A stretch of DNA of 64,000 nucleotides, taken from an uncultured delta proteobacterium (GTDB lineage Bacteria; Desulfobacterota; Binatia; UBA9968). Under the pieces are notes generated by a model. That model was not told where the DNA came from, searched no databases, and was given only the letters and a program-made list of their open reading frames with translations. The number at the start of each line of letters is the position of its first letter. Within the stretch, counting starts at the first letter, position 1. A program made the translations under genes and the position numbers. This document shows, one piece after another, positions 1 to 64,000 of this stretch. The stretch covers positions 512,001 through 576,000 of the forward strand of contig CAVTUQ010000002.1 in the NCBI GenBank assembly GCA_963737905.1. The letters run 5' to 3'.

Positions 1-1
1 T

Positions 2-559
2 TCTTTGGACGGCACCGCTGCGGTCATGACCCGCCGCATCATTCAAGCCAAGGGCCTCGATCCGCAGAAAGATGTCACGCTGTTGAGCATGGATACCTCA
101 GCCAGACTTCAGTCGCTGATGAGCGGCAAGGTCGCAGGCGCCATGATCACCCCGCCCTCGACGTATTCAGCGATGGATCAGGGTTACAAGGTTTTTGGAC
201 GCGGCCGCGACTATATGCGCTTCCTGCAAACCGGCGTCGTTGCGACCGACGCCTACATCAAACAAAAGCGCGAATTACTCGTGCGCTTTCTGCGCGCCTG
301 GAACCGGGCGTTGACATTCTACCAGGACAACCCGGAAGTCATGCTGCCCTATCTTCAAAAGAAACTCGCGGTGAAAGACGCGCAGCTTGCGCGCAAGATG
401 TATGACGATGATGCGGCTGAAATTTTACCCGGCGGCCGCTTGAGCCCAGACGCAATGAAAGAGATCATCGAGATCGGGAGGGAGGCCTTGAAAATCAAGG
501 AACCGATATCACCGGATCGAGTTTTCGACTTTTCATTAGCCACGGAAGCCATCAAGTGA
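2..559 (+). CDS. ABC transporter substrate-binding protein (NMT1/THI5/TauA-like), 5'-partial
   Basis: Frame open from the window edge; GLDPQKDV..., ARLQSL.SGKV.GA...PP pattern; similar to the two other SBPs at 27801 and 33759. Confidence 0.8.
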   Translation, partial: SLDGTAAVMTRRIIQAKGLDPQKDVTLLSMDTSARLQSLMSGKVAGAMITPPSTYSAMDQGYKVFGRGRDYMRFLQTGVVATDAYIKQKRELLVRFLRAWNRALTFYQDNPEVMLPYLQKKLAVKDAQLARKMYDDDAAEILPGGRLSPDAMKEIIEIGREALKIKEPISPDRVFDFSLATEAIK

Positions 560-578
560 TGGCCCAGCATCCAGCGAC

Positions 579-3246
579 TCAAGCGTGCGCTTCGGCCCAA
601 TTCGTTCCCATATGCACCTCAATAGCTAGGCCGCACTGTAGTTCTACAGCTTGGGTCATCTTTTCTTCGATGAGCCCCCGAGCTTGATCGAGCTTGCCGG
701 TCGGCACCTCGAACACGAGTTCGTCGTGCACGGTCAGGAGCATCTTGGCCACCGGCTCCGCCTGCAGGGCGGCATCGACACTGATCATCGCCTTCTTGAT
801 GATGTCGGCGGCGCTTCCTTGAATCGGCGCATTGAGCGCCATGCGTTCGCCCAGCGCCCGCAACCGATAATTGGAGGAGTGGAGCTCCGGCAGGTAGCGG
901 CGCCGACCGAACATCGTCGTTGTGAAACCGTCGATCTTCGCTTTTTCTACCTGAGAGGCGAGAAACGCTTTCACCTTCGGGAACTGAGCATAGTACGTTT
1001 CGATAAAATTCGCCGCCTCATCCATCTCGACGCCAAGCCGTTGCGAAACTCCAAAAGCAGACATGCCGTAAGCGATCCCGTAGGAGAACTGTTTGACATG
1101 GTTTCGCATCTCGGGTGTGACGTCGGCCAATCCAACGCCATAAACTCCGGCGGCGATGGTCGCATGGAAGTCGTGTCCCTCGGCGAAAGCCCGGAGAAAA
1201 GCCTCATCCTGGGAAAGATGCGCCAGCACTCGGAGTTCGATCTGCGAGTAGTCCGCCGAGAGCAGCACATGATCGGGGAGTGCGATAAACGCGCGCCGGA
1301 TCTGGCGGCCCATCTCACCGCGAATCGGGATGTTTTGCAGGTTAGGCGCCGTCGACGACAAGCGTCCGGTGACGGCGGTCGTCTGCTCATAAGTCGTGTG
1401 GATTCGATTCGTCTTGGGATCGATGAGCTCCAGCAGCATCTCGGTAAAGCCGGTCTTCAGCTTTGAAACCTCCCGATATTCGAGCAGTGATGCAATGATC
1501 GGATGGGCCCCGGTAATCTTCTCCAACTCCGCAGCGTCCGTGGAATAGCCGGTCTTGATTCTCCTGGTTTTTGGCAGGCCCAGTTTCTCAAAGAGAATAG
1601 TCTGGAGCTGGGGCTGGGATTTGACGTTGAAATTCTCGCCCGCAAGCTGCTGAATCGTGCCCTCGAGGGTTACCATCTTCTGCCCAAACTCGCTGTTCAA
1701 TTTATCAAGATAGCCGCGGTCGACGAGAATTCCGTTGTGCTCCATGCGCGCGAGCACCTTGACCAGGGGAAACTCCAAGGTGGTCGCCAACTCCCAAATA
1801 CCTTGGTTGCGGAGCTGTTCCTCGAGAGCGGGGGCGACGGCCCGGACCGCCACGGCTTCCCGGCAAACACGACGTTTGTCATCCGCACCTAAAGCGAGAC
1901 TGGCCTGTTCACCCGCTTCGAGCTCGGGCGGCTCCTCATCAATCGAGATCCTGAGATAACGGCTTACCGTATCTCTTAGCGCGTAGCCCGGTGCGGAGCC
2001 CGGTTCGAGCAAATAGGCAGCGATCTTTGTGTCACAATAAAGCCCCTGAATTTCCGTGACGGCCGCAAGGGCAGAGCGATAAAGCAGCTTGGCATCGTGG
2101 GCGATCTTTTCGTCTCTTGGCGTCCTTAAGAAAGCCATTGAGCCGCTGCATCCCGGAGAAGAACGGCAAAATGCGCGCTTCACCCGGTCCGTCACAAAGG
2201 GCAAGCCAATCCTCACTCCAAGCAAGCGCAACGGTCTCACCTTGATGAAGATCTTCCTCCGAGCGGAGCTCCGAGACCGTTTTGAGCTCGAGGGCGGGCG
2301 GCGCGGTGGCGGCGTGGAGCTTGAGCTCTTTCAACCGCTCGTGCAGAGTGCGGAACTCAAGAGAAGTGAAGAGCTTTCGTACTTCCTCATCATCCCAAGG
2401 CTCGAGGCGAATATCTCCGGGATTGATATCCAGCGGAACATCATCGAGCAAGCGCCCGAGCTCCTTATTGATGCGCACCTGGTTTGCACGCTCTTTGATG
2501 GCTTCGCGGAGTTTCGGGGTAAGCTCGTCGGCGTGGGCGATGACCTGATCGACGTCGCCGTATTTGTTCACCAGCTGAGCGGCGGTCTTGTCGCCGACAC
2601 CAGGGACACCGGGCAAATTATCCGAACTCTCGCCTTTGAGCGCCACGAAGTCCGTCCATTGCTTCGGCGTAACACCGTAGCGCTCCAGCACCGTCGCATT
2701 GTCGTAACGGATAACATCGGAGATGCCCCGGCGCGTCATGATCACAGAAACGCCGTCGCCGACGAGCTGGAGGATATCCCGGTCGCCGGTGACAATGACG
2801 ACCTCGTTCCCTTCTTGTCTGAAGCATTTCGTCAGAGTCGCCAGCAAGTCGTCGGCTTCGTAGCCCTCCAGCTCGGCCATGGGGATCCGTAAGCTCTTGA
2901 GCACCTCGCGGATCAATGGAAGTTGTTGCCTAAAAACGTCAGGTGTTTCAGCTCGGCCGGCCTTGTATTCTGCGTAGCGATCGAGCCGGAACTGCGGCGC
3001 TCCTTTGTCAAAGCAGACAACCACCTTATGCGGACGCTCGTCTGCCAGGAGTTTGATGAGCATAGCGGTAAAGCCATAGACGGCATTCGTGATCTGCCCC
3101 GATGAAGTGACAAGTGTATCGGGCAAGGCGAAAAAGGCACGAAACGCGAGCGAGTGGCCATCAAGCAATACCACTTTGCGTGCTTCGCTTTTGGCGGCTG
3201 CCGCTATGCTACGGCTGGGTTTAGTAACAGGTTTTTTCGTGCTCAC
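579..3246 (-). CDS. polA: DNA polymerase I, split by a single +1 frameshift at ~2107-2110
   Basis: 5'-3' exonuclease motifs (LLDGHSLAFRAFFA, EADD, TGDRD, SDNLPGVPGVG) in ORF 2032-3300. Polymerase motifs (TGRLSS, DYSQIELR, NAPIQGSAADIIK, VHDEL) in ORF 579-2240. Removing one T from TTTT at 2107-2110 joins them (DAKRRKIAHDAK). GTG start inferred at 3246. Confidence 0.93.
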
Positions 3247-3405
3247 ATCTCTCAGTCTACCCGTTGGCCACGTCTGCGGCAACCCGCCGCGTGGTGACAT
3301 CGCGTTGAATTTCGTCTTCGAAATGAGAGAGCAGAAAAAAAGAGTGGCGTCAGTCGCGAGCGATTGGCGGGGGACAGATGAACTTTCAAATTTTGTCCCG
3401 CCGTC

Positions 3406-3840
3406 CTAGCGCGGGGAGCGGTGATGGGTAAGCGCGAGACTATCCGTAATGAGCTGAAGCGGTATGTCGCCTGGATACCAAGCCTCCACGAAAGGAATGA
3501 AAAACTCCTTTCCTTTGCCCTCTCGGCTGGCGCGCTTCCAGGAAATCAACAACGGCCATGCACTCTCGTCGATGATTAAAACCACATGCGTTCCCTCGTT
3601 CCGGAGGGTCTTGAGCAACCAATAGCGTATCAGGGCCTCCTTAATATCTGCATCGGTTGGATCGCTCAAGTCGCATAGGCTGACCCAACCACGCTTGTAG
3701 CCGTAGCTCTGCTCGGGTTGCCTCGAAGCGAATGCGCGCTGCGTTTGCTGCTGGCCACTTATCCACCCCCGGCGACAAATTTCTTCAAAAGTTTGCTCCT
3801 CTGCCACATGAAACACCCGCCCGCGGAGAATCGGAAGCAT
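3406..3840 (-). CDS. Hypothetical protein, possible ADP-ribosyltransferase-like fold
   Basis: ORF; VFHV...I...G.I / VSLCD / EAWYPGDIP..LI pattern; start could be 3840 or 3912. Confidence 0.55.
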   Translation of the reverse strand: MLPILRGRVFHVAEEQTFEEICRRGWISGQQQTQRAFASRQPEQSYGYKRGWVSLCDLSDPTDADIKEALIRYWLLKTLRNEGTHVVLIIDESAWPLLISWKRASREGKGKEFFIPFVEAWYPGDIPLQLITDSLALTHHRSPR

Positions 3841-4314
3841 GATTTGTTCTATTTCGGAATGCTCGCAGTCGATTTTTTTTGGTATTACGTTCTCGTTCAA
3901 GGCCGGACCCAAACCTTATCGAAAGTTCCGCCGAAACTTCCGCAAAGTGCATGCCATCGCGAAAATGGCTGAATTGTCTGGCTTTCTGGTCAAGTAACAT
4001 GACAAAAATTCTCATCCGCAGTAAAAAATAACTTACGGGTCGCAGGGTAAGTCCTCCACTGACGTTCCGAGGAAATATTTTCTTCGACACACATGTATCG
4101 TTTGAGACGATTTCGTTTTCGATTTCCGGGCGAAAGGTTTCATTTTTCTGCGACAATCACAGGGATTCCCTGAGAGGGTTTCAGGAGTTCGCGCGTGGCC
4201 GACTAAGGTCAAAACCTCGCAAAAGTGATCCGAACTGATGCAGCCAGTCGCTTCCGCCCTGTAGGTTTGCGCAGCAATAAGCCTCTCCGTCTTGATTAGC
4301 GCCTTGTGGCGAAT

Positions 4315-5022
4315 CTATACCGATGCGAGCAGTGCGCGCTGGATCAACGCCTTAGCCATACCGACTTTGTAGACGTTATCTTTTAGTGGTTTGGCATCTT
4401 CGAGAGTAATCTCGCTGGCCTTTTGAGTAGTCTCCTCGTCGATCTTCTTGCCACGCAAGAACTGTTCGGCTCTCGGCGCGCGCCACGGAATGGGTGCCAC
4501 GCCGCCGAGAACCACACGTGCCTCCCTCGCGACTCCGCCGCTGCTCTGCACAACAGTAGCAACGCTCACGATGGCGTGATCCCAGGCCAACCGCTCACGC
4601 ACTTTATGGTAATAGCCCTTGCTCCCGGACTTGGGATAAGGAATAAACACTTCGGTTACGATTTCGCCGGGCTTCAGGATATTTTCACGTTTGAAGTCCA
4701 CTGAAGGCAGAACGAAAAACTTCTCCAAGGAGATGCTCCTCTCACCCACCGGACCAGCGATCTTAATTTGCGCATCTAGTGCGACGAGCGCCGGCGCGGT
4801 GTCCGACGGATGAACGATGTAGCTCGGCCCGCCGCCCAAGATGGCGTGAAAGCGGTTATCACCGGTGACTGTGTAGCAGATCTGTCCGCCTTTACGCAGA
4901 CAGTTAAAATTCGAGGAGCGGAAATACCAGCAGAAGGGCCGCTGGCAAATGTTGCCGGCGATAGTGCCGGCGTTGCGGATTTGTGGCGAAGCCGCTTCTC
5001 CGGCGGCGTCCGATAGGATGAG
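4315..5022 (-). pseudogene. Xanthine dehydrogenase family FAD subunit (PaoB/YagS type with 4Fe-4S insert), 5'-truncated
   Basis: Frame stays open upstream of the called ORF: ASPQIRNAGTIAGNICQRPFCWYFR...C..KGG..C...HPSDTAPAL, LGGVAPIPWR. It meets an in-frame TGA at ~5040; the N-terminal FAD-binding part is missing. Confidence 0.85.
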
Positions 5023-5031
5023 CAGCCTCTC

Positions 5032-5753
5032 AAGACCTCATTTGCCAAACAGCTTCTGGATCAAATAGCAAGGCACAACGCTCTGCCAGAAGTTTTTTCC
5101 AGTTTCGCCGAGAGCAAGAAGGAACTGAGAATCAGGACACTGGCTCGTTTGAGCGGAATGGAGAACAGAGAGATATGACGCGGCAGCGCGTATCTCCTCC
5201 ACTGGTAGGTATGCCGAAAGCCCAACACACGGACCTCGAGCGTCTGCCGCCCGGTTGGGACAAGGTCAAGAAATCAGCAGAAGAAGCGAAGACTTGGTTG
5301 GATTTGATTTATCTCATTGAGTGCGGCCGGAACAGCGATCTGCGACGGATCGAAGATCAGATTCGGGAGGTCGAAAGCATCAACGGCACGGATCGCGCGA
5401 TGGTTGTTATCGACGATTGCCAGCGCCTGGGAAACAGTGAACAGAGACTTACCGATCGCGTCGCGATCCTTGCCGACGAGCTGCAAAAAGCTGCTCTGAA
5501 TTTCGAGATTCCGATTCTGGCCGTTTTCCCCGATTTACGAGAGGATCGCAGCAGTTCGCCTCAGATCTGGAGCGACAGAGCGCCAAGCGCCGACGTGATC
5601 TTAGTCATGGAGATCGATTTAGAACGGACCAAAAAACTCACCGAACCCAATCAAGCGCTTGCACTACACGTTGTAAAGAACCGTGGTGGGGAAAAATGCA
5701 AACTGGCCTTCGAATTCGTCCCGGCTTTTTCAAAGTTTGCCGAGATTGCCTAG
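5032..5753 (+). pseudogene. DnaB-C/RecA-type ATPase remnant
   Basis: KTSFAKQLLDQIA (Walker A tail without its Gly loop), FAESKKEL..R.LARLSG, Walker B VVIDD, ADVILVM, VVKNRGG; nonsense TGA at 5176-5178 and a frameshift at ~5205. Confidence 0.75.
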
Positions 5754-5913
5754 CCATCGCGTGACGTTCGTCCGGTTATTTGCTCCGCCATTCCCATGCA
5801 TAGGATGTGAGCCGGGGTTCACGGCCCTCCACGACCAACGCCGCCACATAGTCCCCATCGACAGAAAGCTGACAAGACTCCTGTGGCACTTGTCGCTCAC
5901 GGGATATCTATCT

Positions 5914-6354
5914 TCAGTTCGACGATTTTTTTTTGCTATCCAAGGTAACTGACTCAAAGAGACTGAAAAAACCATGATGGCCCAATAATCCCATACCGAA
6001 CTGGTCCATTTCATCCATAAATCCTGCGAAGCAATCAAAGTGGTACCAGTTACCCTGAATACTTATCCACACTTTGATCGAGTGGTAATAAGTTGTCCCT
6101 GATCCAGCAACTCCCATCGTTCATTCGGACAAGCCAGTTTTAATATCGATACCAATTCGCTTACCCACCAGCGATGGAAAGACGCAGCTATCCGCACCAG
6201 AGTCAATGATAGAGAAGAAGGAAAGCGGGAATATCGCACCCTGATATTCTATGCGTGTCTCAAGCGCTGGCCGGTCAACAAAATTTCTGGCCGAAAATGC
6301 GGGAGTTAGAACTGCGGGAAAGCGAATGTATGGTAAAGAGAAAGAATGAATCAC
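5914..6354 (-). pseudogene. Retropepsin-like (clan AA) aspartyl protease with one in-frame stop
   Basis: IIDSGADSCVFP catalytic motif, then TGA at 6121-6123; same frame continues TMGVAG...GLLGHHGFF. Confidence 0.75.
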
Positions 6355-6560
6355 AGAAGATGCGCGGTATTTTCATCTGGAACGCGCACCAAGATGGGAT
6401 GATTTCCAAATTTCTCGGATGCTCGGATTGCGTCCTCCATCGTGTCCGCCGAGTAAAGAACGTGGGATTTGTCTTCAGACAAGATTACCCACTTACCTTT
6501 ATAAGGCTTTAGGAGCGTCGACAGGTCAATGACATTTGCGGATTCAGCTTCTCGAGTCAT
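6351..6560 (-). CDS. DUF5678-like small protein
   Basis: YKGKWVIL...VLYSADT.EDA...ILVRVP; RBS AAGGGGG; ATGA overlap with the aspartyl protease gene. Confidence 0.7.
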   Translation of the reverse strand: MTREAESANVIDLSTLLKPYKGKWVILSEDKSHVLYSADTMEDAIRASEKFGNHPILVRVPDENTAHLL

Positions 6561-6721
6561 CGCGGTTCCCCCTTTTATTGCTGCTAGGACCCGATTCAAA
6601 GGCGCTCTGTATATTCATCGCGGATACAGGGGTTCATATACTTCTCGTCTGTAATGTCAAGCAGAACAAAAGAGCAGCAATTGGTGTACCGCTCGGGTGA
6701 TTTCCGTAAGTTGCTGAACTT

Positions 6722-6965
6722 GTTTGATTGCCGGAGTTGCTCGAGTGGGCCTTCCGCAAGCAGGGCAAAATTGCGTGGATTCTTTGCCAGAATCTCGTTG
6801 CGGTAGGATTCAAGGATTCGTTGCATCCGTCCCATTTGCTCGATGGCTTGGTAAACTTGTATCGGATGTTTCAATCATAATCCTATCCCTCAAGATGCCT
6901 TTCTTCACGCTGGGCCGCTGCTTGACCTGCTGAAAGAACGCAACGGCGAGTTCAAGGTTCTCGCT
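6722..6965 (-). pseudogene. Fragments of a small two-gene module (hypothetical)
   Basis: Coding-like pieces NLELAVAFFQQVKQRPSVKKGILR and MIETSD/QVYQAIEQMGRMQRILESYRNEILAKNPRNFALLAEGPLEQLRQ split across frames. Confidence 0.4.
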
Positions 6966-7046
6966 GCCATTTTTCACCACTACTATATCAAACCCAAACC
7001 TTAGTGGATTTGAGTTGCTTGGGATCAAACCTTTCGGTTAGGCCGG

Positions 7047-7399
7047 TTACGCAAACACTTCCATTTTCTCCAAGGTAATCGAAATAAGTCTACATCCGGA
7101 TACAAGAGCCTGCTCGATGTCATTCCACTCAGAGGCCAACACACTGAAAAGCCGAGTATTGCTACAGTTGCCCCGGCGACGTGAACGACCTGCGGCGGAG
7201 CACCGTACAGCAACGCTCGATCGTAGAAGTCCGTGTCTTTACTGAAGATAACGAGACTCTCTACTCTGCCTCGCTCCCAAATCTGCGTGTCGGTGGCCGT
7301 CAACAGATTTCGATCAAAAAGATGTTCGGCTTCGTGACGCTGCGATCTCAACCAAACACACAGGCGTGGCGGAAGATTCGCGTCGACAAGAAACTTCAC
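7047..7399 (-). pseudogene. DUF5615 PIN-like toxin, frameshifted at ~7172
   Basis: MKFLVDANLP...DTQIW...IFSKDTDF; continues in another frame as GNCSNTRL...EVFA*; GTGA overlap with DUF433. Confidence 0.8.
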
Positions 7400-7620
7400 T
7401 TGGTCAGCGGGATTTCGCGATGGGCCACGTGACGCGCCGCATATTCGAGACACGCATCAATGTCGGCTTTTTCAAGGTAGGGAAAGTCTTGCAGCATTTG
7501 CTCCGGCGTCATCCCGCCGGCAAGCATTTCAAGCACATGGCTCACCGTAATTCGCATGCCGCGAATTGTCGGCTCACCACCGCACACATCCGGTTTGATT
7601 GTGATACGATCAATAGGCAT
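7396..7620 (-). CDS. DUF433 domain antitoxin
   Basis: RITIKPDVCGGEPTIRGMRITV..VLEML..GMT.E..L.DFP.L...DI.ACL.YA. Confidence 0.92.
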   Translation of the reverse strand: MPIDRITIKPDVCGGEPTIRGMRITVSHVLEMLAGGMTPEQMLQDFPYLEKADIDACLEYAARHVAHREIPLTK

Positions 7621-7786
7621 GCAACTATTTTATAAGAACCTCGGAAGAACGCAATCTGATTTTAAATACGCGCCTGGGTTACGAAATGGTCTCAGCAGCG
7701 CTTCCAACTTCTCGTTTCCACAGCCGAGGTCTTTGACGTTTGCTTATTTTTGGGTTTCGAACTGGCATGGTTTTTATTCTCAGTAA

Positions 7787-7972
7787 TTGAGCGATTGGAA
7801 CAACTGGAACTTTGGAACGCTTGGAACCTGCGTCAGCCCGAAACGTTTTGCATGAAGCAAAGCGGTTGAACGATTGGAACGCCTGGAACGGACTGATCCC
7901 CGTGATGAACGGAGCAAAGCGGTGGAACCCTTCGATAGAACTGAGGGCAGGCGTTTGGAACGGCTGGAACGG
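7787..7972. repeat. Intergenic TTGGAAC/TTGAAC-rich repeat element with an embedded CCCTTCGA..CT(C/G)AGGGCAGG unit
   Basis: About 10 (T/C)GGAAC/TGAAC units at roughly 9-bp spacing; inverted homolog at 56285-56346. Confidence 0.75.
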
Positions 7973-8054
7973 GCTTTCTGTTTGCCTTAGAGCGTCGGTT
8001 TCAATACAAAAAAGCTGCTCCTAAGCTCTTAAATCGCGCCATTTATACAATGTT

Positions 8055-8552
8055 CTATCGCTGAATCAATGGGTTGCTCTGGGCGACCCGGTGCCGCGCT
8101 CGCTCACATGCTTGGGCTAAGTCCTGTTGTAGGCGCTCAGCTAGTGCAGCCGGTGTGTGGAATTGAGAGACGCGACGCGAGCGGCTCAACGGATGGCGGA
8201 TATCGTGATGCCAGATAACCTCCCCGTTGGTCGAATACAAAAACGGGACCCGGTAACCCCGGAAGTTCAGCGGATTGCTTGTCGCCCCTTTTGAGTAGCG
8301 CTCGGCTTGGGTCAGGACATTTTGCGGACCAAGCGTGACTCTCGTCGCTTCGACGATGCCGAGAATCTGGCCGGAAACACACAGTGCATAGTCTGCTGGT
8401 CCATTCTCTGTCGGGTACTCTCGAACGGCGCATTTATCGTAAGCTGCAAGTGGCCTACGCGGATCGAAATCAACGATCGTCCACCCAGCCCAGGTAAGCT
8501 CTGGATCAATCCTCTCCCTCCGGGTTCTTCGTTCGCTCTCTTCGGAGATAAG
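8055..8552 (-). pseudogene. hsdR: Type I restriction enzyme R subunit N-terminal fragment
   Basis: Manual translation: ESERRTRRERIDPEL..AGW...AVREYPTENGPADYALCVSGQILGIVEAT...QAERYS...VPFLYSTNGEVIW...FHTP; no start codon, no helicase domain. Confidence 0.8.
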
Positions 8553-8833
8553 ACAAATTCAAGCTCAGCGGATTTTAAGCGATTGCGCGAGTTATATTCA
8601 ATGGTGGTGAAATCAAGGGGTTTTGTGTGGCGCCGGAGATACCAAATTTGCCAGAACCTGAGATGGCGCGGCGCGTTAAGACAAGGATGAATGATCAAAG
8701 CTGCAAGAGGGAAGAAACCACCGTGATCGTGAACCGGAGAACTGTCGTGTTCGTGACTCGGACAAAACACGTGCTCGTGATCAGGGATGGTCCCCAGCCA
8801 AACCGTAATTGCCCCGACTATAAAATTTGAGGC

Positions 8834-8862
8834 ATTCTAGCCGTATGGCCCGGATCTGACAA
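8834..8862 (-). promoter_or_regulatory. Sigma70-like promoter, copy A
   Basis: TTGTCA-N17-TAGAAT on the minus strand. Confidence 0.55.
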
Positions 8863-9127
8863 GGATTTTGTCCGTCCTTCAGCGTGAGCGAGAGAACCGT
8901 CTCTATGGATTCGGATTCCTTTTAGAGAATTAACGTAGGCGGACTCGGGAGGGGATTGCTGTCTTAATAGTGAACAGTTTTGAAAAAAAATTATCCTTGA
9001 GGAAAAGACCGTGCGGCTTGGTCTTATCCATAAACCCGGTATCCCGGATCTGACAAGGGAATTCTTAAAGGGCTAGCGGATAAAGTAGGAACCTTCAGGG
9101 ACGACCATACCTCAGAACCTTGCGATC

Positions 9128-9616
9128 CTAGGCTGCTCTCTTCTTCTTGAGGGAAAACTCGATCTGATAGCCAGCGAGTTCTGCCAGCCGAATGAGCTGG
9201 AGGATCTGTTTGGAGGCCTTGTTTTCTTGGAGCAAGCGCACCACCTGGGACGGAGAAGTATCAAGAGCGTCCGCAATCACACGAACGGATAGCCGGGAAG
9301 TCGAGAGCTTGTCCTTCAGTGCGCTCTTTAGCTGATTCAACGGCGACCAATGGTAGGTGGGATCACAATAGTACAAGACGAAGTCAGCCGGGAAATCCCC
9401 CTTTGATCCATCTTCGAGAAGAAAGGACACCGCTTGGTCACCCAGCTCGCGATCTATCGTGATCGACGTAAATCGATTCCTACTGCTAATCTTCACATCC
9501 CTGAAAACCGCGAAGGGTAAACTGTAGCTCTTTATCTTCTTTCCATCCCGCAGAGTGACCTCCAGTACGTTCTTTCGGTAGTTCGGTTTGATTTCCTTGA
9601 ATTTCGGGTTTCTCAT
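9128..9616 (-). CDS. Putative antitoxin (DUF2442-like N-terminus plus C-terminal HTH)
   Basis: ORF directly after a DUF4160-like gene; LSVRVIADALDTSPSQVVRLL helix-turn-helix. Confidence 0.65.
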   Translation of the reverse strand: MRNPKFKEIKPNYRKNVLEVTLRDGKKIKSYSLPFAVFRDVKISSRNRFTSITIDRELGDQAVSFLLEDGSKGDFPADFVLYYCDPTYHWSPLNQLKSALKDKLSTSRLSVRVIADALDTSPSQVVRLLQENKASKQILQLIRLAELAGYQIEFSLKKKRAA

Positions 9617-9809
9617 AGAATCCCCCTCTTTCCGTAAAGTCTCCAAAGCCTTCTTTCGCCTCCGGCGTCATCTTTCCCTCCATCACCGTCCACGTTTCGT
9701 TATTGAACTTGAGAAGGCGCTTCTTGTCCTCAAACACATGAACGTGCTTTGGATCGTGGTCCGTGGAAAACAGCACGACTATGACGCCATGACGCTTCCA
9801 CCGACCCCT
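9613..9809 (-). pseudogene. DUF4160-like toxin remnant
   Basis: GRWKRHGVIVVLFSTDHDPKHVHV (H..P.HVHV motif); AGG at the expected start codon; extra bases in runs at ~9654 and probably ~9623. Confidence 0.65.
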
Positions 9810-9814
9810 AGATA

Positions 9815-9844
9815 CGTGTACCCAAAAAATGTGACAGTTGTCAA
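9815..9844 (-). promoter_or_regulatory. Promoter/operator of the DUF4160 module
   Basis: TTGACA -35 overlapping the inverted repeat TGACA-N2-TGTCA; weak -10 just before the gene. Confidence 0.4.
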
Positions 9845-10163
9845 GGAAGCCGTGGAGGCTGGTGCGGGCTTCTACACCCTGTGTAATATTTGGGTTCGGC
9901 TTGAATAGTGAAGGTCGGTCGAAACTTGGGTCAGGAGCTTTGAAGGTCGAGCCGGAGTAATTAGCAACAAATTACCGCGGAAAACTTATCGTGAAACTTC
10001 GACGTTTCGAGAATTCTCGAAACACCGAAATGTCAGGTGACACCCTTACGGGATCGCAGACCTGAATGGGATTACCGAAATCTGCGGACACCGGAACACC
10101 ACCGTGATCGTACTCGTGATCCGTGGTCGCCCCGTCTAAAACTGCCACCTCTAAAATAGCGGC

Positions 10164-10192
10164 ATTCTAGCGATCTGACCGTTTGCTGGCAA
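10164..10192 (-). promoter_or_regulatory. Sigma70-like promoter, copy C
   Basis: TTGCCA-N17-TAGAAT on the minus strand. Confidence 0.55.
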
Positions 10193-10249
10193 GGGAATTT
10201 TTAAAGGGAAAATTACGGCTTGCTGAGGTTTGCCGAAGCCTAAATCAAA

Positions 10250-10979
10250 CTAGGGCTCCCATCGATACAGATGTACCGGGACCGGCTCACCTTCACTAAC
10301 GAGCGCAGCCTCGTAACCGTCGCATACATTCAGTTCGGCCAATGACCAGCCGGGCACGTTTGCGTTGATCCGCACGTGCTTCTCGCCAGCGAGGGTAATT
10401 TCCACTTCGTCCAATTGCCCCGAAAGACCCGTGCCTTTGGCTTTTAGGAAAGCTTCTTTGCTTGTCCAACACTTGTAGAACGCCTCCCTCTGGAGATGGA
10501 GGTGGAAGAGCATGAAGCGCTGCCACTTCTCTGGGTGTAAAGAATCGTTGGGCCACCTCGTCGAATGCGAAATCTTCTCTAACCCGCTCCACATCAACGC
10601 CGATTTCTCGGCCTCGGGTCACAGCGATAAGCACCCTCTCGTGGGAGTGGGATAGATTAAACTCAAACTTCTTCTTGGCATGAATGGGCGCCAGTTTCGG
10701 CTTGTTGTAGGGACCCGAGTCAAACTGCAACTCCCGAGCAGCGCTGTTTACATAATTGGACAAGATCGATCTCAGCGCAGCATGAGCGACAACGTACCGT
10801 CGTCGGTCTGTTTCAAATTTGAATCTCGAGGCTCGCTCTTGCTCTGCCGAAGATAAAAGCCCTTCGAAATCTAGCGAAATCTTTTCACCGTTGGCTTGGA
10901 CCAGCCAAATATGAACTTCATTTTCGCTTATAGCGAGACTTGAGGAGGAGCCCGGTCGAACCAAAAACGGATTGAGCAT
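10250..10979 (-). CDS. Sfp-type 4'-phosphopantetheinyl transferase, +1 frameshift at ~10500
   Basis: KPKL, FNLSHS, IGVDVE in ORF 10296-10979; FYKCWTSKEAFLKAKGTGL in ORF 10250-10597. Confidence 0.9.
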
Positions 10980-11056
10980 GCTAAGGTGCTTTTACCTGAT
11001 TCGCCCGCCCTAATCCACGGTTAATCGTGCCCGAATTATGATGCGATTCTGGCCAC

Positions 11057-11257
11057 TCAGGTCGCTTTGTGGGGAATTTCTTCTACGTAGATATCGAAGA
11101 CGGAGCCGGTGGGAAGATCGACGGTCTTGGTGTGCATCAGGTCGCCTTCGAAGAAAAACTCGATCCAGCTGCGGTTTTCGGAGACTCCGAGTATGATGCC
11201 GGCGACGCTTTTGATCGAGTCAATGATCTCGTCTCCGTTGGGGAGAGCTTCACCCAT
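11057..11257 (-). CDS. Small hypothetical protein, possibly 3'-truncated
   Basis: ATG with GAGG RBS 11 nt after the ligase stop; coding-like codon usage. Confidence 0.55.
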   Translation of the reverse strand: MGEALPNGDEIIDSIKSVAGIILGVSENRSWIEFFFEGDLMHTKTVDLPTGSVFDIYVEEIPHKAT

Positions 11258-11268
11258 GCAATCGACCT

Positions 11269-12798
11269 CTAGTTCGAGAGCAGCGTGTCGGCCTCTCGTA
11301 TTAGTTTTCCCGACGAAGTACGAGGCAGCGACTCACGGATAACGATCTTTTGCGGAACTTTGAAGTTTGCCAGATTACCACGCAGAAAGGTCAACAGCTC
11401 TTTCTCGACGATGTTATCTCCCGGCCGCGCCACTATGGCGGCGCCGATCACATGGCCACGCTTTGGATCCGGCATGGCGAAGACAACCGTCTCCTGTACA
11501 CCCGGATAGGTATAGATCAGATTTTCCACCTCGGCGGGATAAACGTTTAGTCCGCCGGTGATGATCATGTCGTCACGCCGCCCCAGATGATAGTAATAGC
11601 CGTCCGCTTCAACCTTGCCAACGTCGCCGGTGTAGAGCCAGCCATCGCGAACACGCGCTGCCGTTGCCTCCGGTTTTCGAAAATAGCCTTTCATCACATG
11701 CGGGCCGCGGGTGATAATTTCGCCCGGCTCGCCGATGGGCACTTCTTTGCCCGCCTCATCGACGATTTTGACCTCGACGCCGGGGACGGCCCGGCCAATG
11801 CTGCCCATCTTGGTTTCTGCCTTTTCCGGCTCGACCAATGTGATCATGGGCGACGTTTCGGTGAGTCCGTAGCCTTGGATGACTTTGATGTGGGGTTGAG
11901 CCGATTGGAACGCGCGTAGCAACGGCAACGGAATACTGGTCCCCATCATAGCGGCAATTTTAACGCTGCTAGTATCATAGCGGGCGAGGTCCCGCACTCC
12001 CAGGAGGAGCTGAAAGACAATGGGCACGCTTTCGAAGACCGTAACCCGATGTCTCTGAATGCCTTCTAAAAGCGTCACCGGATTGAGCTGGTCAAAAATC
12101 ACCAAAGTAAAACCTTTGTCCGCCACCTCATTGCAGACGATGGGTCCGACGATATGCGACATCGGCAGGACACAGCCCCTGATCGTAGAGCCATCAGTGA
12201 TGCCGATTTCACCCATCACACGGGGATACTGGGCAAGGTTTCGGTAGCTCAGCACTACGCCCTTGGGCTCCCCGGTGGTTCCGGAAGTGTAGAGAATCAA
12301 CGCGTCATCATCGGCGTGGAACTGGGGCGCACTGGCTGGCGCTGACGGCACGGAGAATCTCTTCTCGAAACTCTCATCGCCTTCCCCGTTGACCACCCAG
12401 AGGGGTATTCGCCCCAGCTCTTTGAAAGCTTCCTCCGCCTCGGCGCGCAGCTGCTGGTGCACGATGAGCAATTTGACAGCCGCATCCTTTAGAACACCTT
12501 GCAGCTCTTTTCCCTTTAGTCGTGCGTCGAGGATGACGGTCACCGCAGCGATCCTTTGGGTGGCGAAGTAGGTGAGAGGGATCGCAGCGCAATTCGGCAA
12601 CAGCACTCCGACGCGATCGCCTTGGCGAATGCCCGCCTGCTGCAGATGTGCCGCCAGTCCTTGCACCCGCTGGTTCAGATCCGCGAAAGTCAGTTTCTCA
12701 TCCTTGGTGATGATCGCGGTTTTGTGCGGCTGACGCTGTGCGGTCTTTTCCAGAACTTGCGCCGCGAAAAAGCCTACTGAGCCGGAATCGTTTGCCAT
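11269..12798 (-). CDS. Long-chain acyl-CoA ligase (class I adenylate-forming enzyme)
   Basis: YTSGTTGEPKG, GYGLTE, YTGD, GGLNVYPAEVE, LPRTSSGK. Confidence 0.93.
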   Translation of the reverse strand: MANDSGSVGFFAAQVLEKTAQRQPHKTAIITKDEKLTFADLNQRVQGLAAHLQQAGIRQGDRVGVLLPNCAAIPLTYFATQRIAAVTVILDARLKGKELQGVLKDAAVKLLIVHQQLRAEAEEAFKELGRIPLWVVNGEGDESFEKRFSVPSAPASAPQFHADDDALILYTSGTTGEPKGVVLSYRNLAQYPRVMGEIGITDGSTIRGCVLPMSHIVGPIVCNEVADKGFTLVIFDQLNPVTLLEGIQRHRVTVFESVPIVFQLLLGVRDLARYDTSSVKIAAMMGTSIPLPLLRAFQSAQPHIKVIQGYGLTETSPMITLVEPEKAETKMGSIGRAVPGVEVKIVDEAGKEVPIGEPGEIITRGPHVMKGYFRKPEATAARVRDGWLYTGDVGKVEADGYYYHLGRRDDMIITGGLNVYPAEVENLIYTYPGVQETVVFAMPDPKRGHVIGAAIVARPGDNIVEKELLTFLRGNLANFKVPQKIVIRESLPRTSSGKLIREADTLLSN

Positions 12799-13778
12799 AT
12801 GGAAAACGCCCTTTGAAAAGGTTTATACCAGCGCGACAGTTGCGCCAGCTCGCCGCGTTTAAGCTTTAACTTTCCTTGCTGCGTGGCGAGAAAAGGATCG
12901 ATGCGGTTACTGAATACCGCTCTCCACCACTCCTCTTTGCCGCTGATCATGAACTCGCCATCTGTCCCCTGATTCAATTCAGTGATCTCACCGGCAACGA
13001 ATTTCACGGTCCAAGATATATCTGTTTCCTCCAGATGGAGCGTCAGGGACGTGGAAAGACTGGTCTCGCTGCCGTGATTGCGAAATGTCGGATCTTCATT
13101 GGCGTGTTCCACCAGCGCCGCCATGTGTTCCTGGGAAAACAAAACGTAGTTTTTGCCGTCAGCGAGCGATGCGGTTTTCCCGTTTTGCGCTTGACTCGGC
13201 TGCGAGCTTGCCCCGCGCGTCGCCGCGGCACCCTCCTTGAAAAACTGGCAGTGAACCGCCTCCTCAAGCAAATCTGTCAACAGAAAGGCTTCTTGAAGAT
13301 TCTTGCCGATCGCCACCGTGCCGTGACCCTTGATGATTACCACCGGATGATATTTAAGCCCTTCTACGACCGGCTCCGGTTTTGTCACCGTCGGCGTGTC
13401 CTGCGGGATGATGGCTACCTCGCCGATCGTGTATTTCTCTTCAAAACTGACCGGCACAAAACTCTCGTGGGTCAATGAAAAGGCCAGCACCATGGGCGGG
13501 TGGACATGGACGACGGCTTGGGCATCGGTGCCCTCATACACAGCTAGATGCAGCGGTGTTTCACTGGAGGGCCGCTGCTTTTCTCTCTGCGGCTTACCCT
13601 CCTGATTGATCCGTACGAGATCCTTCGGTGTCAAAAAGCCTAGGGCCGCCTGCCGTCCGGTGATAAGAAACTCTTTTTTGCCGACCCGGCAGCTCAGGTT
13701 ACCACCCCAGCCGCTGATGAGCCGCCGCTCGAAAAGCAGCTTGCCCCACCGAATCATTTCGCGTTCGGTCTTCGTCAT
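12774..13778 (-). CDS. Class II aldolase/adducin family protein fused to a C-terminal SCP2-like domain
   Basis: GGNLSCR, PSSETPLH, VVHVHP, KGHG; C-terminus LFSQEH..AL...NED..F...ISG...W......IDPFLA..QGKLKLK.G; TGATG overlap with the upstream gene. Confidence 0.85.
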   Translation of the reverse strand: MTKTEREMIRWGKLLFERRLISGWGGNLSCRVGKKEFLITGRQAALGFLTPKDLVRINQEGKPQREKQRPSSETPLHLAVYEGTDAQAVVHVHPPMVLAFSLTHESFVPVSFEEKYTIGEVAIIPQDTPTVTKPEPVVEGLKYHPVVIIKGHGTVAIGKNLQEAFLLTDLLEEAVHCQFFKEGAAATRGASSQPSQAQNGKTASLADGKNYVLFSQEHMAALVEHANEDPTFRNHGSETSLSTSLTLHLEETDISWTVKFVAGEITELNQGTDGEFMISGKEEWWRAVFSNRIDPFLATQQGKLKLKRGELAQLSRWYKPFQRAFSIWQTIPAQ

Positions 13779-15313
13779 CAGGCAGCTCCGCTGGCATCTT
13801 TGAATATCGTCCAAGGCAGAACTTCGCTCTCGAGGGGATACACGGAAACTCCTGCCGGGCAAATCTTCTGACCCAAGAAAGTCGACACATCAAGGTCCGC
13901 TCCGGAACCCTCTGGCATTTCCGACGCAAGCAACTCGATCGGTATCTTATGATGGCGTGCCAAGCGAACCGCCAGCAGCGAGCCACAAATCCCGCGTGGT
14001 CCTTGTTCGCTCAAGCCATCGTAAAATAAGCAGAGCTTGCGAATCTCGCCATGAGCAAACAGAAAACCCATCATGTTGTCGGAGATCAAAGTCGTCGGTG
14101 TATTGCGAGCAAGTAGTTCGCGAGCCACGACTCGAGGGCCCCATAGCTGGGGTCGCATTTCGGGAACTAAGACACTGTGCGCCTGCTCAGCCTTAAGCGC
14201 ATGGGCCAAGAATGGATAGTTCTGTTTATTCGGCACACCGTAAACTAATAGATACTGCGCCGGCGGCTGGCTGCCGTTTTGTGCGGCTGCCGATGGCATT
14301 TTCAGATATCTCTTCCGAAAGCTTTCCGGCGTGAAGAGGTCATCAAAACCCACTAAGGAACTTATCAAGAACGAAGGGGTTATGTCGAAGGCCGGATAAC
14401 GACAGGCGAGCTTTTCCGCGCCTTCCGCGACCAGCGGCCGTCCTTGAAATACGAGGATCTCAGCGGCTGGCCGCTCTTCAATCGTGACGTCATCGCCTTG
14501 GACCAAGCTACCGGGGTCCTGCACCAAGACGTGGAAAGGGATCCCGTACTCCTTCGCCATCAAGGCCAAAGGATACGTTCCGACCTTGTTGATCACGTCG
14601 CCATTCTGCGCGCAACGATCGGAACCCACGATAACTGCGTTGACTTCTCCCTTTTCCATAACCTGAGCAGCCGCGCAGTCCGGAATCAAGGATACCGAAA
14701 CGCCTGCCTGTGCCAGTTCCCACGCCGTGAGGCGTGATCCTTGTAGATAGGGTCGCGTTTCCGTGGCAATGACGGAGATCTCTTTGCCCGCCTCTCTACA
14801 CGACTGAGCCACCGCCACGAGCTCGCCACTGATGTTGCAGTGCGTCAGCACCCGTGCAGAAGCCGGTAGAATGGAGGCCGTGCGCTTGGCCCGGGAAAGC
14901 CGTGCTTGGACAATCTGTCCCACGAATCCATGCGCCTGTTCTACCACCCACTCGCCAACACTGCTGCCGGCCGGCAGTTCGGCGAGCCACCTGGAGAAAA
15001 AACCGAAGAGACCATTGAAATCGAAGGTCGGGCGCGCGGCGGAGAATTGCCGGGTCATTTGTACGAGCTGACTCTCTAGAGGGGCAGGGTCGTCACCTCG
15101 ATATTCCTGGGCTAGCAACGCACCACTGTAGAGAAAAGCGAGCACCTGTCCGAAAGCTCGGGTCTTCATCTCCCTAACGGCATCGACGGCGTGGGAAATT
15201 CCATCAATCCGAATGTATTCGATCCGCTCCGGGATCAAAGTTTCATCAAGGATTTTGAAGCCGCGCCCCTCCCACAAAACCGGTTCGAACAGCGGACTGT
15301 GCACGAGTTTCAT
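13778..15313 (-). CDS. mtnA: Methylthioribose-1-phosphate isomerase-like (eIF-2B family) protein with a second degenerate domain
   Basis: RPT, THCN, ETRPYLQGSRLTAWEL, VGSDR..NGD..NKVGTY, IEER, PAFDITP; extra ~170 aa with EMRPQLWG.R..AREL......TLISDNM. Confidence 0.85.
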   Translation of the reverse strand: MKLVHSPLFEPVLWEGRGFKILDETLIPERIEYIRIDGISHAVDAVREMKTRAFGQVLAFLYSGALLAQEYRGDDPAPLESQLVQMTRQFSAARPTFDFNGLFGFFSRWLAELPAGSSVGEWVVEQAHGFVGQIVQARLSRAKRTASILPASARVLTHCNISGELVAVAQSCREAGKEISVIATETRPYLQGSRLTAWELAQAGVSVSLIPDCAAAQVMEKGEVNAVIVGSDRCAQNGDVINKVGTYPLALMAKEYGIPFHVLVQDPGSLVQGDDVTIEERPAAEILVFQGRPLVAEGAEKLACRYPAFDITPSFLISSLVGFDDLFTPESFRKRYLKMPSAAAQNGSQPPAQYLLVYGVPNKQNYPFLAHALKAEQAHSVLVPEMRPQLWGPRVVARELLARNTPTTLISDNMMGFLFAHGEIRKLCLFYDGLSEQGPRGICGSLLAVRLARHHKIPIELLASEMPEGSGADLDVSTFLGQKICPAGVSVYPLESEVLPWTIFKDASGAA

Positions 15314-15340
15314 GTTTCTATCGCGACGCGAGCAACGGAT

Positions 15341-16075
15341 TCATAGAAAGCGTAGCGCTTGCTGCGCGACCTCAACCATCTTTTCTTCAGCGGCAAGAAA
15401 CAGCGGGTCGCGAAAACCAAACCTACCATAGAGACACTCGTCCGAAACCGCCAGAATGGCGCCGGCCTTCTTTTTTCTGAGTTGGGCAATCGTGAGGAAC
15501 GTGGACGTCACCATATCGATGCTCGTGACCCTCTGCTCGTTCAACTCCTGAATGAGCTCCGGCGTCTCCTGAAACAGAGCATCGGTGGTGAAAATCCAGC
15601 CCAGATGATGGCGAACGTTTAAGCTTTCGGCCGCCGCTTTCAGAGCCGCAACAATATCAGGGCTGGCAACCGTGGAAAAACTCTTGGGCACGTAGTAGCT
15701 CGTCGTTCCCTCGCCGCGGACCGCGCCGGTGACGATCACGAGATCACCGATCTTCACTTGATCCTGCAACGAACCGCAGCTGCCGATGCGAATCAACAAT
15801 TCCGCCCCTGCGGCGCAGAGGATTTCCGTAGTCATCGCCGTGTCCGGCGCAAAGCGCCCGCCGTTGCCGACGGTCACTCTTTTCCCCCCGAGGGTCCCCG
15901 TGTGCATCTCATAATCCAAAAACGTGAAATTCTTTGTCGGATGATCCAGCAGGCCGAGCACCATTTGACTCCGCTCTTTCGGTCCGGGGATCAGCGCATA
16001 GGGTCCGAGGGTATCGGATTTGAGACCCAACATCGCAAGCATTTTCTGCGGCGTGAAATGTGGCTCTTTGACCAT
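15341..16075 (-). CDS. Nucleoside phosphorylase (PNP/UDP family 1)
   Basis: ALIPGPKER, LIRIGSCGSL, GDLVI..GAVRGEGTT..Y, TTDALF, IDM, AVSD. Confidence 0.88.
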   Translation of the reverse strand: MVKEPHFTPQKMLAMLGLKSDTLGPYALIPGPKERSQMVLGLLDHPTKNFTFLDYEMHTGTLGGKRVTVGNGGRFAPDTAMTTEILCAAGAELLIRIGSCGSLQDQVKIGDLVIVTGAVRGEGTTSYYVPKSFSTVASPDIVAALKAAAESLNVRHHLGWIFTTDALFQETPELIQELNEQRVTSIDMVTSTFLTIAQLRKKKAGAILAVSDECLYGRFGFRDPLFLAAEEKMVEVAQQALRFL

Positions 16076-16079
16076 GGAT

Positions 16080-17318
16080 TCAGAGCGCCTGGGAAACAAA
16101 CTCCAGCAGATCCTGCGTTGGCAGAGCGTCATGGGAGCAGTTAGCGAAGCTCCGCTGGCATAAGGCGCTTGAGGTTAAAACTAGTTCCGCACCGGTGTCA
16201 TTGGCTTCGCGCATCCGGTCCTCGGCGTTCCACTGCGCCAGCTCCGGGTACGCCTCCGGCACACCACCACCACCGCCACAACACCAAGCCCAACGCTGAT
16301 TACGTTCCATCTCCACCAACTCAATTCCTGGAATGGAGCGCAAAATAGTCCTCGGCGCTTGGTAGACGCCACAGCCACGGCCAAGATGGCACGAGTCATG
16401 ATACGTGACTTTTTTCCGCATGGTCTTGCTGAATTGCAGCCGGTTAGTTTTCACCAGATCTTCGACGTATTCGACACCATGAAGAACCGAGATTTTGAAC
16501 TCCGCTTTCTTGGCATACTGCTGCCAAATGCGCCGGCAACTCCCGCAGGCAACCACAACTTTGCCGATCCCGGCTTCCTTGATCCTGCTCAGGTTCTCGT
16601 TCTCCAACCGGTCGTACTCCCGCCGGAACCCCAGATCAAAAGCGTAGAGGCCACAACATTTTTCCTCGTCGCCCAGAATAACAAAATCTTCATCGGCTTT
16701 TTTCATTAGCTTCGCGAGAGCGATGGCACCCGCTCTTCCACTGTTGCCATCCGCCGAACAGCCGGCGAAGAGCAGTGTGGTGGCACCGCCGCTGCCGAGC
16801 TTTTTCAATCCCAGTTCGTTTGCCCAAAGCCCCCGCTCGGCTTGGGGCCGCGACCATGGATGGTCATATTGTTGCAGACCCTCGAAGAGCGGGCGATGGG
16901 CTTCGATGGGTCCGTCCTTTTCGGTCATTTCCTCACGCATCGCGACCGTGATGTCCCAGGGCCCATATCCGTCGTCACGCACCCCACAGAGCTCCTGACA
17001 CATCAGACAGTTTGTGCATGTATACATGACTTCCTTGAGTTCGGGTGTGATGGTATCCAGCCCATGAAACACGCGCTGCGCCATGAGCCAGCGCGACTTC
17101 GGCGTAAATCTTTGAAAGCGATAGAACTCGTAGGGCGGACACTTGCTCTTCGGCCCCGGAACATCCTCCATCGGATTGGCAGGGCCATGACCGTAACAGG
17201 AGCCGCACAGGACACAGCCCGCGCTGCGCTCTTCGAGCCCCTTGGCATAGAGCCACTTTTTGACTCGTTCGAGGCCGTGCGGTTTGTTGGTGTCGCTTTT
17301 CACAGGAATTAGGTCCAC
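16080..17318 (-). CDS. Fe-S oxidoreductase (GlpC/GlcF/HdrD-like, CCG domains)
   Basis: CVLCGSC, CTNCLMCQELC, CCG, YHDSCHLGR, CCGGGGG. Confidence 0.9.
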   Translation of the reverse strand: MDLIPVKSDTNKPHGLERVKKWLYAKGLEERSAGCVLCGSCYGHGPANPMEDVPGPKSKCPPYEFYRFQRFTPKSRWLMAQRVFHGLDTITPELKEVMYTCTNCLMCQELCGVRDDGYGPWDITVAMREEMTEKDGPIEAHRPLFEGLQQYDHPWSRPQAERGLWANELGLKKLGSGGATTLLFAGCSADGNSGRAGAIALAKLMKKADEDFVILGDEEKCCGLYAFDLGFRREYDRLENENLSRIKEAGIGKVVVACGSCRRIWQQYAKKAEFKISVLHGVEYVEDLVKTNRLQFSKTMRKKVTYHDSCHLGRGCGVYQAPRTILRSIPGIELVEMERNQRWAWCCGGGGGVPEAYPELAQWNAEDRMREANDTGAELVLTSSALCQRSFANCSHDALPTQDLLEFVSQAL

Positions 17319-17325
17319 GTGAGAA

Positions 17326-17369
17326 TACTTTAAGCGTTAACTTTATAACCTGTAAATAACTCCTGTCAA
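17326..17369 (-). promoter_or_regulatory. Promoter with candidate MarR operator
   Basis: TTGACA-N18-TAAAGT in an AT-rich spacer, overlapped by imperfect palindromes TTTACAGGTTATAAA and TTAACGCTTAA. Confidence 0.5.
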
Positions 17370-17379
17370 CAAACCCGAG

Positions 17380-17838
17380 CTACTTTGCCAAGGCAACGCG
17401 ATTGAGTTTGCGCAGGAGAGCGGAAAGTTCCTTTTGTTGCGGCTTGTCGAGTGAAGAGAAAATTCGTGAGATACTTTTCTCATATAGCGGAATTGTAGTT
17501 TTATATAGCTTGGCGCCTTTTTCCGTCAGTACCACATGAACCACGCGACGATCATTCTCGTCTCGCTTACGAGAGACCAGTTTTTTCTCTTCCAAACGGT
17601 CAACGATGCCTGTGAGGTTGCTCACCGTCACCATCATCTTCGCCCCGATTTCCCCAAAGGGAAGCCCGCCAGCGTAGCCGATGGTCGCGAGCACGTAAAA
17701 CTGAGGCGGCGTGAGACCCAACTTCTCGAGATCCTCCTCGAGTTTCTTGTGCGAGAGGAGGCTAAAGCGGAGAAATCTGACCCATAAGCCCGTGGTATAG
17801 GATGAAAAAAAAGGACGTTTAAAAACGACCACGTGCAT
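17380..17838 (-). CDS. MarR family transcriptional regulator
   Basis: GLTPPQFYVL, NLTGIVDRLEEK.LV.R...NDRR...V.LT.KG. Confidence 0.92.
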   Translation of the reverse strand: MHVVVFKRPFFSSYTTGLWVRFLRFSLLSHKKLEEDLEKLGLTPPQFYVLATIGYAGGLPFGEIGAKMMVTVSNLTGIVDRLEEKKLVSRKRDENDRRVVHVVLTEKGAKLYKTTIPLYEKSISRIFSSLDKPQQKELSALLRKLNRVALAK

Positions 17839-17981
17839 CACTCTATTCGCAGAACCAGTAAAAAGCAATCGGGTTTTGTTGCTTCCACTTCCAAACAGCG
17901 GTGTCGATGCTGGAATATTAGAAAAGGGCGAAGTATAAGTTTCACGGACAAGCAAGGCTTAATCGAACGCTAGATCAAATC

Positions 17982-18701
17982 ATGAAAGTTCATATTCTCG
18001 GCTGTGGAGATGCTTTTGGCAACGGTGGGCGCAACCAGAGCGGCTACCTCATCGAAGCCGCCGACCGGCTCTTCCTCCTAGATTGCGGGCCGACAACTTT
18101 GCTGGCGATGAAAAAGGCAGGTTTTGATCCGCGACGCTTGGATGTCATTTTTCTGAGCCATCTCCACGGCGATCACTTTGGCGGTCTCCCGTTCTTCTTC
18201 ATCAGCTATCTATACGAGAATCCTCGGGACAAACCCTTGGACATCGCCGGACCACCCGGGTCCGAAGAGAGGGTTAGTGAGCTATTCCAGCTCATGTACG
18301 GCGGTGATCTGCCGACCACTCGCTTTCACATCCTCCAACCCGATAGAGCTGAATTCATCGCGGGAATCCATGTCCTCCCCTTTCGTGTTCCCCACCAGCT
18401 TCACGCGATTTCCCTCGGGCTAAAAGTCAGCTACGAGGGAAAACAGATTCTTTTCTCCGGCGACTCCGCTTGGACCGATCTTTTTCTATCCCATGCCACC
18501 GGCGTAGACCTGTTCCTCTGCGAGTGTTCGTTCTACGATCAGGACAGTTCCAATCACTTGAACTACAAGACACTGCGGGAAAATTTCACGCGGTTAAATT
18601 GTCGCAAGTTGATGCTCACTCATCTGGGTGAGGAAATGCTCAAGCGGCGAGACGAACTTGAAGTGACTTGCGTGGAAGACGGAATGGTGATCGAACTCTG
18701 A
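17982..18701 (+). CDS. MBL-fold metallo-hydrolase (RNase Z/AtsA-like)
   Basis: LLDCG, SHLHGDH, FSGDS, LTH. Confidence 0.9.
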   Translation: MKVHILGCGDAFGNGGRNQSGYLIEAADRLFLLDCGPTTLLAMKKAGFDPRRLDVIFLSHLHGDHFGGLPFFFISYLYENPRDKPLDIAGPPGSEERVSELFQLMYGGDLPTTRFHILQPDRAEFIAGIHVLPFRVPHQLHAISLGLKVSYEGKQILFSGDSAWTDLFLSHATGVDLFLCECSFYDQDSSNHLNYKTLRENFTRLNCRKLMLTHLGEEMLKRRDELEVTCVEDGMVIEL

Positions 18702-18726
18702 ACAGCAAATCAAAGCAGAGTGGGAG

Positions 18727-19923
18727 TCAACTCGGATCGTCCTGGGTTTCTTGCCGAGCGGGCGCCGGCACGATGAGAACGCGAAGACCACTTTTTTCCT
18801 GGATTTCCTTGGCTATTTCCTGCGCTTCCAGCAACTCCGCGTAGGGGCCAACCCGCACTCGATAAGCTGTTTGGCCTCCCGTCAATGAAGTTTGCTCGAC
18901 AAACGCCTCAAAGCCGTTGGCGGAAAATTGTTTGATCAGAGACTCGGCGCGGCCACGCTCGCGAAACGCCCCTACCTGAAGAAGATAGCCATCGGATGAT
19001 TCCGACTTGCTATCCTCTTGTGGCCCAACGAACGCCGACATGCGCTCCGGGCGAACGCTGACCTGCTCGCTCATTGAGGTCTTGCCCGCGTGCTGGGCCT
19101 CCAAGGTTTGAAAATTATCGAACCCATATTCCAACAGTTTTTTGGTATCTCCCCACTGATCGCGAGCGCCAAGGATCGACACGATCAACGTCACGCCGTT
19201 GCGCGCCACGGCTCCGACAAAACACTTTTGTGCAGCGTAAGTATAGCCGGTCTTGCCACCGATAGCGCCATCAAAGTTCCACAGCAGACGATTGTGATTT
19301 CTAACCGAGATGCGCCGGGCGACGGTTTTCTTCCTGACGACGGAGTTGGACTTCACCGAGCTCATCTTGGTCTGGACGATCTCGCGAAAGGTAGCATTCT
19401 TCATCGCATATCGAAAAAGAATCGCGAGATCTTGAGCAGTGGAATAATGATCCGGAGCCGTAAGTCCATGGGGATTGGTGAAATGACTGTTCAGAGCACC
19501 GATATCATGGGCTTTTTTGGTCATAAGCTCGGCATAACGTTCGACCGAACCTGCTAAGCCCTCGGCCAACACCATGCTCGCATCGTTGGCGGAGGATAGC
19601 AGGATACCGTAGAGCAAATCGTCGATGGTGAGGGTTTGACCGGGTCGAAGATAGAGCTTGGATGCCGGCACGCGAGTCGCCGCTTTGGACACGGTGATTG
19701 ATTCGGTAAGCTTCCGCCCGCTTTCCAAAGCCACAATCGCGGTAACGATTTTGGTCGTGCTCGCCGGCGGTAGACGAAGATCCGAATCCTTTTGATAGAG
19801 AATTTTCCCCGTAGCCGCATCCATAAGAACAGCCGCGCGCGCAGTTAAATCCGCGTCAGGAGAAAAGGACCAAACCGAATAAGCGGGTAAAACTATCAGT
19901 AAAAAGGTTAGAATTGGACCCAT
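18727..19923 (-). CDS. D-alanyl-D-alanine carboxypeptidase (S11) with SPOR domain
   Basis: STTK, SAN, NPHGL, KTG; C-terminal LQVGAF...YRVRVGP. Confidence 0.92.
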   Translation of the reverse strand: MGPILTFLLIVLPAYSVWSFSPDADLTARAAVLMDAATGKILYQKDSDLRLPPASTTKIVTAIVALESGRKLTESITVSKAATRVPASKLYLRPGQTLTIDDLLYGILLSSANDASMVLAEGLAGSVERYAELMTKKAHDIGALNSHFTNPHGLTAPDHYSTAQDLAILFRYAMKNATFREIVQTKMSSVKSNSVVRKKTVARRISVRNHNRLLWNFDGAIGGKTGYTYAAQKCFVGAVARNGVTLIVSILGARDQWGDTKKLLEYGFDNFQTLEAQHAGKTSMSEQVSVRPERMSAFVGPQEDSKSESSDGYLLQVGAFRERGRAESLIKQFSANGFEAFVEQTSLTGGQTAYRVRVGPYAELLEAQEIAKEIQEKSGLRVLIVPAPARQETQDDPS

Positions 19924-20142
19924 GAAAAGGGGTTTACGAAGGTTCAGCTTTCCAGACCTCCTTGTTGCATGTTGCCCGCTGAAGCTTCACCCGCCTCAGA
20001 ACAGAGCCAGAATAAAACTGGTTTATATCATATTTCAGAATTATTGAATAGTCTGGAGCAGATGACCACGTGCTTTTTGATGGTGTTGCTAATAGTTAGA
20101 CGCCGTGAGGTCCGAAACCCGGGGTTGGTAATTTTGGCGGTT

Positions 20143-20322
20143 TTATTTCTTAGTTGGCCTGACCCCGTGCCTGGTTAATTCGCGATCGGCCTGGTCGCTG
20201 ATGCCGGCTTGCTCCCCCATGGCCTCCCTGCGAATACGATCCTGACAGGGTTCACAGATGCCGCCTTTGAGGACCGCCATCGCTTTTCCACAAATCATAC
20301 ATTTTTTCTTTTCTTCGTTCAT
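20143..20322 (-). CDS. 59-aa CxxC..CxxC zinc-ribbon-like protein (below the ORF-track cut-off)
   Basis: MNEEKKKCMICGKAMAVLKGGICEPCQDRIRREAMGEQ...; GGAG upstream; follows the OB-fold gene on the same strand. Confidence 0.65.
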   Translation of the reverse strand: MNEEKKKCMICGKAMAVLKGGICEPCQDRIRREAMGEQAGISDQADRELTRHGVRPTKK

Positions 20323-20351
20323 GGTCTGTTCTGCTCCAGTGCTTCACAGGT

Positions 20352-20885
20352 TTAATCCAGCATTTTGATTTGTGCGGGATTCTCCAGGATCAGCTCCAGT
20401 CCGTACTGCGGATGATCTTTAATTTCTCCTTGCAATTCAACCTCTTTGCCTTCGAAGGCCTTCGGTTGAAGTTTGTTTTTTTCAAACTGCTCCGTCGCCG
20501 ACGCAAAGATAACTGCGGTGAGAGCCTCACGAGAAGGACCAAAATTCAAGAAATAAGTGTTACTTTTGGCGGAATGGCCCACTCGGAAAACTCTGCCCCG
20601 GATACGCGCTTGATTTCCCGCCAGCCGACGAATTTTTTCCACCTCACGCGCCTGCACCAATGGAATATCCGCCTGGGTTTGAGAGGGTGGCGGCGTGGGC
20701 AGAAAGGTCACGCGAAAGCTCTGCGTCTCACCGTCAAGGCGGGACTCGGAACTTTTCCCATTCGTAGGATCCCTCTCAGTTTCCGAAAACGAGGGATTCC
20801 ACCGTTGATAGAGTCCACGTGCGACAAAACCGCTTAGAAATGCGACCAAGATACCGAACGCTATCGCGGGCGAGAAATGTTTCAC
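20352..20885 (-). CDS. Membrane-anchored OB-fold protein
   Basis: N-terminal hydrophobic helix; RGRV..V......YFLNFG......AVIF...GKEV...G.I....GLELIL..P.QI. Confidence 0.7.
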   Translation of the reverse strand: MKHFSPAIAFGILVAFLSGFVARGLYQRWNPSFSETERDPTNGKSSESRLDGETQSFRVTFLPTPPPSQTQADIPLVQAREVEKIRRLAGNQARIRGRVFRVGHSAKSNTYFLNFGPSREALTAVIFASATEQFEKNKLQPKAFEGKEVELQGEIKDHPQYGLELILENPAQIKMLD

Positions 20886-21424
20886 CCTTTTCTCTCCCAG
20901 AGCTGGAAAAAAACTTTGCGATATTCCTCTGCCAGTGGGCCGGCGTCGCGAAACAAAAGAAGGTTCTCATCATTCGAGTTGTCCGCGGAACGGGTCCAAT
21001 TGTAGGAACCCGTGAAGACTGTCTTTCGATCGATCACCGAAAACTTTTGGTGCATCAGCCCGGGTTCTCTCTCCGGCGCCGCCGGTTTCATTCCGGAGAT
21101 GCGCTTTAGGGGAATCTTTTGCCCCTCCAAAAATCTTGCCTGGGATTTTTCGTTCGCCGCGTCGAATTCTCGGTCTAACACGATCTGAACCGACACGCCG
21201 CGATTTTTCGCTTGCACCACCGCGCGCGCGATCTCGTCGCTGGTGAATGCGTACACCGCGATCAACAGTTCTTTTTGCGCTTTCTCTATCTCCCGAAGGA
21301 TATACGTAGAACATCTTCCTTGCGGGCTGAAACAAGTTTGCACCGCCATCTCGGCCCAGGAGGTAACAGCAAACCAGAGGAGGAGACAGCAACAGATCAC
21401 GAGTTCCCACTTCCTGCTGTTCAT
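20882..21424 (-). CDS. Single-domain phospholipase D/Nuc-like protein with signal peptide
   Basis: HQKFSVID (HxKxxxxD), TGSYNWT..A...NDENL. Confidence 0.88.
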   Translation of the reverse strand: MNSRKWELVICCCLLLWFAVTSWAEMAVQTCFSPQGRCSTYILREIEKAQKELLIAVYAFTSDEIARAVVQAKNRGVSVQIVLDREFDAANEKSQARFLEGQKIPLKRISGMKPAAPEREPGLMHQKFSVIDRKTVFTGSYNWTRSADNSNDENLLLFRDAGPLAEEYRKVFFQLWERKG

Positions 21425-22806
21425 ATCTCAACCCCGCGTTTGGCAAGCCTCTGGTCCTGTCGCGAGCTCAGACATATGCTGAGGACTAACTTTTCCATTA
21501 CGAGCCGGGGGTTGTTACCGGTGGATTTCAAACGGAGATCCGCATCGTGGATGCTGGCCAGACAAGCGCGCAATTCCATGGGAGAAAACTGATCCGCTCG
21601 CTGGAAGCACATATAATCCGCGTAGGGGTTTCGCGTCAGGAGTGGAGCTCCCTCCTTGAGGACGTGCTGCTGAAACTGTTGATAGCTCAACCCTCGCTTC
21701 CATTGCCCGCGCAGTTCCCCATCCAGCAACTGGCGCGCGGCCAACAGCCTTCGTACCTCGGCTGCGATGGTCCCCAGCAATTTCAGCGGATGTTCTCCCT
21801 GCGCCAAAAGACGCGCCAAATGGGCAAGCGCCGCCACGGCATTTTGCTCGGCAAGGGATCGCGTCAAATCGAAAACCCAACCCTCGCCTTGATCCGCAAA
21901 AATCGCATCCACATCCTGGGCCCGGATCGTGGGGTGGTCGTCCACGTAAAGAAACAGCTTTTCCAGCTCTTGTTGCAAGCCCCGCAGCTCATCCCCAGCG
22001 CGCAACAAGATCATTTCCCTGGCTTGAGGTTCGATTGTCTTTCCGGCTTGTCGGAGCTGCCGGTTGACAAACTCCGCAAGACTTTCCCGGCTCATTCTTC
22101 CGCTACGATCGCGCTCCATGACGAGCTGCAACACCGCGCCCATCTCTTCGAGACGTTTATAGAGACGGGTTCGACGATCAACCTGCACCGCTGTCATCAA
22201 GAGGAAATCCCACGGCGGCAATCCACGTTCGAGCATCTCTGCAAGCCTGTGTTCCTCCGAGCCCCGGCGCTGGCTTAGATCCATTCCCTGACTACGGGAA
22301 TAGGCCAAAAGGGCTTGGGTATCTTCCCGCGCCTCGGTTCCGTCGACTTCCAGAAGTTCATTGAGCGGTCCCGAAGCAGATGCAGATTGTGCCTGCTCCC
22401 ATTGCTCCCGCGTCCACCCCTCTACAACCAACAAATCCAGCAACAACCTAACGGCTTCGTCTTTCTTGCCTTCGCTCCAAGCCTGAAGAACCTTCTCCCC
22501 CAACTCTCCCTTTTGCTCGCGCGAAATGAAATAAGCGACGTTTTCAACCCATACCACCTTTTTGCCGGGGAAAAAGGGTGGCGTGTTCAATGAGGCTTCG
22601 ATTTGGTCCCAGGGCGCCGACCGACCGTCGAAGCGTTCGAGATTAAATCCCCGCTGATTTTCCGGAACCAGATTGTCGAGGAGAGTTTTTGAAGCCCCTT
22701 GCACTTGGAGATCGTCGCCAAAAAGGAGAAGCAACTGTGGACCCCTGTTGTTTTTAATATCGGCGACGATCTTTTCCAAATCTCGTTTCATGCTAAGCAG
22801 CGCCAA
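21421..22806 (-). CDS. holA: DNA polymerase III delta subunit with an internal insertion
   Basis: LLLFGDD, FNLERFDG, PFF..KKVV.V, QELEKL..Y, VFDL, DLRLKS......MEKL. Confidence 0.85.
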   Translation of the reverse strand: MALLSMKRDLEKIVADIKNNRGPQLLLLFGDDLQVQGASKTLLDNLVPENQRGFNLERFDGRSAPWDQIEASLNTPPFFPGKKVVWVENVAYFISREQKGELGEKVLQAWSEGKKDEAVRLLLDLLVVEGWTREQWEQAQSASASGPLNELLEVDGTEAREDTQALLAYSRSQGMDLSQRRGSEEHRLAEMLERGLPPWDFLLMTAVQVDRRTRLYKRLEEMGAVLQLVMERDRSGRMSRESLAEFVNRQLRQAGKTIEPQAREMILLRAGDELRGLQQELEKLFLYVDDHPTIRAQDVDAIFADQGEGWVFDLTRSLAEQNAVAALAHLARLLAQGEHPLKLLGTIAAEVRRLLAARQLLDGELRGQWKRGLSYQQFQQHVLKEGAPLLTRNPYADYMCFQRADQFSPMELRACLASIHDADLRLKSTGNNPRLVMEKLVLSICLSSRQDQRLAKRGVEI

Positions 22807-23105
22807 TTTTGCGGCTGTAAGCTACCGATTCTTGCTCGAAAGGCTTTTTCTCGCACGCTGCTAGCCCGGGATATTCATGCTCCGAAGAAAAATCACTACG
22901 GAATGTCGCCCGAGGAGCGAGCCTCGAAGAGCGCGGGCACAGAAGCGTAAAGCTGCGCCGACTTCTAAGGTGCTTGGCCATAAGTTGGCGTCTCGTTCTT
23001 GTCGTATGCTCCACTGCGTACGTTTGTAGGCCGCTTCCAGGTAGAGGCCCATTGCCCGCAACCGGAGAGGCTCTCGCCTCGGGTGTTGCCTGTGAGTAAA
23101 CCCTG

Positions 23106-23339
23106 CTAGTGTTTCGGCACCCACATCTGGTTTTTCTCACTCCAGGCATAATCCGATTTCCAGACTTTAAGACCGATAGTGTACTTCCCGCCAGACTTGG
23201 AAACAAAGACCCTCTCGCTGGAGTGCGGCACATCGACCCGTGCAACGACAAAGACTTTTTTTGAAATCCCTTTGTTGATCAGGATGCGATCTCCCTCCCG
23301 CATTGAAACCCGGGGTTCCCTGTTACCCTTGCCCTTCAT
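23106..23339 (-). CDS. Small basic hypothetical protein
   Basis: 77-aa ATG ORF with a protein-like composition; no family recognised. Confidence 0.45.
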   Translation of the reverse strand: MKGKGNREPRVSMREGDRILINKGISKKVFVVARVDVPHSSERVFVSKSGGKYTIGLKVWKSDYAWSEKNQMWVPKH

Positions 23340-23426
23340 GAGGAAAAGTTATCATTGCCCAATTTAGCAGGCAAATGCACGATGACTATCCAAACCAGCT
23401 CCACGGTATCTGCCTCATCGTTCTCC

Positions 23427-23496
23427 TATGGCGGATAGCTTATGGCCTATAGTTGAACGATACGAACCATACGCCATAAGCCATACGCCATAAGCA
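23427..23496. repeat. Heptamer-periodic palindromic element (CCATACG/CCATAAG)
   Basis: Inverted homolog at 62910-62980. Confidence 0.75.
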
Positions 23497-23679
23497 AGCT
23501 GCAAGCTTGACAATCAACCGACCCTCTCCTATAGCTGTCGCAGGAGAACAGTCATTTCCCAAAACTGGGGTCATTGATATTCACGCTCACCAAGTTCCCG
23601 TCGAGAGCTCAGCACCTGCAGACCGTCAGGGAGCGGTAGGTAGAGCATTCACGAAAACCTTTTCACCTCGGAGGAAAGA

Positions 23680-24624
23680 ATGCGGTTTATCACTTTCGGC
23701 CGGAAGAATCAGCAACGAATCGGCCTCATGGGCCCTCAAGATCAGATCATTGACGTGGCAGAGATAACCCGTCGCTACTTGAGGGGTGGCAATCCGCCTT
23801 ATCTGGGGAGTATGCAAGCCTTTATTGAGGCGGGCAGCAAAGCGCTCCAAGCTGCCAAAAAGGCAGAGAAATATGTAACGGAGAAAACTCCTGAGGAGCA
23901 AAGAAAACTCGCGCGCGCTACTGCGCTGCTGAAATCGAGCCAAGCAAAACTACTCGCTCCCATTCCCTGGCCGAGAAAAAACGTCGTGATGCTCGGCATT
24001 AATTACCGCGAGCATGTCGATGAAGGGGCAAGGGCGCGTTCGCTCGACATCAAGTACCCTGAATGGCCGGTCTACTTCACCAAACCAGCCACGTCGGTGA
24101 TCGGTCACATGGGCAAGGTTGTCCATCACAAGGTCACCGATAAACTGGACTGGGAAATCGAATTGGCCATCGTTGTGGGAAAAAAAGGTCGGGACATTTC
24201 CAAAGACAAAGCCTACGACTACGTGTTTGGTTACACGATATGCCTCGATATGACCGCTCGCGAGCTCCAACGTCAACACGGACAGTGGTTCAAAGGAAAA
24301 TCGCTGGATACTTTCTGTCCGTTAGGCCCATGGATCGTCCATAAGAGCGCCTTGTCGGATCCCCAGCAGGTGCGACTTGTCTGCCGGGTTAACGGTGAAG
24401 TCATGCAGGACGGCAACACCCGCGACATGATCTTTGATATCCCGACGATCATTGAAAGCTTATCGAGCGGTCTCACATTGGAGCCCGGCGATATCATCAG
24501 CACCGGCACTCCTTCCGGCGTTGGTTTTGCTCGCGTGCCACCCGTATATCTAAAGCCCGGCGACAGAGTAGAAGGTGAAGTGGAAGGCATTGGCATTCTC
24601 CAGGTGGAGATCGTCGAGCCGTAG
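23680..24624 (+). CDS. Fumarylacetoacetate hydrolase family protein
   Basis: GINY..H, F.KP, DWEIEL, GYT...D.TAR, KGKSLDTFCPLGP, GDII.TGTPSGVG. Confidence 0.93.
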   Translation: MRFITFGRKNQQRIGLMGPQDQIIDVAEITRRYLRGGNPPYLGSMQAFIEAGSKALQAAKKAEKYVTEKTPEEQRKLARATALLKSSQAKLLAPIPWPRKNVVMLGINYREHVDEGARARSLDIKYPEWPVYFTKPATSVIGHMGKVVHHKVTDKLDWEIELAIVVGKKGRDISKDKAYDYVFGYTICLDMTARELQRQHGQWFKGKSLDTFCPLGPWIVHKSALSDPQQVRLVCRVNGEVMQDGNTRDMIFDIPTIIESLSSGLTLEPGDIISTGTPSGVGFARVPPVYLKPGDRVEGEVEGIGILQVEIVEP

Positions 24625-24642
24625 CGCAAACATTCGAGGGTC

Positions 24643-25488
24643 ATGGACCGAATCAGATCTGCTGGGGTCGCCGGTTCATTCTATCCTTCAGAAGCAGAAG
24701 AACTTGGCAGACTCATCGACGAATGCTTCGAGTCGAGCCCGTTGGGACCTCAAGGTGCCAAGTCCCCCTCATCCTCTCTAATAGGAGGATTGGTTCCCCA
24801 CGCAGGCTACGTCTATTCTGGCCCTTGCGCGGCGCATTTCTATACGCTTCTCGACACCTCCATTCGCCGCGTCATTTTGTTTGGCGTCAACCATCAGGCC
24901 AGAGGCCATCGGGCGGCGCTGAGCCCAGCGGACTTTTGGCAGACGCCGCTGGGTACGGTTAGGATCGATCAAGATTTAAACTATCTGCTGCAAGACGCAG
25001 TCCGTTTTCTGAAGCAGGATGAAGCCGCTCACGCCCGCGAGCATAGCATCGAGGTCCAGCTGCCTTTTTTGCAACGTAGCCTGGGCGACTTCTCCTTGGT
25101 TCCGATTTCACTCGCCCATATCTCCCTAGAAGAATGCATCGAGCTCGGAACGGCCGTCGCAGATCTTTTGCGAAACAATAAACAGCCGGGAAGCAGGACC
25201 GTCGTGATGGCAAGCAGCGATCTCAGCCACTATCTCTCACCCAAAGAGACCGATGAATTGGACGGCATTGCTCTCGAGCAAGTACGGGCATTGAACGCTC
25301 GTGCATTGATCGAGGCCGCCGAGCGGGAAAATATCACCATGTGTGGCTTGCTTCCGACGGCTGTATTGCTTTTTGCCGCCAACCTCCTCGACGTGAGACA
25401 AGCACGCCTACTCAAGCATTGCCATTCCGGTGACGTAACTCCCATGCGTAAGGTCGTCGGCTACGCCAGCGTAGCACTCGAGTTGTAA
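24643..25488 (+). CDS. amrB: AmmeMemoRadiSam system protein B (MEMO1 family)
   Basis: AGSFYP, PHAGYVYSG, EHSIEVQLPFL, ASSDLSHY, MCG, VVGYAS. Confidence 0.92.
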   Translation: MDRIRSAGVAGSFYPSEAEELGRLIDECFESSPLGPQGAKSPSSSLIGGLVPHAGYVYSGPCAAHFYTLLDTSIRRVILFGVNHQARGHRAALSPADFWQTPLGTVRIDQDLNYLLQDAVRFLKQDEAAHAREHSIEVQLPFLQRSLGDFSLVPISLAHISLEECIELGTAVADLLRNNKQPGSRTVVMASSDLSHYLSPKETDELDGIALEQVRALNARALIEAAERENITMCGLLPTAVLLFAANLLDVRQARLLKHCHSGDVTPMRKVVGYASVALEL

Positions 25489-25534
25489 CGGCTAATTTGA
25501 CTTGACTCCGCCCCTTTGTTAAGAATCTTTAAAT

Positions 25535-25627
25535 GCTAGGGGTGTCTGCCTGAGGCGGACTGAGAGCCTGATGAATAATCAGGTAACCCTTCGAACCTGA
25601 TCCGGATAGCACCGGCGTAGGGAAGCG
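25535..25627 (+). promoter_or_regulatory. TPP riboswitch
   Basis: GGGGTG...CTGAGA...ACCCTTCGAACCTGATCCGGATAGCACCGGCGTAGGGAAG upstream of thiS. Confidence 0.95.
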
Positions 25628-25677
25628 TGAAAGTCACAGTCCCGCTAGCGCTCGGCAGCGCGATCGGGACGAGCTTG

Positions 25678-25730
25678 AAACCGTATTCCCTGGCCACCGT
25701 TAGGTGGTTACTGTGGAGACGGTTTTTTTT
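25678..25730 (+). terminator. Riboswitch expression-platform terminator
   Basis: AAACCGT...ACGGTTT stem with an inner hairpin, ending in a T8 run. Confidence 0.65.
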
Positions 25731-25736
25731 GTTTAC

Positions 25737-25937
25737 ATGAAAATTCGCGTCAACGGAGAAGATAAGGAGATCGCGGACGGGTTGAGCTTAGCTCGGCTAC
25801 TTGAAGAATGGCAGATCCGCCCCGGTCGGGTCGTGGTCGAACTCAATCGCGATATCGTTTCCCGTGACGCGCACGGTTCGACCCTCTTGAAGGAGGGAGA
25901 TGCCCTCGAGATCGTTCATTTTGTCGGCGGAGGATAA
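25737..25937 (+). CDS. thiS: Sulfur carrier protein ThiS
   Basis: MKIRVNGE...EIVHFVGGG. Confidence 0.95.
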
Positions 25938-25947
25938 AGAATCCAAC

Positions 25948-26721
25948 ATGGAAGACGTACTAAGTTTAGCTGGTAGTAACTATCGTTCGCGGCTTATCGT
26001 CGGGACAGGGAAGTACAAAGATTTTCAGGAGACGAAAAAGGCCATCGAAGTCTCGGGCGCGGAGATCGTAACGGTGGCGGTGCGCCGCGTCAATATCACC
26101 GACCCCAACAAAGAGAATCTCCTCGACTACCTGGACCCCAAAAAACACACGATCCTCCCGAACACCGCGGGTTGCTACACGGCGGATGATGCGGTTCGGA
26201 CCTGTCGGCTGGCCCGCGAGGCGGGTGTCGGCAAAATGATCAAGTTGGAAGTCATCGGCGACGATAAGACTTTGTTCCCGGACATTCCGGCGACCCTGGA
26301 TGCTGCAAGAATACTCGTCAAGGAAGGATTCGTTGTTCTGCCCTACATTACCGACGACCCCATCACCGCAAAGAAGCTTCAGGACATTGGCTGTGCCGCC
26401 GTCATGCCGCTGGCAGCGCCTATCGGTTCCGGCCTTGGTATTCGCAACCCATTCAACATTCGTATCATCCTGGAACAGGCAACCGTGCCGGTTATTGTCG
26501 ATGCCGGCGTCGGGACCGCATCGGACGCTGCGATTGCCATGGAAATGGGTTGCGACGGTGTTTTGATGAATACCGCTATTGCCAGCGCGAAAAATCCGAT
26601 CCTGATGGCCGAAGCCATGCGCCTGGGCGTGGAATCCGGCCGAAAGGCTTTTTTGGCTGGACGCATACCAAAGAAACTTTACGCTACCGCTTCTAGCCCC
26701 TTGGAAGGGATATTGGGCTAA
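25948..26721 (+). CDS. thiG: Thiazole synthase
   Basis: [37 protein letters not shown]. Confidence 0.97.
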
Positions 26722-26731
26722 AGCTTCACGC

Positions 26732-27358
26732 GTGGGCCCAATTGATTTCGATCTCTACCTCGTAACCGACCGCAACCAAACAGGCGGCCGGGATCTTCTT
26801 TGGGTTCTGGAGCAGGCCCTCGACGGCGGCGTCAAAGCCATCCAGCTGAGAGAGAAAGACTTATCCGGCAGAGACTTGTTCCGGCTCGCGGAAAAGATTT
26901 GTAAACTCTGTCAGGCCTCCCATGCGGCTCTTTTCATTAACGACCGAGTCGACGTTGCTCTCGCCGTTGATGCCGCCGGCGTCCAGCTCAATAAGGCATC
27001 TCTTCCGGCGGCAACCGCGCGAACGTTACTAGGACCGCAAAAGATCATCGGTGTATCGACGCATTCGCTTCAAGAAGCCCAGGAAGCGGAACACGACGGG
27101 GCGGATTTTGTTTTGTTCGGTCCGGTTTATTTTACCGCTTCAAAGGCAGCCTACGGATCTCCTCAAGGCTTACCCGCTCTCAAAACAATAGTGGATAATA
27201 TTTCTTTACCCGTTTATGCTATAGGAGGCATCAAGTTGGAGAACATCGAGGCCACCAAGAAACTCGGTGTTCGGGGTGTGGCATTGATCTCCGCCATCGT
27301 GAGCGCGGAGAATCCAAAAAAGGCCGCTGAACAGATCCGGCGGCAACTACGAAACTGA
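26732..27358 (+). CDS. thiE: Thiamine-phosphate synthase
   Basis: QLREK, INDRVD, GVSTH, GPVYFTASK, AIGGI. Confidence 0.93.
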   Translation: MGPIDFDLYLVTDRNQTGGRDLLWVLEQALDGGVKAIQLREKDLSGRDLFRLAEKICKLCQASHAALFINDRVDVALAVDAAGVQLNKASLPAATARTLLGPQKIIGVSTHSLQEAQEAEHDGADFVLFGPVYFTASKAAYGSPQGLPALKTIVDNISLPVYAIGGIKLENIEATKKLGVRGVALISAIVSAENPKKAAEQIRRQLRN

Positions 27359-27362
27359 GCGT

Positions 27363-27668
27363 ATGCGTGAAACGGCACAGGTGGTTTTTTATTATCTGCT
27401 GGGCAATCCGGTTGTCTACCTTGGGGTTGCTTTTATCGCCGGCCTCGCCGCGAATAAAACCGTCGCCTACGAAGGGAGAGCCGGATTTATTCTCTACTTG
27501 CTGGTCGGGCTGTTTGGTTTATTCTTGAGTCAGTTCGTGATACTTTTCTTTGGACTGCAGGAATACCTGCACCAGCTGCCCGAGTTTCGCATCCTTTTCG
27601 ACTTCATCGCCGCTTACGTCGGCTCATTCCTCGTGGCGGCGATTATTCATTTCATCAAACCCATGTGA
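27363..27668 (+). CDS. Small membrane protein (three hydrophobic helices)
   Basis: Hydrophobic ORF 5 nt after thiE. Confidence 0.75.
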   Translation: MRETAQVVFYYLLGNPVVYLGVAFIAGLAANKTVAYEGRAGFILYLLVGLFGLFLSQFVILFFGLQEYLHQLPEFRILFDFIAAYVGSFLVAAIIHFIKPM

Positions 27669-27744
<76 letters not shown>

Positions 27745-27800
27745 AATTTTTCTAGACCTCTAGCCATTGGGGGTCAATGTATGGCTACGGCGTGGTCGTG

Positions 27801-28790
27801 TTAGGGGCGCAATTTTCCCACGGTTCTCAATTCTTGCTGTGCTAATTTCAATATGCGTTCATCAACTACTTTGTTGACCGTCATCTTTTTGTCGACAATG
27901 CCGCTGCGAATATCCTCTTCGAGCATAATTTGGATTCCCTCTTCGGCAACGGACAAATCAGCAGTGAAGCCCCGGGAGTATAGGTCGTAGGCTCTGCTCA
28001 CGATATCCGGATCTCCCCGAAGGCCTGCGTCATATCCGGCTTTGATGGCCTCTTGCTTATTGTTTCTCGCCAGTTGCATCCCCAGAATCTGAGCGGCGAG
28101 AAACCTTTTGGTCGTTTCGGGATATTTTTGCATCAATTCATCCCGGGCAACGATCACCGCTTGGGGAATACTGAGCGAATCACTCAAGTTAGCTATCAGG
28201 GGAAATCCCTTCTTCAGGAGATAGACAGCATCTTCGGGAGAAAAAGGCGCCGCAGCGATAATGCCCTTCTCCAATGCGGCAGCGCGCAAAGGAGTCGCTC
28301 CGATGGCACGGAGCACGACATCCTTGTCCGGATCGATCTTATTATTCTTTAAAAAAATTCTGGTTGCAAAATCGGAAAAAGCGCCAGCTCCGGTAACGCC
28401 GATTATTTTTCCTCTTAGATCCTCGACGTTTTTGCTCGCGCTGTTGCCAATGATTGTATAGTTCACTCGATTCGATATCGAGCCGATGATCGAAATATCC
28501 AACCCTCGGGCTCGTGTACGGAATACCGCCTGCGCACCCCCAATACTGCCGAAATCGGCATCGCCGGATATCAAAGCGGCCATGGCTGCCGGTCCGCCGC
28601 GAATGAAGACCGGCTCCACCGTCAGCCCCTGGGCTCTAAAATACCCCTTTGCCAAGGCCACTCGGAATGGCAGAGAGCTAGTCCATGTCTGACTGGTGAA
28701 TATGACGCGTATTTGCTTTTTTTCTTGCGCCTGAGCGCTGAGTGAACTAAAGACAGAAATAGCTAAGAGCAAGATATAAAGAAAGGTCAT
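27801..28790 (-). CDS. ABC substrate-binding protein (NMT1/TauA-like)
   Basis: Signal peptide; KGYF...GL.V, DLRGK.IGV, IDPDKDV. Confidence 0.87.
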   Translation of the reverse strand: MTFLYILLLAISVFSSLSAQAQEKKQIRVIFTSQTWTSSLPFRVALAKGYFRAQGLTVEPVFIRGGPAAMAALISGDADFGSIGGAQAVFRTRARGLDISIIGSISNRVNYTIIGNSASKNVEDLRGKIIGVTGAGAFSDFATRIFLKNNKIDPDKDVVLRAIGATPLRAAALEKGIIAAAPFSPEDAVYLLKKGFPLIANLSDSLSIPQAVIVARDELMQKYPETTKRFLAAQILGMQLARNNKQEAIKAGYDAGLRGDPDIVSRAYDLYSRGFTADLSVAEEGIQIMLEEDIRSGIVDKKMTVNKVVDERILKLAQQELRTVGKLRP

Positions 28791-28850
28791 TATTCGCAGG
28801 CCTCCTGGTCTCTATTTCTTCAACAGCCTCATCCAAGGGAGCGGTCAGGT

Positions 28851-29930
28851 TCAATTTCTAATGGTTTGAATAAACCAATCTAGAGGAAGTTCCTGTCCCA
28901 GCTTTTTCTCTTTGCAGAGGAGATACGCTAAATGACTCACTGCTGCGAACTGTACGCCGGTGCCTTCGCTTTTAAAAAAGGTGATCTCTTTTTCCGATTC
29001 TCGGCCGGAGACTTTTTTCACGAGAAGGTCCGTCAGATGAAATCGCTTGATTTTAGGAGATGCGGCTATAAGTCTCTCCTGTTCAGGCCCGCTGCCTCCT
29101 AAAGACGGAGGCCGCCAATCCTCAGGTGTAGTAAAATAGTTGAGACACAGGCCGCTTTGGTAACCTACGTATCGGTCTAGGCGACGGTAAACCTCTTCAT
29201 CTGGCTCCCGGTGATTAACAATCGATACATGCATCCCTTCTTCCAGCCACGCTCCATGGAGAATCGGACTACCGGCATCGCTGCACGCGGCTACAATGTC
29301 CGATTTCTCAACGGCTTCTTTCGGAGTGTTCATAGGAAGAACCTCAAAACCCAATTCCTCACTCATCTTTTTGCCGAACTGTTCTCGATGCAGCTTGTTG
29401 GGGCTGTAGACTTTGGCGAGCTGAATCCGTCTTATCGCCGCGTAGGCTCGCAGATGGGACTCGGCCATTCCCCCCGAGCCAAGAATACCGACTACCGTTG
29501 CATTTTCTCGAGCCATGAGCTTGCCCGCAACCGCCGTGGTGGCACCCACACGAATGTGCTGGATGATACCGTCATTGAGGATCGCCAGCGGCTCGCCATT
29601 CTGCGCCTTAAAAAGCAGAATGAGGCCGCAAAAACGTTCAGGTTCCATGCAATAATAATAGTTTCGTGTTTTTCCGTTGAGCGTGGGCCAGCAGAGAATG
29701 TCCGATTTAATCCGGATCGCGGCAACTCCGGCTCGCCTCAACCCACCTTCCATCGAGCTAAACCGATACCATCGCTCCGCACTCTCCGTGGGCAGATGCA
29801 TTTGCGACTTTGTGCGGTTTGCCCCACTGCCCAAGCCTTCTTCCTTGAATGCATCCTCCAGGACTTCAACGCACTGTTTCATGTTCAGGACTTGGCTGGC
29901 TGCCTCGTTGTTGATCAAAAGCATAGACAT
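28851..29930 (-). CDS. Ornithine cyclodeaminase/mu-crystallin family protein
   Basis: GEPLAIL....I...RVGA, GILGSGGMA, GRES..EIT.F...G.G.QFAAV. Confidence 0.88.
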   Translation of the reverse strand: MSMLLINNEAASQVLNMKQCVEVLEDAFKEEGLGSGANRTKSQMHLPTESAERWYRFSSMEGGLRRAGVAAIRIKSDILCWPTLNGKTRNYYYCMEPERFCGLILLFKAQNGEPLAILNDGIIQHIRVGATTAVAGKLMARENATVVGILGSGGMAESHLRAYAAIRRIQLAKVYSPNKLHREQFGKKMSEELGFEVLPMNTPKEAVEKSDIVAACSDAGSPILHGAWLEEGMHVSIVNHREPDEEVYRRLDRYVGYQSGLCLNYFTTPEDWRPPSLGGSGPEQERLIAASPKIKRFHLTDLLVKKVSGRESEKEITFFKSEGTGVQFAAVSHLAYLLCKEKKLGQELPLDWFIQTIRN

Positions 29931-30071
29931 GTCCTCTTTTCTGCTAGCCTGATCGAAACTTTCAGGAGTGTGTCTGCGATTCGAACGACCTCGATGGGAT
30001 TTTTCGGCAAGAGCATTACGTCCGATCGATCGGGGAGTGTTGGAATGAGAAAGAAAATCTCCGCTAGGTTC

Positions 30072-30563
30072 TTAGCGAGACACGACTTCCTGAATCGACG
30101 CGATAATTGCGGGATAGGCACCACAGCGGCAGATATTCCCGGAAAGCCATTCAGCGATTTCTTCTCTCGTCGGCGACGGATTCTGCAGCAGCAGGGCCTT
30201 GGCTGACATGATCTGCCCCGGCGTGCAAAAGCCGCACTGAGCGCCGACATTTCGCATAAACGCTTCTTGGAGAGGATCCAGTTGTCCTCCCTTGGCCAAT
30301 CCTTCAATGGTAAGCACGGATTTGTTGTGCGCCTCGAATGCCAGATAATTACAGGAACTGACGGGCTGGTCTTCAACCAAAACGGTACAGGCCCCGCACA
30401 CCTGCGACTCACAAGAACGTTTCGTTCCGGTAAGGCCCAACCGTATTCTGATAAACTCAAGCAAGGTTTCCTCGGCGGGCACAGACCCATCCCAACGGTT
30501 CCCATTTACGTGGACGTATAATTGAAGAGAATGGCTATCGGTTGGACTCTGGGGAGGTTCCAT
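30072..30563 (-). CDS. Mo-hydroxylase 2Fe-2S subunit (CoxS-like)
   Basis: GTKRSCESQVCGAC, QCGFCTPG, GNICRC. Confidence 0.93.
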   Translation of the reverse strand: MEPPQSPTDSHSLQLYVHVNGNRWDGSVPAEETLLEFIRIRLGLTGTKRSCESQVCGACTVLVEDQPVSSCNYLAFEAHNKSVLTIEGLAKGGQLDPLQEAFMRNVGAQCGFCTPGQIMSAKALLLQNPSPTREEIAEWLSGNICRCGAYPAIIASIQEVVSR

Positions 30564-31431
30564 TCGTATTCCTTTCAATGTCATTGACCGCGTCGTCCAA
30601 GGCGCGCTCCAATAGAATGACCGTGAGGTAAAGTTTATATTCCGCCGAACCCAACAGATCATCGATGGGTTCCAGCGTGCGGCGTAAATATGGCTTGGTC
30701 TCTTTGATGATCTTTTTGCTGTCGTTTAAAGTCGCGCCCCGGATTTTTGACTCAAGTTCGGCAAGCCGAACAGCCTTCGGCCCGATGCACCCTACGGCAA
30801 ACCGAACCTCTTCAATTTGCCCATTCTGACAACGTGCCGCGGCGGCCACTCCCAATGTGGGCCGCTGCAGTCGATGAATCCTCAAGTAAGAGCTACCAAA
30901 CCCCGCCGGTAATCGCGGGACATGGATCGCTACTAGCAGCTCGTCGGATTCTAGCGCGGTCGTGTACATACCGACGAGAAATTCCTGGAGTGGAATTTGT
31001 CTCTCCCCGCTCGGACCGTGAATCCTGACTTCTGCATCGTAAACCAACAGCGCCGTGGCGGGATCGGAATGCGGATCATTGAAACAAAGATTTCCCCCGA
31101 TTGTTCCCTGGCCTCGCACTCTTATGTTGGCGACTTGTGACTCGGCATGGGCAAGCATCGGCAACGCCTCACGAACGGTCGTATCCGTCTCCAACCGCCG
31201 GTGCGTCACAGCTGCTCCGATGACCACGCGATCGCTTTCCGATCCAATCCTGCTCAGTTCACCGATGGTTTTGATGTTGAGCAGATATTCGGTCCTGACC
31301 AAATTATGACGCAGGAGAATCAGTAACTCGGTTCCGCCGCCATACACCCTTACCTGGTCGCCTAAACGTGCTAGCTCATGCACGGCATCTGCGATTGAAT
31401 TCGTATTTAGGACTTTGAAGGCCGGAAGCAT
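30535..31431 (-). CDS. Mo-hydroxylase FAD subunit (CoxM-like)
   Basis: GGGTEL, IGAAVTH, RVR.QGTIGGNLC..DP.SD. Confidence 0.92.
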   Translation of the reverse strand: MLPAFKVLNTNSIADAVHELARLGDQVRVYGGGTELLILLRHNLVRTEYLLNIKTIGELSRIGSESDRVVIGAAVTHRRLETDTTVREALPMLAHAESQVANIRVRGQGTIGGNLCFNDPHSDPATALLVYDAEVRIHGPSGERQIPLQEFLVGMYTTALESDELLVAIHVPRLPAGFGSSYLRIHRLQRPTLGVAAAARCQNGQIEEVRFAVGCIGPKAVRLAELESKIRGATLNDSKKIIKETKPYLRRTLEPIDDLLGSAEYKLYLTVILLERALDDAVNDIERNTNGTSPESNR

Positions 31432-31444
31432 TGTCCACTCACAT

Positions 31445-33745
31445 TCACTGGAGTTTGCCCAAAGCAGCGAGAATCTTCTCAGGAGTGATGGGTAAAGATT
31501 TCACCCTGGCTCCGATGGCGTCGTAAATGGCGTTGCCGACAGCAGGGGCCACCGTGACGATAGATGTTTGGGACATGCCTTTGGAGCCAAAAGGACCGGG
31601 GCCGTCGCCGGCTTCTAAGATTGACGTGCTCATGGAGGCCGGTAAGTCCTTTAAAACCGGCAGACGGTATTGGAAAGGGTCCGCGTTCAAGATCTGGCCA
31701 TCAGAATAAACAACCTCCTCGAAGAGAGCATGTCCAAAACCCATGACAGCTCCACCAAGAAGCTGCGCAATTGCCGACCTATAATGCAGCACCTCGCCGG
31801 CATCCACCGCGACTGCATACTGAAGAACCCGAAATTCTCCGATGTCCGGATCGACTTCAACTTCGGCGATTGCTGCGCTGGGGGCCCAATGATCCATTCC
31901 TGCGAACGAAGACGAATCTTTTTGTACCGGCGGTGCTCGGTAAGCGCCTGCGCTTTGAATAGTCGCTTCCGGTCCAATCAGACTGACGATTTCCGCGAAT
32001 GGGAAGCTACGCTCGGCACGGCACAGGTAACCCTCGACAAGCCTCCATTCTTCCGGATTGCCTCCCTTTGTTTTCACCGCGGCTTCGATCATTTCGCGCT
32101 TCAAATTTTCGCAAGCATTATAGACGGCCGTTCCTAGTTGAATCGTAGTCCTCTGAGAGTTTACTCCCATAAACGCGAGCCTTAAGGCGGTATCGGGCTC
32201 GGCTACCGATACCTGTTCCTGTGGTATCCCCAAAGATCTCGCCGCAATCACGCTTATGACATTGAAAATTCCTTGACCTAGATCCGGCGCGTTGTGACGA
32301 ATGGTTATCAACCCTTTAGTATCGGCAATCGCCAACGCATCGGTTTGTCCACCCCCAAACGACCCATGACGCAAACCCAGAGCCATTCCCCGTCCTCGGA
32401 TGTAGCGGGATTTAGCCGGTCTTGTTTCCTCCGTGTCGGCGGCGAAAGAATCTTCCGGACTTTCTGTAGCAGCCGTGACCCTGTCGATGAGCTCCAAAAA
32501 ATCCGTGTCCATATGAGGGGTGCCTCTAGTAACAAATTCTCCTCTGACTAAAACATTCTTTCTTCGAAACGTCGTTGGTGCCATCCCCAGTTGTCGAGCG
32601 ACACTATCGATTAGACATTCGATCGCCCAGGTCGTCTGAACCTTGCCTGTAGCGCGCGTATGCCCGGCAGGCACTTTATTGGTATAGGCGCACCGACCAT
32701 GGATGCGTAGATGAGGAACACGATAACAGCCCCATGCGGAAATAACCGCGTTGTGCGTAGCCGTCGCGGCGCCCGTTGTATAGGCCCCGGTATCCACGAC
32801 AATGTCCACCTGTAAGGCCGTTATCGTACCGTCGAGCTTGACTCCCATTTTGGCCTTGAAGAGCATCGCGTGACGAGAATTCTGTTTAAAACTTTCTTGT
32901 GCGGAGGGAACTAACTTGATGGGTCGGCCGCCTATTTTCTTTGAGAGAAAGAGAGCGGCCAGGTGTGCGTTGGTGATGTTCTTGGAACCGAAGCCTCCGC
33001 CGATGAAAGGAACCCTGAGCCGGACGCTTTCTGGAGGAAGTCGAAAAAAATGGGCGATTTCATTTCCATCTCGAAAAGGAGCGTTGGTCGGCACCCAAAG
33101 ATCTATCTTGCCATCCGCATATTGGGCCATGCACCCGCCGACGTTTTCCATGGGATGGTGAAACATAGCAGGAGAATCGTAAGTTTCTTCAAAGATTCGA
33201 TCCGCCTCGTTGAATCCTTGTTCAACATGTCCCCATTCCATCCTATCTTGCAGAAGCAGGTTGGTTCCCTTTTGCTCGTGAATCAGTGGGGCCCCGGGGC
33301 TAAGCGCCTCCGTGGCATCATAGAGCTGTGGCAGAGGCTCATAGACGACGTCGATAAGATCTACGGCACGCTGTGCCGTCCGCAGATCTTCGGCAGCGAC
33401 GATAGCAACGACTTCGCCGTTGAAACGAACCTTGTCGATCGCGAGGAAGGGCTGATCTTCACTCAGCTTGAAGTGCTCGTTTCTCGGCAACGGCCGCAGC
33501 GGATGAAATCCTTCGAGATGATCGCGATGCAAAACGCCGAGAACACCGGGCAACTCAGTCGCTTTGCATGCATCGATAGACAAAATCTTTGCGTGAGAAT
33601 ACTCACTGGTGAGTACGGCACCGTAGGCAAGATCAGAAGGCTCGGGGAGATCTTCAATATATTTTGCCCCACCCGTTACTTTCGCCCGCATATCGATGCG
33701 GGGAGCATTTTGTAGACGTTCTCTCATTCCTGTCGTCGCAGGCAT
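31445..33745 (-). CDS. Mo-hydroxylase molybdopterin-binding subunit (CoxL/XdhA-like)
   Basis: KVTG.AKY..D, HPME, IGGGFGSK, DTGAY, DLGQG, GPGPFGSKG. Confidence 0.93.
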   Translation of the reverse strand: MPATTGMRERLQNAPRIDMRAKVTGGAKYIEDLPEPSDLAYGAVLTSEYSHAKILSIDACKATELPGVLGVLHRDHLEGFHPLRPLPRNEHFKLSEDQPFLAIDKVRFNGEVVAIVAAEDLRTAQRAVDLIDVVYEPLPQLYDATEALSPGAPLIHEQKGTNLLLQDRMEWGHVEQGFNEADRIFEETYDSPAMFHHPMENVGGCMAQYADGKIDLWVPTNAPFRDGNEIAHFFRLPPESVRLRVPFIGGGFGSKNITNAHLAALFLSKKIGGRPIKLVPSAQESFKQNSRHAMLFKAKMGVKLDGTITALQVDIVVDTGAYTTGAATATHNAVISAWGCYRVPHLRIHGRCAYTNKVPAGHTRATGKVQTTWAIECLIDSVARQLGMAPTTFRRKNVLVRGEFVTRGTPHMDTDFLELIDRVTAATESPEDSFAADTEETRPAKSRYIRGRGMALGLRHGSFGGGQTDALAIADTKGLITIRHNAPDLGQGIFNVISVIAARSLGIPQEQVSVAEPDTALRLAFMGVNSQRTTIQLGTAVYNACENLKREMIEAAVKTKGGNPEEWRLVEGYLCRAERSFPFAEIVSLIGPEATIQSAGAYRAPPVQKDSSSFAGMDHWAPSAAIAEVEVDPDIGEFRVLQYAVAVDAGEVLHYRSAIAQLLGGAVMGFGHALFEEVVYSDGQILNADPFQYRLPVLKDLPASMSTSILEAGDGPGPFGSKGMSQTSIVTVAPAVGNAIYDAIGARVKSLPITPEKILAALGKLQ

Positions 33746-33758
33746 CGGCTTGGTTCCT

Positions 33759-34715
33759 CTATTTAGTGATGCCCAATTCGCGCCGGGCCTCTCGCAAAGC
33801 GCTGTCATCCACGATCTCGTCTATGGCAATCGGCCGAGTGATACCCAAAGAGCTCCGAAAACCGTCGATCACCACGCGCAGCCCGTCCTCCGGTATGTTC
33901 GCGTCATGACTAAAATATTTCCATGCGGAGTCATAAGAGGCCTCCGCCAATTCCGGCTTCGTTTTGGTCCATTCGATCAACACTCGAATTGTTCCGTCTC
34001 TATTCTTGCGGATGTAATTGTTTGCTTTGATGAGCGCTCGAATCGCCCTTTTTACCTGGTCCGGTCGCTCTTTGATTTTTTTGGTATTCGTTCCCAACCC
34101 ATTGTAGGGAAAAGTAAAAATATCACCCGCCCGAGCTAATACGTTGAAGCCCAATTTCTTGCCTTCATAGTCAATCGGCGGGGCCACAATGATGGCATCC
34201 ACGATGCCTTCTTTTAGCGCGGCTAATCGGGCGGCATCCGTGCCGAGGCCAATGGCTTTGATTTCCTTTTCCGGGTCAACGCCGAAATGCCTCAAGACCA
34301 TCCGACCCACGACATCCGGCGTTGATCCATAGGATGGGATGCCGATGGTTTTTCCTCGCAAATCTTTCATCGATTTGAATTCCGACCGGGCAACAAAAAC
34401 AATCGGGGTCCGATCTTGGGAACAGGCGACCAGCTTGAGGGGAGCGCCCTTGATCGCGGCGCCGATAAGAGAACCGATCAACGCTGAAAAATCGATGTCG
34501 CCGGTCACCGCCGCCGTCGTCGCCACGTTGGGATTCATCCGGATGACTTCGGAATCAAATCCCTCTTCCTTGAAAAAACCTCTCGAATGCGCGACTCCCA
34601 TCGAGAGGCTTGAGAGATTGTAATTGGAGACTCCGATCCTGAGTCTTTCAGCTCCGTAAGCGGATCCCAGCGACAAAGCCAGGAGTGCGATGATCGTGCG
34701 ACTAACAAGATTCAT
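33759..34715 (-). CDS. ABC substrate-binding protein (NMT1/TauA-like)
   Basis: Signal peptide; RGFFKEEG, DLRGKTIG, GVDPEKE, ARLAAL. Confidence 0.87.
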   Translation of the reverse strand: MNLVSRTIIALLALSLGSAYGAERLRIGVSNYNLSSLSMGVAHSRGFFKEEGFDSEVIRMNPNVATTAAVTGDIDFSALIGSLIGAAIKGAPLKLVACSQDRTPIVFVARSEFKSMKDLRGKTIGIPSYGSTPDVVGRMVLRHFGVDPEKEIKAIGLGTDAARLAALKEGIVDAIIVAPPIDYEGKKLGFNVLARAGDIFTFPYNGLGTNTKKIKERPDQVKRAIRALIKANNYIRKNRDGTIRVLIEWTKTKPELAEASYDSAWKYFSHDANIPEDGLRVVIDGFRSSLGITRPIAIDEIVDDSALREARRELGITK

Positions 34716-34797
34716 GGGATTCTCATTATTCCGATCCATCGCAAAGTATACCCGTCGGACTGATTGGCTTAGGATTCGCTTGTGCCATTTCTCAGGT

Positions 34798-35469
34798 TTA
34801 GGCGTATGCCTGGTAAAGCCCGTCGAACTTCATGATATTCAGCCGCACAATCCAATCGGCGACATCATAAACGATCTGTTCCTCTCCCGGGGCGCAGTGT
34901 CGACTGACGTAATTCGCGGCATCCTTTGTGTGCTCCTCATCGGCGACCTTGTGCATCGTAAAGAACTGGCAACCTTGATCGTTTAGACCATAGTGCTTGC
35001 GTAAATGAGTATCGAATTCGTCTGAATAGCGAGTGAGGATAGTCTCGTTGGTAAACCCGGAGATGCGGGTTTCTATCGGCGAGCCTAAATATCGATTGCG
35101 AAGGACAACACTCATGTGCAGTAGATTCTCGAATGTCGGTCGCGCTTTCTGAAAGTCTTCGTCTTTAAGCCCCATCGCCGCACCAAAGCGCTTGACCAGA
35201 TTCGGATGATGTTGTTCCTCGGTGAACTTCTCGGCAAACGCACCGTAGAGCTCGGCATCGTGCGCATATTTGAACATGCAAATGACCTGGCCCTTGGCGA
35301 TCGTGATGTTGTAAAGATAGTGCTGTAACGCCCAGGCTTGAATTCTGCGCTTCGAGAGTTTTCCCGAACGAAGCTCCGTGAAATAATTGCTTTCAAGTAG
35401 TCGTTTAATCCCCGGCTCGATCACCTCGGACATAACAGATTCTATTACCGTTGGCTTCTCAGCCTTCAT
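34798..35469 (-). CDS. Heme-oxygenase-like diiron protein (CADD/PqqC/TenA fold)
   Basis: W..Q.Y, EEQHH, NE, FF.MH..ADEEH ligand pattern. Confidence 0.8.
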   Translation of the reverse strand: MKAEKPTVIESVMSEVIEPGIKRLLESNYFTELRSGKLSKRRIQAWALQHYLYNITIAKGQVICMFKYAHDAELYGAFAEKFTEEQHHPNLVKRFGAAMGLKDEDFQKARPTFENLLHMSVVLRNRYLGSPIETRISGFTNETILTRYSDEFDTHLRKHYGLNDQGCQFFTMHKVADEEHTKDAANYVSRHCAPGEEQIVYDVADWIVRLNIMKFDGLYQAYA

Positions 35470-35537
35470 CGTAGATAAACCTCCTCGCTTTAGTATTTAA
35501 CCTGCGACCTGTTCCATCGAGATCATTCGCTCGCCGC

Positions 35538-36551
35538 TCATGCTTTCATAACTTCTTCGCGATAGTAGCCGAGGGCGCTGAGCGCCGGCTTATTGCTCAT
35601 CACGAAGAGAATGGCCGGTTCAGTCGACCGATTCTCGTGATAATGGAAGTGCCAAAGCGGCACCGAGAACGAGTCGCCACATTCCCATTCATAGCGGACA
35701 TTGTCGATAACCGTAATGCCCTTGCCTTTGAATACATGATAAACGGTTGAGCTCGTGTGGCGATGGACCCAGGTTTTTTCACCAGGCCTCAGCATTTGAA
35801 TGCCACAGGCGAGTGTCGGGAGTGTAGAGCCGCCGGTTAGCGGGTTCACATATTCGAGAAGTATTCCTTCGTAGGGATCTCCCGGTTTCTCTCCCAACTG
35901 TTTGAGCGTTTTCTCGGTTTCCTTCCAACTGTAACGATACCCCGGAGGCTGATTGGAAACCTGCCGGAGCCAGCTGGGTCGAACCAGATTGAACTCGGCA
36001 AGCGTGGTTCCCGCTGCTTTGGAGACTGTTTGCTTGCCATCTTCATGCGGCTCATGAAAACCGACTTCGAAAAAACGCATCAGAGGGGAATCCAAGGCAT
36101 CGATCCACAGAACCGGCTGATTGGAGTTGTTGACGTGCTCATGCCAGGTCCAATTGGGATTGGTAAGAAAGTCACCTTCCTCCATGTCGAAGGACTCACC
36201 CTCAACCACACAGCTAGCTCCCTTGCCCTTAATGACGAATCGTACCCCGGCTTGCGTATGTCGATGGGCGATAGCGTGTTCGCCGGGCTGTAGCATTTGA
36301 ATATTGAACTGAAAAGTGTGAGCCGTAGTGCCTTTGGAAGGACTGCACAGACGGATAACCCTTCTAGAAACCGTTTCCAAACCAACTACTTCACCGGCCT
36401 GAACAATCGCGTCCTGGACATCTTTCCACTTCCAAAGGCAGGGTTCGAAGCTTGAAACCGGTTCGCGATAGACTTCTCCTTCCGAAGTTTCCCAGTAACC
36501 CGCCAAATTTTTTTTCTTTAGCTCCGAACTAAACTCCTTCAAGTCTCTCAT
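35538..36551 (-). CDS. Gentisate 1,2-dioxygenase-like bicupin
   Basis: PGEHA.AHRHTQ...RF..., P.W.WHEH, W.D.LD.P, YVNP.TGG, HRHTSS.VYHV. Confidence 0.88.
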   Translation of the reverse strand: MRDLKEFSSELKKKNLAGYWETSEGEVYREPVSSFEPCLWKWKDVQDAIVQAGEVVGLETVSRRVIRLCSPSKGTTAHTFQFNIQMLQPGEHAIAHRHTQAGVRFVIKGKGASCVVEGESFDMEEGDFLTNPNWTWHEHVNNSNQPVLWIDALDSPLMRFFEVGFHEPHEDGKQTVSKAAGTTLAEFNLVRPSWLRQVSNQPPGYRYSWKETEKTLKQLGEKPGDPYEGILLEYVNPLTGGSTLPTLACGIQMLRPGEKTWVHRHTSSTVYHVFKGKGITVIDNVRYEWECGDSFSVPLWHFHYHENRSTEPAILFVMSNKPALSALGYYREEVMKA

Positions 36552-36926
36552 AAACCGACCTCACACCCAAAAGCCCTAAAGGCATTTTTACCAAGACCAG
36601 ATCGCTTTCGTCTGTGTTTAGATCATCCCGTTGCATCAACTCTCCAGTCGCCATGATTCGGCTACCGCCAGACTTAGCTTTTCCACTCGACTCAATTTGC
36701 AGAAATTATGTGCTTGCGTTGAGCTTGTCAATCCAATTGTTCCGAGTCTTGCAATGCACTAACTTGAAAAGCAGGGTGTCCAAAGCTTCCACCCGTGCTT
36801 TCAGCTTCTTTCCTGGTCATTTCAAATCTGTATACTGGGTATAATTCGAGGACCAGCGCTGCAAGCGAATCATCGTTAAGACAACCCGGAAGTAGACATC
36901 CAAACACCATATCGACGCGAGGGTTA

Positions 36927-38897
36927 ATGAAACAGGCCGAACCGAAAAATCCTGTGTGGGACTCGACGCGCTCCATCCTGGTGACCGCCGTAATCGATAA
37001 GTGCAATATGCGGTTCGTGGCTGTTGGCCTGCTGGGGTTGGTCATCGACCTCCTGTTATTCCAACTGTTCTTTGCCTTAGGACTAAGCTTTGAAGCCTCT
37101 CAAATCACCAGTTTTTTTGCGGGGGCGATCCTTAATTTCTCGCTGAACCTTCATCGAAGCGCATCGGAGCTAAAATCATCTAGCTTTCGATGGATGCTCC
37201 ATGCCAGATTCTTGTTGGTGGCGCTTCTGGCACTGCTTCTTCGCAGCGCTGTTCTTATGCTGCTCATCGGGACCTGGCATTGGCAGCCGCAGACAGCCAT
37301 CGTGGTGGGGATCCTTATGGCCACTGCTGCTTTTCTCGTGGGGTCGGTTTTTTTTATAGATCTTCAATCCGATGCGAATAGTGACCCCACCCTCCGCTGG
37401 CCAGTGGTGACGATCGGCGTTGTAAGCTATGCCTTGATCCTTAAGTTGATCTTCATGGGCTGTGTGAATCTGATTCCAGAGGAGGCCTATTACTGGAACT
37501 ATGCCCAGCATTTGGATTGGGGTTATCTCGATCATCCACCCATGGTTGCTTGGTTGATCTGGCTTTCCACATCTATATTTGGCAAATCCGAAGTTTCTGT
37601 TCGCCTGCCGGCTTATATCTGTTGGATCATCGCAGGCATGTTCATGTTCCGTCTCACTCTGAACCTCTATGACAGGACTGCCGCTTTCCGAACTATTCTA
37701 CTTCTGGCGGTGCTGCCAATTTATTTTGGCCTGGGCTTTTTCATGACACCAGACGCCCCTCTGTACGCTGCTTGGGCTGGCTGCCTCTACTTCCTGGAGC
37801 GCGCACTGATTGCTCAGAACCGCCGAGCATGGTGGGGGGTGGGACTGTGCTTAGGGCTCGGAATGCTGTCGAAATACACGGCTGCGCTTCTGGGCCTTGG
37901 GACGTTGACGTTTTTGTTGATTGACCGGCGGTCCCGACGTTGGCTATTCCGGCCCGAGCCCTATATCGCGGCACTCACGGCTGTCATCCTCTTTTCACCC
38001 GTAATCCTCTGGAACTTGCGGAACGGATGGATGTCTTTTATCTTTCAGGGATCTAATCGTTGGACGGGCAGTCATGATTTCTCTCTCCACCTGCTGATTG
38101 GGACCATTCTACTTCTCCTTACCCCCACGGCCATGCTCGCCATTGTGCGGGTCCTTTTACCGCACAAGTTGGAAGGAGCGAGCACTGCTCCTACTAATAA
38201 TAAGAAGCAACAATATTTCTGGGCCGTCACATTCACGCTCGTGCCTCTCTCTGTGTTTGTAATCTACAGCCTCCTCTACAAGCCAAAACTCAATTGGACG
38301 GCACCGATCTGGCTGGCGGTGATTCCGCTGCTCGCCTGGGATATGGTCCCTCCCTGGGGTCAGATTAAAGGGTCGCTCGCGCAGTTCAGTCGGCGATTGT
38401 GGATGCCAACTATCATTGCTCTTCTCTTCATCGATGGTGGAGCTTTCTATTATATCTCGCTGGGATTACCCGGCGCGGGTCCAATGACAGCGGATCGTCT
38501 TTTTGGAGAGTGGCGAATACTTGCAAACAGCGTTGAGACGGTTGAGAGACGGGTTAAGCTGGAAACGGGATCTAAACCGGTTATTGTTGGCATGGACAAG
38601 AACTTTATCTCAAGCGAGCTCAGTTTCTATGACTCAGTTGACCATGACGGACCCAAAAATACGGGAGGGGTTCATTTTTTTGGTAGCCGAAGCCTGATGT
38701 GGGCTGTCTGGTTTCCCCGGTCGGCGGCGGTTGGCAGGGATTTCCTGATGATTGACCTTAATCGCAAAAGCCTTACGTTCCCATCGCTGCCCCAGTATTT
38801 TGACATGGTCGGTGATGTTTTCGAGGAAACATTAACCAGAGACGGGCGGGTGGTTGGATATTTTTACTGGCGTGTCGGCTATCGCTACCGGGGCTGA
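36927..38897 (+). CDS. GtrA-like domain fused to a GT-C (ArnT/PMT, GT83) glycosyltransferase
   Basis: RFVAVGLLG..ID...NF.LN GtrA pattern; EEAYYW..AQHLD.GYLDHPP, TPDAP, LSKYT; start uncertain (36927 or 37008). Confidence 0.85.
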   Translation: MKQAEPKNPVWDSTRSILVTAVIDKCNMRFVAVGLLGLVIDLLLFQLFFALGLSFEASQITSFFAGAILNFSLNLHRSASELKSSSFRWMLHARFLLVALLALLLRSAVLMLLIGTWHWQPQTAIVVGILMATAAFLVGSVFFIDLQSDANSDPTLRWPVVTIGVVSYALILKLIFMGCVNLIPEEAYYWNYAQHLDWGYLDHPPMVAWLIWLSTSIFGKSEVSVRLPAYICWIIAGMFMFRLTLNLYDRTAAFRTILLLAVLPIYFGLGFFMTPDAPLYAAWAGCLYFLERALIAQNRRAWWGVGLCLGLGMLSKYTAALLGLGTLTFLLIDRRSRRWLFRPEPYIAALTAVILFSPVILWNLRNGWMSFIFQGSNRWTGSHDFSLHLLIGTILLLLTPTAMLAIVRVLLPHKLEGASTAPTNNKKQQYFWAVTFTLVPLSVFVIYSLLYKPKLNWTAPIWLAVIPLLAWDMVPPWGQIKGSLAQFSRRLWMPTIIALLFIDGGAFYYISLGLPGAGPMTADRLFGEWRILANSVETVERRVKLETGSKPVIVGMDKNFISSELSFYDSVDHDGPKNTGGVHFFGSRSLMWAVWFPRSAAVGRDFLMIDLNRKSLTFPSLPQYFDMVGDVFEETLTRDGRVVGYFYWRVGYRYRG

Positions 38898-38917
38898 TAT
38901 TCGCGACAAAACGGCCC

Positions 38918-40327
38918 ATGATCAAAGCCTCAACAATGCGACAGGTAGATCGATGGCTGGGCGTACCCCTATGCCTCGCCTTGACTGCGGTCCGGCGGCT
39001 GCTTGACTGCTTTGACCGAACGGCGTCCCAGGAGCCACTGCGCCGTATCCTGTTTGTGAAGCTGGTGGAGCAGGGCTCGAGTGTATTGGCCTGTTCCGCA
39101 ATTCGTAGAGCTGTCGAACTGGTCGGCCGAGAAAACGTTTTTTTTCTGGTTTTCGAAGAGAACCGTTTTATCCTGGATGCCATGGGACTCATACCGCTTG
39201 AGAACATCATCGCCATCCGTACCGATGGAATCACTCGGGCGGCGATCGAGGCGCTTCAGGTAATCCGCCGCATCCGAAGGCTTGGGATTAATACAGCAAT
39301 TGACCTGGAGTTCTTTGCGCGGTCTTCGGCAGCTTTGGTTTTCTTGAGCGGCGCTCGTTACCGGGTGGGTTTTCACGCGTTCGGAGGAGAGGGACCTTAT
39401 CGAGGTGATCTTTTTACCCACCGCCTGCGCTTTAACCCTTACTTGCACACCGCGCAAACGTTTCGCATGCTGGTCGAGGCGCTCACGATTCAGGGGGACC
39501 GTTTACCGACTTTCGAACTGGAGCCCGTCCTGGCCGAGGATCTACCGCCCCCTTTTTGCTCGAGTCCGACCGAGGTCGATCAAGCGCGTAGGTTGGTGCG
39601 CGATGCCTCCTCCAACGCAGGCTTTCAACCTTTGATTCTACTAAACCCCAACTGTAGTGATTTGCTGCCCCTGCGCCGCTGGCCAACCGAACGTTACGTA
39701 GAGCTCGCTCGACGCTTGATCGATAGATACCCAGGATTGCACATTGGCATGACCGGTGGACCGACCGAAGGCCCCACTATTGCCGCCCTCGTCGCGCAAG
39801 TCGGATCGGACCGCTGCTTTAATCTTGCTGGGCGTACCACACTTCGCCAGCTCTTGGTGATCTATGGACTGGCAGAAGTTTTGGTGACGAATGATAGTGG
39901 TCCAGCGCACTTTGCGGCGCTCACGCCGGTCGACGTAGTGACCCTGTTCGGGCCGGAAAACCCGCGGCTTTTTGCGGCCCGTACGGCTCGCAACCACGTG
40001 TTCTGGGCTGGCATCGCGTGCAGCCCATGCGTCAGTGCGCTCAACGGACGCACCTCACCTTGCAAGGACAACGTCTGCATGCAGCGTATCAACGTGGACC
40101 GTGTGTTCGAAGAAGTCTGCCGCATATACGAGGCGCGGGCGGGCGGCATCGAAGCAAACAAACTTCCGAAAAACTTACTGACGATCAGATGCCCACCTGA
40201 CTGTATCTCTGGAATTTTTGGGTGTCCTTGTTTTCGCCTGATCCCGTCCTCGATCCGTAATCAGGTTGGCGATTCGGCTCCGACGAGCGACTCAATTTTT
40301 GGTTGTTCAGGCTTTCATGTGAAGTGA
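38918..40327 (+). CDS. Glycosyltransferase family 9 (heptosyltransferase-like)
   Basis: RRWP.ERY, LAGRTTLRQL, VTNDSGPAHFA, LFGP, CSPC...C; the last ~55 codons probably read into non-coding DNA. Confidence 0.9.
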   Translation: MIKASTMRQVDRWLGVPLCLALTAVRRLLDCFDRTASQEPLRRILFVKLVEQGSSVLACSAIRRAVELVGRENVFFLVFEENRFILDAMGLIPLENIIAIRTDGITRAAIEALQVIRRIRRLGINTAIDLEFFARSSAALVFLSGARYRVGFHAFGGEGPYRGDLFTHRLRFNPYLHTAQTFRMLVEALTIQGDRLPTFELEPVLAEDLPPPFCSSPTEVDQARRLVRDASSNAGFQPLILLNPNCSDLLPLRRWPTERYVELARRLIDRYPGLHIGMTGGPTEGPTIAALVAQVGSDRCFNLAGRTTLRQLLVIYGLAEVLVTNDSGPAHFAALTPVDVVTLFGPENPRLFAARTARNHVFWAGIACSPCVSALNGRTSPCKDNVCMQRINVDRVFEEVCRIYEARAGGIEANKLPKNLLTIRCPPDCISGIFGCPCFRLIPSSIRNQVGDSAPTSDSIFGCSGFHVK

Positions 40328-40456
40328 GGCTCGGAGATTGGACTGCGGAGGGCGCAGGTATGCGAGTTCTTGATTAGTGAACTGCGTCTGGTTGCGGCAT
40401 AGCCGTGCTATGCCTCTGCGGTGAATGCTTCTTCACAGGAAACCCGGAATAGCCAA
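40298..40456. repeat. ~160-bp MITE-like element with imperfect terminal inverted repeats
   Basis: TTGGTTGTTCAGGCTTTCATGTGAAG versus the reverse complement of the right end TTGGCTATTCCGGGTTTCCTGTGAAG (21/26). Confidence 0.55.
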
Positions 40457-40479
40457 GATAGAATCTATTTGGGTCTCCC

Positions 40480-40508
40480 TTGCATATTTATGCTTACCTC
40501 AGTATGCT
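40480..40508 (+). promoter_or_regulatory. vapBC promoter (likely leaderless transcript)
   Basis: TTGCAT-N17-TATGCT, with ATG 7 nt downstream and no RBS. Confidence 0.55.
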
Positions 40509-40515
40509 TTCATGC

Positions 40516-40752
40516 ATGAGGACGACCATTGAGATCAGCGACGAGCTTTGCCGACAGCTCAAGCGTAAAGCGGCGGACGAAGGTGTAACGATTCGTCAGG
40601 TGGTGGAAAGCGCGCTCCGGGTTTACCTCGGTAAACAAACAAGGCGCAAAGGTTACCAGCTTAAATGGAAACCAGAACGAGGCCGAATATTGCCCGGCGT
40701 TCGGCTCGACGACCGCGACGCCCTTTTTGATTTAATGGATGGCCGACGGTGA
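40516..40752 (+). CDS. vapB: VapB-like RHH antitoxin
   Basis: MRTTIEISDEL...LK.KAA..G.T...VVE.ALR; GTGA overlap with the PIN gene. Confidence 0.87.
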   Translation: MRTTIEISDELCRQLKRKAADEGVTIRQVVESALRVYLGKQTRRKGYQLKWKPERGRILPGVRLDDRDALFDLMDGRR

Positions 40753-41189
40753 TCGCGCTGGACACAAACATCTTGGTTTATGCGAGGCGGGAAGAGACAT
40801 CGCATCACGCGCGGGCCAGAGAAATTCTCAAACAATTGGCGGAGGGAGAACAGCCGTGGGCGCTTCCGTGGCCGTGCATTTATGAATTCATTCGAGTGGT
40901 GACTCACCCTCGCGTTTTCGATCCGCCAACGGACCTCGAAAGCGCCATCGACGACCTGGATTCGTTGCTCCAATCACCGTCCTTGACCTTGCTGCAGGAA
41001 GGACCGCGCCATTCCGTATTCATGCAGCGGCTTCTCAGGTCGGGGGAAGCGGCCGGCAATCTTGCTCATGACGCGCATATCGCTGCATTAATCGTTGAGC
41101 ATGGGGTTGGCGAATTATGGACTGCCGATCGCGACTTTGCACGCTTTCCCGGAATTCGCGTGCGAAATCCGTTTAATACGCAAAACTGA
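40749..41189 (+). CDS. vapC: VapC PIN-domain toxin
   Basis: ALDTNILVYA, EF.RVVT, DAHIAAL, TADRDFARF. Confidence 0.93.
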   Translation: MIALDTNILVYARREETSHHARAREILKQLAEGEQPWALPWPCIYEFIRVVTHPRVFDPPTDLESAIDDLDSLLQSPSLTLLQEGPRHSVFMQRLLRSGEAAGNLAHDAHIAALIVEHGVGELWTADRDFARFPGIRVRNPFNTQN

Positions 41190-41306
41190 TATCCGCTTCT
41201 TGTCTGGCGCCATCAAACCTGTCAGGACTCCACTTGACATGAGTCATCACCTAAGCTCTTCAGACTTTCGTGCGGCCCATCACGGGGCGCGGGTCGCGAG
41301 AAAAAA

Positions 41307-41402
41307 TCCGTCCATGCTTCGAGAATCTCAGTACGAACGGGGTGGCTTAATCGGTATACCTCAAGTACTTAGCCGTTCGTCCTGAGCCCGGTCGAAGGGA
41401 CG
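41307..41402. repeat. Inverted pair of REP-like units (CTTCGA..CTCAG..CGAACGG)
   Basis: GCTTCGAGAATCTCAGTACGAACGG ... CCGTTCGTCCTGAGCCCGGTCGAAGG. Confidence 0.65.
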
Positions 41403-41617
41403 CCAAGAACCAAAGAAAAAATTTCTTCTTACTTGTCCCAACTTGGCGGCCTTTGCGCCTTTGCGCTCGCGGCCTCTCGTCGTCTTCCGATACTGCCATT
41501 GATTGACAACTTCGACACGATTATTGTCAGATTGTCTTTTCGTGGCGCCCGAAGGCACGGATTTCCAGGCTTTTCTTCCTGGTGTGTGTTTTGCTTTCCT
41601 GTCCTGGTGTAGAAACT

Positions 41618-41809
41618 ATGGTCGCGAAAAAAATAGATATACCTAATCCGGCACTCCGTCGTAAATCAATGGAGCTACTCAAGAACATCATCCGGATGCT
41701 CCAGGAGATTTTATCTTCCGGCGATGAAGAAGGCTTTCGTCGGCTCGAGGAAACAATCCGCGTTTTGGAACAAACCCGTCACAAGCCACGTGGCCACGCA
41801 GTTCACTGA
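41618..41809 (+). CDS. Small helical hypothetical protein
   Basis: Short ATG ORF; no family recognised. Confidence 0.45.
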   Translation: MVAKKIDIPNPALRRKSMELLKNIIRMLQEILSSGDEEGFRRLEETIRVLEQTRHKPRGHAVH

Positions 41810-42057
41810 TCTCCCGGATCTGCGGTAACCTTCCATAGAAAATTATCCCGTTTGTATTTCTCTTCGAGGATCGCTTGTCCGATGGAGCGACAGAAGCGAA
41901 AGACAGATTGAATTGATCAGTTTCAGTTCCTATAGTTGAGTATTCGCCGTGGTGTGAAACCCAGGCAGAGAATTTAATTTGCTGCTTCCGCAGCTTAGAT
42001 AGCCGATCCGTTAAAGCGTTTTCTCATCGCTCTTTAACCTCAAGAGGATCAAAGATA

Positions 42058-43796
42058 ATGATCTCGTTCCGTGTTTGGGCCCCAAACGCAAAACAGGTGG
42101 AAGTAAAGATCGGTGGCGACCTTTTCGGCATGACGGCCGGTGAAAACGGCTGGTGGTTTACTGAAATAACGCCGGACGGAGCCAGCATCGATTATAGGTT
42201 TGTCCTTGACGGACGGCGAGCCTCTACCCGACCCTCGCTCACCCTGGCAGCCATGCGGTATCGACGGTCCCTCGCGCACCTTGGATCACGCGGGTTTCTC
42301 CTGGACGGATCAGCTCTGGCAAGCAAAGCCGCCTTCGTCCGCCATAATCTACGAACTGCATATCGGTACTTTTACTCCGCAGGGAACGTTCATCGCTGCG
42401 ATTGACAAACTCGACCACTTAGTCGATCTCGGTATTACGCATATCGAGTTGATGCCCGTGGCCGAGTTCTCCGGAAATCGGGGCTGGGGCTACGACAGCG
42501 TCGATCTTTACGCGCCCCATCACGCTTACGGCAAGCCGCACGATCTCAAGCGTCTAGTGGATGCCTGCCATGCCAAGGGATTGGCTGTGATTCTGGACGT
42601 TGTCTACAACCATCTGGGACCAGCCGGCAACTATCTCGCCCAGCTTCGGCCCCTATTTCACCCGTCGTTATGCGACCCCCTGGGGCCAGGCCGTGAATTT
42701 CGACGGGCCGGAGAGTGACGAAGTACGCCGATTCTTTTGCGACAACGCGCTGATGTGGCTCAGGGACTATCATTTCGACGGACTACGCATCGACGCCGTG
42801 CACGCTATTCTCGACACCTCGGCGGTGCATTTTTTAGAACAGCTGGCTTGTGAGGTCGCTGAGCTTCAAGCGCAAACGGGTCGACGGCTGGTCGTCATCG
42901 CGGAGAGCGATCTCAACGACCCCCGGATCATACGGCCGCGGGAAATCGGCGGCTACGGCGTCCACGCCCAGTGGAGCGACGATTTCCACCACGCGTTGCA
43001 TTGTGTGTTAACCGGCGAGCGCGCCGGGTACTATCGCGATTTTGGCTCACTAGCAGACCTTGCGAAAGCACTTCAGCGAGTGTTTGTCTACGATGGACGC
43101 TATTCGGCTTTTCGCCGCCGTCGCCATGGAAGAGCGCCCAACGGACTTTCAGGCCATAGTTTTCTCGGCTATTTGCAAACTCACGATCAAATCGGCAACC
43201 GTGCCAAGGGGGAACGGAGCAGCCACTTGATGAGCGTTGGACGTTTGAAGATCGCTGCGGCGCTGGTTCTCACGGCGCCGTTTATTCCCATGCTGTTCCA
43301 AGGCGAAGAGTGGGGCGCGACCTCGACCTTTCTCTACTTCACGAATCACCAAGACCCCGAGCTTGGCCGCAACGTAACGGAGGGCCGGCGGCGGGAATTT
43401 GTCGCCTTCGGCTGGAACCCTCGGGAAATCCCCGATCCTCAGGCGATCGAGACCTTCGAACGTTCCAAGCTTAGTTGGAGCGAGCGTGACAAAGAACCGT
43501 ATGCCGACTTGTTGGCATGGCACCGGCGGCTGATTGAGCTGCGCCGGGAAATTCCCGCTCTATCGGATGGCCGTCTCGAGGGGGTTCATGTAAAATTTGA
43601 TGAAGCTGCAAAGTGGTTTGTGGTTGAGCGCGGCCCTGTCGTGGTCGCGTGTAACCTGAATCAAGTAACGCAGCGGGTGCCGGCGGTTCTCGAGGCCGGA
43701 AGCCGGCTTCTGTTGACCTCCAAAGACAGAGTCCAATTGTCTCAGGACGCTGTCGAACTACCCCCCGATTCGGTAGCAATCCTGAATGCGGGCTGA
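42058..43796 (+). CDS. treZ: Malto-oligosyltrehalose trehalohydrolase (GH13), two +1 frameshifts (~42211, ~42642)
   Basis: FRVWAP / PDPRS..QP.G, IYELHIGTF, WGYD, DVVYNHLGP / GLRIDAVHAI, IAESD, QWSDDFHH, HDQIGNR, LFQGEEW across three frames. Confidence 0.92.
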
Positions 43797-43890
43797 GTTG
43801 AGAATTTCCTAAAGTCCGAGAAAAACGGAATAGGCAGATGAGCGTTCATCGAAAACCTGCCAAGGTCAGCTTTGTCCATTACGTTCCTGA

Positions 43891-44535
43891 TCACTGCTTG
43901 TTGAAAAAAAAATGATAGCGAATTCCAGAGTGATCGATTCCCTCATTCTGCGATGCTCCGAAAACTCCGCCGCCCGACATGTGATCAACGAAAACCGAGA
44001 GTCCTTGATTTTTCCAGAAGGTGGCTCCTATTTCTAATTGGAGCCGTGGCAGAACTCGACGACCAAATCCACAATCGTTGTCTAATCTGCAGCCGGTCAC
44101 GTCCTTTTGTAGCGGGCCGGTGTGAACCGCCGCGCTCAAACCTCCTGAAATCCAAAGTCTCTTGCTGAAATCATTGGTAAGGTTGTCCAGGAAATGGCTG
44201 GACAAACCAACCTGCCACGCGAGTCCGAGATAAAAAGCGCTCGTGTCCCCGACGAAGTTCGGAGTGGCGCCAGTCATAGGGGAGGGAGAGCCAACCCAAC
44301 GCCACCATCTCCATTCAGGAGGATTGAACTGCACCTCCCAATTGGGGTCAACTCCGTTCTCCTTATTGTCGCTTATCGGCCCTCTATCATGCGCAAGTAT
44401 GCCGAACGCAAGCTTGTGGACCCAGGGTTTTACCTCGCTCTTATCCGCGTTACTAGCGGTGTTTTCCGCTCCGGACGCAGCTCCAGAGAGCAAAAAAGCA
44501 AGAAAAAACAATGAAACAACAATTCGAGAATTCAT
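43891..44535 (-). CDS. PagL-like outer-membrane beta-barrel (lipid A 3-O-deacylase/acyloxyacyl hydrolase family)
   Basis: Signal peptide, GILAHD, DHMS....NEG.D..GIRY C-terminal pattern. Confidence 0.72.
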   Translation of the reverse strand: MNSRIVVSLFFLAFLLSGAASGAENTASNADKSEVKPWVHKLAFGILAHDRGPISDNKENGVDPNWEVQFNPPEWRWWRWVGSPSPMTGATPNFVGDTSAFYLGLAWQVGLSSHFLDNLTNDFSKRLWISGGLSAAVHTGPLQKDVTGCRLDNDCGFGRRVLPRLQLEIGATFWKNQGLSVFVDHMSGGGVFGASQNEGIDHSGIRYHFFFNKQ

Positions 44536-44823
44536 TGAACTTGGAAGAATAACATCAGAAAACGCTTTTCGGCAAACACTAATCGCGAAGTTCTCCTTGT
44601 GGTGATATCATTTTCTTTTACTTGCGGGTTCGGTGCGATTGCACAAAGACAGGTCGAGTTGACATTTTCCCTAGACGGAGCTATCTGCAAAATCCTGAGA
44701 CCAAGATCCTTAATCAGGTTTTTGTTGACGTGGGATCTCGGTCGTAAACTGGGGCGTTCGTGCAGACTTTGACGAAAGCTCTGAACGGGACAATGGAAAG
44801 AGTTGTTGGAAGAGGAGGCTCCG

Positions 44824-45927
44824 ATGAAACAGCTGAAGCTCATTGATGGTGACGGCCACATTTTTGAGGACGGCGAAGGCATCGCCCGTCATTTTCCCTA
44901 TAGCGCGGCGGGCGGCCGCCTGAGGGGCAGTGTGTTTCCCACCCAAAGCCATATCCAGTTCTCCCTGACCCGAAATCCCCCGGGCTCCTTTGGCATTGCT
45001 CCCGACGGCCGGTTTCACAACCCCGGCCCCGAAGGATGGATTGACTTCATGGATCAGTTAGGCTTCGACTATGCCGTTCTATTTCCCACCGCCGGCCAAC
45101 GCATCGGGCGCATCGTAGATCGGGACTACGCCGCGGGGGCCGCACGGGCTTACAACGATTGGCTGGCCGAGACCTATCTACGGCGGGATTCTCGCTTCAA
45201 AGGCATCGCGATTTTGCCGATGCATGATGCCGAAGCGGCATTGGAAGAGTTGCAACACGCTTATACAGAGTTGGGCGCATGCGGGGTCCTGTTCCCTGCT
45301 ACGGGGGTGCACTTAAACCTCGGCGCCAAGCCCTACTGGCCGGTGTATGCGGAAGCGGCTCGGTTGAGCTGTCCTATCGTCGTTCACGGTGGCGGCCATT
45401 GGGACCTTGGTATGGACACGATGAACGTTTCCACCGGCGCCAATGCCCTAGGACACCCGATGTCTCTTGCGATCGCTTTGGCTGAGATGGTGCTCAACAA
45501 CCTGTTCGAGCGCTTGCACGGCCTGCGAGTGGCATACCTGGAGGGCGGCCCGCTGTGGTTTCTCATGGCTCTCGAGCGTCTGTCTCGCTCGTATGAGGCC
45601 GGAACTCCTGTCAATCCTCGCGGCGAACTGTTGCAGTTGACCGAGGGCCAGACCGTGGGCCACTACATCCGCGAACTCGTCCGGGCGGGTCGTCTAGTGG
45701 TGGGCATCGAAGGAGGGGAATCAGACCTTGCCTATGCCATCAAGGTAGCAGGGGCACAAGCCTTCATGTTCTCCTCGGACTTTCCTCACGAGGTGAACGC
45801 TCATACCATCCAGAAAGAGATTCGCGAGCTTCGAGAGCGCGAGGAGATCAGCGATGCGGCAAAGGAGAATATCCTGTATGCAAACGCCGCTCGGTTCTAT
45901 GGATTGGAACAGGCGTCAGATAAGTAG
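44824..45927 (+). CDS. Amidohydrolase_2 family protein
   Basis: IDGDGH, AYNDWL, VVHG, LEGG, SSDFPH, NAARFYG. Confidence 0.9.
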   Translation: MKQLKLIDGDGHIFEDGEGIARHFPYSAAGGRLRGSVFPTQSHIQFSLTRNPPGSFGIAPDGRFHNPGPEGWIDFMDQLGFDYAVLFPTAGQRIGRIVDRDYAAGAARAYNDWLAETYLRRDSRFKGIAILPMHDAEAALEELQHAYTELGACGVLFPATGVHLNLGAKPYWPVYAEAARLSCPIVVHGGGHWDLGMDTMNVSTGANALGHPMSLAIALAEMVLNNLFERLHGLRVAYLEGGPLWFLMALERLSRSYEAGTPVNPRGELLQLTEGQTVGHYIRELVRAGRLVVGIEGGESDLAYAIKVAGAQAFMFSSDFPHEVNAHTIQKEIRELREREEISDAAKENILYANAARFYGLEQASDK

Positions 45928-46416
45928 GCAGTCACCGCTTTGGTATTGGATTGGATTTGAAAACTTTTGACTTCAGCCATTGGGCTTGAACGGTTTGCCA
46001 AAGCTCTCCACCGCCATCCATGGGCGTGAATTCCGCAGCTTCGACTGGGCGGCCACGAAGTCCTTGGTTGATCGTTGCCTGGCGAGCTACAATGCCGACA
46101 CTGTGTAGCACGGCTGCAGCGCGAAACCCATAGAACCGACCGGGGTTCTACCGCTCGACTCGATTGTCTGTTTAGCCCCGGTCCAATCCCGCGCCTAAAC
46201 AGAGTTCAACGTTCAGAGTCTGCCTCGAGTTGTCTTGGCGAAGGGTTCAACGACTGAACAACGTTGACATTGAAGCGGTTCATCAAATACTTTGCGATTA
46301 GGGTTCATACCGCCGACTTGAGAAAGGCAAGCCTTTCTGCATGACTTGACCGTAGCGGTTAGGAGCAATCCGGCTTTGTGGCAATCGTTGATCGGGATGA
46401 GGGAGGAAAAGAAAAC

Positions 46417-48051
46417 ATGGCAGAGAAGGTACTCGTGGTGCAGGGTGGAAGACTGATCGATGGTACCGGCCGGCCACCGATCGAGAATTCTGTCATCGTT
46501 ATCCAGGCAGGGAAGTTCGAAGCCGTCGGAAGGAGCGGCGAAGTTTCGATTCCTGCCGACGCTGAGGTGATTGATGTCAAGGGCAAGAGCGTTCTGCCGG
46601 GCTTTATCGATGGTCATGGCCACCTGGAGGATTTCCATGGAGAGCTTTATCTCCATCTGGGAATTACCACCTGCGCCAACATCGAGCTCTACCAGGATGG
46701 GCCGTGGACCCTGGCGCAAAAACAGGGTACCGCCCTGGGAAAAATCCGCGGGCCGCGGATCTGGATGTCAGGCCGGGCGATCGGCGGCGTCAGCACCGGC
46801 CACGATGCCTTTGGCTCGCGAACCGCCCGGGACAACATCATCGTCACGACGGCGGAAGAGGTGCGCCAAGCGGTGCGGCGAAAAAAGGAATTCGGATGCG
46901 ATATCCTCAAGGTCAATGAGTTTCTTTCTTTGGACCTGGTGAAAGTCGCCGTCGAAGAAGCCCACGGGCTGGGCATGTCGGTAGCCGCCCACAGTTGGGA
47001 CGTTGTCGGCTCCGTCAAGGCAGGCGTTGACGCTATTGAGCATATCTGGTCCGTCGGCTATAGCTCCATTCCTTATGCCCCCGCCAGGCGCAAGCTGGCC
47101 CAGGATCGGCTGGGGGGCGTGATCGATCAGGAGCTCGCCGGGGCCTATTACCAAACCGAAAATTTCGATGCAGTGATCGGCGCAATGGTGGAACGCCGGG
47201 TCGCGTGGACTCCTACCATTGCCAAATGGCTGCGTCCGCTTTCGCCGAGCGCCGAGCGCTTCAGGGAAAGAGAAAACCAAATTTTGAACGATCCCAATGC
47301 CGATCTTCCCGCTGCAGTCCGCACGGTGACCGACAACGCCTATGACAAGTTGCTCAAGCGCTACACGCCCGAGCAGCTCGCACAATCCAAGGTCGGTTGG
47401 GAAAAAGCTAGCGAATTCATCCGGCGCTTCGTCGAGGCCGGCGGCATCCTGAAGGAAGGATCGGACCCGCCCCGCGGGATGGCGGCCTTGCTGATGCATC
47501 AGGCCCTGGCGATGGACGTTGAGGCGGGTGTGCCGCCGATGAAGGCGATCCAAGCTGCCACGCTCAATGTCGCCAGGACTTTCAGGAAGGACAAGGACTA
47601 CGGTAGCGTCGAGCCCGGCAAGGTCGCAGACCTATCCATTGTCGAGGGAAACCCGCTCGAAGACATCTGGATGACGCAAAATGTCAAGATGGTCGTCATG
47701 GACGGGAAGGTCGTCGATATCGGATTTAAAAAATACAAGAATCCGATTCCGTCATTCTATTCCTACCAGAGCTTGCCGTTGGACCTCGAAATATCGCCGC
47801 TCTTTCTCATCGAGGGAGCGGGTCCCACGGTCTTGAAAGTGCGAGGGCAGGGAGGCATGTGGCCATTCCACCGGGTCATGCTGAACGGCGAGCCCCTACC
47901 GACCAGTTTCGTCTCAAAGGACGAGCTCAAGGCGATCATTCCATCCGAGGCGATCGCCAGGGCGGGCACCCACATCGTCACGCTCAAGTGCGAAGGAGAA
48001 CCGTTCCCGGAGTCCCATCGCGCCCATCTCGTGGTGGGCTTTAAGCCATAG
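46417..48051 (+). CDS. Amidohydrolase family protein with a C-terminal Ig-like (IPT/TIG) extension
   Basis: LIDGTG, PGFIDGHGH, AAH, IEH, GSD, GSVEPGKVADL, LNG..LPT.FVS..EL.A.IP. Confidence 0.88.
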   Translation: MAEKVLVVQGGRLIDGTGRPPIENSVIVIQAGKFEAVGRSGEVSIPADAEVIDVKGKSVLPGFIDGHGHLEDFHGELYLHLGITTCANIELYQDGPWTLAQKQGTALGKIRGPRIWMSGRAIGGVSTGHDAFGSRTARDNIIVTTAEEVRQAVRRKKEFGCDILKVNEFLSLDLVKVAVEEAHGLGMSVAAHSWDVVGSVKAGVDAIEHIWSVGYSSIPYAPARRKLAQDRLGGVIDQELAGAYYQTENFDAVIGAMVERRVAWTPTIAKWLRPLSPSAERFRERENQILNDPNADLPAAVRTVTDNAYDKLLKRYTPEQLAQSKVGWEKASEFIRRFVEAGGILKEGSDPPRGMAALLMHQALAMDVEAGVPPMKAIQAATLNVARTFRKDKDYGSVEPGKVADLSIVEGNPLEDIWMTQNVKMVVMDGKVVDIGFKKYKNPIPSFYSYQSLPLDLEISPLFLIEGAGPTVLKVRGQGGMWPFHRVMLNGEPLPTSFVSKDELKAIIPSEAIARAGTHIVTLKCEGEPFPESHRAHLVVGFKP

Positions 48052-48076
48052 GAAGTGAGTAACCTAAGGTCGGACT

Positions 48077-48322
48077 ATGATTATTCGTTTGAAAACTGAG
48101 TCTCGCGCTTGCTTGCTTGACAGCACCCAACCCGGGTCTCTCGTCCACGATGTTCTGGCCGGAGCTCCCGTTATACATAGGCCTGGCGACCCGCCCCCCG
48201 GCTTTTACGAAATCGACTGTAGCGATCGCGACTGCCAGGAGCTCAAGAGGGTCGCCGCCGAGCATTGTCCCGACGCCCTGCCTGAGATCGAAGCGGAAAT
48301 CGCCCGTCAGACGCAGACATGA
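48077..48322 (+). CDS. Small Cys-containing hypothetical protein
   Basis: ATG ORF between co-directional genes; ATGA overlap with the next gene. Confidence 0.6.
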   Translation: MIIRLKTESRACLLDSTQPGSLVHDVLAGAPVIHRPGDPPPGFYEIDCSDRDCQELKRVAAEHCPDALPEIEAEIARQTQT

Positions 48323-49089
48323 TAGGGATGCCCGTTGAGAAGCAAAGGCCGGCTACGAAAGCCGCCGAACAAGCGCTCATAAAAACCGCACTTCCCTATT
48401 GGGAAGTTGAAGCTGCTATTGTCCGGCGATTTTTCAAGAACAAGCCGACACGGGAAGATCATATTTTTTGGCTCAAGGCACAGCTCTGGAAGGAGCTGCA
48501 TCCGGTGGACGGCTATTTCACCGGGCTGCAGAAAGAACTGCATCATCTGGTGGCGAGGTTTCCTGAGATCGATAAAACCATCGATCGCCACCAGTATCAC
48601 TCGCTTCTCGAACAGCTTGGGCAGGAATTCAATCACTACGTGCTGATGGCTGATGTGCTGGAATATCTTTTGGGCTGTCCGGTTTCCGCCGACGATACTT
48701 TTCAACTCCCGCAGGAGAAAAGACTGGCTGATATCCGCAGCCATTATTCGAATTCGGGCTCGGCCATCGATAAAGCAGCTGTGCTCGTTACTGAGGGCGG
48801 TGGCGCTCGGATGTTTCGGGAAGGAAGAAGGCTACAAGGCGGGCGGCTCGAAACAATGATCGCGAGGGCGATGGGAGTGATTTATGAGGACGAGAAGAAC
48901 CACTACAAGGAGGCCGCGAGGGAAGCGGCAAGGGTGGTCCGGAACCAGCAGGACCTCGCAAGAATGAAAAAGGCCGTGCGTGAGGCGAGCCTCCAACGAG
49001 TTTACATGCGCAATGAGATGTTCAAAGAACCGCTGACGAACAACGAAATCAACAGCTTCCTGGCACCTCACATGCGCAACCGAAGTTGA
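48319..49089 (+). CDS. Ferritin-like/diiron four-helix protein
   Basis: EFNH, TEGGG, DEKNH (two ExxH motifs). Confidence 0.65.
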   Translation: MIGMPVEKQRPATKAAEQALIKTALPYWEVEAAIVRRFFKNKPTREDHIFWLKAQLWKELHPVDGYFTGLQKELHHLVARFPEIDKTIDRHQYHSLLEQLGQEFNHYVLMADVLEYLLGCPVSADDTFQLPQEKRLADIRSHYSNSGSAIDKAAVLVTEGGGARMFREGRRLQGGRLETMIARAMGVIYEDEKNHYKEAAREAARVVRNQQDLARMKKAVREASLQRVYMRNEMFKEPLTNNEINSFLAPHMRNRS

Positions 49090-49156
49090 GCACGTACCCG
49101 CTAAGAGAATCGACCGTTCTCGTTTTGCCCCAGCTCTCTCGATACGATGATTCCCT

Positions 49157-50893
49157 ATGGATCAACATAGTCTTCTCTCTAATATCGGTCTCGTTTTTAC
49201 GATCGCGACTCTATTCGCATTCATCGCAAAAGCTCTGAAACAACCGTTGATTCTCGCCTACCTGGTCGCCGGAGTCGTCATTGGACCTGAGATCGGGTTC
49301 GCCTGGGTCGATAACAAAGAGACAATCGAGTTGATTTCGGAAATCGGCCTGATTCTTCTCCTGTTCATCATTGGATTGGAGATCGACCTGAAAAAGCTTC
49401 TGGGCGCGGGGCGGACGATTGTGATCACCGGCATTAGCCAGTTTCTTCTGTGTGTCGCCATGGGAATCGGGCTGGCGTTTTTAATGGGATTCGCGCGAGG
49501 GAGTGGCAATTTCGATTGGCTTTACCTGGCGGTTACGCTGGCCCTCAGCAGCACGTTGATCGTGGTGAAGCTCCTCTACGACAAATTCGAGCTTACGACG
49601 TTGCCTGGCCGGATCACCTTGGGCGTTCTAGTGTTTCAGGATATCTGGGCGATCGTCTTTCTCGCGCTCCAGCCGAATCTTCATGATCCCCGGCTTGTGT
49701 TGATTTTCGAGTCTTTCATAAAAGGAACAGGACTGGTTTTACTGACGTTGGGACTCAGCCGATACGCGCTGCCGCGCTTCTTTTCTTACGTGGCCAAGGT
49801 TCCTGAGCTGCTATTGATCGCGGCACTTGCCTGGTGTTTTTTTATCAGTGGCGCAGCCGATCTGCTCGGGCTTTCGCGTGAGATGGGAGCGCTCATCGCA
49901 GGCGTCAGCATGTCGACGTTTCCGTACAACGTCGACGTAATCTCCAAGGTTACCAATATCCGGGATTTTTTCGTCACTCTTTTCTTTGTCGCCCTGGGTA
50001 TGAAGATTCCCGAGCCTTCTTTTTCGATGGTAACCGCCGCCCTCGGCATGTCGCTCTTCGTTCTCGGGAGCCGTCTGCTGGCGGTTTTTCCGGTGCTCTA
50101 TCTTTTGGGAAACGGTTTGCGCGCAAGCTTGATACCATCTATCAACCTGGCGCAAATGAGTGAATTTTCCCTGGTCATCGCTTCTCTAGGTTTGACTCTC
50201 AAACACATCAGTCCGCAGCTTGTCGCAGCTCTCACCTTTGTCTTCGCCATCACTTCGGTTCTCTCCACCTACTTCATCGCCTACAATCACGAAATCCAGC
50301 GCTGGCTGACCCCGTTGTTTGGGAAGATCGGTTTTGCGACCGGCGGCGATTTCACCCCCGACGTGAGCGAGCGGGAGAAGGAGAACTCGATTGTGTTTCT
50401 TGGTTGTTTTCGCGAAGCCAGCTCCATCCTTCACGAGATGGAGCTACAGTCCAATGTCGATGGCATTCTTAGCCAGCTTCTGGTGATCGATTTCAACCCG
50501 CTGGTGCTTCAAGAGCTCAAACGCCGGGGGATCAAATGCCTGTACGGCGACGTGGCCCACATGGACACCCTGCATCACGCGCAGATTCAATCGGCAAAAA
50601 TCGTCGCTTGCACGATCTCGGACGCGATCCTGCGGGGAACAACCAATACGCGGTTGCTCCAGCAGGCGAGACGCCTTAGTCCGAAAGCACAGATCATCAC
50701 GGCGGCGGACGATATTCCATCAGCCGTAGAGCTATATGAACAGGGCGCCGATTTTGTTTACATTGCCAGGCTGCATTCGGCCCGCTATATGGCCGAACTG
50801 ATCGCGCGTGCAGTCCAGGACGAAAACGGCTTTAATGAATCCCGTGACAATGAGTTTCGGCTCTTGAAAGAGAGGAAAGAAGTTCTACAGTGA
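49157..50893 (+). CDS. CPA2 cation:proton antiporter with RCK domain (KefB/KefC-like)
   Basis: GLILLLFIIGLE, LSST.IVVK, LVFQD, RDFF..LFF, QMSEFS, IDFNP, YGD. Confidence 0.92.
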   Translation: MDQHSLLSNIGLVFTIATLFAFIAKALKQPLILAYLVAGVVIGPEIGFAWVDNKETIELISEIGLILLLFIIGLEIDLKKLLGAGRTIVITGISQFLLCVAMGIGLAFLMGFARGSGNFDWLYLAVTLALSSTLIVVKLLYDKFELTTLPGRITLGVLVFQDIWAIVFLALQPNLHDPRLVLIFESFIKGTGLVLLTLGLSRYALPRFFSYVAKVPELLLIAALAWCFFISGAADLLGLSREMGALIAGVSMSTFPYNVDVISKVTNIRDFFVTLFFVALGMKIPEPSFSMVTAALGMSLFVLGSRLLAVFPVLYLLGNGLRASLIPSINLAQMSEFSLVIASLGLTLKHISPQLVAALTFVFAITSVLSTYFIAYNHEIQRWLTPLFGKIGFATGGDFTPDVSEREKENSIVFLGCFREASSILHEMELQSNVDGILSQLLVIDFNPLVLQELKRRGIKCLYGDVAHMDTLHHAQIQSAKIVACTISDAILRGTTNTRLLQQARRLSPKAQIITAADDIPSAVELYEQGADFVYIARLHSARYMAELIARAVQDENGFNESRDNEFRLLKERKEVLQ

Positions 50894-50982
50894 GGCAGCC
50901 GGTCGGCGGCCATGGCCGTCTGTTGGAACAGTTTCCCTAGGTACAAAGATCACCATCGCGATTTATCCAGAAAGGTCATCTT

Positions 50983-51984
50983 ATGAAAACATGGAAATCG
51001 TCACTCCTAACGGTTGCCTTGCTTGGAATAGCACCGCTGATCTCTTGGTCCGCTGAATGGAATGATAAGGGCGAAGCCGAGGGCAAGGTTGTTTTCTATA
51101 CCACCGCCAATACCTCCGACGCCAAGGCCATGGGGGATAGCTTCAAGAAAATTTATCCCAAGATCGATGTCGAGTTTTACCGTTCGACGGATTCCCAACT
51201 GATGGAAAAAATCCTCAATGAGGCAAGAGCGGGAAAATCCTTTTGGGACGTAGTATCGACAACCGGATTTTACGGTTATCTCCTGAAGAAACGGGGAATG
51301 CTCGCCGCCTACGATTCGCCTGAACGAAAATACTACCGGGAAGGTTTCAAGGACCCTCAGGCATTCTGGACGTCAACTTATACGACCTATGCAGTTTTCG
51401 GTTACAACACGAAACTTGTCCCGAAAACGAGCATACCGCGTTCTCATGACGATCTCTTGAAACCCAATTGGAAAGGACAGGTCGGGTTAGAATCCAGGGC
51501 GTACGAGTGGTTTACTGCTACGATCAGTGGTATGGGCCGGGAAAAGGGGCTGGACTACATGCGCGCGCTCGCGAGCCAAAAGCCGCAGTTGCGCGTCGGC
51601 AGAACGCTGCTCGCCCAGTTGGTTGCGGCGGGCGAGTTCAACGGCGCTTTGACTTCCTACACCCACAATTTCGAAACGCTAAAAACCGGCGGGGCACCGG
51701 TCGATTGGATCGCGCTCCCACCCTCTTACGCCAACATCCACCCCTTAGGAGTTTCCGCCAAGGCACCGCACCCAAATGCAGCCAAACTGTTCATTGACTA
51801 TTCTCTTTCACAAAAGGGCCAGGAAGTCTTTCGCGCGCTCCGGCGGATTCCCGATCGCGTCGACACTCCGCCGGACCCGCCGACTCTGCTCAAGGGCGTC
51901 ACACCGGCCTTTACCGCGCCGGAAATTTACGACGACTTTGATCGCTATATAAAGCTTTTTCAGGAGATCTTCGGCGCCAACTAG
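50983..51984 (+). CDS. ABC substrate-binding protein (Fe3+/AfuA-like, cluster D)
   Basis: EGKVVFY, F.K.YP.I, YNTKLV, DLL.P.WKG, APHPNAAKLFIDY.LS..GQ. Confidence 0.88.
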   Translation: MKTWKSSLLTVALLGIAPLISWSAEWNDKGEAEGKVVFYTTANTSDAKAMGDSFKKIYPKIDVEFYRSTDSQLMEKILNEARAGKSFWDVVSTTGFYGYLLKKRGMLAAYDSPERKYYREGFKDPQAFWTSTYTTYAVFGYNTKLVPKTSIPRSHDDLLKPNWKGQVGLESRAYEWFTATISGMGREKGLDYMRALASQKPQLRVGRTLLAQLVAAGEFNGALTSYTHNFETLKTGGAPVDWIALPPSYANIHPLGVSAKAPHPNAAKLFIDYSLSQKGQEVFRALRRIPDRVDTPPDPPTLLKGVTPAFTAPEIYDDFDRYIKLFQEIFGAN

Positions 51985-52219
51985 TGTAAACGAAAGCGAT
52001 GATCAAGTGGATCAATAAGTTCTATCGCTAAAGATCCACGGGCTAGCCCGAAGTCCGGGCCGGAACAGAGCGACCCTGCCACTGAGCGTGCCTTGCCAGA
52101 GTTGCATCGGCCAGCATCGAATCCGGAAAGCCCCGAAGTCACCTTCATTCCAACCCTCGGCCGGCAGGGGGCCATCTGACTCTATATCGATGAGATCCTA
52201 CAGGTCTAAATTGTCGGAA

Positions 52220-52279
52220 CCCTTCGACTTCTCAGGGCGAAGGGCCGACGGAACCTTCGTGATGAAAGACGTCGAAGGG
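52220..52279. repeat. Inverted REP-like pair between convergent genes
   Basis: CCCTTCGACTTCTCAGGGCGAAGG ... CCTTCGTGATGAAAGACGTCGAAGGG. Confidence 0.65.
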
Positions 52280-52330
52280 AACCATGAACGTTGTCGCCAA
52301 CCAACTGTTACAATCGCGTGCTCCAACCGC

Positions 52331-53479
52331 CTACCGATATGCTTCGTCAGGCATATTGAAGTCTGCACCTTCCTTCGCCAATTGTTCTTGAAACATCTTG
52401 CGGATCTGCGGGTCCTCATCGCGGTACTCGATAGTGTCGCCGCCCTCTTTAATGTCGAGATTCAGACCACGCCAGTCTACACCCGGTATACCCTTGACTC
52501 GTCTGGCATACCCGCCCAGGAAGGCCAGCACACGTAAAGGCTCCTTGGATGCGCCGAAATGACCGTGGAACCAGCCGGCATCGCCGGGTGCCGCGCTCAC
52601 GATGCCGCCAGGCTTATAGTTCTGTCGCTGGACCAATTCGCCCTTGCCGTCCGCCCACGGCGTTGTTCCCGCTTCGCGGGGCCAGGTGATGGTGTAACCC
52701 TTGCCGCCCAAACACAGCAGCACCGGGCCGGCTTCATGGGCGTGACATCGGGAGTAGCGGCCGGGCGCGTACTGGGCGATGAACCCCCGAAAACTATTTC
52801 CGGACAGGCTCCAAAAGAAAGTTCGGTGACCAACGCCGCGTTGGCCATCTAGCGGCAACTCCACGCGGTCGGCGTCCGGGATAATATTGCCGTAATTGCG
52901 CGCCCGGCCGTGGAGCGGATCTTTGCCGAGCTCGGTATGCGCTTTGAAATAGTCCGCGCTGCCGTCGTAGCGATCCTTGAACTGGTACGGGTTATTGAAC
53001 AGCGCGTCCTCACTCCGGTACATGTGGAATATCGGCGGCGCGTTAGTCACGCCCAGTAACAAGGCTGGGCTCGAGGTTGCGTTGACGATCCGATGCCAGG
53101 TATTCAGCGGCGGCGAGAACAGGCTACCCGGCTGCCACTCGAAGGTCTGCTTTTTATCAGCATCGTCGCCGCTCCAGATCTCCGTCGTGCCGCGCCCCTC
53201 AAGCACGTAGAAAATCTCCTCGTACATGTGCTTTTCAGGAGTAATCGCACCCGCACCGGGCACTTCGATAACGTACACTCCCTGGAGCCCGCCGCAGCCA
53301 TTAAGCTCGATGAACGCCCCTTGAGCGCTCATGCGCTTCCAAGGACCCAAAGTCAGGTCGCGGATGTCGTAGAACCCCACCGTGCCGCGATGGATGGGGA
53401 GCCTTTGCTCCTCCATGTAAAGCTCATAGGGAGTGGCCTGCCGTATCCAGCGCTTGGTACCAACAAATTCTTGTTCCAT
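52331..53479 (-). CDS. Bicupin protein
   Basis: EKHMYEE..YV..GRG.T, PPLN.WH, HAH..G, WFH.HF. Confidence 0.87.
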   Translation of the reverse strand: MEQEFVGTKRWIRQATPYELYMEEQRLPIHRGTVGFYDIRDLTLGPWKRMSAQGAFIELNGCGGLQGVYVIEVPGAGAITPEKHMYEEIFYVLEGRGTTEIWSGDDADKKQTFEWQPGSLFSPPLNTWHRIVNATSSPALLLGVTNAPPIFHMYRSEDALFNNPYQFKDRYDGSADYFKAHTELGKDPLHGRARNYGNIIPDADRVELPLDGQRGVGHRTFFWSLSGNSFRGFIAQYAPGRYSRCHAHEAGPVLLCLGGKGYTITWPREAGTTPWADGKGELVQRQNYKPGGIVSAAPGDAGWFHGHFGASKEPLRVLAFLGGYARRVKGIPGVDWRGLNLDIKEGGDTIEYRDEDPQIRKMFQEQLAKEGADFNMPDEAYR

Positions 53480-53508
53480 ATTTAACGATCTCCTTTGTTT
53501 GATTGTGT

Positions 53509-55089
53509 CTAGAAACCCACTGCCTGCCCGTCGCGTCTCGGATCGCTGGCGGTGAAGTAGCCGCTGTCGAGCTTCCAGATCATCTGGCCGCAGCCGAACT
53601 GGTTGTAGTCGTCCACCTTCACGATGCAATGCCCGCGGTGCTTCAGCTCTTCGAGTGAGGCCGCGGGAAAGCCGTCCTCGACGCTCACCTCCATGCCCTC
53701 CACGACGCGGAAGCGCGGGCCGTCGCAGGCCGCCTGCGGGTTCTGGCCGTAGTCCGCGATGCGCACCATCACCTGCGTGTGACCCTGCGGTTGCATGGTG
53801 CCGCCCATCACGCCGAAGCTCATCACCGGCCGGCCATCTTTCGTGACGAAGCCGGGAATGATGGTCTGGTACGGGCGCTTGCCGGGCCCGACACAGTTGG
53901 GGTGGTCCGGATCGAGCACGAAGCCGGAACCGCGATTCTGCAGCGATATGCCGTCCACCACCACGCCCGAGCCGAAGCCCGCGTAGTTCGACTGGATGAA
54001 AGAGACCATCATCCCGGAGGCATCGGCGGCGGTGAGGTACACGGTGCCGCCTTTCGGCGGGTTGCCGTGGCCGAAATCCTGCGCCCGCTTCGGATCGATG
54101 AGCTTCGACCTCGACTTCAGGTATTCCCTGTCGAGCAGCGCCTGCGGGCGCACGTCCATATGGTCGATGTCGGCCACGTAGCGCCAGGCGTCCGCGAAGG
54201 CGAGCTTCACCGCCTCGATCTGCAAGTGCAGGCTGTCGGGGCCATCCACCGGGTGCGAGCGCAGGTCGAAGTTATCGAGGATGCCGAGTGCGATCAGCGC
54301 GACGATCCCCTGGCCGTTGGGCGGGATCTCGTGCAAGGTGTAGCCGCGATAGTCCATCTCGAGCGGCTTCACCCAGTCGGGCCGGTGCGCCGCCAGGTCC
54401 GAGGCGCGCAGCGCGCCACCCTGCTTTTTCGCCGCCGCCTCGAGCTTTGCGGCAAGCTCGCCGCGATAGAATGCCTTTCCCTTCGTGGCGGCGATCTTTT
54501 CAAGAGCCAAGGCATGTTTCTTGAAAACGAATTTTTCTCCGGCGCGAGGCGCGCGTCCTTCCGGGAGGAACGCCTGGGCGAAGCCGGGCTGGTCCTTCAG
54601 TTTATCGACCTGAGCCTGCCACTGCCCCGCGATGGTCGGCGAGACGAGAAAGCCCTCGCGGCCGTAGCGGATCGCCTGCTCGAAAAGCTTCCGGAACGGC
54701 AGCTTGCCGAACTTGCCGTGCAGCTCGACCCACGCGGACACGCAGCCCGGCACGGTGACCGCGTCCCAGCCGCGCTGCGGCATGGCCGTCTTGCCGTGGA
54801 AGTAGTCGGCCGTCCACGCGGCCGGCGAGCGCCCCGAGGCGTTTAGGCCGTGCAGCTTGTGCCCGTCCCACACGAGCGCGTAGGCATCCGAGCCGATGCC
54901 GTTCGACACCGGCTCGACCAAGGTCAGCGTGATCGCAGTGGCGAGGATCGCGTCCACCGCGTTGCCGCCGGCGGCAAGCATCTGCAACCCCGCCTGTGCG
55001 GCGAGCGGCTGGGAAGTGGCGACGACGTTCTGAGCGAGCAGCGGCTTGCGCGGCCAGGCGTAGGGGTTAATCCAGGAAAAGGGAGTCAT
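53509..55089 (-). CDS. ggt: Gamma-glutamyltransferase family (Ntn hydrolase)
   Basis: VATSQPLA, GGNAVDA, NASGRSP, VTVPG, PPNGQG, GT(nucleophile)VYL, QNRG, GVMGG..QPQG, SDPRRDG. Confidence 0.94.
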   Translation of the reverse strand: MTPFSWINPYAWPRKPLLAQNVVATSQPLAAQAGLQMLAAGGNAVDAILATAITLTLVEPVSNGIGSDAYALVWDGHKLHGLNASGRSPAAWTADYFHGKTAMPQRGWDAVTVPGCVSAWVELHGKFGKLPFRKLFEQAIRYGREGFLVSPTIAGQWQAQVDKLKDQPGFAQAFLPEGRAPRAGEKFVFKKHALALEKIAATKGKAFYRGELAAKLEAAAKKQGGALRASDLAAHRPDWVKPLEMDYRGYTLHEIPPNGQGIVALIALGILDNFDLRSHPVDGPDSLHLQIEAVKLAFADAWRYVADIDHMDVRPQALLDREYLKSRSKLIDPKRAQDFGHGNPPKGGTVYLTAADASGMMVSFIQSNYAGFGSGVVVDGISLQNRGSGFVLDPDHPNCVGPGKRPYQTIIPGFVTKDGRPVMSFGVMGGTMQPQGHTQVMVRIADYGQNPQAACDGPRFRVVEGMEVSVEDGFPAASLEELKHRGHCIVKVDDYNQFGCGQMIWKLDSGYFTASDPRRDGQAVGF

Positions 55090-55148
55090 TGCAACGTTTC
55101 GAAGTTGAGCACGACCCGACCGACTATCCTGCCGGCGTTCAAGTTCAG

Positions 55149-55200
55149 GCTTGGTACCGATAAAATCTTGGTCCATGTTTTGATTGCCTCCGTTGATTGT
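55149..55200 (-). pseudogene. RBS plus the first ~9 codons of a paralog of the 53479 cupin
   Basis: MDQDFIGTK versus MEQEFVGTK; 24/28 nt identical to 53452-53479; GGAGG upstream. Confidence 0.6.
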
Positions 55201-55508
55201 CCTGTTTGTCGCACTGAAAGTCGGGTCAATGCAAGTGGTTTCTATCTCGCGCGTATCGCGGGCTCGTGATTGACGCTATCACTGGCGATCTCGCTTTTTT
55301 TTCCAAGTCGCCTGAGATATTATTCCGCTATGGCAAAACGATCTCGGCCGCCATCGAGTTGGCCCGGTCGTCGACGTAAAATTCGACGCGCCGCTGCCTT
55401 AATTTCATCGTTTTTCTATGTGAATTTATATGTTGCACGGGTATCCGTGCGGGAGTAGAGTCTATAAAAAGCTCATTGCTTGGGCAACTCAATTAGGAGG
55501 ATCAAACC

Positions 55509-56268
55509 ATGGCTAAAAACATGACCCTGGACGAGCGCGCGGATGCACTCGAACGCAAGATGAGCGACGAGCTCGATGTGCTGCTTTCGAAATCGGCGCT
55601 GTTCAATATGGCGGACGGCAAGCTCGGCGCGTCCAATATGGGTTCTGACCTCGCGGCGTAGACACGGTAAGTATTATTTGATGGCCGACGATCCGCGTCT
55701 GCCGAAAATGCCGGCCAAGCCGACCCTCGCCGATTTTTTTGATTATCGCGCCAAGGGCATCAACCATTTGCTGCAAAGCGCGACCCACGCGCTGAAGGCG
55801 TCCATGCCCGAGAAGACGATTCTCGCCTGCCTGGTGCACGATATCTCCAACGCGATCTTCATCAAAAGCGACCACGGCTATTGGGGCGCGCAGCTGGTCG
55901 AGCCTTATGTCGACGAGGAGGTGAGCTGGGCGATCCGCGCGCACCAGGCGCTGCGATTCTTCCCTGACGAATCAGTGGGCTATTCGTATCCGGAAATGTA
56001 CGTCAAAAATTTCGGGCCGGACTACGTGCCCGACGACTACATCAAGGAAGCCTACAAACGCGCCCGCAACCACAAGTGGTACATGACCGCGCGCATGATC
56101 ACCGTTCACGACATCTACTCCTTCGATCCCAACGCGGTGGTGAGCTGGGAACCCTTTATCGACATTGTCGCGCGTAACTTCAAGCAGCCGGAGGAGGGCC
56201 TGGGCTTTGACAATAGCCCGGTCTCGCACATGTGGCGCACGATCCGGCGTCCGACAAAGTATCTCTAA
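55509..56268 (+). CDS. HD-domain protein, frameshift near 55650
   Basis: AGGAGG RBS and ATG at 55509; HLLQSA, ACLVHDI, DH, H..LRF, HD.YSFD in the +1 frame. Confidence 0.78.
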
Positions 56269-56284
56269 GGCTTAAGACAGCGGC

Positions 56285-56402
56285 CTGTTCCAATCGTTCC
56301 AAAACCCTGCCCTGAGATCTATCGAAGGGCTCGACCGCTTTCGCTCACTTGATAGCGCAGCCGGATCCAGACGTTTCACCGCGCTCTGTTCAAATCGTTC
56401 GA
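56285..56402. repeat. Inverted copy of the 7787-7972 repeat family
   Basis: Reverse complement GAAAGCGGTCGAGCCCTTCGATAGATCTCAGGGCAGGGTTTTGGAACGATTGGAAC matches 7915-7970. Confidence 0.75.
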
Positions 56403-56460
56403 GGAACTAAAAGCAAAGAAGGAATTTTTCCGCAAGATCGGTATGGACAAAGAGGCGCAC

Positions 56461-57594
56461 ATGATTAAGGCGTGGGACGCGGACGGGCATGTCTCGGAAT
56501 CCGAAGTGACGTTCTCAGACAAATACTGGGATCCTAAATTGAAGGATCGAAGACCGAGCATTGTGGAGACCGGCCCGGACGGCCCGCTCTACTGGATGAT
56601 CGATACCCGCTCCTTTCCCGTAAGAAGCGGGCCTTATCAGCAAGCCGGCTTTCCGCTCAGCAAGAACGGCGTCGCGGCAAAAGTCACGCCGGGAATCAGT
56701 TCTCATGACCCCGTCGAAAGCGCGGAAATGCGCTCCGTCAAAGCTCGCCTTGAACAATTGGACCGGGAGAATACCGAAGTTCAAGTGATCTATCCCACGA
56801 TGTTTCTCTCCTATCCGATCACCTATGATCGGGATTTGGCCGTGGCGATGATGTGCGCCTACAATAGCTGGGTCGCCGACCTCACCAGCCAATGTCCAGA
56901 CCGCCTGAAGTGGGTCACTATGATCGACCCCGTCGATCCGCAAGCGTCGGTTCGGGAAATCGAGCGAGGCAAGGAACTGGGAGCGATAGCCGTAATGCTT
57001 CTCGGCGTCACCGGAGACGTGAGAATCGACGACCCGCCCATGGAGCCGATTTGGGCCGCGGCCAACGATACCGGGCTTCCCGTAGCGGTGCATACCGGAC
57101 ACAGCTTTCGCGCGCTCGGCCGGGTTAACGACACGCACCATGACAAGACGGCACTATCCTTTTGGCTGACCGTGCAGTTCGCCTTCCACCGCGTGATCTC
57201 GAAAGGGATCGCCGACCGCTACCCGAACTTGAGGATCGCGTTTCTCGAAGCCGGTTGCTCCTGGGTGCCCGCCTTGGTGGAGCGAATCGAAGAATACAGT
57301 GGCTTTCCCGGGGCGCGGGCAGGAGTTGATTTTCACAGGGGCTACAAGGGTAAGCATCTCCCCAAAGAATACATCGAGCGCGGACAGATTTACTTCGGCT
57401 TCGAGGTCGATGAGAAACTGCTGCCGTTCGCCATCGAAGAGTTCGGCGACCAATGCTGGGTTTATGGCTCGGATATCCCTCACGGAGACCGCCTCTACGG
57501 CGCGGTCGATGTCTTCCTCAAGCGAAACGATATCGGCGAGGAGAGCAAGCGAAAGCTGCTCGTTGATAACACAGCGCGCTTTTACGGGCTTTAG
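56461..57594 (+). CDS. Amidohydrolase_2 family protein
   Basis: DADGH, IYPT, AYN.W, AVH, LEAG.SW, GSDIPH, NTARFYG. Confidence 0.9.
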   Translation: MIKAWDADGHVSESEVTFSDKYWDPKLKDRRPSIVETGPDGPLYWMIDTRSFPVRSGPYQQAGFPLSKNGVAAKVTPGISSHDPVESAEMRSVKARLEQLDRENTEVQVIYPTMFLSYPITYDRDLAVAMMCAYNSWVADLTSQCPDRLKWVTMIDPVDPQASVREIERGKELGAIAVMLLGVTGDVRIDDPPMEPIWAAANDTGLPVAVHTGHSFRALGRVNDTHHDKTALSFWLTVQFAFHRVISKGIADRYPNLRIAFLEAGCSWVPALVERIEEYSGFPGARAGVDFHRGYKGKHLPKEYIERGQIYFGFEVDEKLLPFAIEEFGDQCWVYGSDIPHGDRLYGAVDVFLKRNDIGEESKRKLLVDNTARFYGL

Positions 57595-57759
57595 GGAATT
57601 TCTTCTGTTAGTCGCCTTGCAAATTACTCCTATAGTGGTGTATGCGTCTCGGCATCGACTAGCCGTTATGAGATTGGGCGAGCCGTCGGCTTATCAGCGA
57701 CTGGAAAGTCTTTTTCGCACCAGGTAAGGAGGCTCTCAGACAGATAGTAGGAGGCGTTT

Positions 57760-58872
57760 ATGGTTGCTTCTAGCGAAGAAGGCTCCGTCATAAAGTACGT
57801 CGTTATAGATTCCGATTCGCATGTTGTGGAGACTGAGCGCACCTGGCAGTTCATGGATCCGGACGATGAAAAGTACCGCCCGGTTTTGGCGCCGCATCCA
57901 AAGGATCCTCACACACAGTGGTGGATCATCAACGGGCAGGCCCGCGGCTTGAGATTCCCCACGCTAACGGAAGAAGAGATGGAAGAGCGGTCAAAACAGC
58001 TCGGCAGAGATCTCGTCACTCCGATTGGCGCGCGGGAGGGCGACGATGTCGAGCGGCGGATGCGTCACATGGACCGTTTGGGCATCGATGTTCAGGTGAT
58101 GATCCACACTTTGTGGACGGTGCCAGTGACCGACCGCCCGGAAGTGGAACTGGCTCTATGCAAAAGCTGGAACCGGTGGGTAGCCGAGATGTGGCGGCTT
58201 AGTGGTGGACGTTTGCGGTGGTGCGCGGTGCCCCCTCTCATGAGCATGGATGAATCGGTTAAGTCGCTTGAGTGGGCGAAGGACCATGGGGCTGTGGGCG
58301 TTTCCATGCCGCCGATCATCGGGAAAAAACTATTGATCGATCCGTATTTCCATCCTCTTTACCGAGAAGCGGAACGTTTGGATATGGTTATTGCGGTCCA
58401 TATCGGCAACGGAAACGAGGAGATCGTTGCTTTGACTCAACCCGCTTATGATGCGGACTCCTTTGGCCTCATGCGTTTTCGTCTCGTCACCGCCGGCGCT
58501 TGTGAAGGGCTGATCGAAAGCCGGCTCCCGCTTAAGTTCCCGAAGCTTCGCTGGGCGTTTATCGAGGCCGGTTCGATGTGGCTTCCTTGGATGATCCACG
58601 AAGCGAAGCGCCGCATGGCGCAGAGGGGAACGCCTTTGCCCGACGATGTTCTGAAAGCGTTCAATATTTTTGTCACCTGTCAAAACAACGATGAGCTCAC
58701 GTACACCTATCCGTTTGGTCCGGACAATATCGTGATTGGCAGCGATTACGGCCACTATGATGGCTCCAGCCAGATGGACGCCACCCTTATCATGCGTCAG
58801 CGGACCGACATTGACGAACAAGTAAAGCGCAAAATTCTTTGTGACAACGCAAAACGGCTCTGGGGACTGTAG
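57760..58872 (+). CDS. Amidohydrolase_2 family protein
   Basis: IDSDSH, WNRW, AVH, IEAG..W, GSDYGH, NA.RL.G. Confidence 0.9.
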   Translation: MVASSEEGSVIKYVVIDSDSHVVETERTWQFMDPDDEKYRPVLAPHPKDPHTQWWIINGQARGLRFPTLTEEEMEERSKQLGRDLVTPIGAREGDDVERRMRHMDRLGIDVQVMIHTLWTVPVTDRPEVELALCKSWNRWVAEMWRLSGGRLRWCAVPPLMSMDESVKSLEWAKDHGAVGVSMPPIIGKKLLIDPYFHPLYREAERLDMVIAVHIGNGNEEIVALTQPAYDADSFGLMRFRLVTAGACEGLIESRLPLKFPKLRWAFIEAGSMWLPWMIHEAKRRMAQRGTPLPDDVLKAFNIFVTCQNNDELTYTYPFGPDNIVIGSDYGHYDGSSQMDATLIMRQRTDIDEQVKRKILCDNAKRLWGL

Positions 58873-58991
58873 CTTCGCCCGGGTAGACCCCGGGTCAGAC
58901 CCCGCCCACCGATTGATCTTTTGTTGGCAAGTTTGGTCGATTGGTCCTTGGGGTCGCCCCAACGATATTTTCTCCGTTGCCGCTACCCTGG

Positions 58992-60218
58992 TTATCCACG
59001 CCACAGCTCGCCGGTCGCCAATCGGGCGCCCTCGGCTAACGCGTAGAGTTTCGCAAAGGCGAGGTTGGCATCGGGGAGATGGCGCAAACCGCAATCGGTA
59101 CAGGCAATGACGTTTTCTTTGCCGACTAGTTTGGCGAAGCGAACGATGCGCTCGGCGACCAACTCCGGATGTTCGATGAAATAGGTGGTATCGTCGATCA
59201 CCCCGGGGAAGAGAATTTTTCCTTCCGGCAACTTTATCTCTTGCCAGATCTTCCATTCATGGCCATGGCGCGGGTTGGCTGATTCGATGGTGATCCCCGC
59301 GACGGTGCATTTAAGCACGATATCGATGACATCGCTCAGTGCGATGTCGCGGTGGTGCGGCCCTTCGTAGTTGCCCCAGCAAACATGGATGCGCACCTGT
59401 TCGGATGGAATCGTCTTGAGCGCGTAATTGAGACATTCGACATGTTGTTCGATGACTTTACGAAACTGCTTGACGCTCAGACCGGCGTAGTCCGTATTGG
59501 CGCCGGAGGCCAGGTCCGGGCAGTCGAGTTGCAAGACGAAACCGGCATCGACGATGGCTTGGTACTCTCGGCGCATGACGTCGGCGACTGCCTGCATATA
59601 GGTTTCTTCGTTGCGGTAAAATTCGTTTCTGAAAAAGCGCACAAAACAACCGGGTGAAAGCGCCGACATAAAGACGTCGTAGGGTTGGCTCGCGCTCACG
59701 GCCGCGGCCAATCGAGCAATATCGGTTTGGACTGCATCGAAATCCCGCCAGCCCAGGGGACCCGTGCAGACATAGGCCATGCCGCCCCTGTCGTGACCGT
59801 CGCTCTGGCTGCGCGCCAGATCATGAAACTCGGCGATGTCGGTACGGTAGTGGCGCGGAGCGCCTTCAATATCGACTCTCGCCATGCCGGTTTCGCGCGG
59901 CCGAACGATGCCTCGGGCAACGCTCCAAGGCTCGGCGCTCCGCGCCCGGGAGCGCGGCTTTCTTTCGAGGCCGCTGACGCGGTGCACGACATAGTCGTTC
60001 CACGATGTTTTGCTTAACTCGCCGTCGTCGACGATATCGACGCCGACTTCGATTTGGCGCCGGACCACCTCGCCAATAGCCGTGGTCAGCGCGGCATCGA
60101 TCACTGCCTGATCGTACGCCTCGCCCCTGCGCTTGGCTGCGAGGGCTTGGCGAACCAGCGCCGGCAGCGGCAGGCTGCCGGTATGGGTGGTGAGAATGCG
60201 ATCGGTGCTGCGCTTCAT
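58992..60218 (-). CDS. Cobalamin-independent methionine synthase II / epoxyalkane:CoM transferase family
   Basis: ILTTHTGSL, DGE..K, LQLD.P, HVCWGN, E.ANPRH.HE, PGVI, TDCG. Confidence 0.9.
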   Translation of the reverse strand: MKRSTDRILTTHTGSLPLPALVRQALAAKRRGEAYDQAVIDAALTTAIGEVVRRQIEVGVDIVDDGELSKTSWNDYVVHRVSGLERKPRSRARSAEPWSVARGIVRPRETGMARVDIEGAPRHYRTDIAEFHDLARSQSDGHDRGGMAYVCTGPLGWRDFDAVQTDIARLAAAVSASQPYDVFMSALSPGCFVRFFRNEFYRNEETYMQAVADVMRREYQAIVDAGFVLQLDCPDLASGANTDYAGLSVKQFRKVIEQHVECLNYALKTIPSEQVRIHVCWGNYEGPHHRDIALSDVIDIVLKCTVAGITIESANPRHGHEWKIWQEIKLPEGKILFPGVIDDTTYFIEHPELVAERIVRFAKLVGKENVIACTDCGLRHLPDANLAFAKLYALAEGARLATGELWRG

Positions 60219-60450
60219 TGAACGTTTCTCGAGCGACTCTCTGTCTGGCTTTTACGTTTCGATTTTCTTGCTTCGTGCTTCAGTGTTCCGGTGCAAGTGT
60301 TCTTCTGAGTCTATTCGGTTCGACAGCCAGCGAATGAATCCGATCTTTTTGCCGGACAGCGCTTGCGGGCTCTGTGCGTCGGAATACCGATTACGTGGAT
60401 CAACTCGACACTATCTACTCATCTCGTTCGAGGCGACGGTCTCCTTGAAC

Positions 60451-61644
60451 TCACTTCCACAGCTCGCGGGTCGCCAATCGGGCGCCCTCGGCCAGCGCGG
60501 CGAACTTGAGCCAGGCCACGCTGGGATGGGTATCGTTGAACCTCAGGGCGGAGGCGGCAAACCCGCAGTCGGCGCCGGCGATGACGTTCTCGCGCCCGAC
60601 GATCTTGGCGAAGCGCACGATCCGTTCGGCAACCAATTCCGGGTGCTCCACCAGGTTGGTAGTGTGGCTGATCACGCCCGGAATAAGAATCTTCCCGTCG
60701 GGTAGCTTGACCTGCTCGAAGACATGGTATTCGTGTTCGTGGCGCGGGTTCGCCGCTTCGAACGAATAGGCGCCGGCGTTGATCTTCAGCATGATGTCGA
60801 CGATGTCCTTCAGGGCCATTTCGTGGACGCGCGGACCGACATCGATGCTGTAGCAAGTATGGAAACGGACCTTCTCGGGCGAGATGCCGCGTATCGAATC
60901 ATTGATGGCTTCGACCCGCTTTTCCGCCCACTTCCTGCAGTCCTCGACGCTCAAGTCCGGGTTCATCATGTAGTAGCTGACCAGACGCGGATCGTCGATC
61001 TGGAGAATAAATCCGGCGCCGACGATGGCCTTGTACTCTTCGCGTACCGCGTCGGATACGGCCTGCTCGTACTCCTCGTGGGTGCGGTAGTATTCGTTGG
61101 AAAAAGTCGACGCGACGTAGGAAGAAGCGATCGCGGGCATGAAGATTTCCTCGTGGGTTTGGCCCTTCACTGCCGCCTTCAAGTTGTCGATGTCCGCCTG
61201 GACCGCCTCGTGGCCTTTATAACTGACCGGCCCGGTGCAGGTGTCGACGCCTCCCTGCCCGCGCCCTCCGCTTCGTCCGCCAAATGGTTCGGCGATACGC
61301 TCGGACCACGCGTAGTAGTCGGGGAAAGCGCGGTACTCCCGGCCCGCCGCCCGCGGTCTCGGCTCCTTACCCGGAGCGGCCGGCTTGCGCTCGAAGCCGC
61401 TGAATCGCTCGACGATGTAGCCGAAGAAGCTCGCTTTGCTCTGTTCGCCGTCGGTGACGATATCGACGCCCGCTTCGACCTGCTTTTTCACAACGTCCGT
61501 TACCGCCTCGTGCACCAGCCTTGCGAGCTCCTCGCGATCGTAGGGCTGACCGTGTTCCCTCAGTCGAAGAAGCGGGATCAGGGAATCGGCTCGGGCCAGG
61601 CTGCCCACATGGGTCGTGAGAATTCTTTCGGTGCTGCGCTTCAT
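60451..61644 (-). CDS. Cobalamin-independent methionine synthase II / EaCoMT family
   Basis: ILTTHVGSL, HTCYS, EAANPRHEHE, ADCG. Confidence 0.9.
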   Translation of the reverse strand: MKRSTERILTTHVGSLARADSLIPLLRLREHGQPYDREELARLVHEAVTDVVKKQVEAGVDIVTDGEQSKASFFGYIVERFSGFERKPAAPGKEPRPRAAGREYRAFPDYYAWSERIAEPFGGRSGGRGQGGVDTCTGPVSYKGHEAVQADIDNLKAAVKGQTHEEIFMPAIASSYVASTFSNEYYRTHEEYEQAVSDAVREEYKAIVGAGFILQIDDPRLVSYYMMNPDLSVEDCRKWAEKRVEAINDSIRGISPEKVRFHTCYSIDVGPRVHEMALKDIVDIMLKINAGAYSFEAANPRHEHEYHVFEQVKLPDGKILIPGVISHTTNLVEHPELVAERIVRFAKIVGRENVIAGADCGFAASALRFNDTHPSVAWLKFAALAEGARLATRELWK

Positions 61645-61680
61645 CGTTTTATCTCCCTTTGAACGATTGAAACGAACTAC

Positions 61681-62886
61681 TCAATTCCACAGCTTCTTAC
61701 TCGCCAGGGCCGCGCCTTCGCACAGGACGCTGAGCTTTGCCCACGCGATCTGCGGATGTACCCGCCCGCCCAGGCCGCAGTCGGTGCCTGCGATGACGTT
61801 GTCGCGTCCGACGGCGTCGGCGAAGGCGAGAATGCGATCCGCTACCAGCTCCGGGTGCTCGACGACGTTGGTCGCGTGGCTGACGACGCCGGGGATGAGG
61901 ATCTTTCCGGCGGGCAGTTTGACATCTCGCCAGACCTTGTATTCATGCTCGTGACGCCCGTTGCCGGCTTCCACCGAATACGCCCCCGCATTAACCCTGA
62001 GCATGACATCCACGACGTCGCGTAGAGGGATGTCCGTCGTGTGTGGGCCGTGCCAGCTGCCCCAGCAGATGTGATAGCGCACCCGATCCTGTGGGATGCC
62101 CTGGAGCGCGCGATTCAGCATCTCGACGCGCAGGAGCGCGTAATCCTTGTACTCCTCGAGGCTCGGCCGCGGATCCAGCATATCCCAGGCGCCCGGCAGA
62201 CCGGGGTCATCGAGCTGCAGGATGAAGCCGGCGTCTGCGATCGCCCGATATTCCTCGCGCATCGCCGCGGCGATCGCCTCCAGGAATGCCTCGGTCGTCG
62301 GGTAGTAACTGTTCTGATCGCGGCAGAACATCTCCAGGCTACCGGGGGCGATCGAGCTGACGAACGCTTCTTCGACCCCCGCGGTATCGGCGGCTGCTTT
62401 CAAGTTCGCAAGGTGGCGGCGCAGGGTCTCTTGCGCGGTGTAGGCGATTGGGCCGTTGCACGTCGGGCGGCTGGCGGCGGTACTCGGCGCTCCGAGCCCC
62501 GTGTCGGCGTAAAACTCGGCGAACTCCCGCTGCTCCCAGCGCACTCCAACGATGCGCATCGGCGCCCCAGGGGCCGCCGTATCGGGAGCGACGGACTGCG
62601 GAGAGGTCGTACCGAAGCCGGAGACGCGGTCGAAGATGTAAGTTCCCCAGGCGCCGCGGTCCGATGCGGCGCGCATCGGCTTGCCGAACTCTCCATCGTT
62701 CGGAATATCGACGCCTGTCTTCTTCTGAGCGAGCACGATCTCGCCCACGGCGGAGCGCAATCGCGCCTGCAGAGCCGCCTCGTCCTCGGCCGCGTTCGTT
62801 TTCTTCGACCACATTTCACGCAAGTCGGCCGGCCGGGGCAGGCTGCCGGCATGAGTGGTCAGAATACGGTCAGTGCTGCGTCTCAT
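61681..62886 (-). CDS. Cobalamin-independent methionine synthase II / EaCoMT family
   Basis: ILTTHAGSL, HICWGS, EAGNGRHEHE, TDCG. Confidence 0.9.
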   Translation of the reverse strand: MRRSTDRILTTHAGSLPRPADLREMWSKKTNAAEDEAALQARLRSAVGEIVLAQKKTGVDIPNDGEFGKPMRAASDRGAWGTYIFDRVSGFGTTSPQSVAPDTAAPGAPMRIVGVRWEQREFAEFYADTGLGAPSTAASRPTCNGPIAYTAQETLRRHLANLKAAADTAGVEEAFVSSIAPGSLEMFCRDQNSYYPTTEAFLEAIAAAMREEYRAIADAGFILQLDDPGLPGAWDMLDPRPSLEEYKDYALLRVEMLNRALQGIPQDRVRYHICWGSWHGPHTTDIPLRDVVDVMLRVNAGAYSVEAGNGRHEHEYKVWRDVKLPAGKILIPGVVSHATNVVEHPELVADRILAFADAVGRDNVIAGTDCGLGGRVHPQIAWAKLSVLCEGAALASKKLWN

Positions 62887-62909
62887 AGGTCGATGCCTCG
62901 CTTCAGTTG

Positions 62910-62980
62910 GCTTATGGCGTATGGCTTATAGCGTATGGTTCGTATGTCCAACTATATGTCATAAGCTATCAGCCATACGC
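62910..62980. repeat. Heptamer-periodic palindromic element
   Basis: CTTATGG CGTATGG CTTATAG CGTATGG ... CATAAG CTATCAG CCATACG; inverted homolog of 23427-23496. Confidence 0.75.
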
Positions 62981-63298
62981 GATTTCGGGTGCGCGCTTCG
63001 GAGATTTTTTGAGCGGCCTGCAAACTGGGTTTTTTCCGAAACCCGCTTCGGTGAAACCTATCCCCATGGGTCTCGTCATGTCAAATCGCCAACCGGAGAC
63101 AGCTCACTCCGATCACGGCCCTCTCGTCGAATTCGAGCAAACCGGGCCGGCTCAGGGTGGCTCCTTGTCTGACCCGTTGTCAAATCAAATACTCGTGTAA
63201 TCGATTGCGATTGACGACTCGTCCGCTTAGCGATAGCCTGGTCGCGTGAACAGGCGTGTTTAGAACCGAGGAACTAGATTAGCGAGAGGAGAAGGATC

Positions 63299-64000
63299 AT
63301 GGACAATCAAGCAGTAGAGATACACGATGGGCTGAAGCATCCGGTGATCGACGGCGACGGCCATTGGATGGAGCCGATTCCAATCTTTCTCGAATATCTC
63401 AGCGAAGTGGGTGGCGCGAAATTAGTCGATCAAATCAAAGCACTGTGGCGCGGAAGAGACGCATGGTACCGCGCCACTCCAGAGGAGCGTCAGCACAGCC
63501 GCCTGCGTCGCGCCATCTGGTGGGGGGTGACGAGCAATACCTACGACAAGGCGACAGCGTTGCTACCGGCCTTGCTGAACGAGCGGTTGCCTGAATTGGG
63601 CATCGACTTCGCGGTGATCTATCCGAGCTTTGGGCTTACCATCAACGGCATATCCCAGGATGACCTGCACCTGGCTGCATGCCGCGCTTACAACATGATG
63701 ACCGCCGACATGTTTGCGCCGTACAGCGCAAGGTTTGCGCCGGTGGCTATTATTCCCACCCATACACCGGACGAAGCTCTCGAAGAGCTGGAATACGCGG
63801 TCAGGCAGCGTGGTTTCAAAGCGATCATGCTGCGGGGAAATCAGGAGAGGCCGATCCCCAGCGCGGCGGAGGGCATCGATCGGCAGAAGGCCGCCTGGTA
63901 CTGCGATACCATCGCTCTCGATAGTCCCTACGACTATGAGGCGCTCTGGAAGCGGTGCGCCGAACTCGGGGTGGCCGTAACGCAACATTCAGGCAGCGGC
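63299..64000 (+). CDS. Amidohydrolase_2 family protein, 3'-partial (absent from the ORF track)
   Basis: MDNQAVEIHDGLKHPVIDGDGHWMEP..., IYPS, CRAYN, PVAIIP.HTP.EA..EL, VTQHSGS; runs off the window edge. Confidence 0.88.
   Translation, partial: MDNQAVEIHDGLKHPVIDGDGHWMEPIPIFLEYLSEVGGAKLVDQIKALWRGRDAWYRATPEERQHSRLRRAIWWGVTSNTYDKATALLPALLNERLPELGIDFAVIYPSFGLTINGISQDDLHLAACRAYNMMTADMFAPYSARFAPVAIIPTHTPDEALEELEYAVRQRGFKAIMLRGNQERPIPSAAEGIDRQKAAWYCDTIALDSPYDYEALWKRCAELGVAVTQHSGSG

Follow-up and report, generated by a model that had tools for sequence, protein, structure and literature searches.

The closest described counterparts of the operon reported here are the DHAP shunt, composed of MtnP (or MtnN together with MtnK), MtnA and Ald2, and the 5-deoxyribose pathway of DrdK, DrdI and DrdA, as documented in PMC10986504 and PMC6079011. 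A further likeness lies with the futalosine pathway (MqnE, MqnB, MqnC and MqnD), in which MqnE couples an aromatic precursor with the 5'-deoxyadenosyl radical, as described in PMC13459092. The same paper has most cobalamin-dependent radical-SAM enzymes annotated as methylases, which counts against adenosylation in the pathway proposed below. Here we describe an operon that likely finishes an undescribed route, one that leaves a SAM-derived two-carbon acid arm on a probably greasy molecule; a description of this module was not found in full-text literature searches that cover few subscription journals.

The window is the whole 64,000-nucleotide stretch of DNA that was analysed, from the genome designated G000. 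MarR and the five packed genes are all present as minus-strand open frames (Table 1), and the layout given in the earlier note (MarR, a promoter, then five tightly packed co-directional genes) is borne out in its frames, coordinates and promoter alike. From CCG to ligase, the junctions are a 4-nt gap, a 27-nt gap, a 1-nt overlap and a 25-nt overlap. That note overlooked the second IF-2B half of the isomerase, the promoter palindrome, a truncated sixth ORF and a frameshifted phosphopantetheinyl transferase (PPTase). The small ORF occurs in 23/36 loci and has no Pfam family, and the ESM Atlas gave nothing usable for it; the PPTase is a variable neighbour (20/31 loci). Two soil metatranscriptome runs from one study returned only short pieces of 150-400 nt over the ligase, aldolase, isomerase and CCG genes, which do not show transcription.

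Table 1. Features of the operon, its control region and its linked genes (window positions unless a contig is given).
Feature	Position	Strand	Basis or remarks
MarR-family regulator	17380-17838	-	Pfam MarR, E 1.7e-17
sigma70-type promoter	17342..17369	-	TTGACA 17369-17364, TATAAA 17347-17342
Palindromic operator-like motif	17327..17342	.	AGTTAA-N4-TTAACT consensus, directly past the -10 box
CCG-domain Fe-S protein	16080-17318	-	412 aa; Pfam CCG x2 + Fer4_8; 4Fe-4S dicluster
Nucleoside phosphorylase	15341-16075	-	244 aa; Pfam PNP_UDP_1
MtnA-like isomerase	13778-15313	-	511 aa; Pfam IF-2B
Aldolase-SCP2	12774-13778	-	334 aa; Pfam Aldolase_II
Acyl/aryl-CoA ligase	11269-12798	-	509 aa; Pfam AMP-binding
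Small ORF	11057-11257	-	66 aa here, truncated against orthologues of 100-107 aa
Sfp/HetI-type PPTase	10250..10979	-	frameshifted, two frames; downstream of operon
FAD oxidase (FAD_binding_4)	G000:C2:392084-393607		same second operon as radical SAM
B12 radical-SAM enzyme	G000:C2:394408-395889		B12-binding and radical-SAM Pfam domains over cut-off

The MarR gene is kept in 45/45 related genome loci of sufficient length, and its product is the likely repressor of the operon, predicted to bind the promoter palindrome. TTGAC is found in 40/48 MarR-CCG intergenic regions, with a TATA-like box after it. Scanned with a matrix built from 34 orthologous sites, the palindrome of the window promoter scores 20.1, the second-best value in its genome. 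A palindrome scoring at least 11 stands ahead of the radical-SAM operon in 6/7 family genomes (0-16 of 2000 shuffles reach the score) and ahead of an operon encoding a DUF1302/LolA-like/MMPL transporter in 3/3, against a background of 15 in 2589 intergenic gaps. One family genome, G283, has two radical-SAM copies, the second with an upstream palindrome of 18.6 and the main one with a promoter score of only 7.2. A conserved palindrome common to the promoters of linked operons is what a MarR regulon would display, with MarR as the putative binding protein. UbiD genes were considered as further members and rejected: the motif lies before two UbiD loci of G000 (17.6 and 17.8) but before just one of five orthologues of the first (in G405, 16.0). 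The idea of the operon as a stand-alone catabolic unit gives way to one in which the evidence links it with three components from other loci, namely a B12 radical-SAM enzyme, an FAD oxidase and a transporter.

The B12 radical-SAM family, a partner that the earlier note had missed, carries a CxxxCxxC motif (C213/C217/C220) invariant in 12 sequences and fits no named B12 radical-SAM equivalog (BchE, HpnJ, others), its best NCBIfam match being BchE at 166.9 bits against a cut-off of 481. HpnH and MqnE, the precedents for adenosylation used below, are not known to belong to this family. With a profile drawn from 8 of the 12 carriers of the operon, five candidates scored per genome and kin that are not independent, the family was found in 14 of 301 phylum genomes (E<=4e-159; next 6e-90), comprising every one of the 12 carriers and 2 of the 289 others. 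In the class sample it is present in 8/13 carriers and 0/108 other genomes. Four of the five class-sample carriers that lack it have operon remnants only, namely phosphorylase alone (G349, G381), phosphorylase with a short aldolase (G365) and phosphorylase with an isomerase fragment (G397); in the fifth, G304, the FAD oxidase gene lies 835 nt from a contig end. Farther afield, the radical-SAM gene lies inside the fetched locus in 8/10 distant genomes and in 17 of the 19 metagenome loci with 9 kb upstream. Two long metagenome loci, L161 and L170, have none within 20 kb. Since the operon and the B12 radical enzyme have both a control motif and a gene distribution in common, the operon likely completes a route with that enzyme.

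The second operon also contributes the FAD oxidase. Its orthologues (at least 80%) and those of the CCG protein occupy an identical set of 8/28 genomes, and the closest homologues of the two proteins are encoded side by side in three genomes (G024, G113 and G121), while in G000 their genes are about 134 kb apart. The pairing is well supported by these comparisons, and the CCG protein is the likely electron-transfer subunit of the oxidase. GlcD-type oxidases usually oxidise hydroxy acids, not aldehydes.

Conservation of the operon itself must be read with some care. Among related genome loci long enough for each gene, CCG is kept in 48/49, MtnA in 53/54, aldolase in 51/51, SCP2 in 49/50 and ligase in 47/48. 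However, unrelated neighbours are kept too (an RNase Z-like gene in 46/54 and a peptidase in 40/54, counts without locus-length correction), so that synteny inside the related group says little by itself. Pairwise-identity correlations among four of the genes (0.66-0.88, 22 loci) are likewise descriptive only, as kin share history. In distant metagenome loci the phosphorylase, isomerase and aldolase (the trio) are accompanied by SCP2 on the aldolase in 33/36 and by the ligase in 17/21. The earlier note had staked its reading on SCP2 and ligase being syntenic with the trio in relatives, and because both accompany it in distant lineages the reading stands on this count. In these distant loci an aldehyde dehydrogenase (30/31) takes the place of the CCG gene (0/21), and a ketosynthase is present in 14/14 of the long ones. 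The phosphorylase family is confined to 12/301 phylum genomes (E<=1.6e-69; next 1e-38). The operon is a conserved, soil-bacterial one, a module fixed in an abundant uncultured soil lineage.

With respect to the individual enzymes, the phosphorylase appears to be a divergent purine nucleoside phosphorylase of the hexameric (UP/DeoD-like) type that lacks the ribose-binding Glu and the Arg contributed by the neighbouring subunit. Its best NCBIfam match is uridine phosphorylase, under the cut-off; no MTAP model is among its 14 matches, and the separate MTAP encoded in G000 falls outside the phosphorylase clade in the tree, which sets it apart from the MtnP/MTAP type. R35, R96, S99 and D212, invariant in 24 sequences and mapped by motif via five PDB alignments, are the equivalents of Arg24, Arg87 and Ser90 of the phosphate site and of the N7-protonating Asp204 (residue roles from PMC6193948). 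L53 and V189, by comparison, align to an Arg (Arg43) and a Glu (Glu181) in all five printed PDB alignments. DM[VI] replaces xME in 148/148 loci, and Arg is missing from the Arg43 position in 15/15 family representatives, compared with 86/112 others. The loss of two conserved active-site residues suggests that the chemistry of the phosphorylase may differ. Residues 1 to about 335 of the isomerase constitute what is predicted to be an MtnA-like pentose-1-phosphate isomerase, and its C-terminus (about 345-511) is a non-catalytic second IF-2B half that in distant relatives is a separate gene or absent. R52, R94, C159, Q191, D232, N242 and K243 are invariant in 44 sequences, and we take their roles to be those of the B. 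subtilis MtnA residues. Seven residues are deleted after the catalytic Cys, such that the Cys-to-ETRP spacing is 26 in 76/76 isomerases and 33 in the canonical copy; the MtnA equivalog TIGR00512 scores 227.8 bits against a cut-off of 279. The pockets of both enzymes are remodelled family-wide. Two residues considered as charge clues, Arg74 of the phosphorylase and Glu164 of the isomerase, were dropped, neither being conserved across its family. The earlier note had asked about a separate canonical mtnA; one is present in 12/12 carriers tested, which makes the operon enzymes dedicated paralogues.

The third member of the trio combines a class II (FucA-type) aldolase (residues 1 to about 190) with a linked SCP2 domain (residues 211-332). 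Its E73, H91, H93 and H152 are invariant in 42 sequences and presumably act as in E. coli FucA. Although Pfam SCP2 stays under its cut-off in the window protein (16.9 vs 21.3 bits), it exceeds it in an orthologue (33.7 bits), and the predicted model (mean pLDDT 86) matches the Thermus SCP2 structure 2cx7 over 120 residues (Z 18.2, rmsd 1.7 A), from which the predicted SCP2 fold is judged genuine. In the aldolase tree, 24 of 26 members of one clade (99/97) carry SCP2. For the ligase, feruloyl-CoA synthetase and FadD13 are the closest solved structures and no acetyl-CoA synthetase is among the 18 PDB matches at E<=1e-60; by homology, the enzyme is not of the acetate type. Its start codon over 49 loci is ATG in 44 and GTG in 4. 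The cluster ligases split into two clades and may not share a single origin.

Our preferred reading, to which we give slightly less than an even chance, is that the operon performs the second, trimming part of a two-part route, adenosylation followed by trimming to R-CH2-CO-CoA. By its linkage, and with HpnH and MqnE as precedents, the radical-SAM enzyme would transfer the 5'-deoxyadenosyl moiety from SAM onto an acceptor that is hydrophobic and probably aromatic. Phosphorolysis, expected from the family of the phosphorylase, would free adenine. As in the DHAP shunt and the Drd pathway, phosphorylase, isomerase and class II aldolase are clustered, and isomerase and aldolase retain their catalytic residues; the former could then perform an aldose-ketose isomerisation and the latter a retro-aldol step releasing DHAP and leaving acceptor-CH2-CHO, with the modelled SCP2 domain perhaps holding the hydrophobic aldehyde meanwhile. 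Oxidation to the acid may fall to the aldehyde dehydrogenase in other lineages and here, conceivably, to the CCG protein and FAD oxidase, after which the ligase would activate the acid with CoA or ACP, e.g., as acceptor-CH2-CO-CoA. In most distant clusters the acceptor or product would connect to a type II polyketide synthase (PKS); in the window lineage, where a synthase of this kind was not found, the acceptor may be imported via the DUF1302/LolA-like/MMPL system bearing the same promoter motif. Of what the earlier note had proposed, DHAP-shunt chemistry on an unusual substrate whose 5' group is bulky or hydrophobic, with subsequent oxidation and activation by CoA, is supported by sequence, fold and context, but adenosylhopane as that substrate is not. 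More tentatively still, the B12 radical-SAM family as a whole might use SAM as a two-carbon donor, C-adenosylating an aromatic or lipid acceptor on which a retooled DHAP shunt (Glu-less phosphorylase, two-part isomerase and aldolase-SCP2) leaves a thioester-activated carboxymethyl arm. Anaerobic lineages, those of Omnitrophota type among them, would run this pathway alongside a type II PKS, and Binatia-type soil bacteria would run it as a MarR regulon of three operons, the product being a lipid, pigment or quinone-like cofactor.

The main rival, which we regard as possible but unlikely, is that the trio disposes of a by-product: the radical-SAM enzyme methylates or cyclises an acyl- or aryl-CoA made by the ligase, the trio recycles 5'-deoxyadenosine (or MTA) to DHAP and acetaldehyde, and SCP2 is only an anchor to a membrane or complex. 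This would explain the radical-SAM linkage equally well, and known 5-deoxyribose clusters are paralogues coexisting with methionine-salvage genes (PMC6079011). G024 has a MarR-ligase-radical SAM arrangement without the trio (no phosphorylase of the window's family), so that the ligase may act ahead of the radical step. In G333, SCP2 and CCG have been lost while radical SAM, trio and ligase persist. The CLF of the PKS clusters has Asp at the Cys position (21/21), like AntE, whose PKS requires the ligase AntG according to PMC6638757; acetate could serve as starter. Yet handling 5'-deoxyadenosine would not require the whole family to lose the ribose Glu and the isomerase loop, and the near-universal retention of SCP2 in distant loci, a ligase that is not of the acetate type and the canonical MtnA of every carrier tested all argue against disposal.

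Distinctly less probable is a role in breaking down or salvaging a bulky 5'-substituted nucleoside taken up by the cell, such as a long alkylthio-adenosine or an adenosyl adduct that other cells had made; the radical-SAM enzyme would then act at a later stage, on the acyl-CoA. MarR control and the transporter operon with the same motif would suit it, as would the TRAP transporter and amidohydrolase genes that flank the radical-SAM gene in G333. Also in its favour, the search for a type II PKS was negative in G000 (FabF-like matches of 40-43% only, no aromatase match) and in G107, G074, G169, G229 and G283 (best CLF matches 40-44%). Against it, most metagenome loci hold the module within a biosynthetic PKS operon, and the decay of the operon in genomes without the radical-SAM gene fits dependence on a radical-SAM product.

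A third route to the naphthoquinone head group, built from C4' and C5' of SAM as in the futalosine pathway, is very improbable. The futalosine pathway product does keep two ribose carbons. A futalosine-type decarboxylase (TIGR03701 over cut-off) is encoded in all 8 window-family genomes; among these, menB is missing throughout and mqnA/D and mqnE-like genes are confined to G405. In the sister family that retains remnants of the operon, menB is present in 6/6. Searches for MqnA/MqnD, MqnC and MqnE were negative in G000, an 87% complete genome, and in 6/7 family members. However, futalosine genes and module coexist in G405 and in eight distant carriers (G006, G138, G199, G107, G037, G074, G169 and G229), and G333 has the module without the decarboxylase. 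Futalosine salvage was dropped separately: the MqnC-like match in G000 is presumably CofH-type, with what we take to be CofG/CofD/CofC-like genes elsewhere in the genome. Scarcely credible, finally, is the earlier note's own candidate, shortening of the adenosylhopane side chain to a C32 acid, for although SCP2 folds bind lipids and G000 has its own shc-hpnG-hpnH cluster, shc was found in just 2 of 12 carriers, and neither in G283, a 100% complete genome of the window's family with the whole operon, nor in the single-contig G037, and the phosphorylase reaches 22 bits with the HpnG profile against a cut-off of 187, the HpnG of G000 lying outside its clade on a long branch.

Should the preferred reading of adenosylation followed by trimming hold, a pathway known only for waste disposal would have become a construction step, and SAM would take on a new role, donating two carbons in a route that is neither the futalosine nor the hopanoid one. 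The presence of the module in a type II PKS cluster that is widespread yet uncharacterised also points to a common metabolite. Through the regulon the missing partners are identified as the radical-SAM enzyme, the FAD oxidase and the transporter, which renders the question testable with defined genes, and the Glu-less phosphorylase family and two-part MtnA would be new enzyme families even if the trio serves disposal.

In comparison with known systems, the operon resembles the DHAP shunt and the Drd pathway in uniting phosphorylase, isomerase and class II aldolase, with base, DHAP and an aldehyde as predicted products. It differs in a phosphorylase that is UP/DeoD-like rather than MtnP and lacks the ribose Glu, in an isomerase without the 7-residue loop and with an extra dead half, in an aldolase bearing SCP2, in the attached oxidation and CoA-ligase genes, and in its tie to one B12 radical-SAM family. 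With the HpnH/HpnG adenosylhopane route (PMC13459092), the proposed route would share radical adenosylation of a lipid and subsequent base removal by a phosphorylase homologue; unlike that route, most carriers are missing hopanoid synthesis, the radical enzyme has a B12-binding domain, and the module is predicted to keep two ribose carbons where HpnG keeps all five. Unlike the futalosine pathway, trimming here would proceed by phosphorolysis, isomerisation and aldol cleavage. The FAD_binding_4 and CCG proteins recall GlcD/GlcF-type pairs, but both fall far under the glcD and glcF cut-offs and are encoded in separate operons. Lastly, the distant clusters are like the ant type II PKS of Photorhabdus (AntDEF, AntB, AntG; PMC6638757) in their KS, Asp-type CLF, ACP, cyclase, aromatase, CoA ligase and sometimes PPTase. 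They differ from it in also carrying a radical-SAM enzyme, the trimming module and an amidohydrolase, and a PKS of this kind was not found in the window genome.

The six genes lie on the minus strand where the earlier note had placed them, the five enzyme genes being separated or overlapping by 1-27 nt, and its domain assignments agree with domain searches of all six. SCP2 was the weakest call (Pfam 16.9 bits against a cut-off of 21.3); the AlphaFold model of the aldolase bears it out, as residues 211-332 superpose on Thermus SCP2 (Z 18.2, rmsd 1.7 Å), followed among structural matches by other SCP2 proteins. Gene order is nearly invariant across 54 related genome loci, although conserved order alone is no proof of a pathway because unrelated neighbouring genes are conserved too. 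A full-text literature search, which left subscription journals mostly outside its reach, returned no published description of the module (phosphorylase, isomerase and aldolase with their attached genes). The module is real and undescribed.

Features of the window, of its own genome (G000) and of extracted loci (L) from G000 and comparison genomes
Feature	Location	Observation
MarR regulator	window 17380-17838	
CCG Fe-S protein	window 16080-17318	
Phosphorylase	window 15341-16075	
MtnA-like isomerase	window 13778-15313	
Aldolase-SCP2	window 12774-13778	
Second palindrome	window 12856-12871	score 17.8; within aldolase gene, about 60 nt ahead of ligase start
CoA ligase	window 11269-12798	
Small protein	window 11057-11257	no known family; conserved at 100-107 aa, here shortened to 66 aa
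Phosphopantetheinyl transferase	window 10250-10979	split by a frameshift
96-aa ORF and HTH protein	window 9128-9776	resemble toxin-antitoxin or HTH modules
Small gene	window 7025-7453	resembles toxin-antitoxin or HTH module; presumably DUF5615-like
Radical-SAM orthologue	G000:C2:394408-395889	39.5%, 394 bits; next match 109
Canonical MTAP frame	G000:C14:89744-91441	565 aa
SCP2/class II aldolase fusion	G000:C28:80864-84884 (L073:10865-14885)	reversed order, SCP2 first
Late futalosine-type menaquinone genes	G000:C43:27100-29578 (L209)	decarboxylase above cut-off; MqnP-like prenyltransferase
UbiD-family loci	G000:C44:21449-22948; C19:40964-43522	palindrome in both promoters
O-methyltransferase	L197:12904-13938; L198:12872-13903	after radical-SAM operon in G283 and G389; not in G000
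PKS cluster	L201 (G138:C4:38000-57900)	

The two lowest-numbered small-gene segments of the window lie directly downstream of the operon in a lower-GC stretch. Contigs from two DNA runs are one letter shorter at 10501, so either a strain change or an error in the assembly has split the transferase frame; contigs of two runs also diverge from the window at 11060, where they continue the longer coding sequence of the small protein.

The operon's enzymes are retooled paralogues. Elsewhere the window's genome encodes MTAP and a canonical MtnA, along with an shc-hpnG-hpnH cluster, and a canonical MtnA is found in all 12 carrier genomes tested (those with an operon-type phosphorylase), a co-occurrence that the earlier note had proposed to check. 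The MTAP frame is about twice the usual MTAP length, possibly with a second enzyme fused. The operon isomerase retains the catalytic residue set and, compared with three solved MtnA proteins, lacks seven residues after the Cys, a deletion common to 76/76 family members. In B. subtilis MtnA the loop lies over the methylthio group, and ribose-1,5-bisphosphate isomerase lacks it too; its loss therefore fits a different, possibly larger, 5-substituent, whose identity it does not fix. The C-terminal 170 residues form a second IF-2B half devoid of Cys, Asp or NK motifs, which is a gene of its own in some distant clusters and missing from many others (10/37 metagenome loci with one query and a few more under a second label).

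The phosphorylase of the operon belongs to the hexameric UP/DeoD type. It retains equivalents of Arg24, Arg87, Ser90 and Asp204, the residue that protonates the purine (E. coli numbers transferred by motif; roles from PMC6193948), and has Leu and Val where 5/5 printed PDB alignments show the neighbour-subunit Arg and ribose-binding Glu. The Glu is substituted in all 148 loci of the family. Fifteen of 127 full-length cluster representatives share the Glu-less pattern, and the Arg occurs in none of these as against 86 of the 112 others; one 32-row clade unites all module phosphorylases with the 15 (SH-aLRT 97, quick tree). The aldolase retains the Glu and three His, and module aldolases form a single clade (99/97) with SCP2 in 24/26. 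The reversed fusion on contig C28 falls outside that clade. It follows a gene that joins an FGGY kinase to a 2-hydroxyacid dehydrogenase, and may represent another way of cleaving a lipid-linked sugar. The ligase is closest to feruloyl-CoA synthetase and FadD13, with no acetyl-CoA synthetase among its 18 PDB matches at E<=1e-60.

As the earlier note proposed, the trio would work like a DHAP shunt; in membership tests, it falls outside the MtnP and MtnA equivalogs. The known chemistry, as described in PMC10986504 and PMC6079011, converts 5'-R-adenosine (R being the 5' substituent) into base, DHAP and R-CH2-CHO. Here R is probably neither H nor SCH3, because the pockets are remodelled, SCP2 is present, the ligase is of a non-acetate type and canonical copies exist.

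A candidate source of such a nucleoside is encoded elsewhere. On contig C2 a radical-SAM gene comes first in an operon with an SDR, a FAD_binding_4 oxidase and a TenA/haem-oxygenase-like protein. The family occurs in 14 of 301 phylum genomes, the 12 carriers all among them, by a profile to which eight of those carriers contributed sequences and four did not. In a class sample of 121 genomes the phosphorylase was found in 13, and radical SAM in eight of these and 0/108 others; four of the five carriers lacking it retain only operon remnants, and the fifth has a FAD oxidase near a contig end. Orthologues of the FAD oxidase and of the CCG protein are present in the same 8/28 genomes; in three further genomes the genes for the nearest homologues of the two stand side by side. 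For the Fe-S protein, whose partner the earlier note had left unnamed, this pattern suggests the FAD oxidase as a candidate.

The two operons have a promoter element in common. The MarR-CCG gap carries TTGACA and TATAAA boxes followed by a palindrome (consensus AGTTAA-N4-TTAACT), with TTGAC in 40/48 such regions; MarR presumably recognises the palindrome. A matrix built from 34 MarR-CCG sites alone scores the window site at 20.1 and, at >=11, finds 96 sites in 6.7 Mb, 15 of them in 2589 intergenic gaps; being AT-rich, it fires often in low-GC genomes, and its use was therefore confined to the window's family. Radical-SAM promoters score 13.1 (G000), 18.2, 15.5, 15.4, 12.3, 11.6 and 7.2, values matched by 12, 1, 0, 5, 16, 5 and 224 per 2000 shuffles, respectively. 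A second copy in G283 has the palindrome at 18.6, and the motif is absent from the promoters of the G389b, G325b and G333 copies. On contig C3 an operon encodes DUF1302, DUF1329/LolA-like, Ycf48-like and MMPL proteins; the matrix gives its DUF1302 promoter 13.2, 12.2 and 11.6 in the three genomes where this gene was examined (two of five others searched had it). The UbiD palindrome is conserved in just one of five orthologues tested, and the intragenic one was not seen at the equivalent place in loci L074 or L193.

Genes, folds, residues, distribution and motif were observed; all of the reactions, whether the ligase or the radical step comes first, and what R is are inferred. The radical-SAM enzyme would make 5'-R-adenosine, and the operon enzymes would trim it to R-CH2-CO-CoA. 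We favour this reading at slightly less than even confidence, by analogy: radical SAM is the constant partner, and two enzymes of this kind, HpnH and MqnE, attach the adenosyl radical to the molecules they act on (PMC13459092). The prospect of a new biosynthetic role for SAM is tentative, well short of even. The main rival, unlikely but substantial, is that 5'-deoxyadenosine from a methylase is disposed of within the cluster; it fits what B12 radical-SAM enzymes usually do, the state of G024, which has the ligase and radical SAM but not the trio, and the loss of SCP2 in G333, and it sits against the grounds for R other than H. Import and catabolism of the substrate is distinctly improbable. 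A quinone head-group route is very unlikely. Late futalosine-type genes are present in the window's genome, and in 7/8 genomes of its family searches for mqnA/D, mqnE and menB gave no hit. Adenosylhopane, the earlier candidate, is fainter still, and the remaining probability falls to a phosphorylase with different chemistry.

The operon's enzyme genes and the radical-SAM gene also occur together in distant relatives. Profile searches find the phosphorylase family in 12/301 phylum genomes, 10 of them outside the window's class; these 10 loci, two on contigs just 2-3 kb long, hold the isomerase (10), aldolase-SCP2 (7), B12 radical-SAM (8), ALDH (5), CoA ligase (6) and MMPL with LolA-like genes (6). 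In G121 the module is embedded in a type II PKS cluster. Among metagenome loci with enough flank, from the 80 of 554 confirmed loci that most resemble the G121 protein, a set hence biased toward its kin, we counted isomerase in 51/53, SCP2-bearing aldolase in 33/36, ALDH in 30/31, ligase in 17/21, radical SAM in 17/19, amidohydrolase in 35/41, ketosynthase in 14/14 and the CCG gene in 0/21. Most named homologues of the radical-SAM protein come from Candidatus Omnitrophota. PKS clusters at L201, L202, L205 and L206 also carry an aldehyde:ferredoxin oxidoreductase and a PanE-like reductase, and that of G138 a glycyl-radical enzyme with activase and a further radical-SAM copy.

In the radical-SAM tree 30 rows form a clade linked to the PKS (support 100), and 18 others make up a group without it (support 94). 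The latter contains the enzyme of the window's genome, where no type II PKS was found. Searches for the chain-length factor (CLF), the ketosynthase partner, gave nothing beyond FabF-like matches in G107, G074, G169, G229 and G283, so the module depends more on the radical-SAM enzyme than on the PKS. Aromatase and amidohydrolase genes alongside the PKS in one group, and transporters in the other, hint that R is aromatic. In 21/21 module-linked CLFs, Asp occupies the Cys position, as it does in AntE of the Photorhabdus ant PKS, a system that relies on a CoA ligase (PMC6638757).
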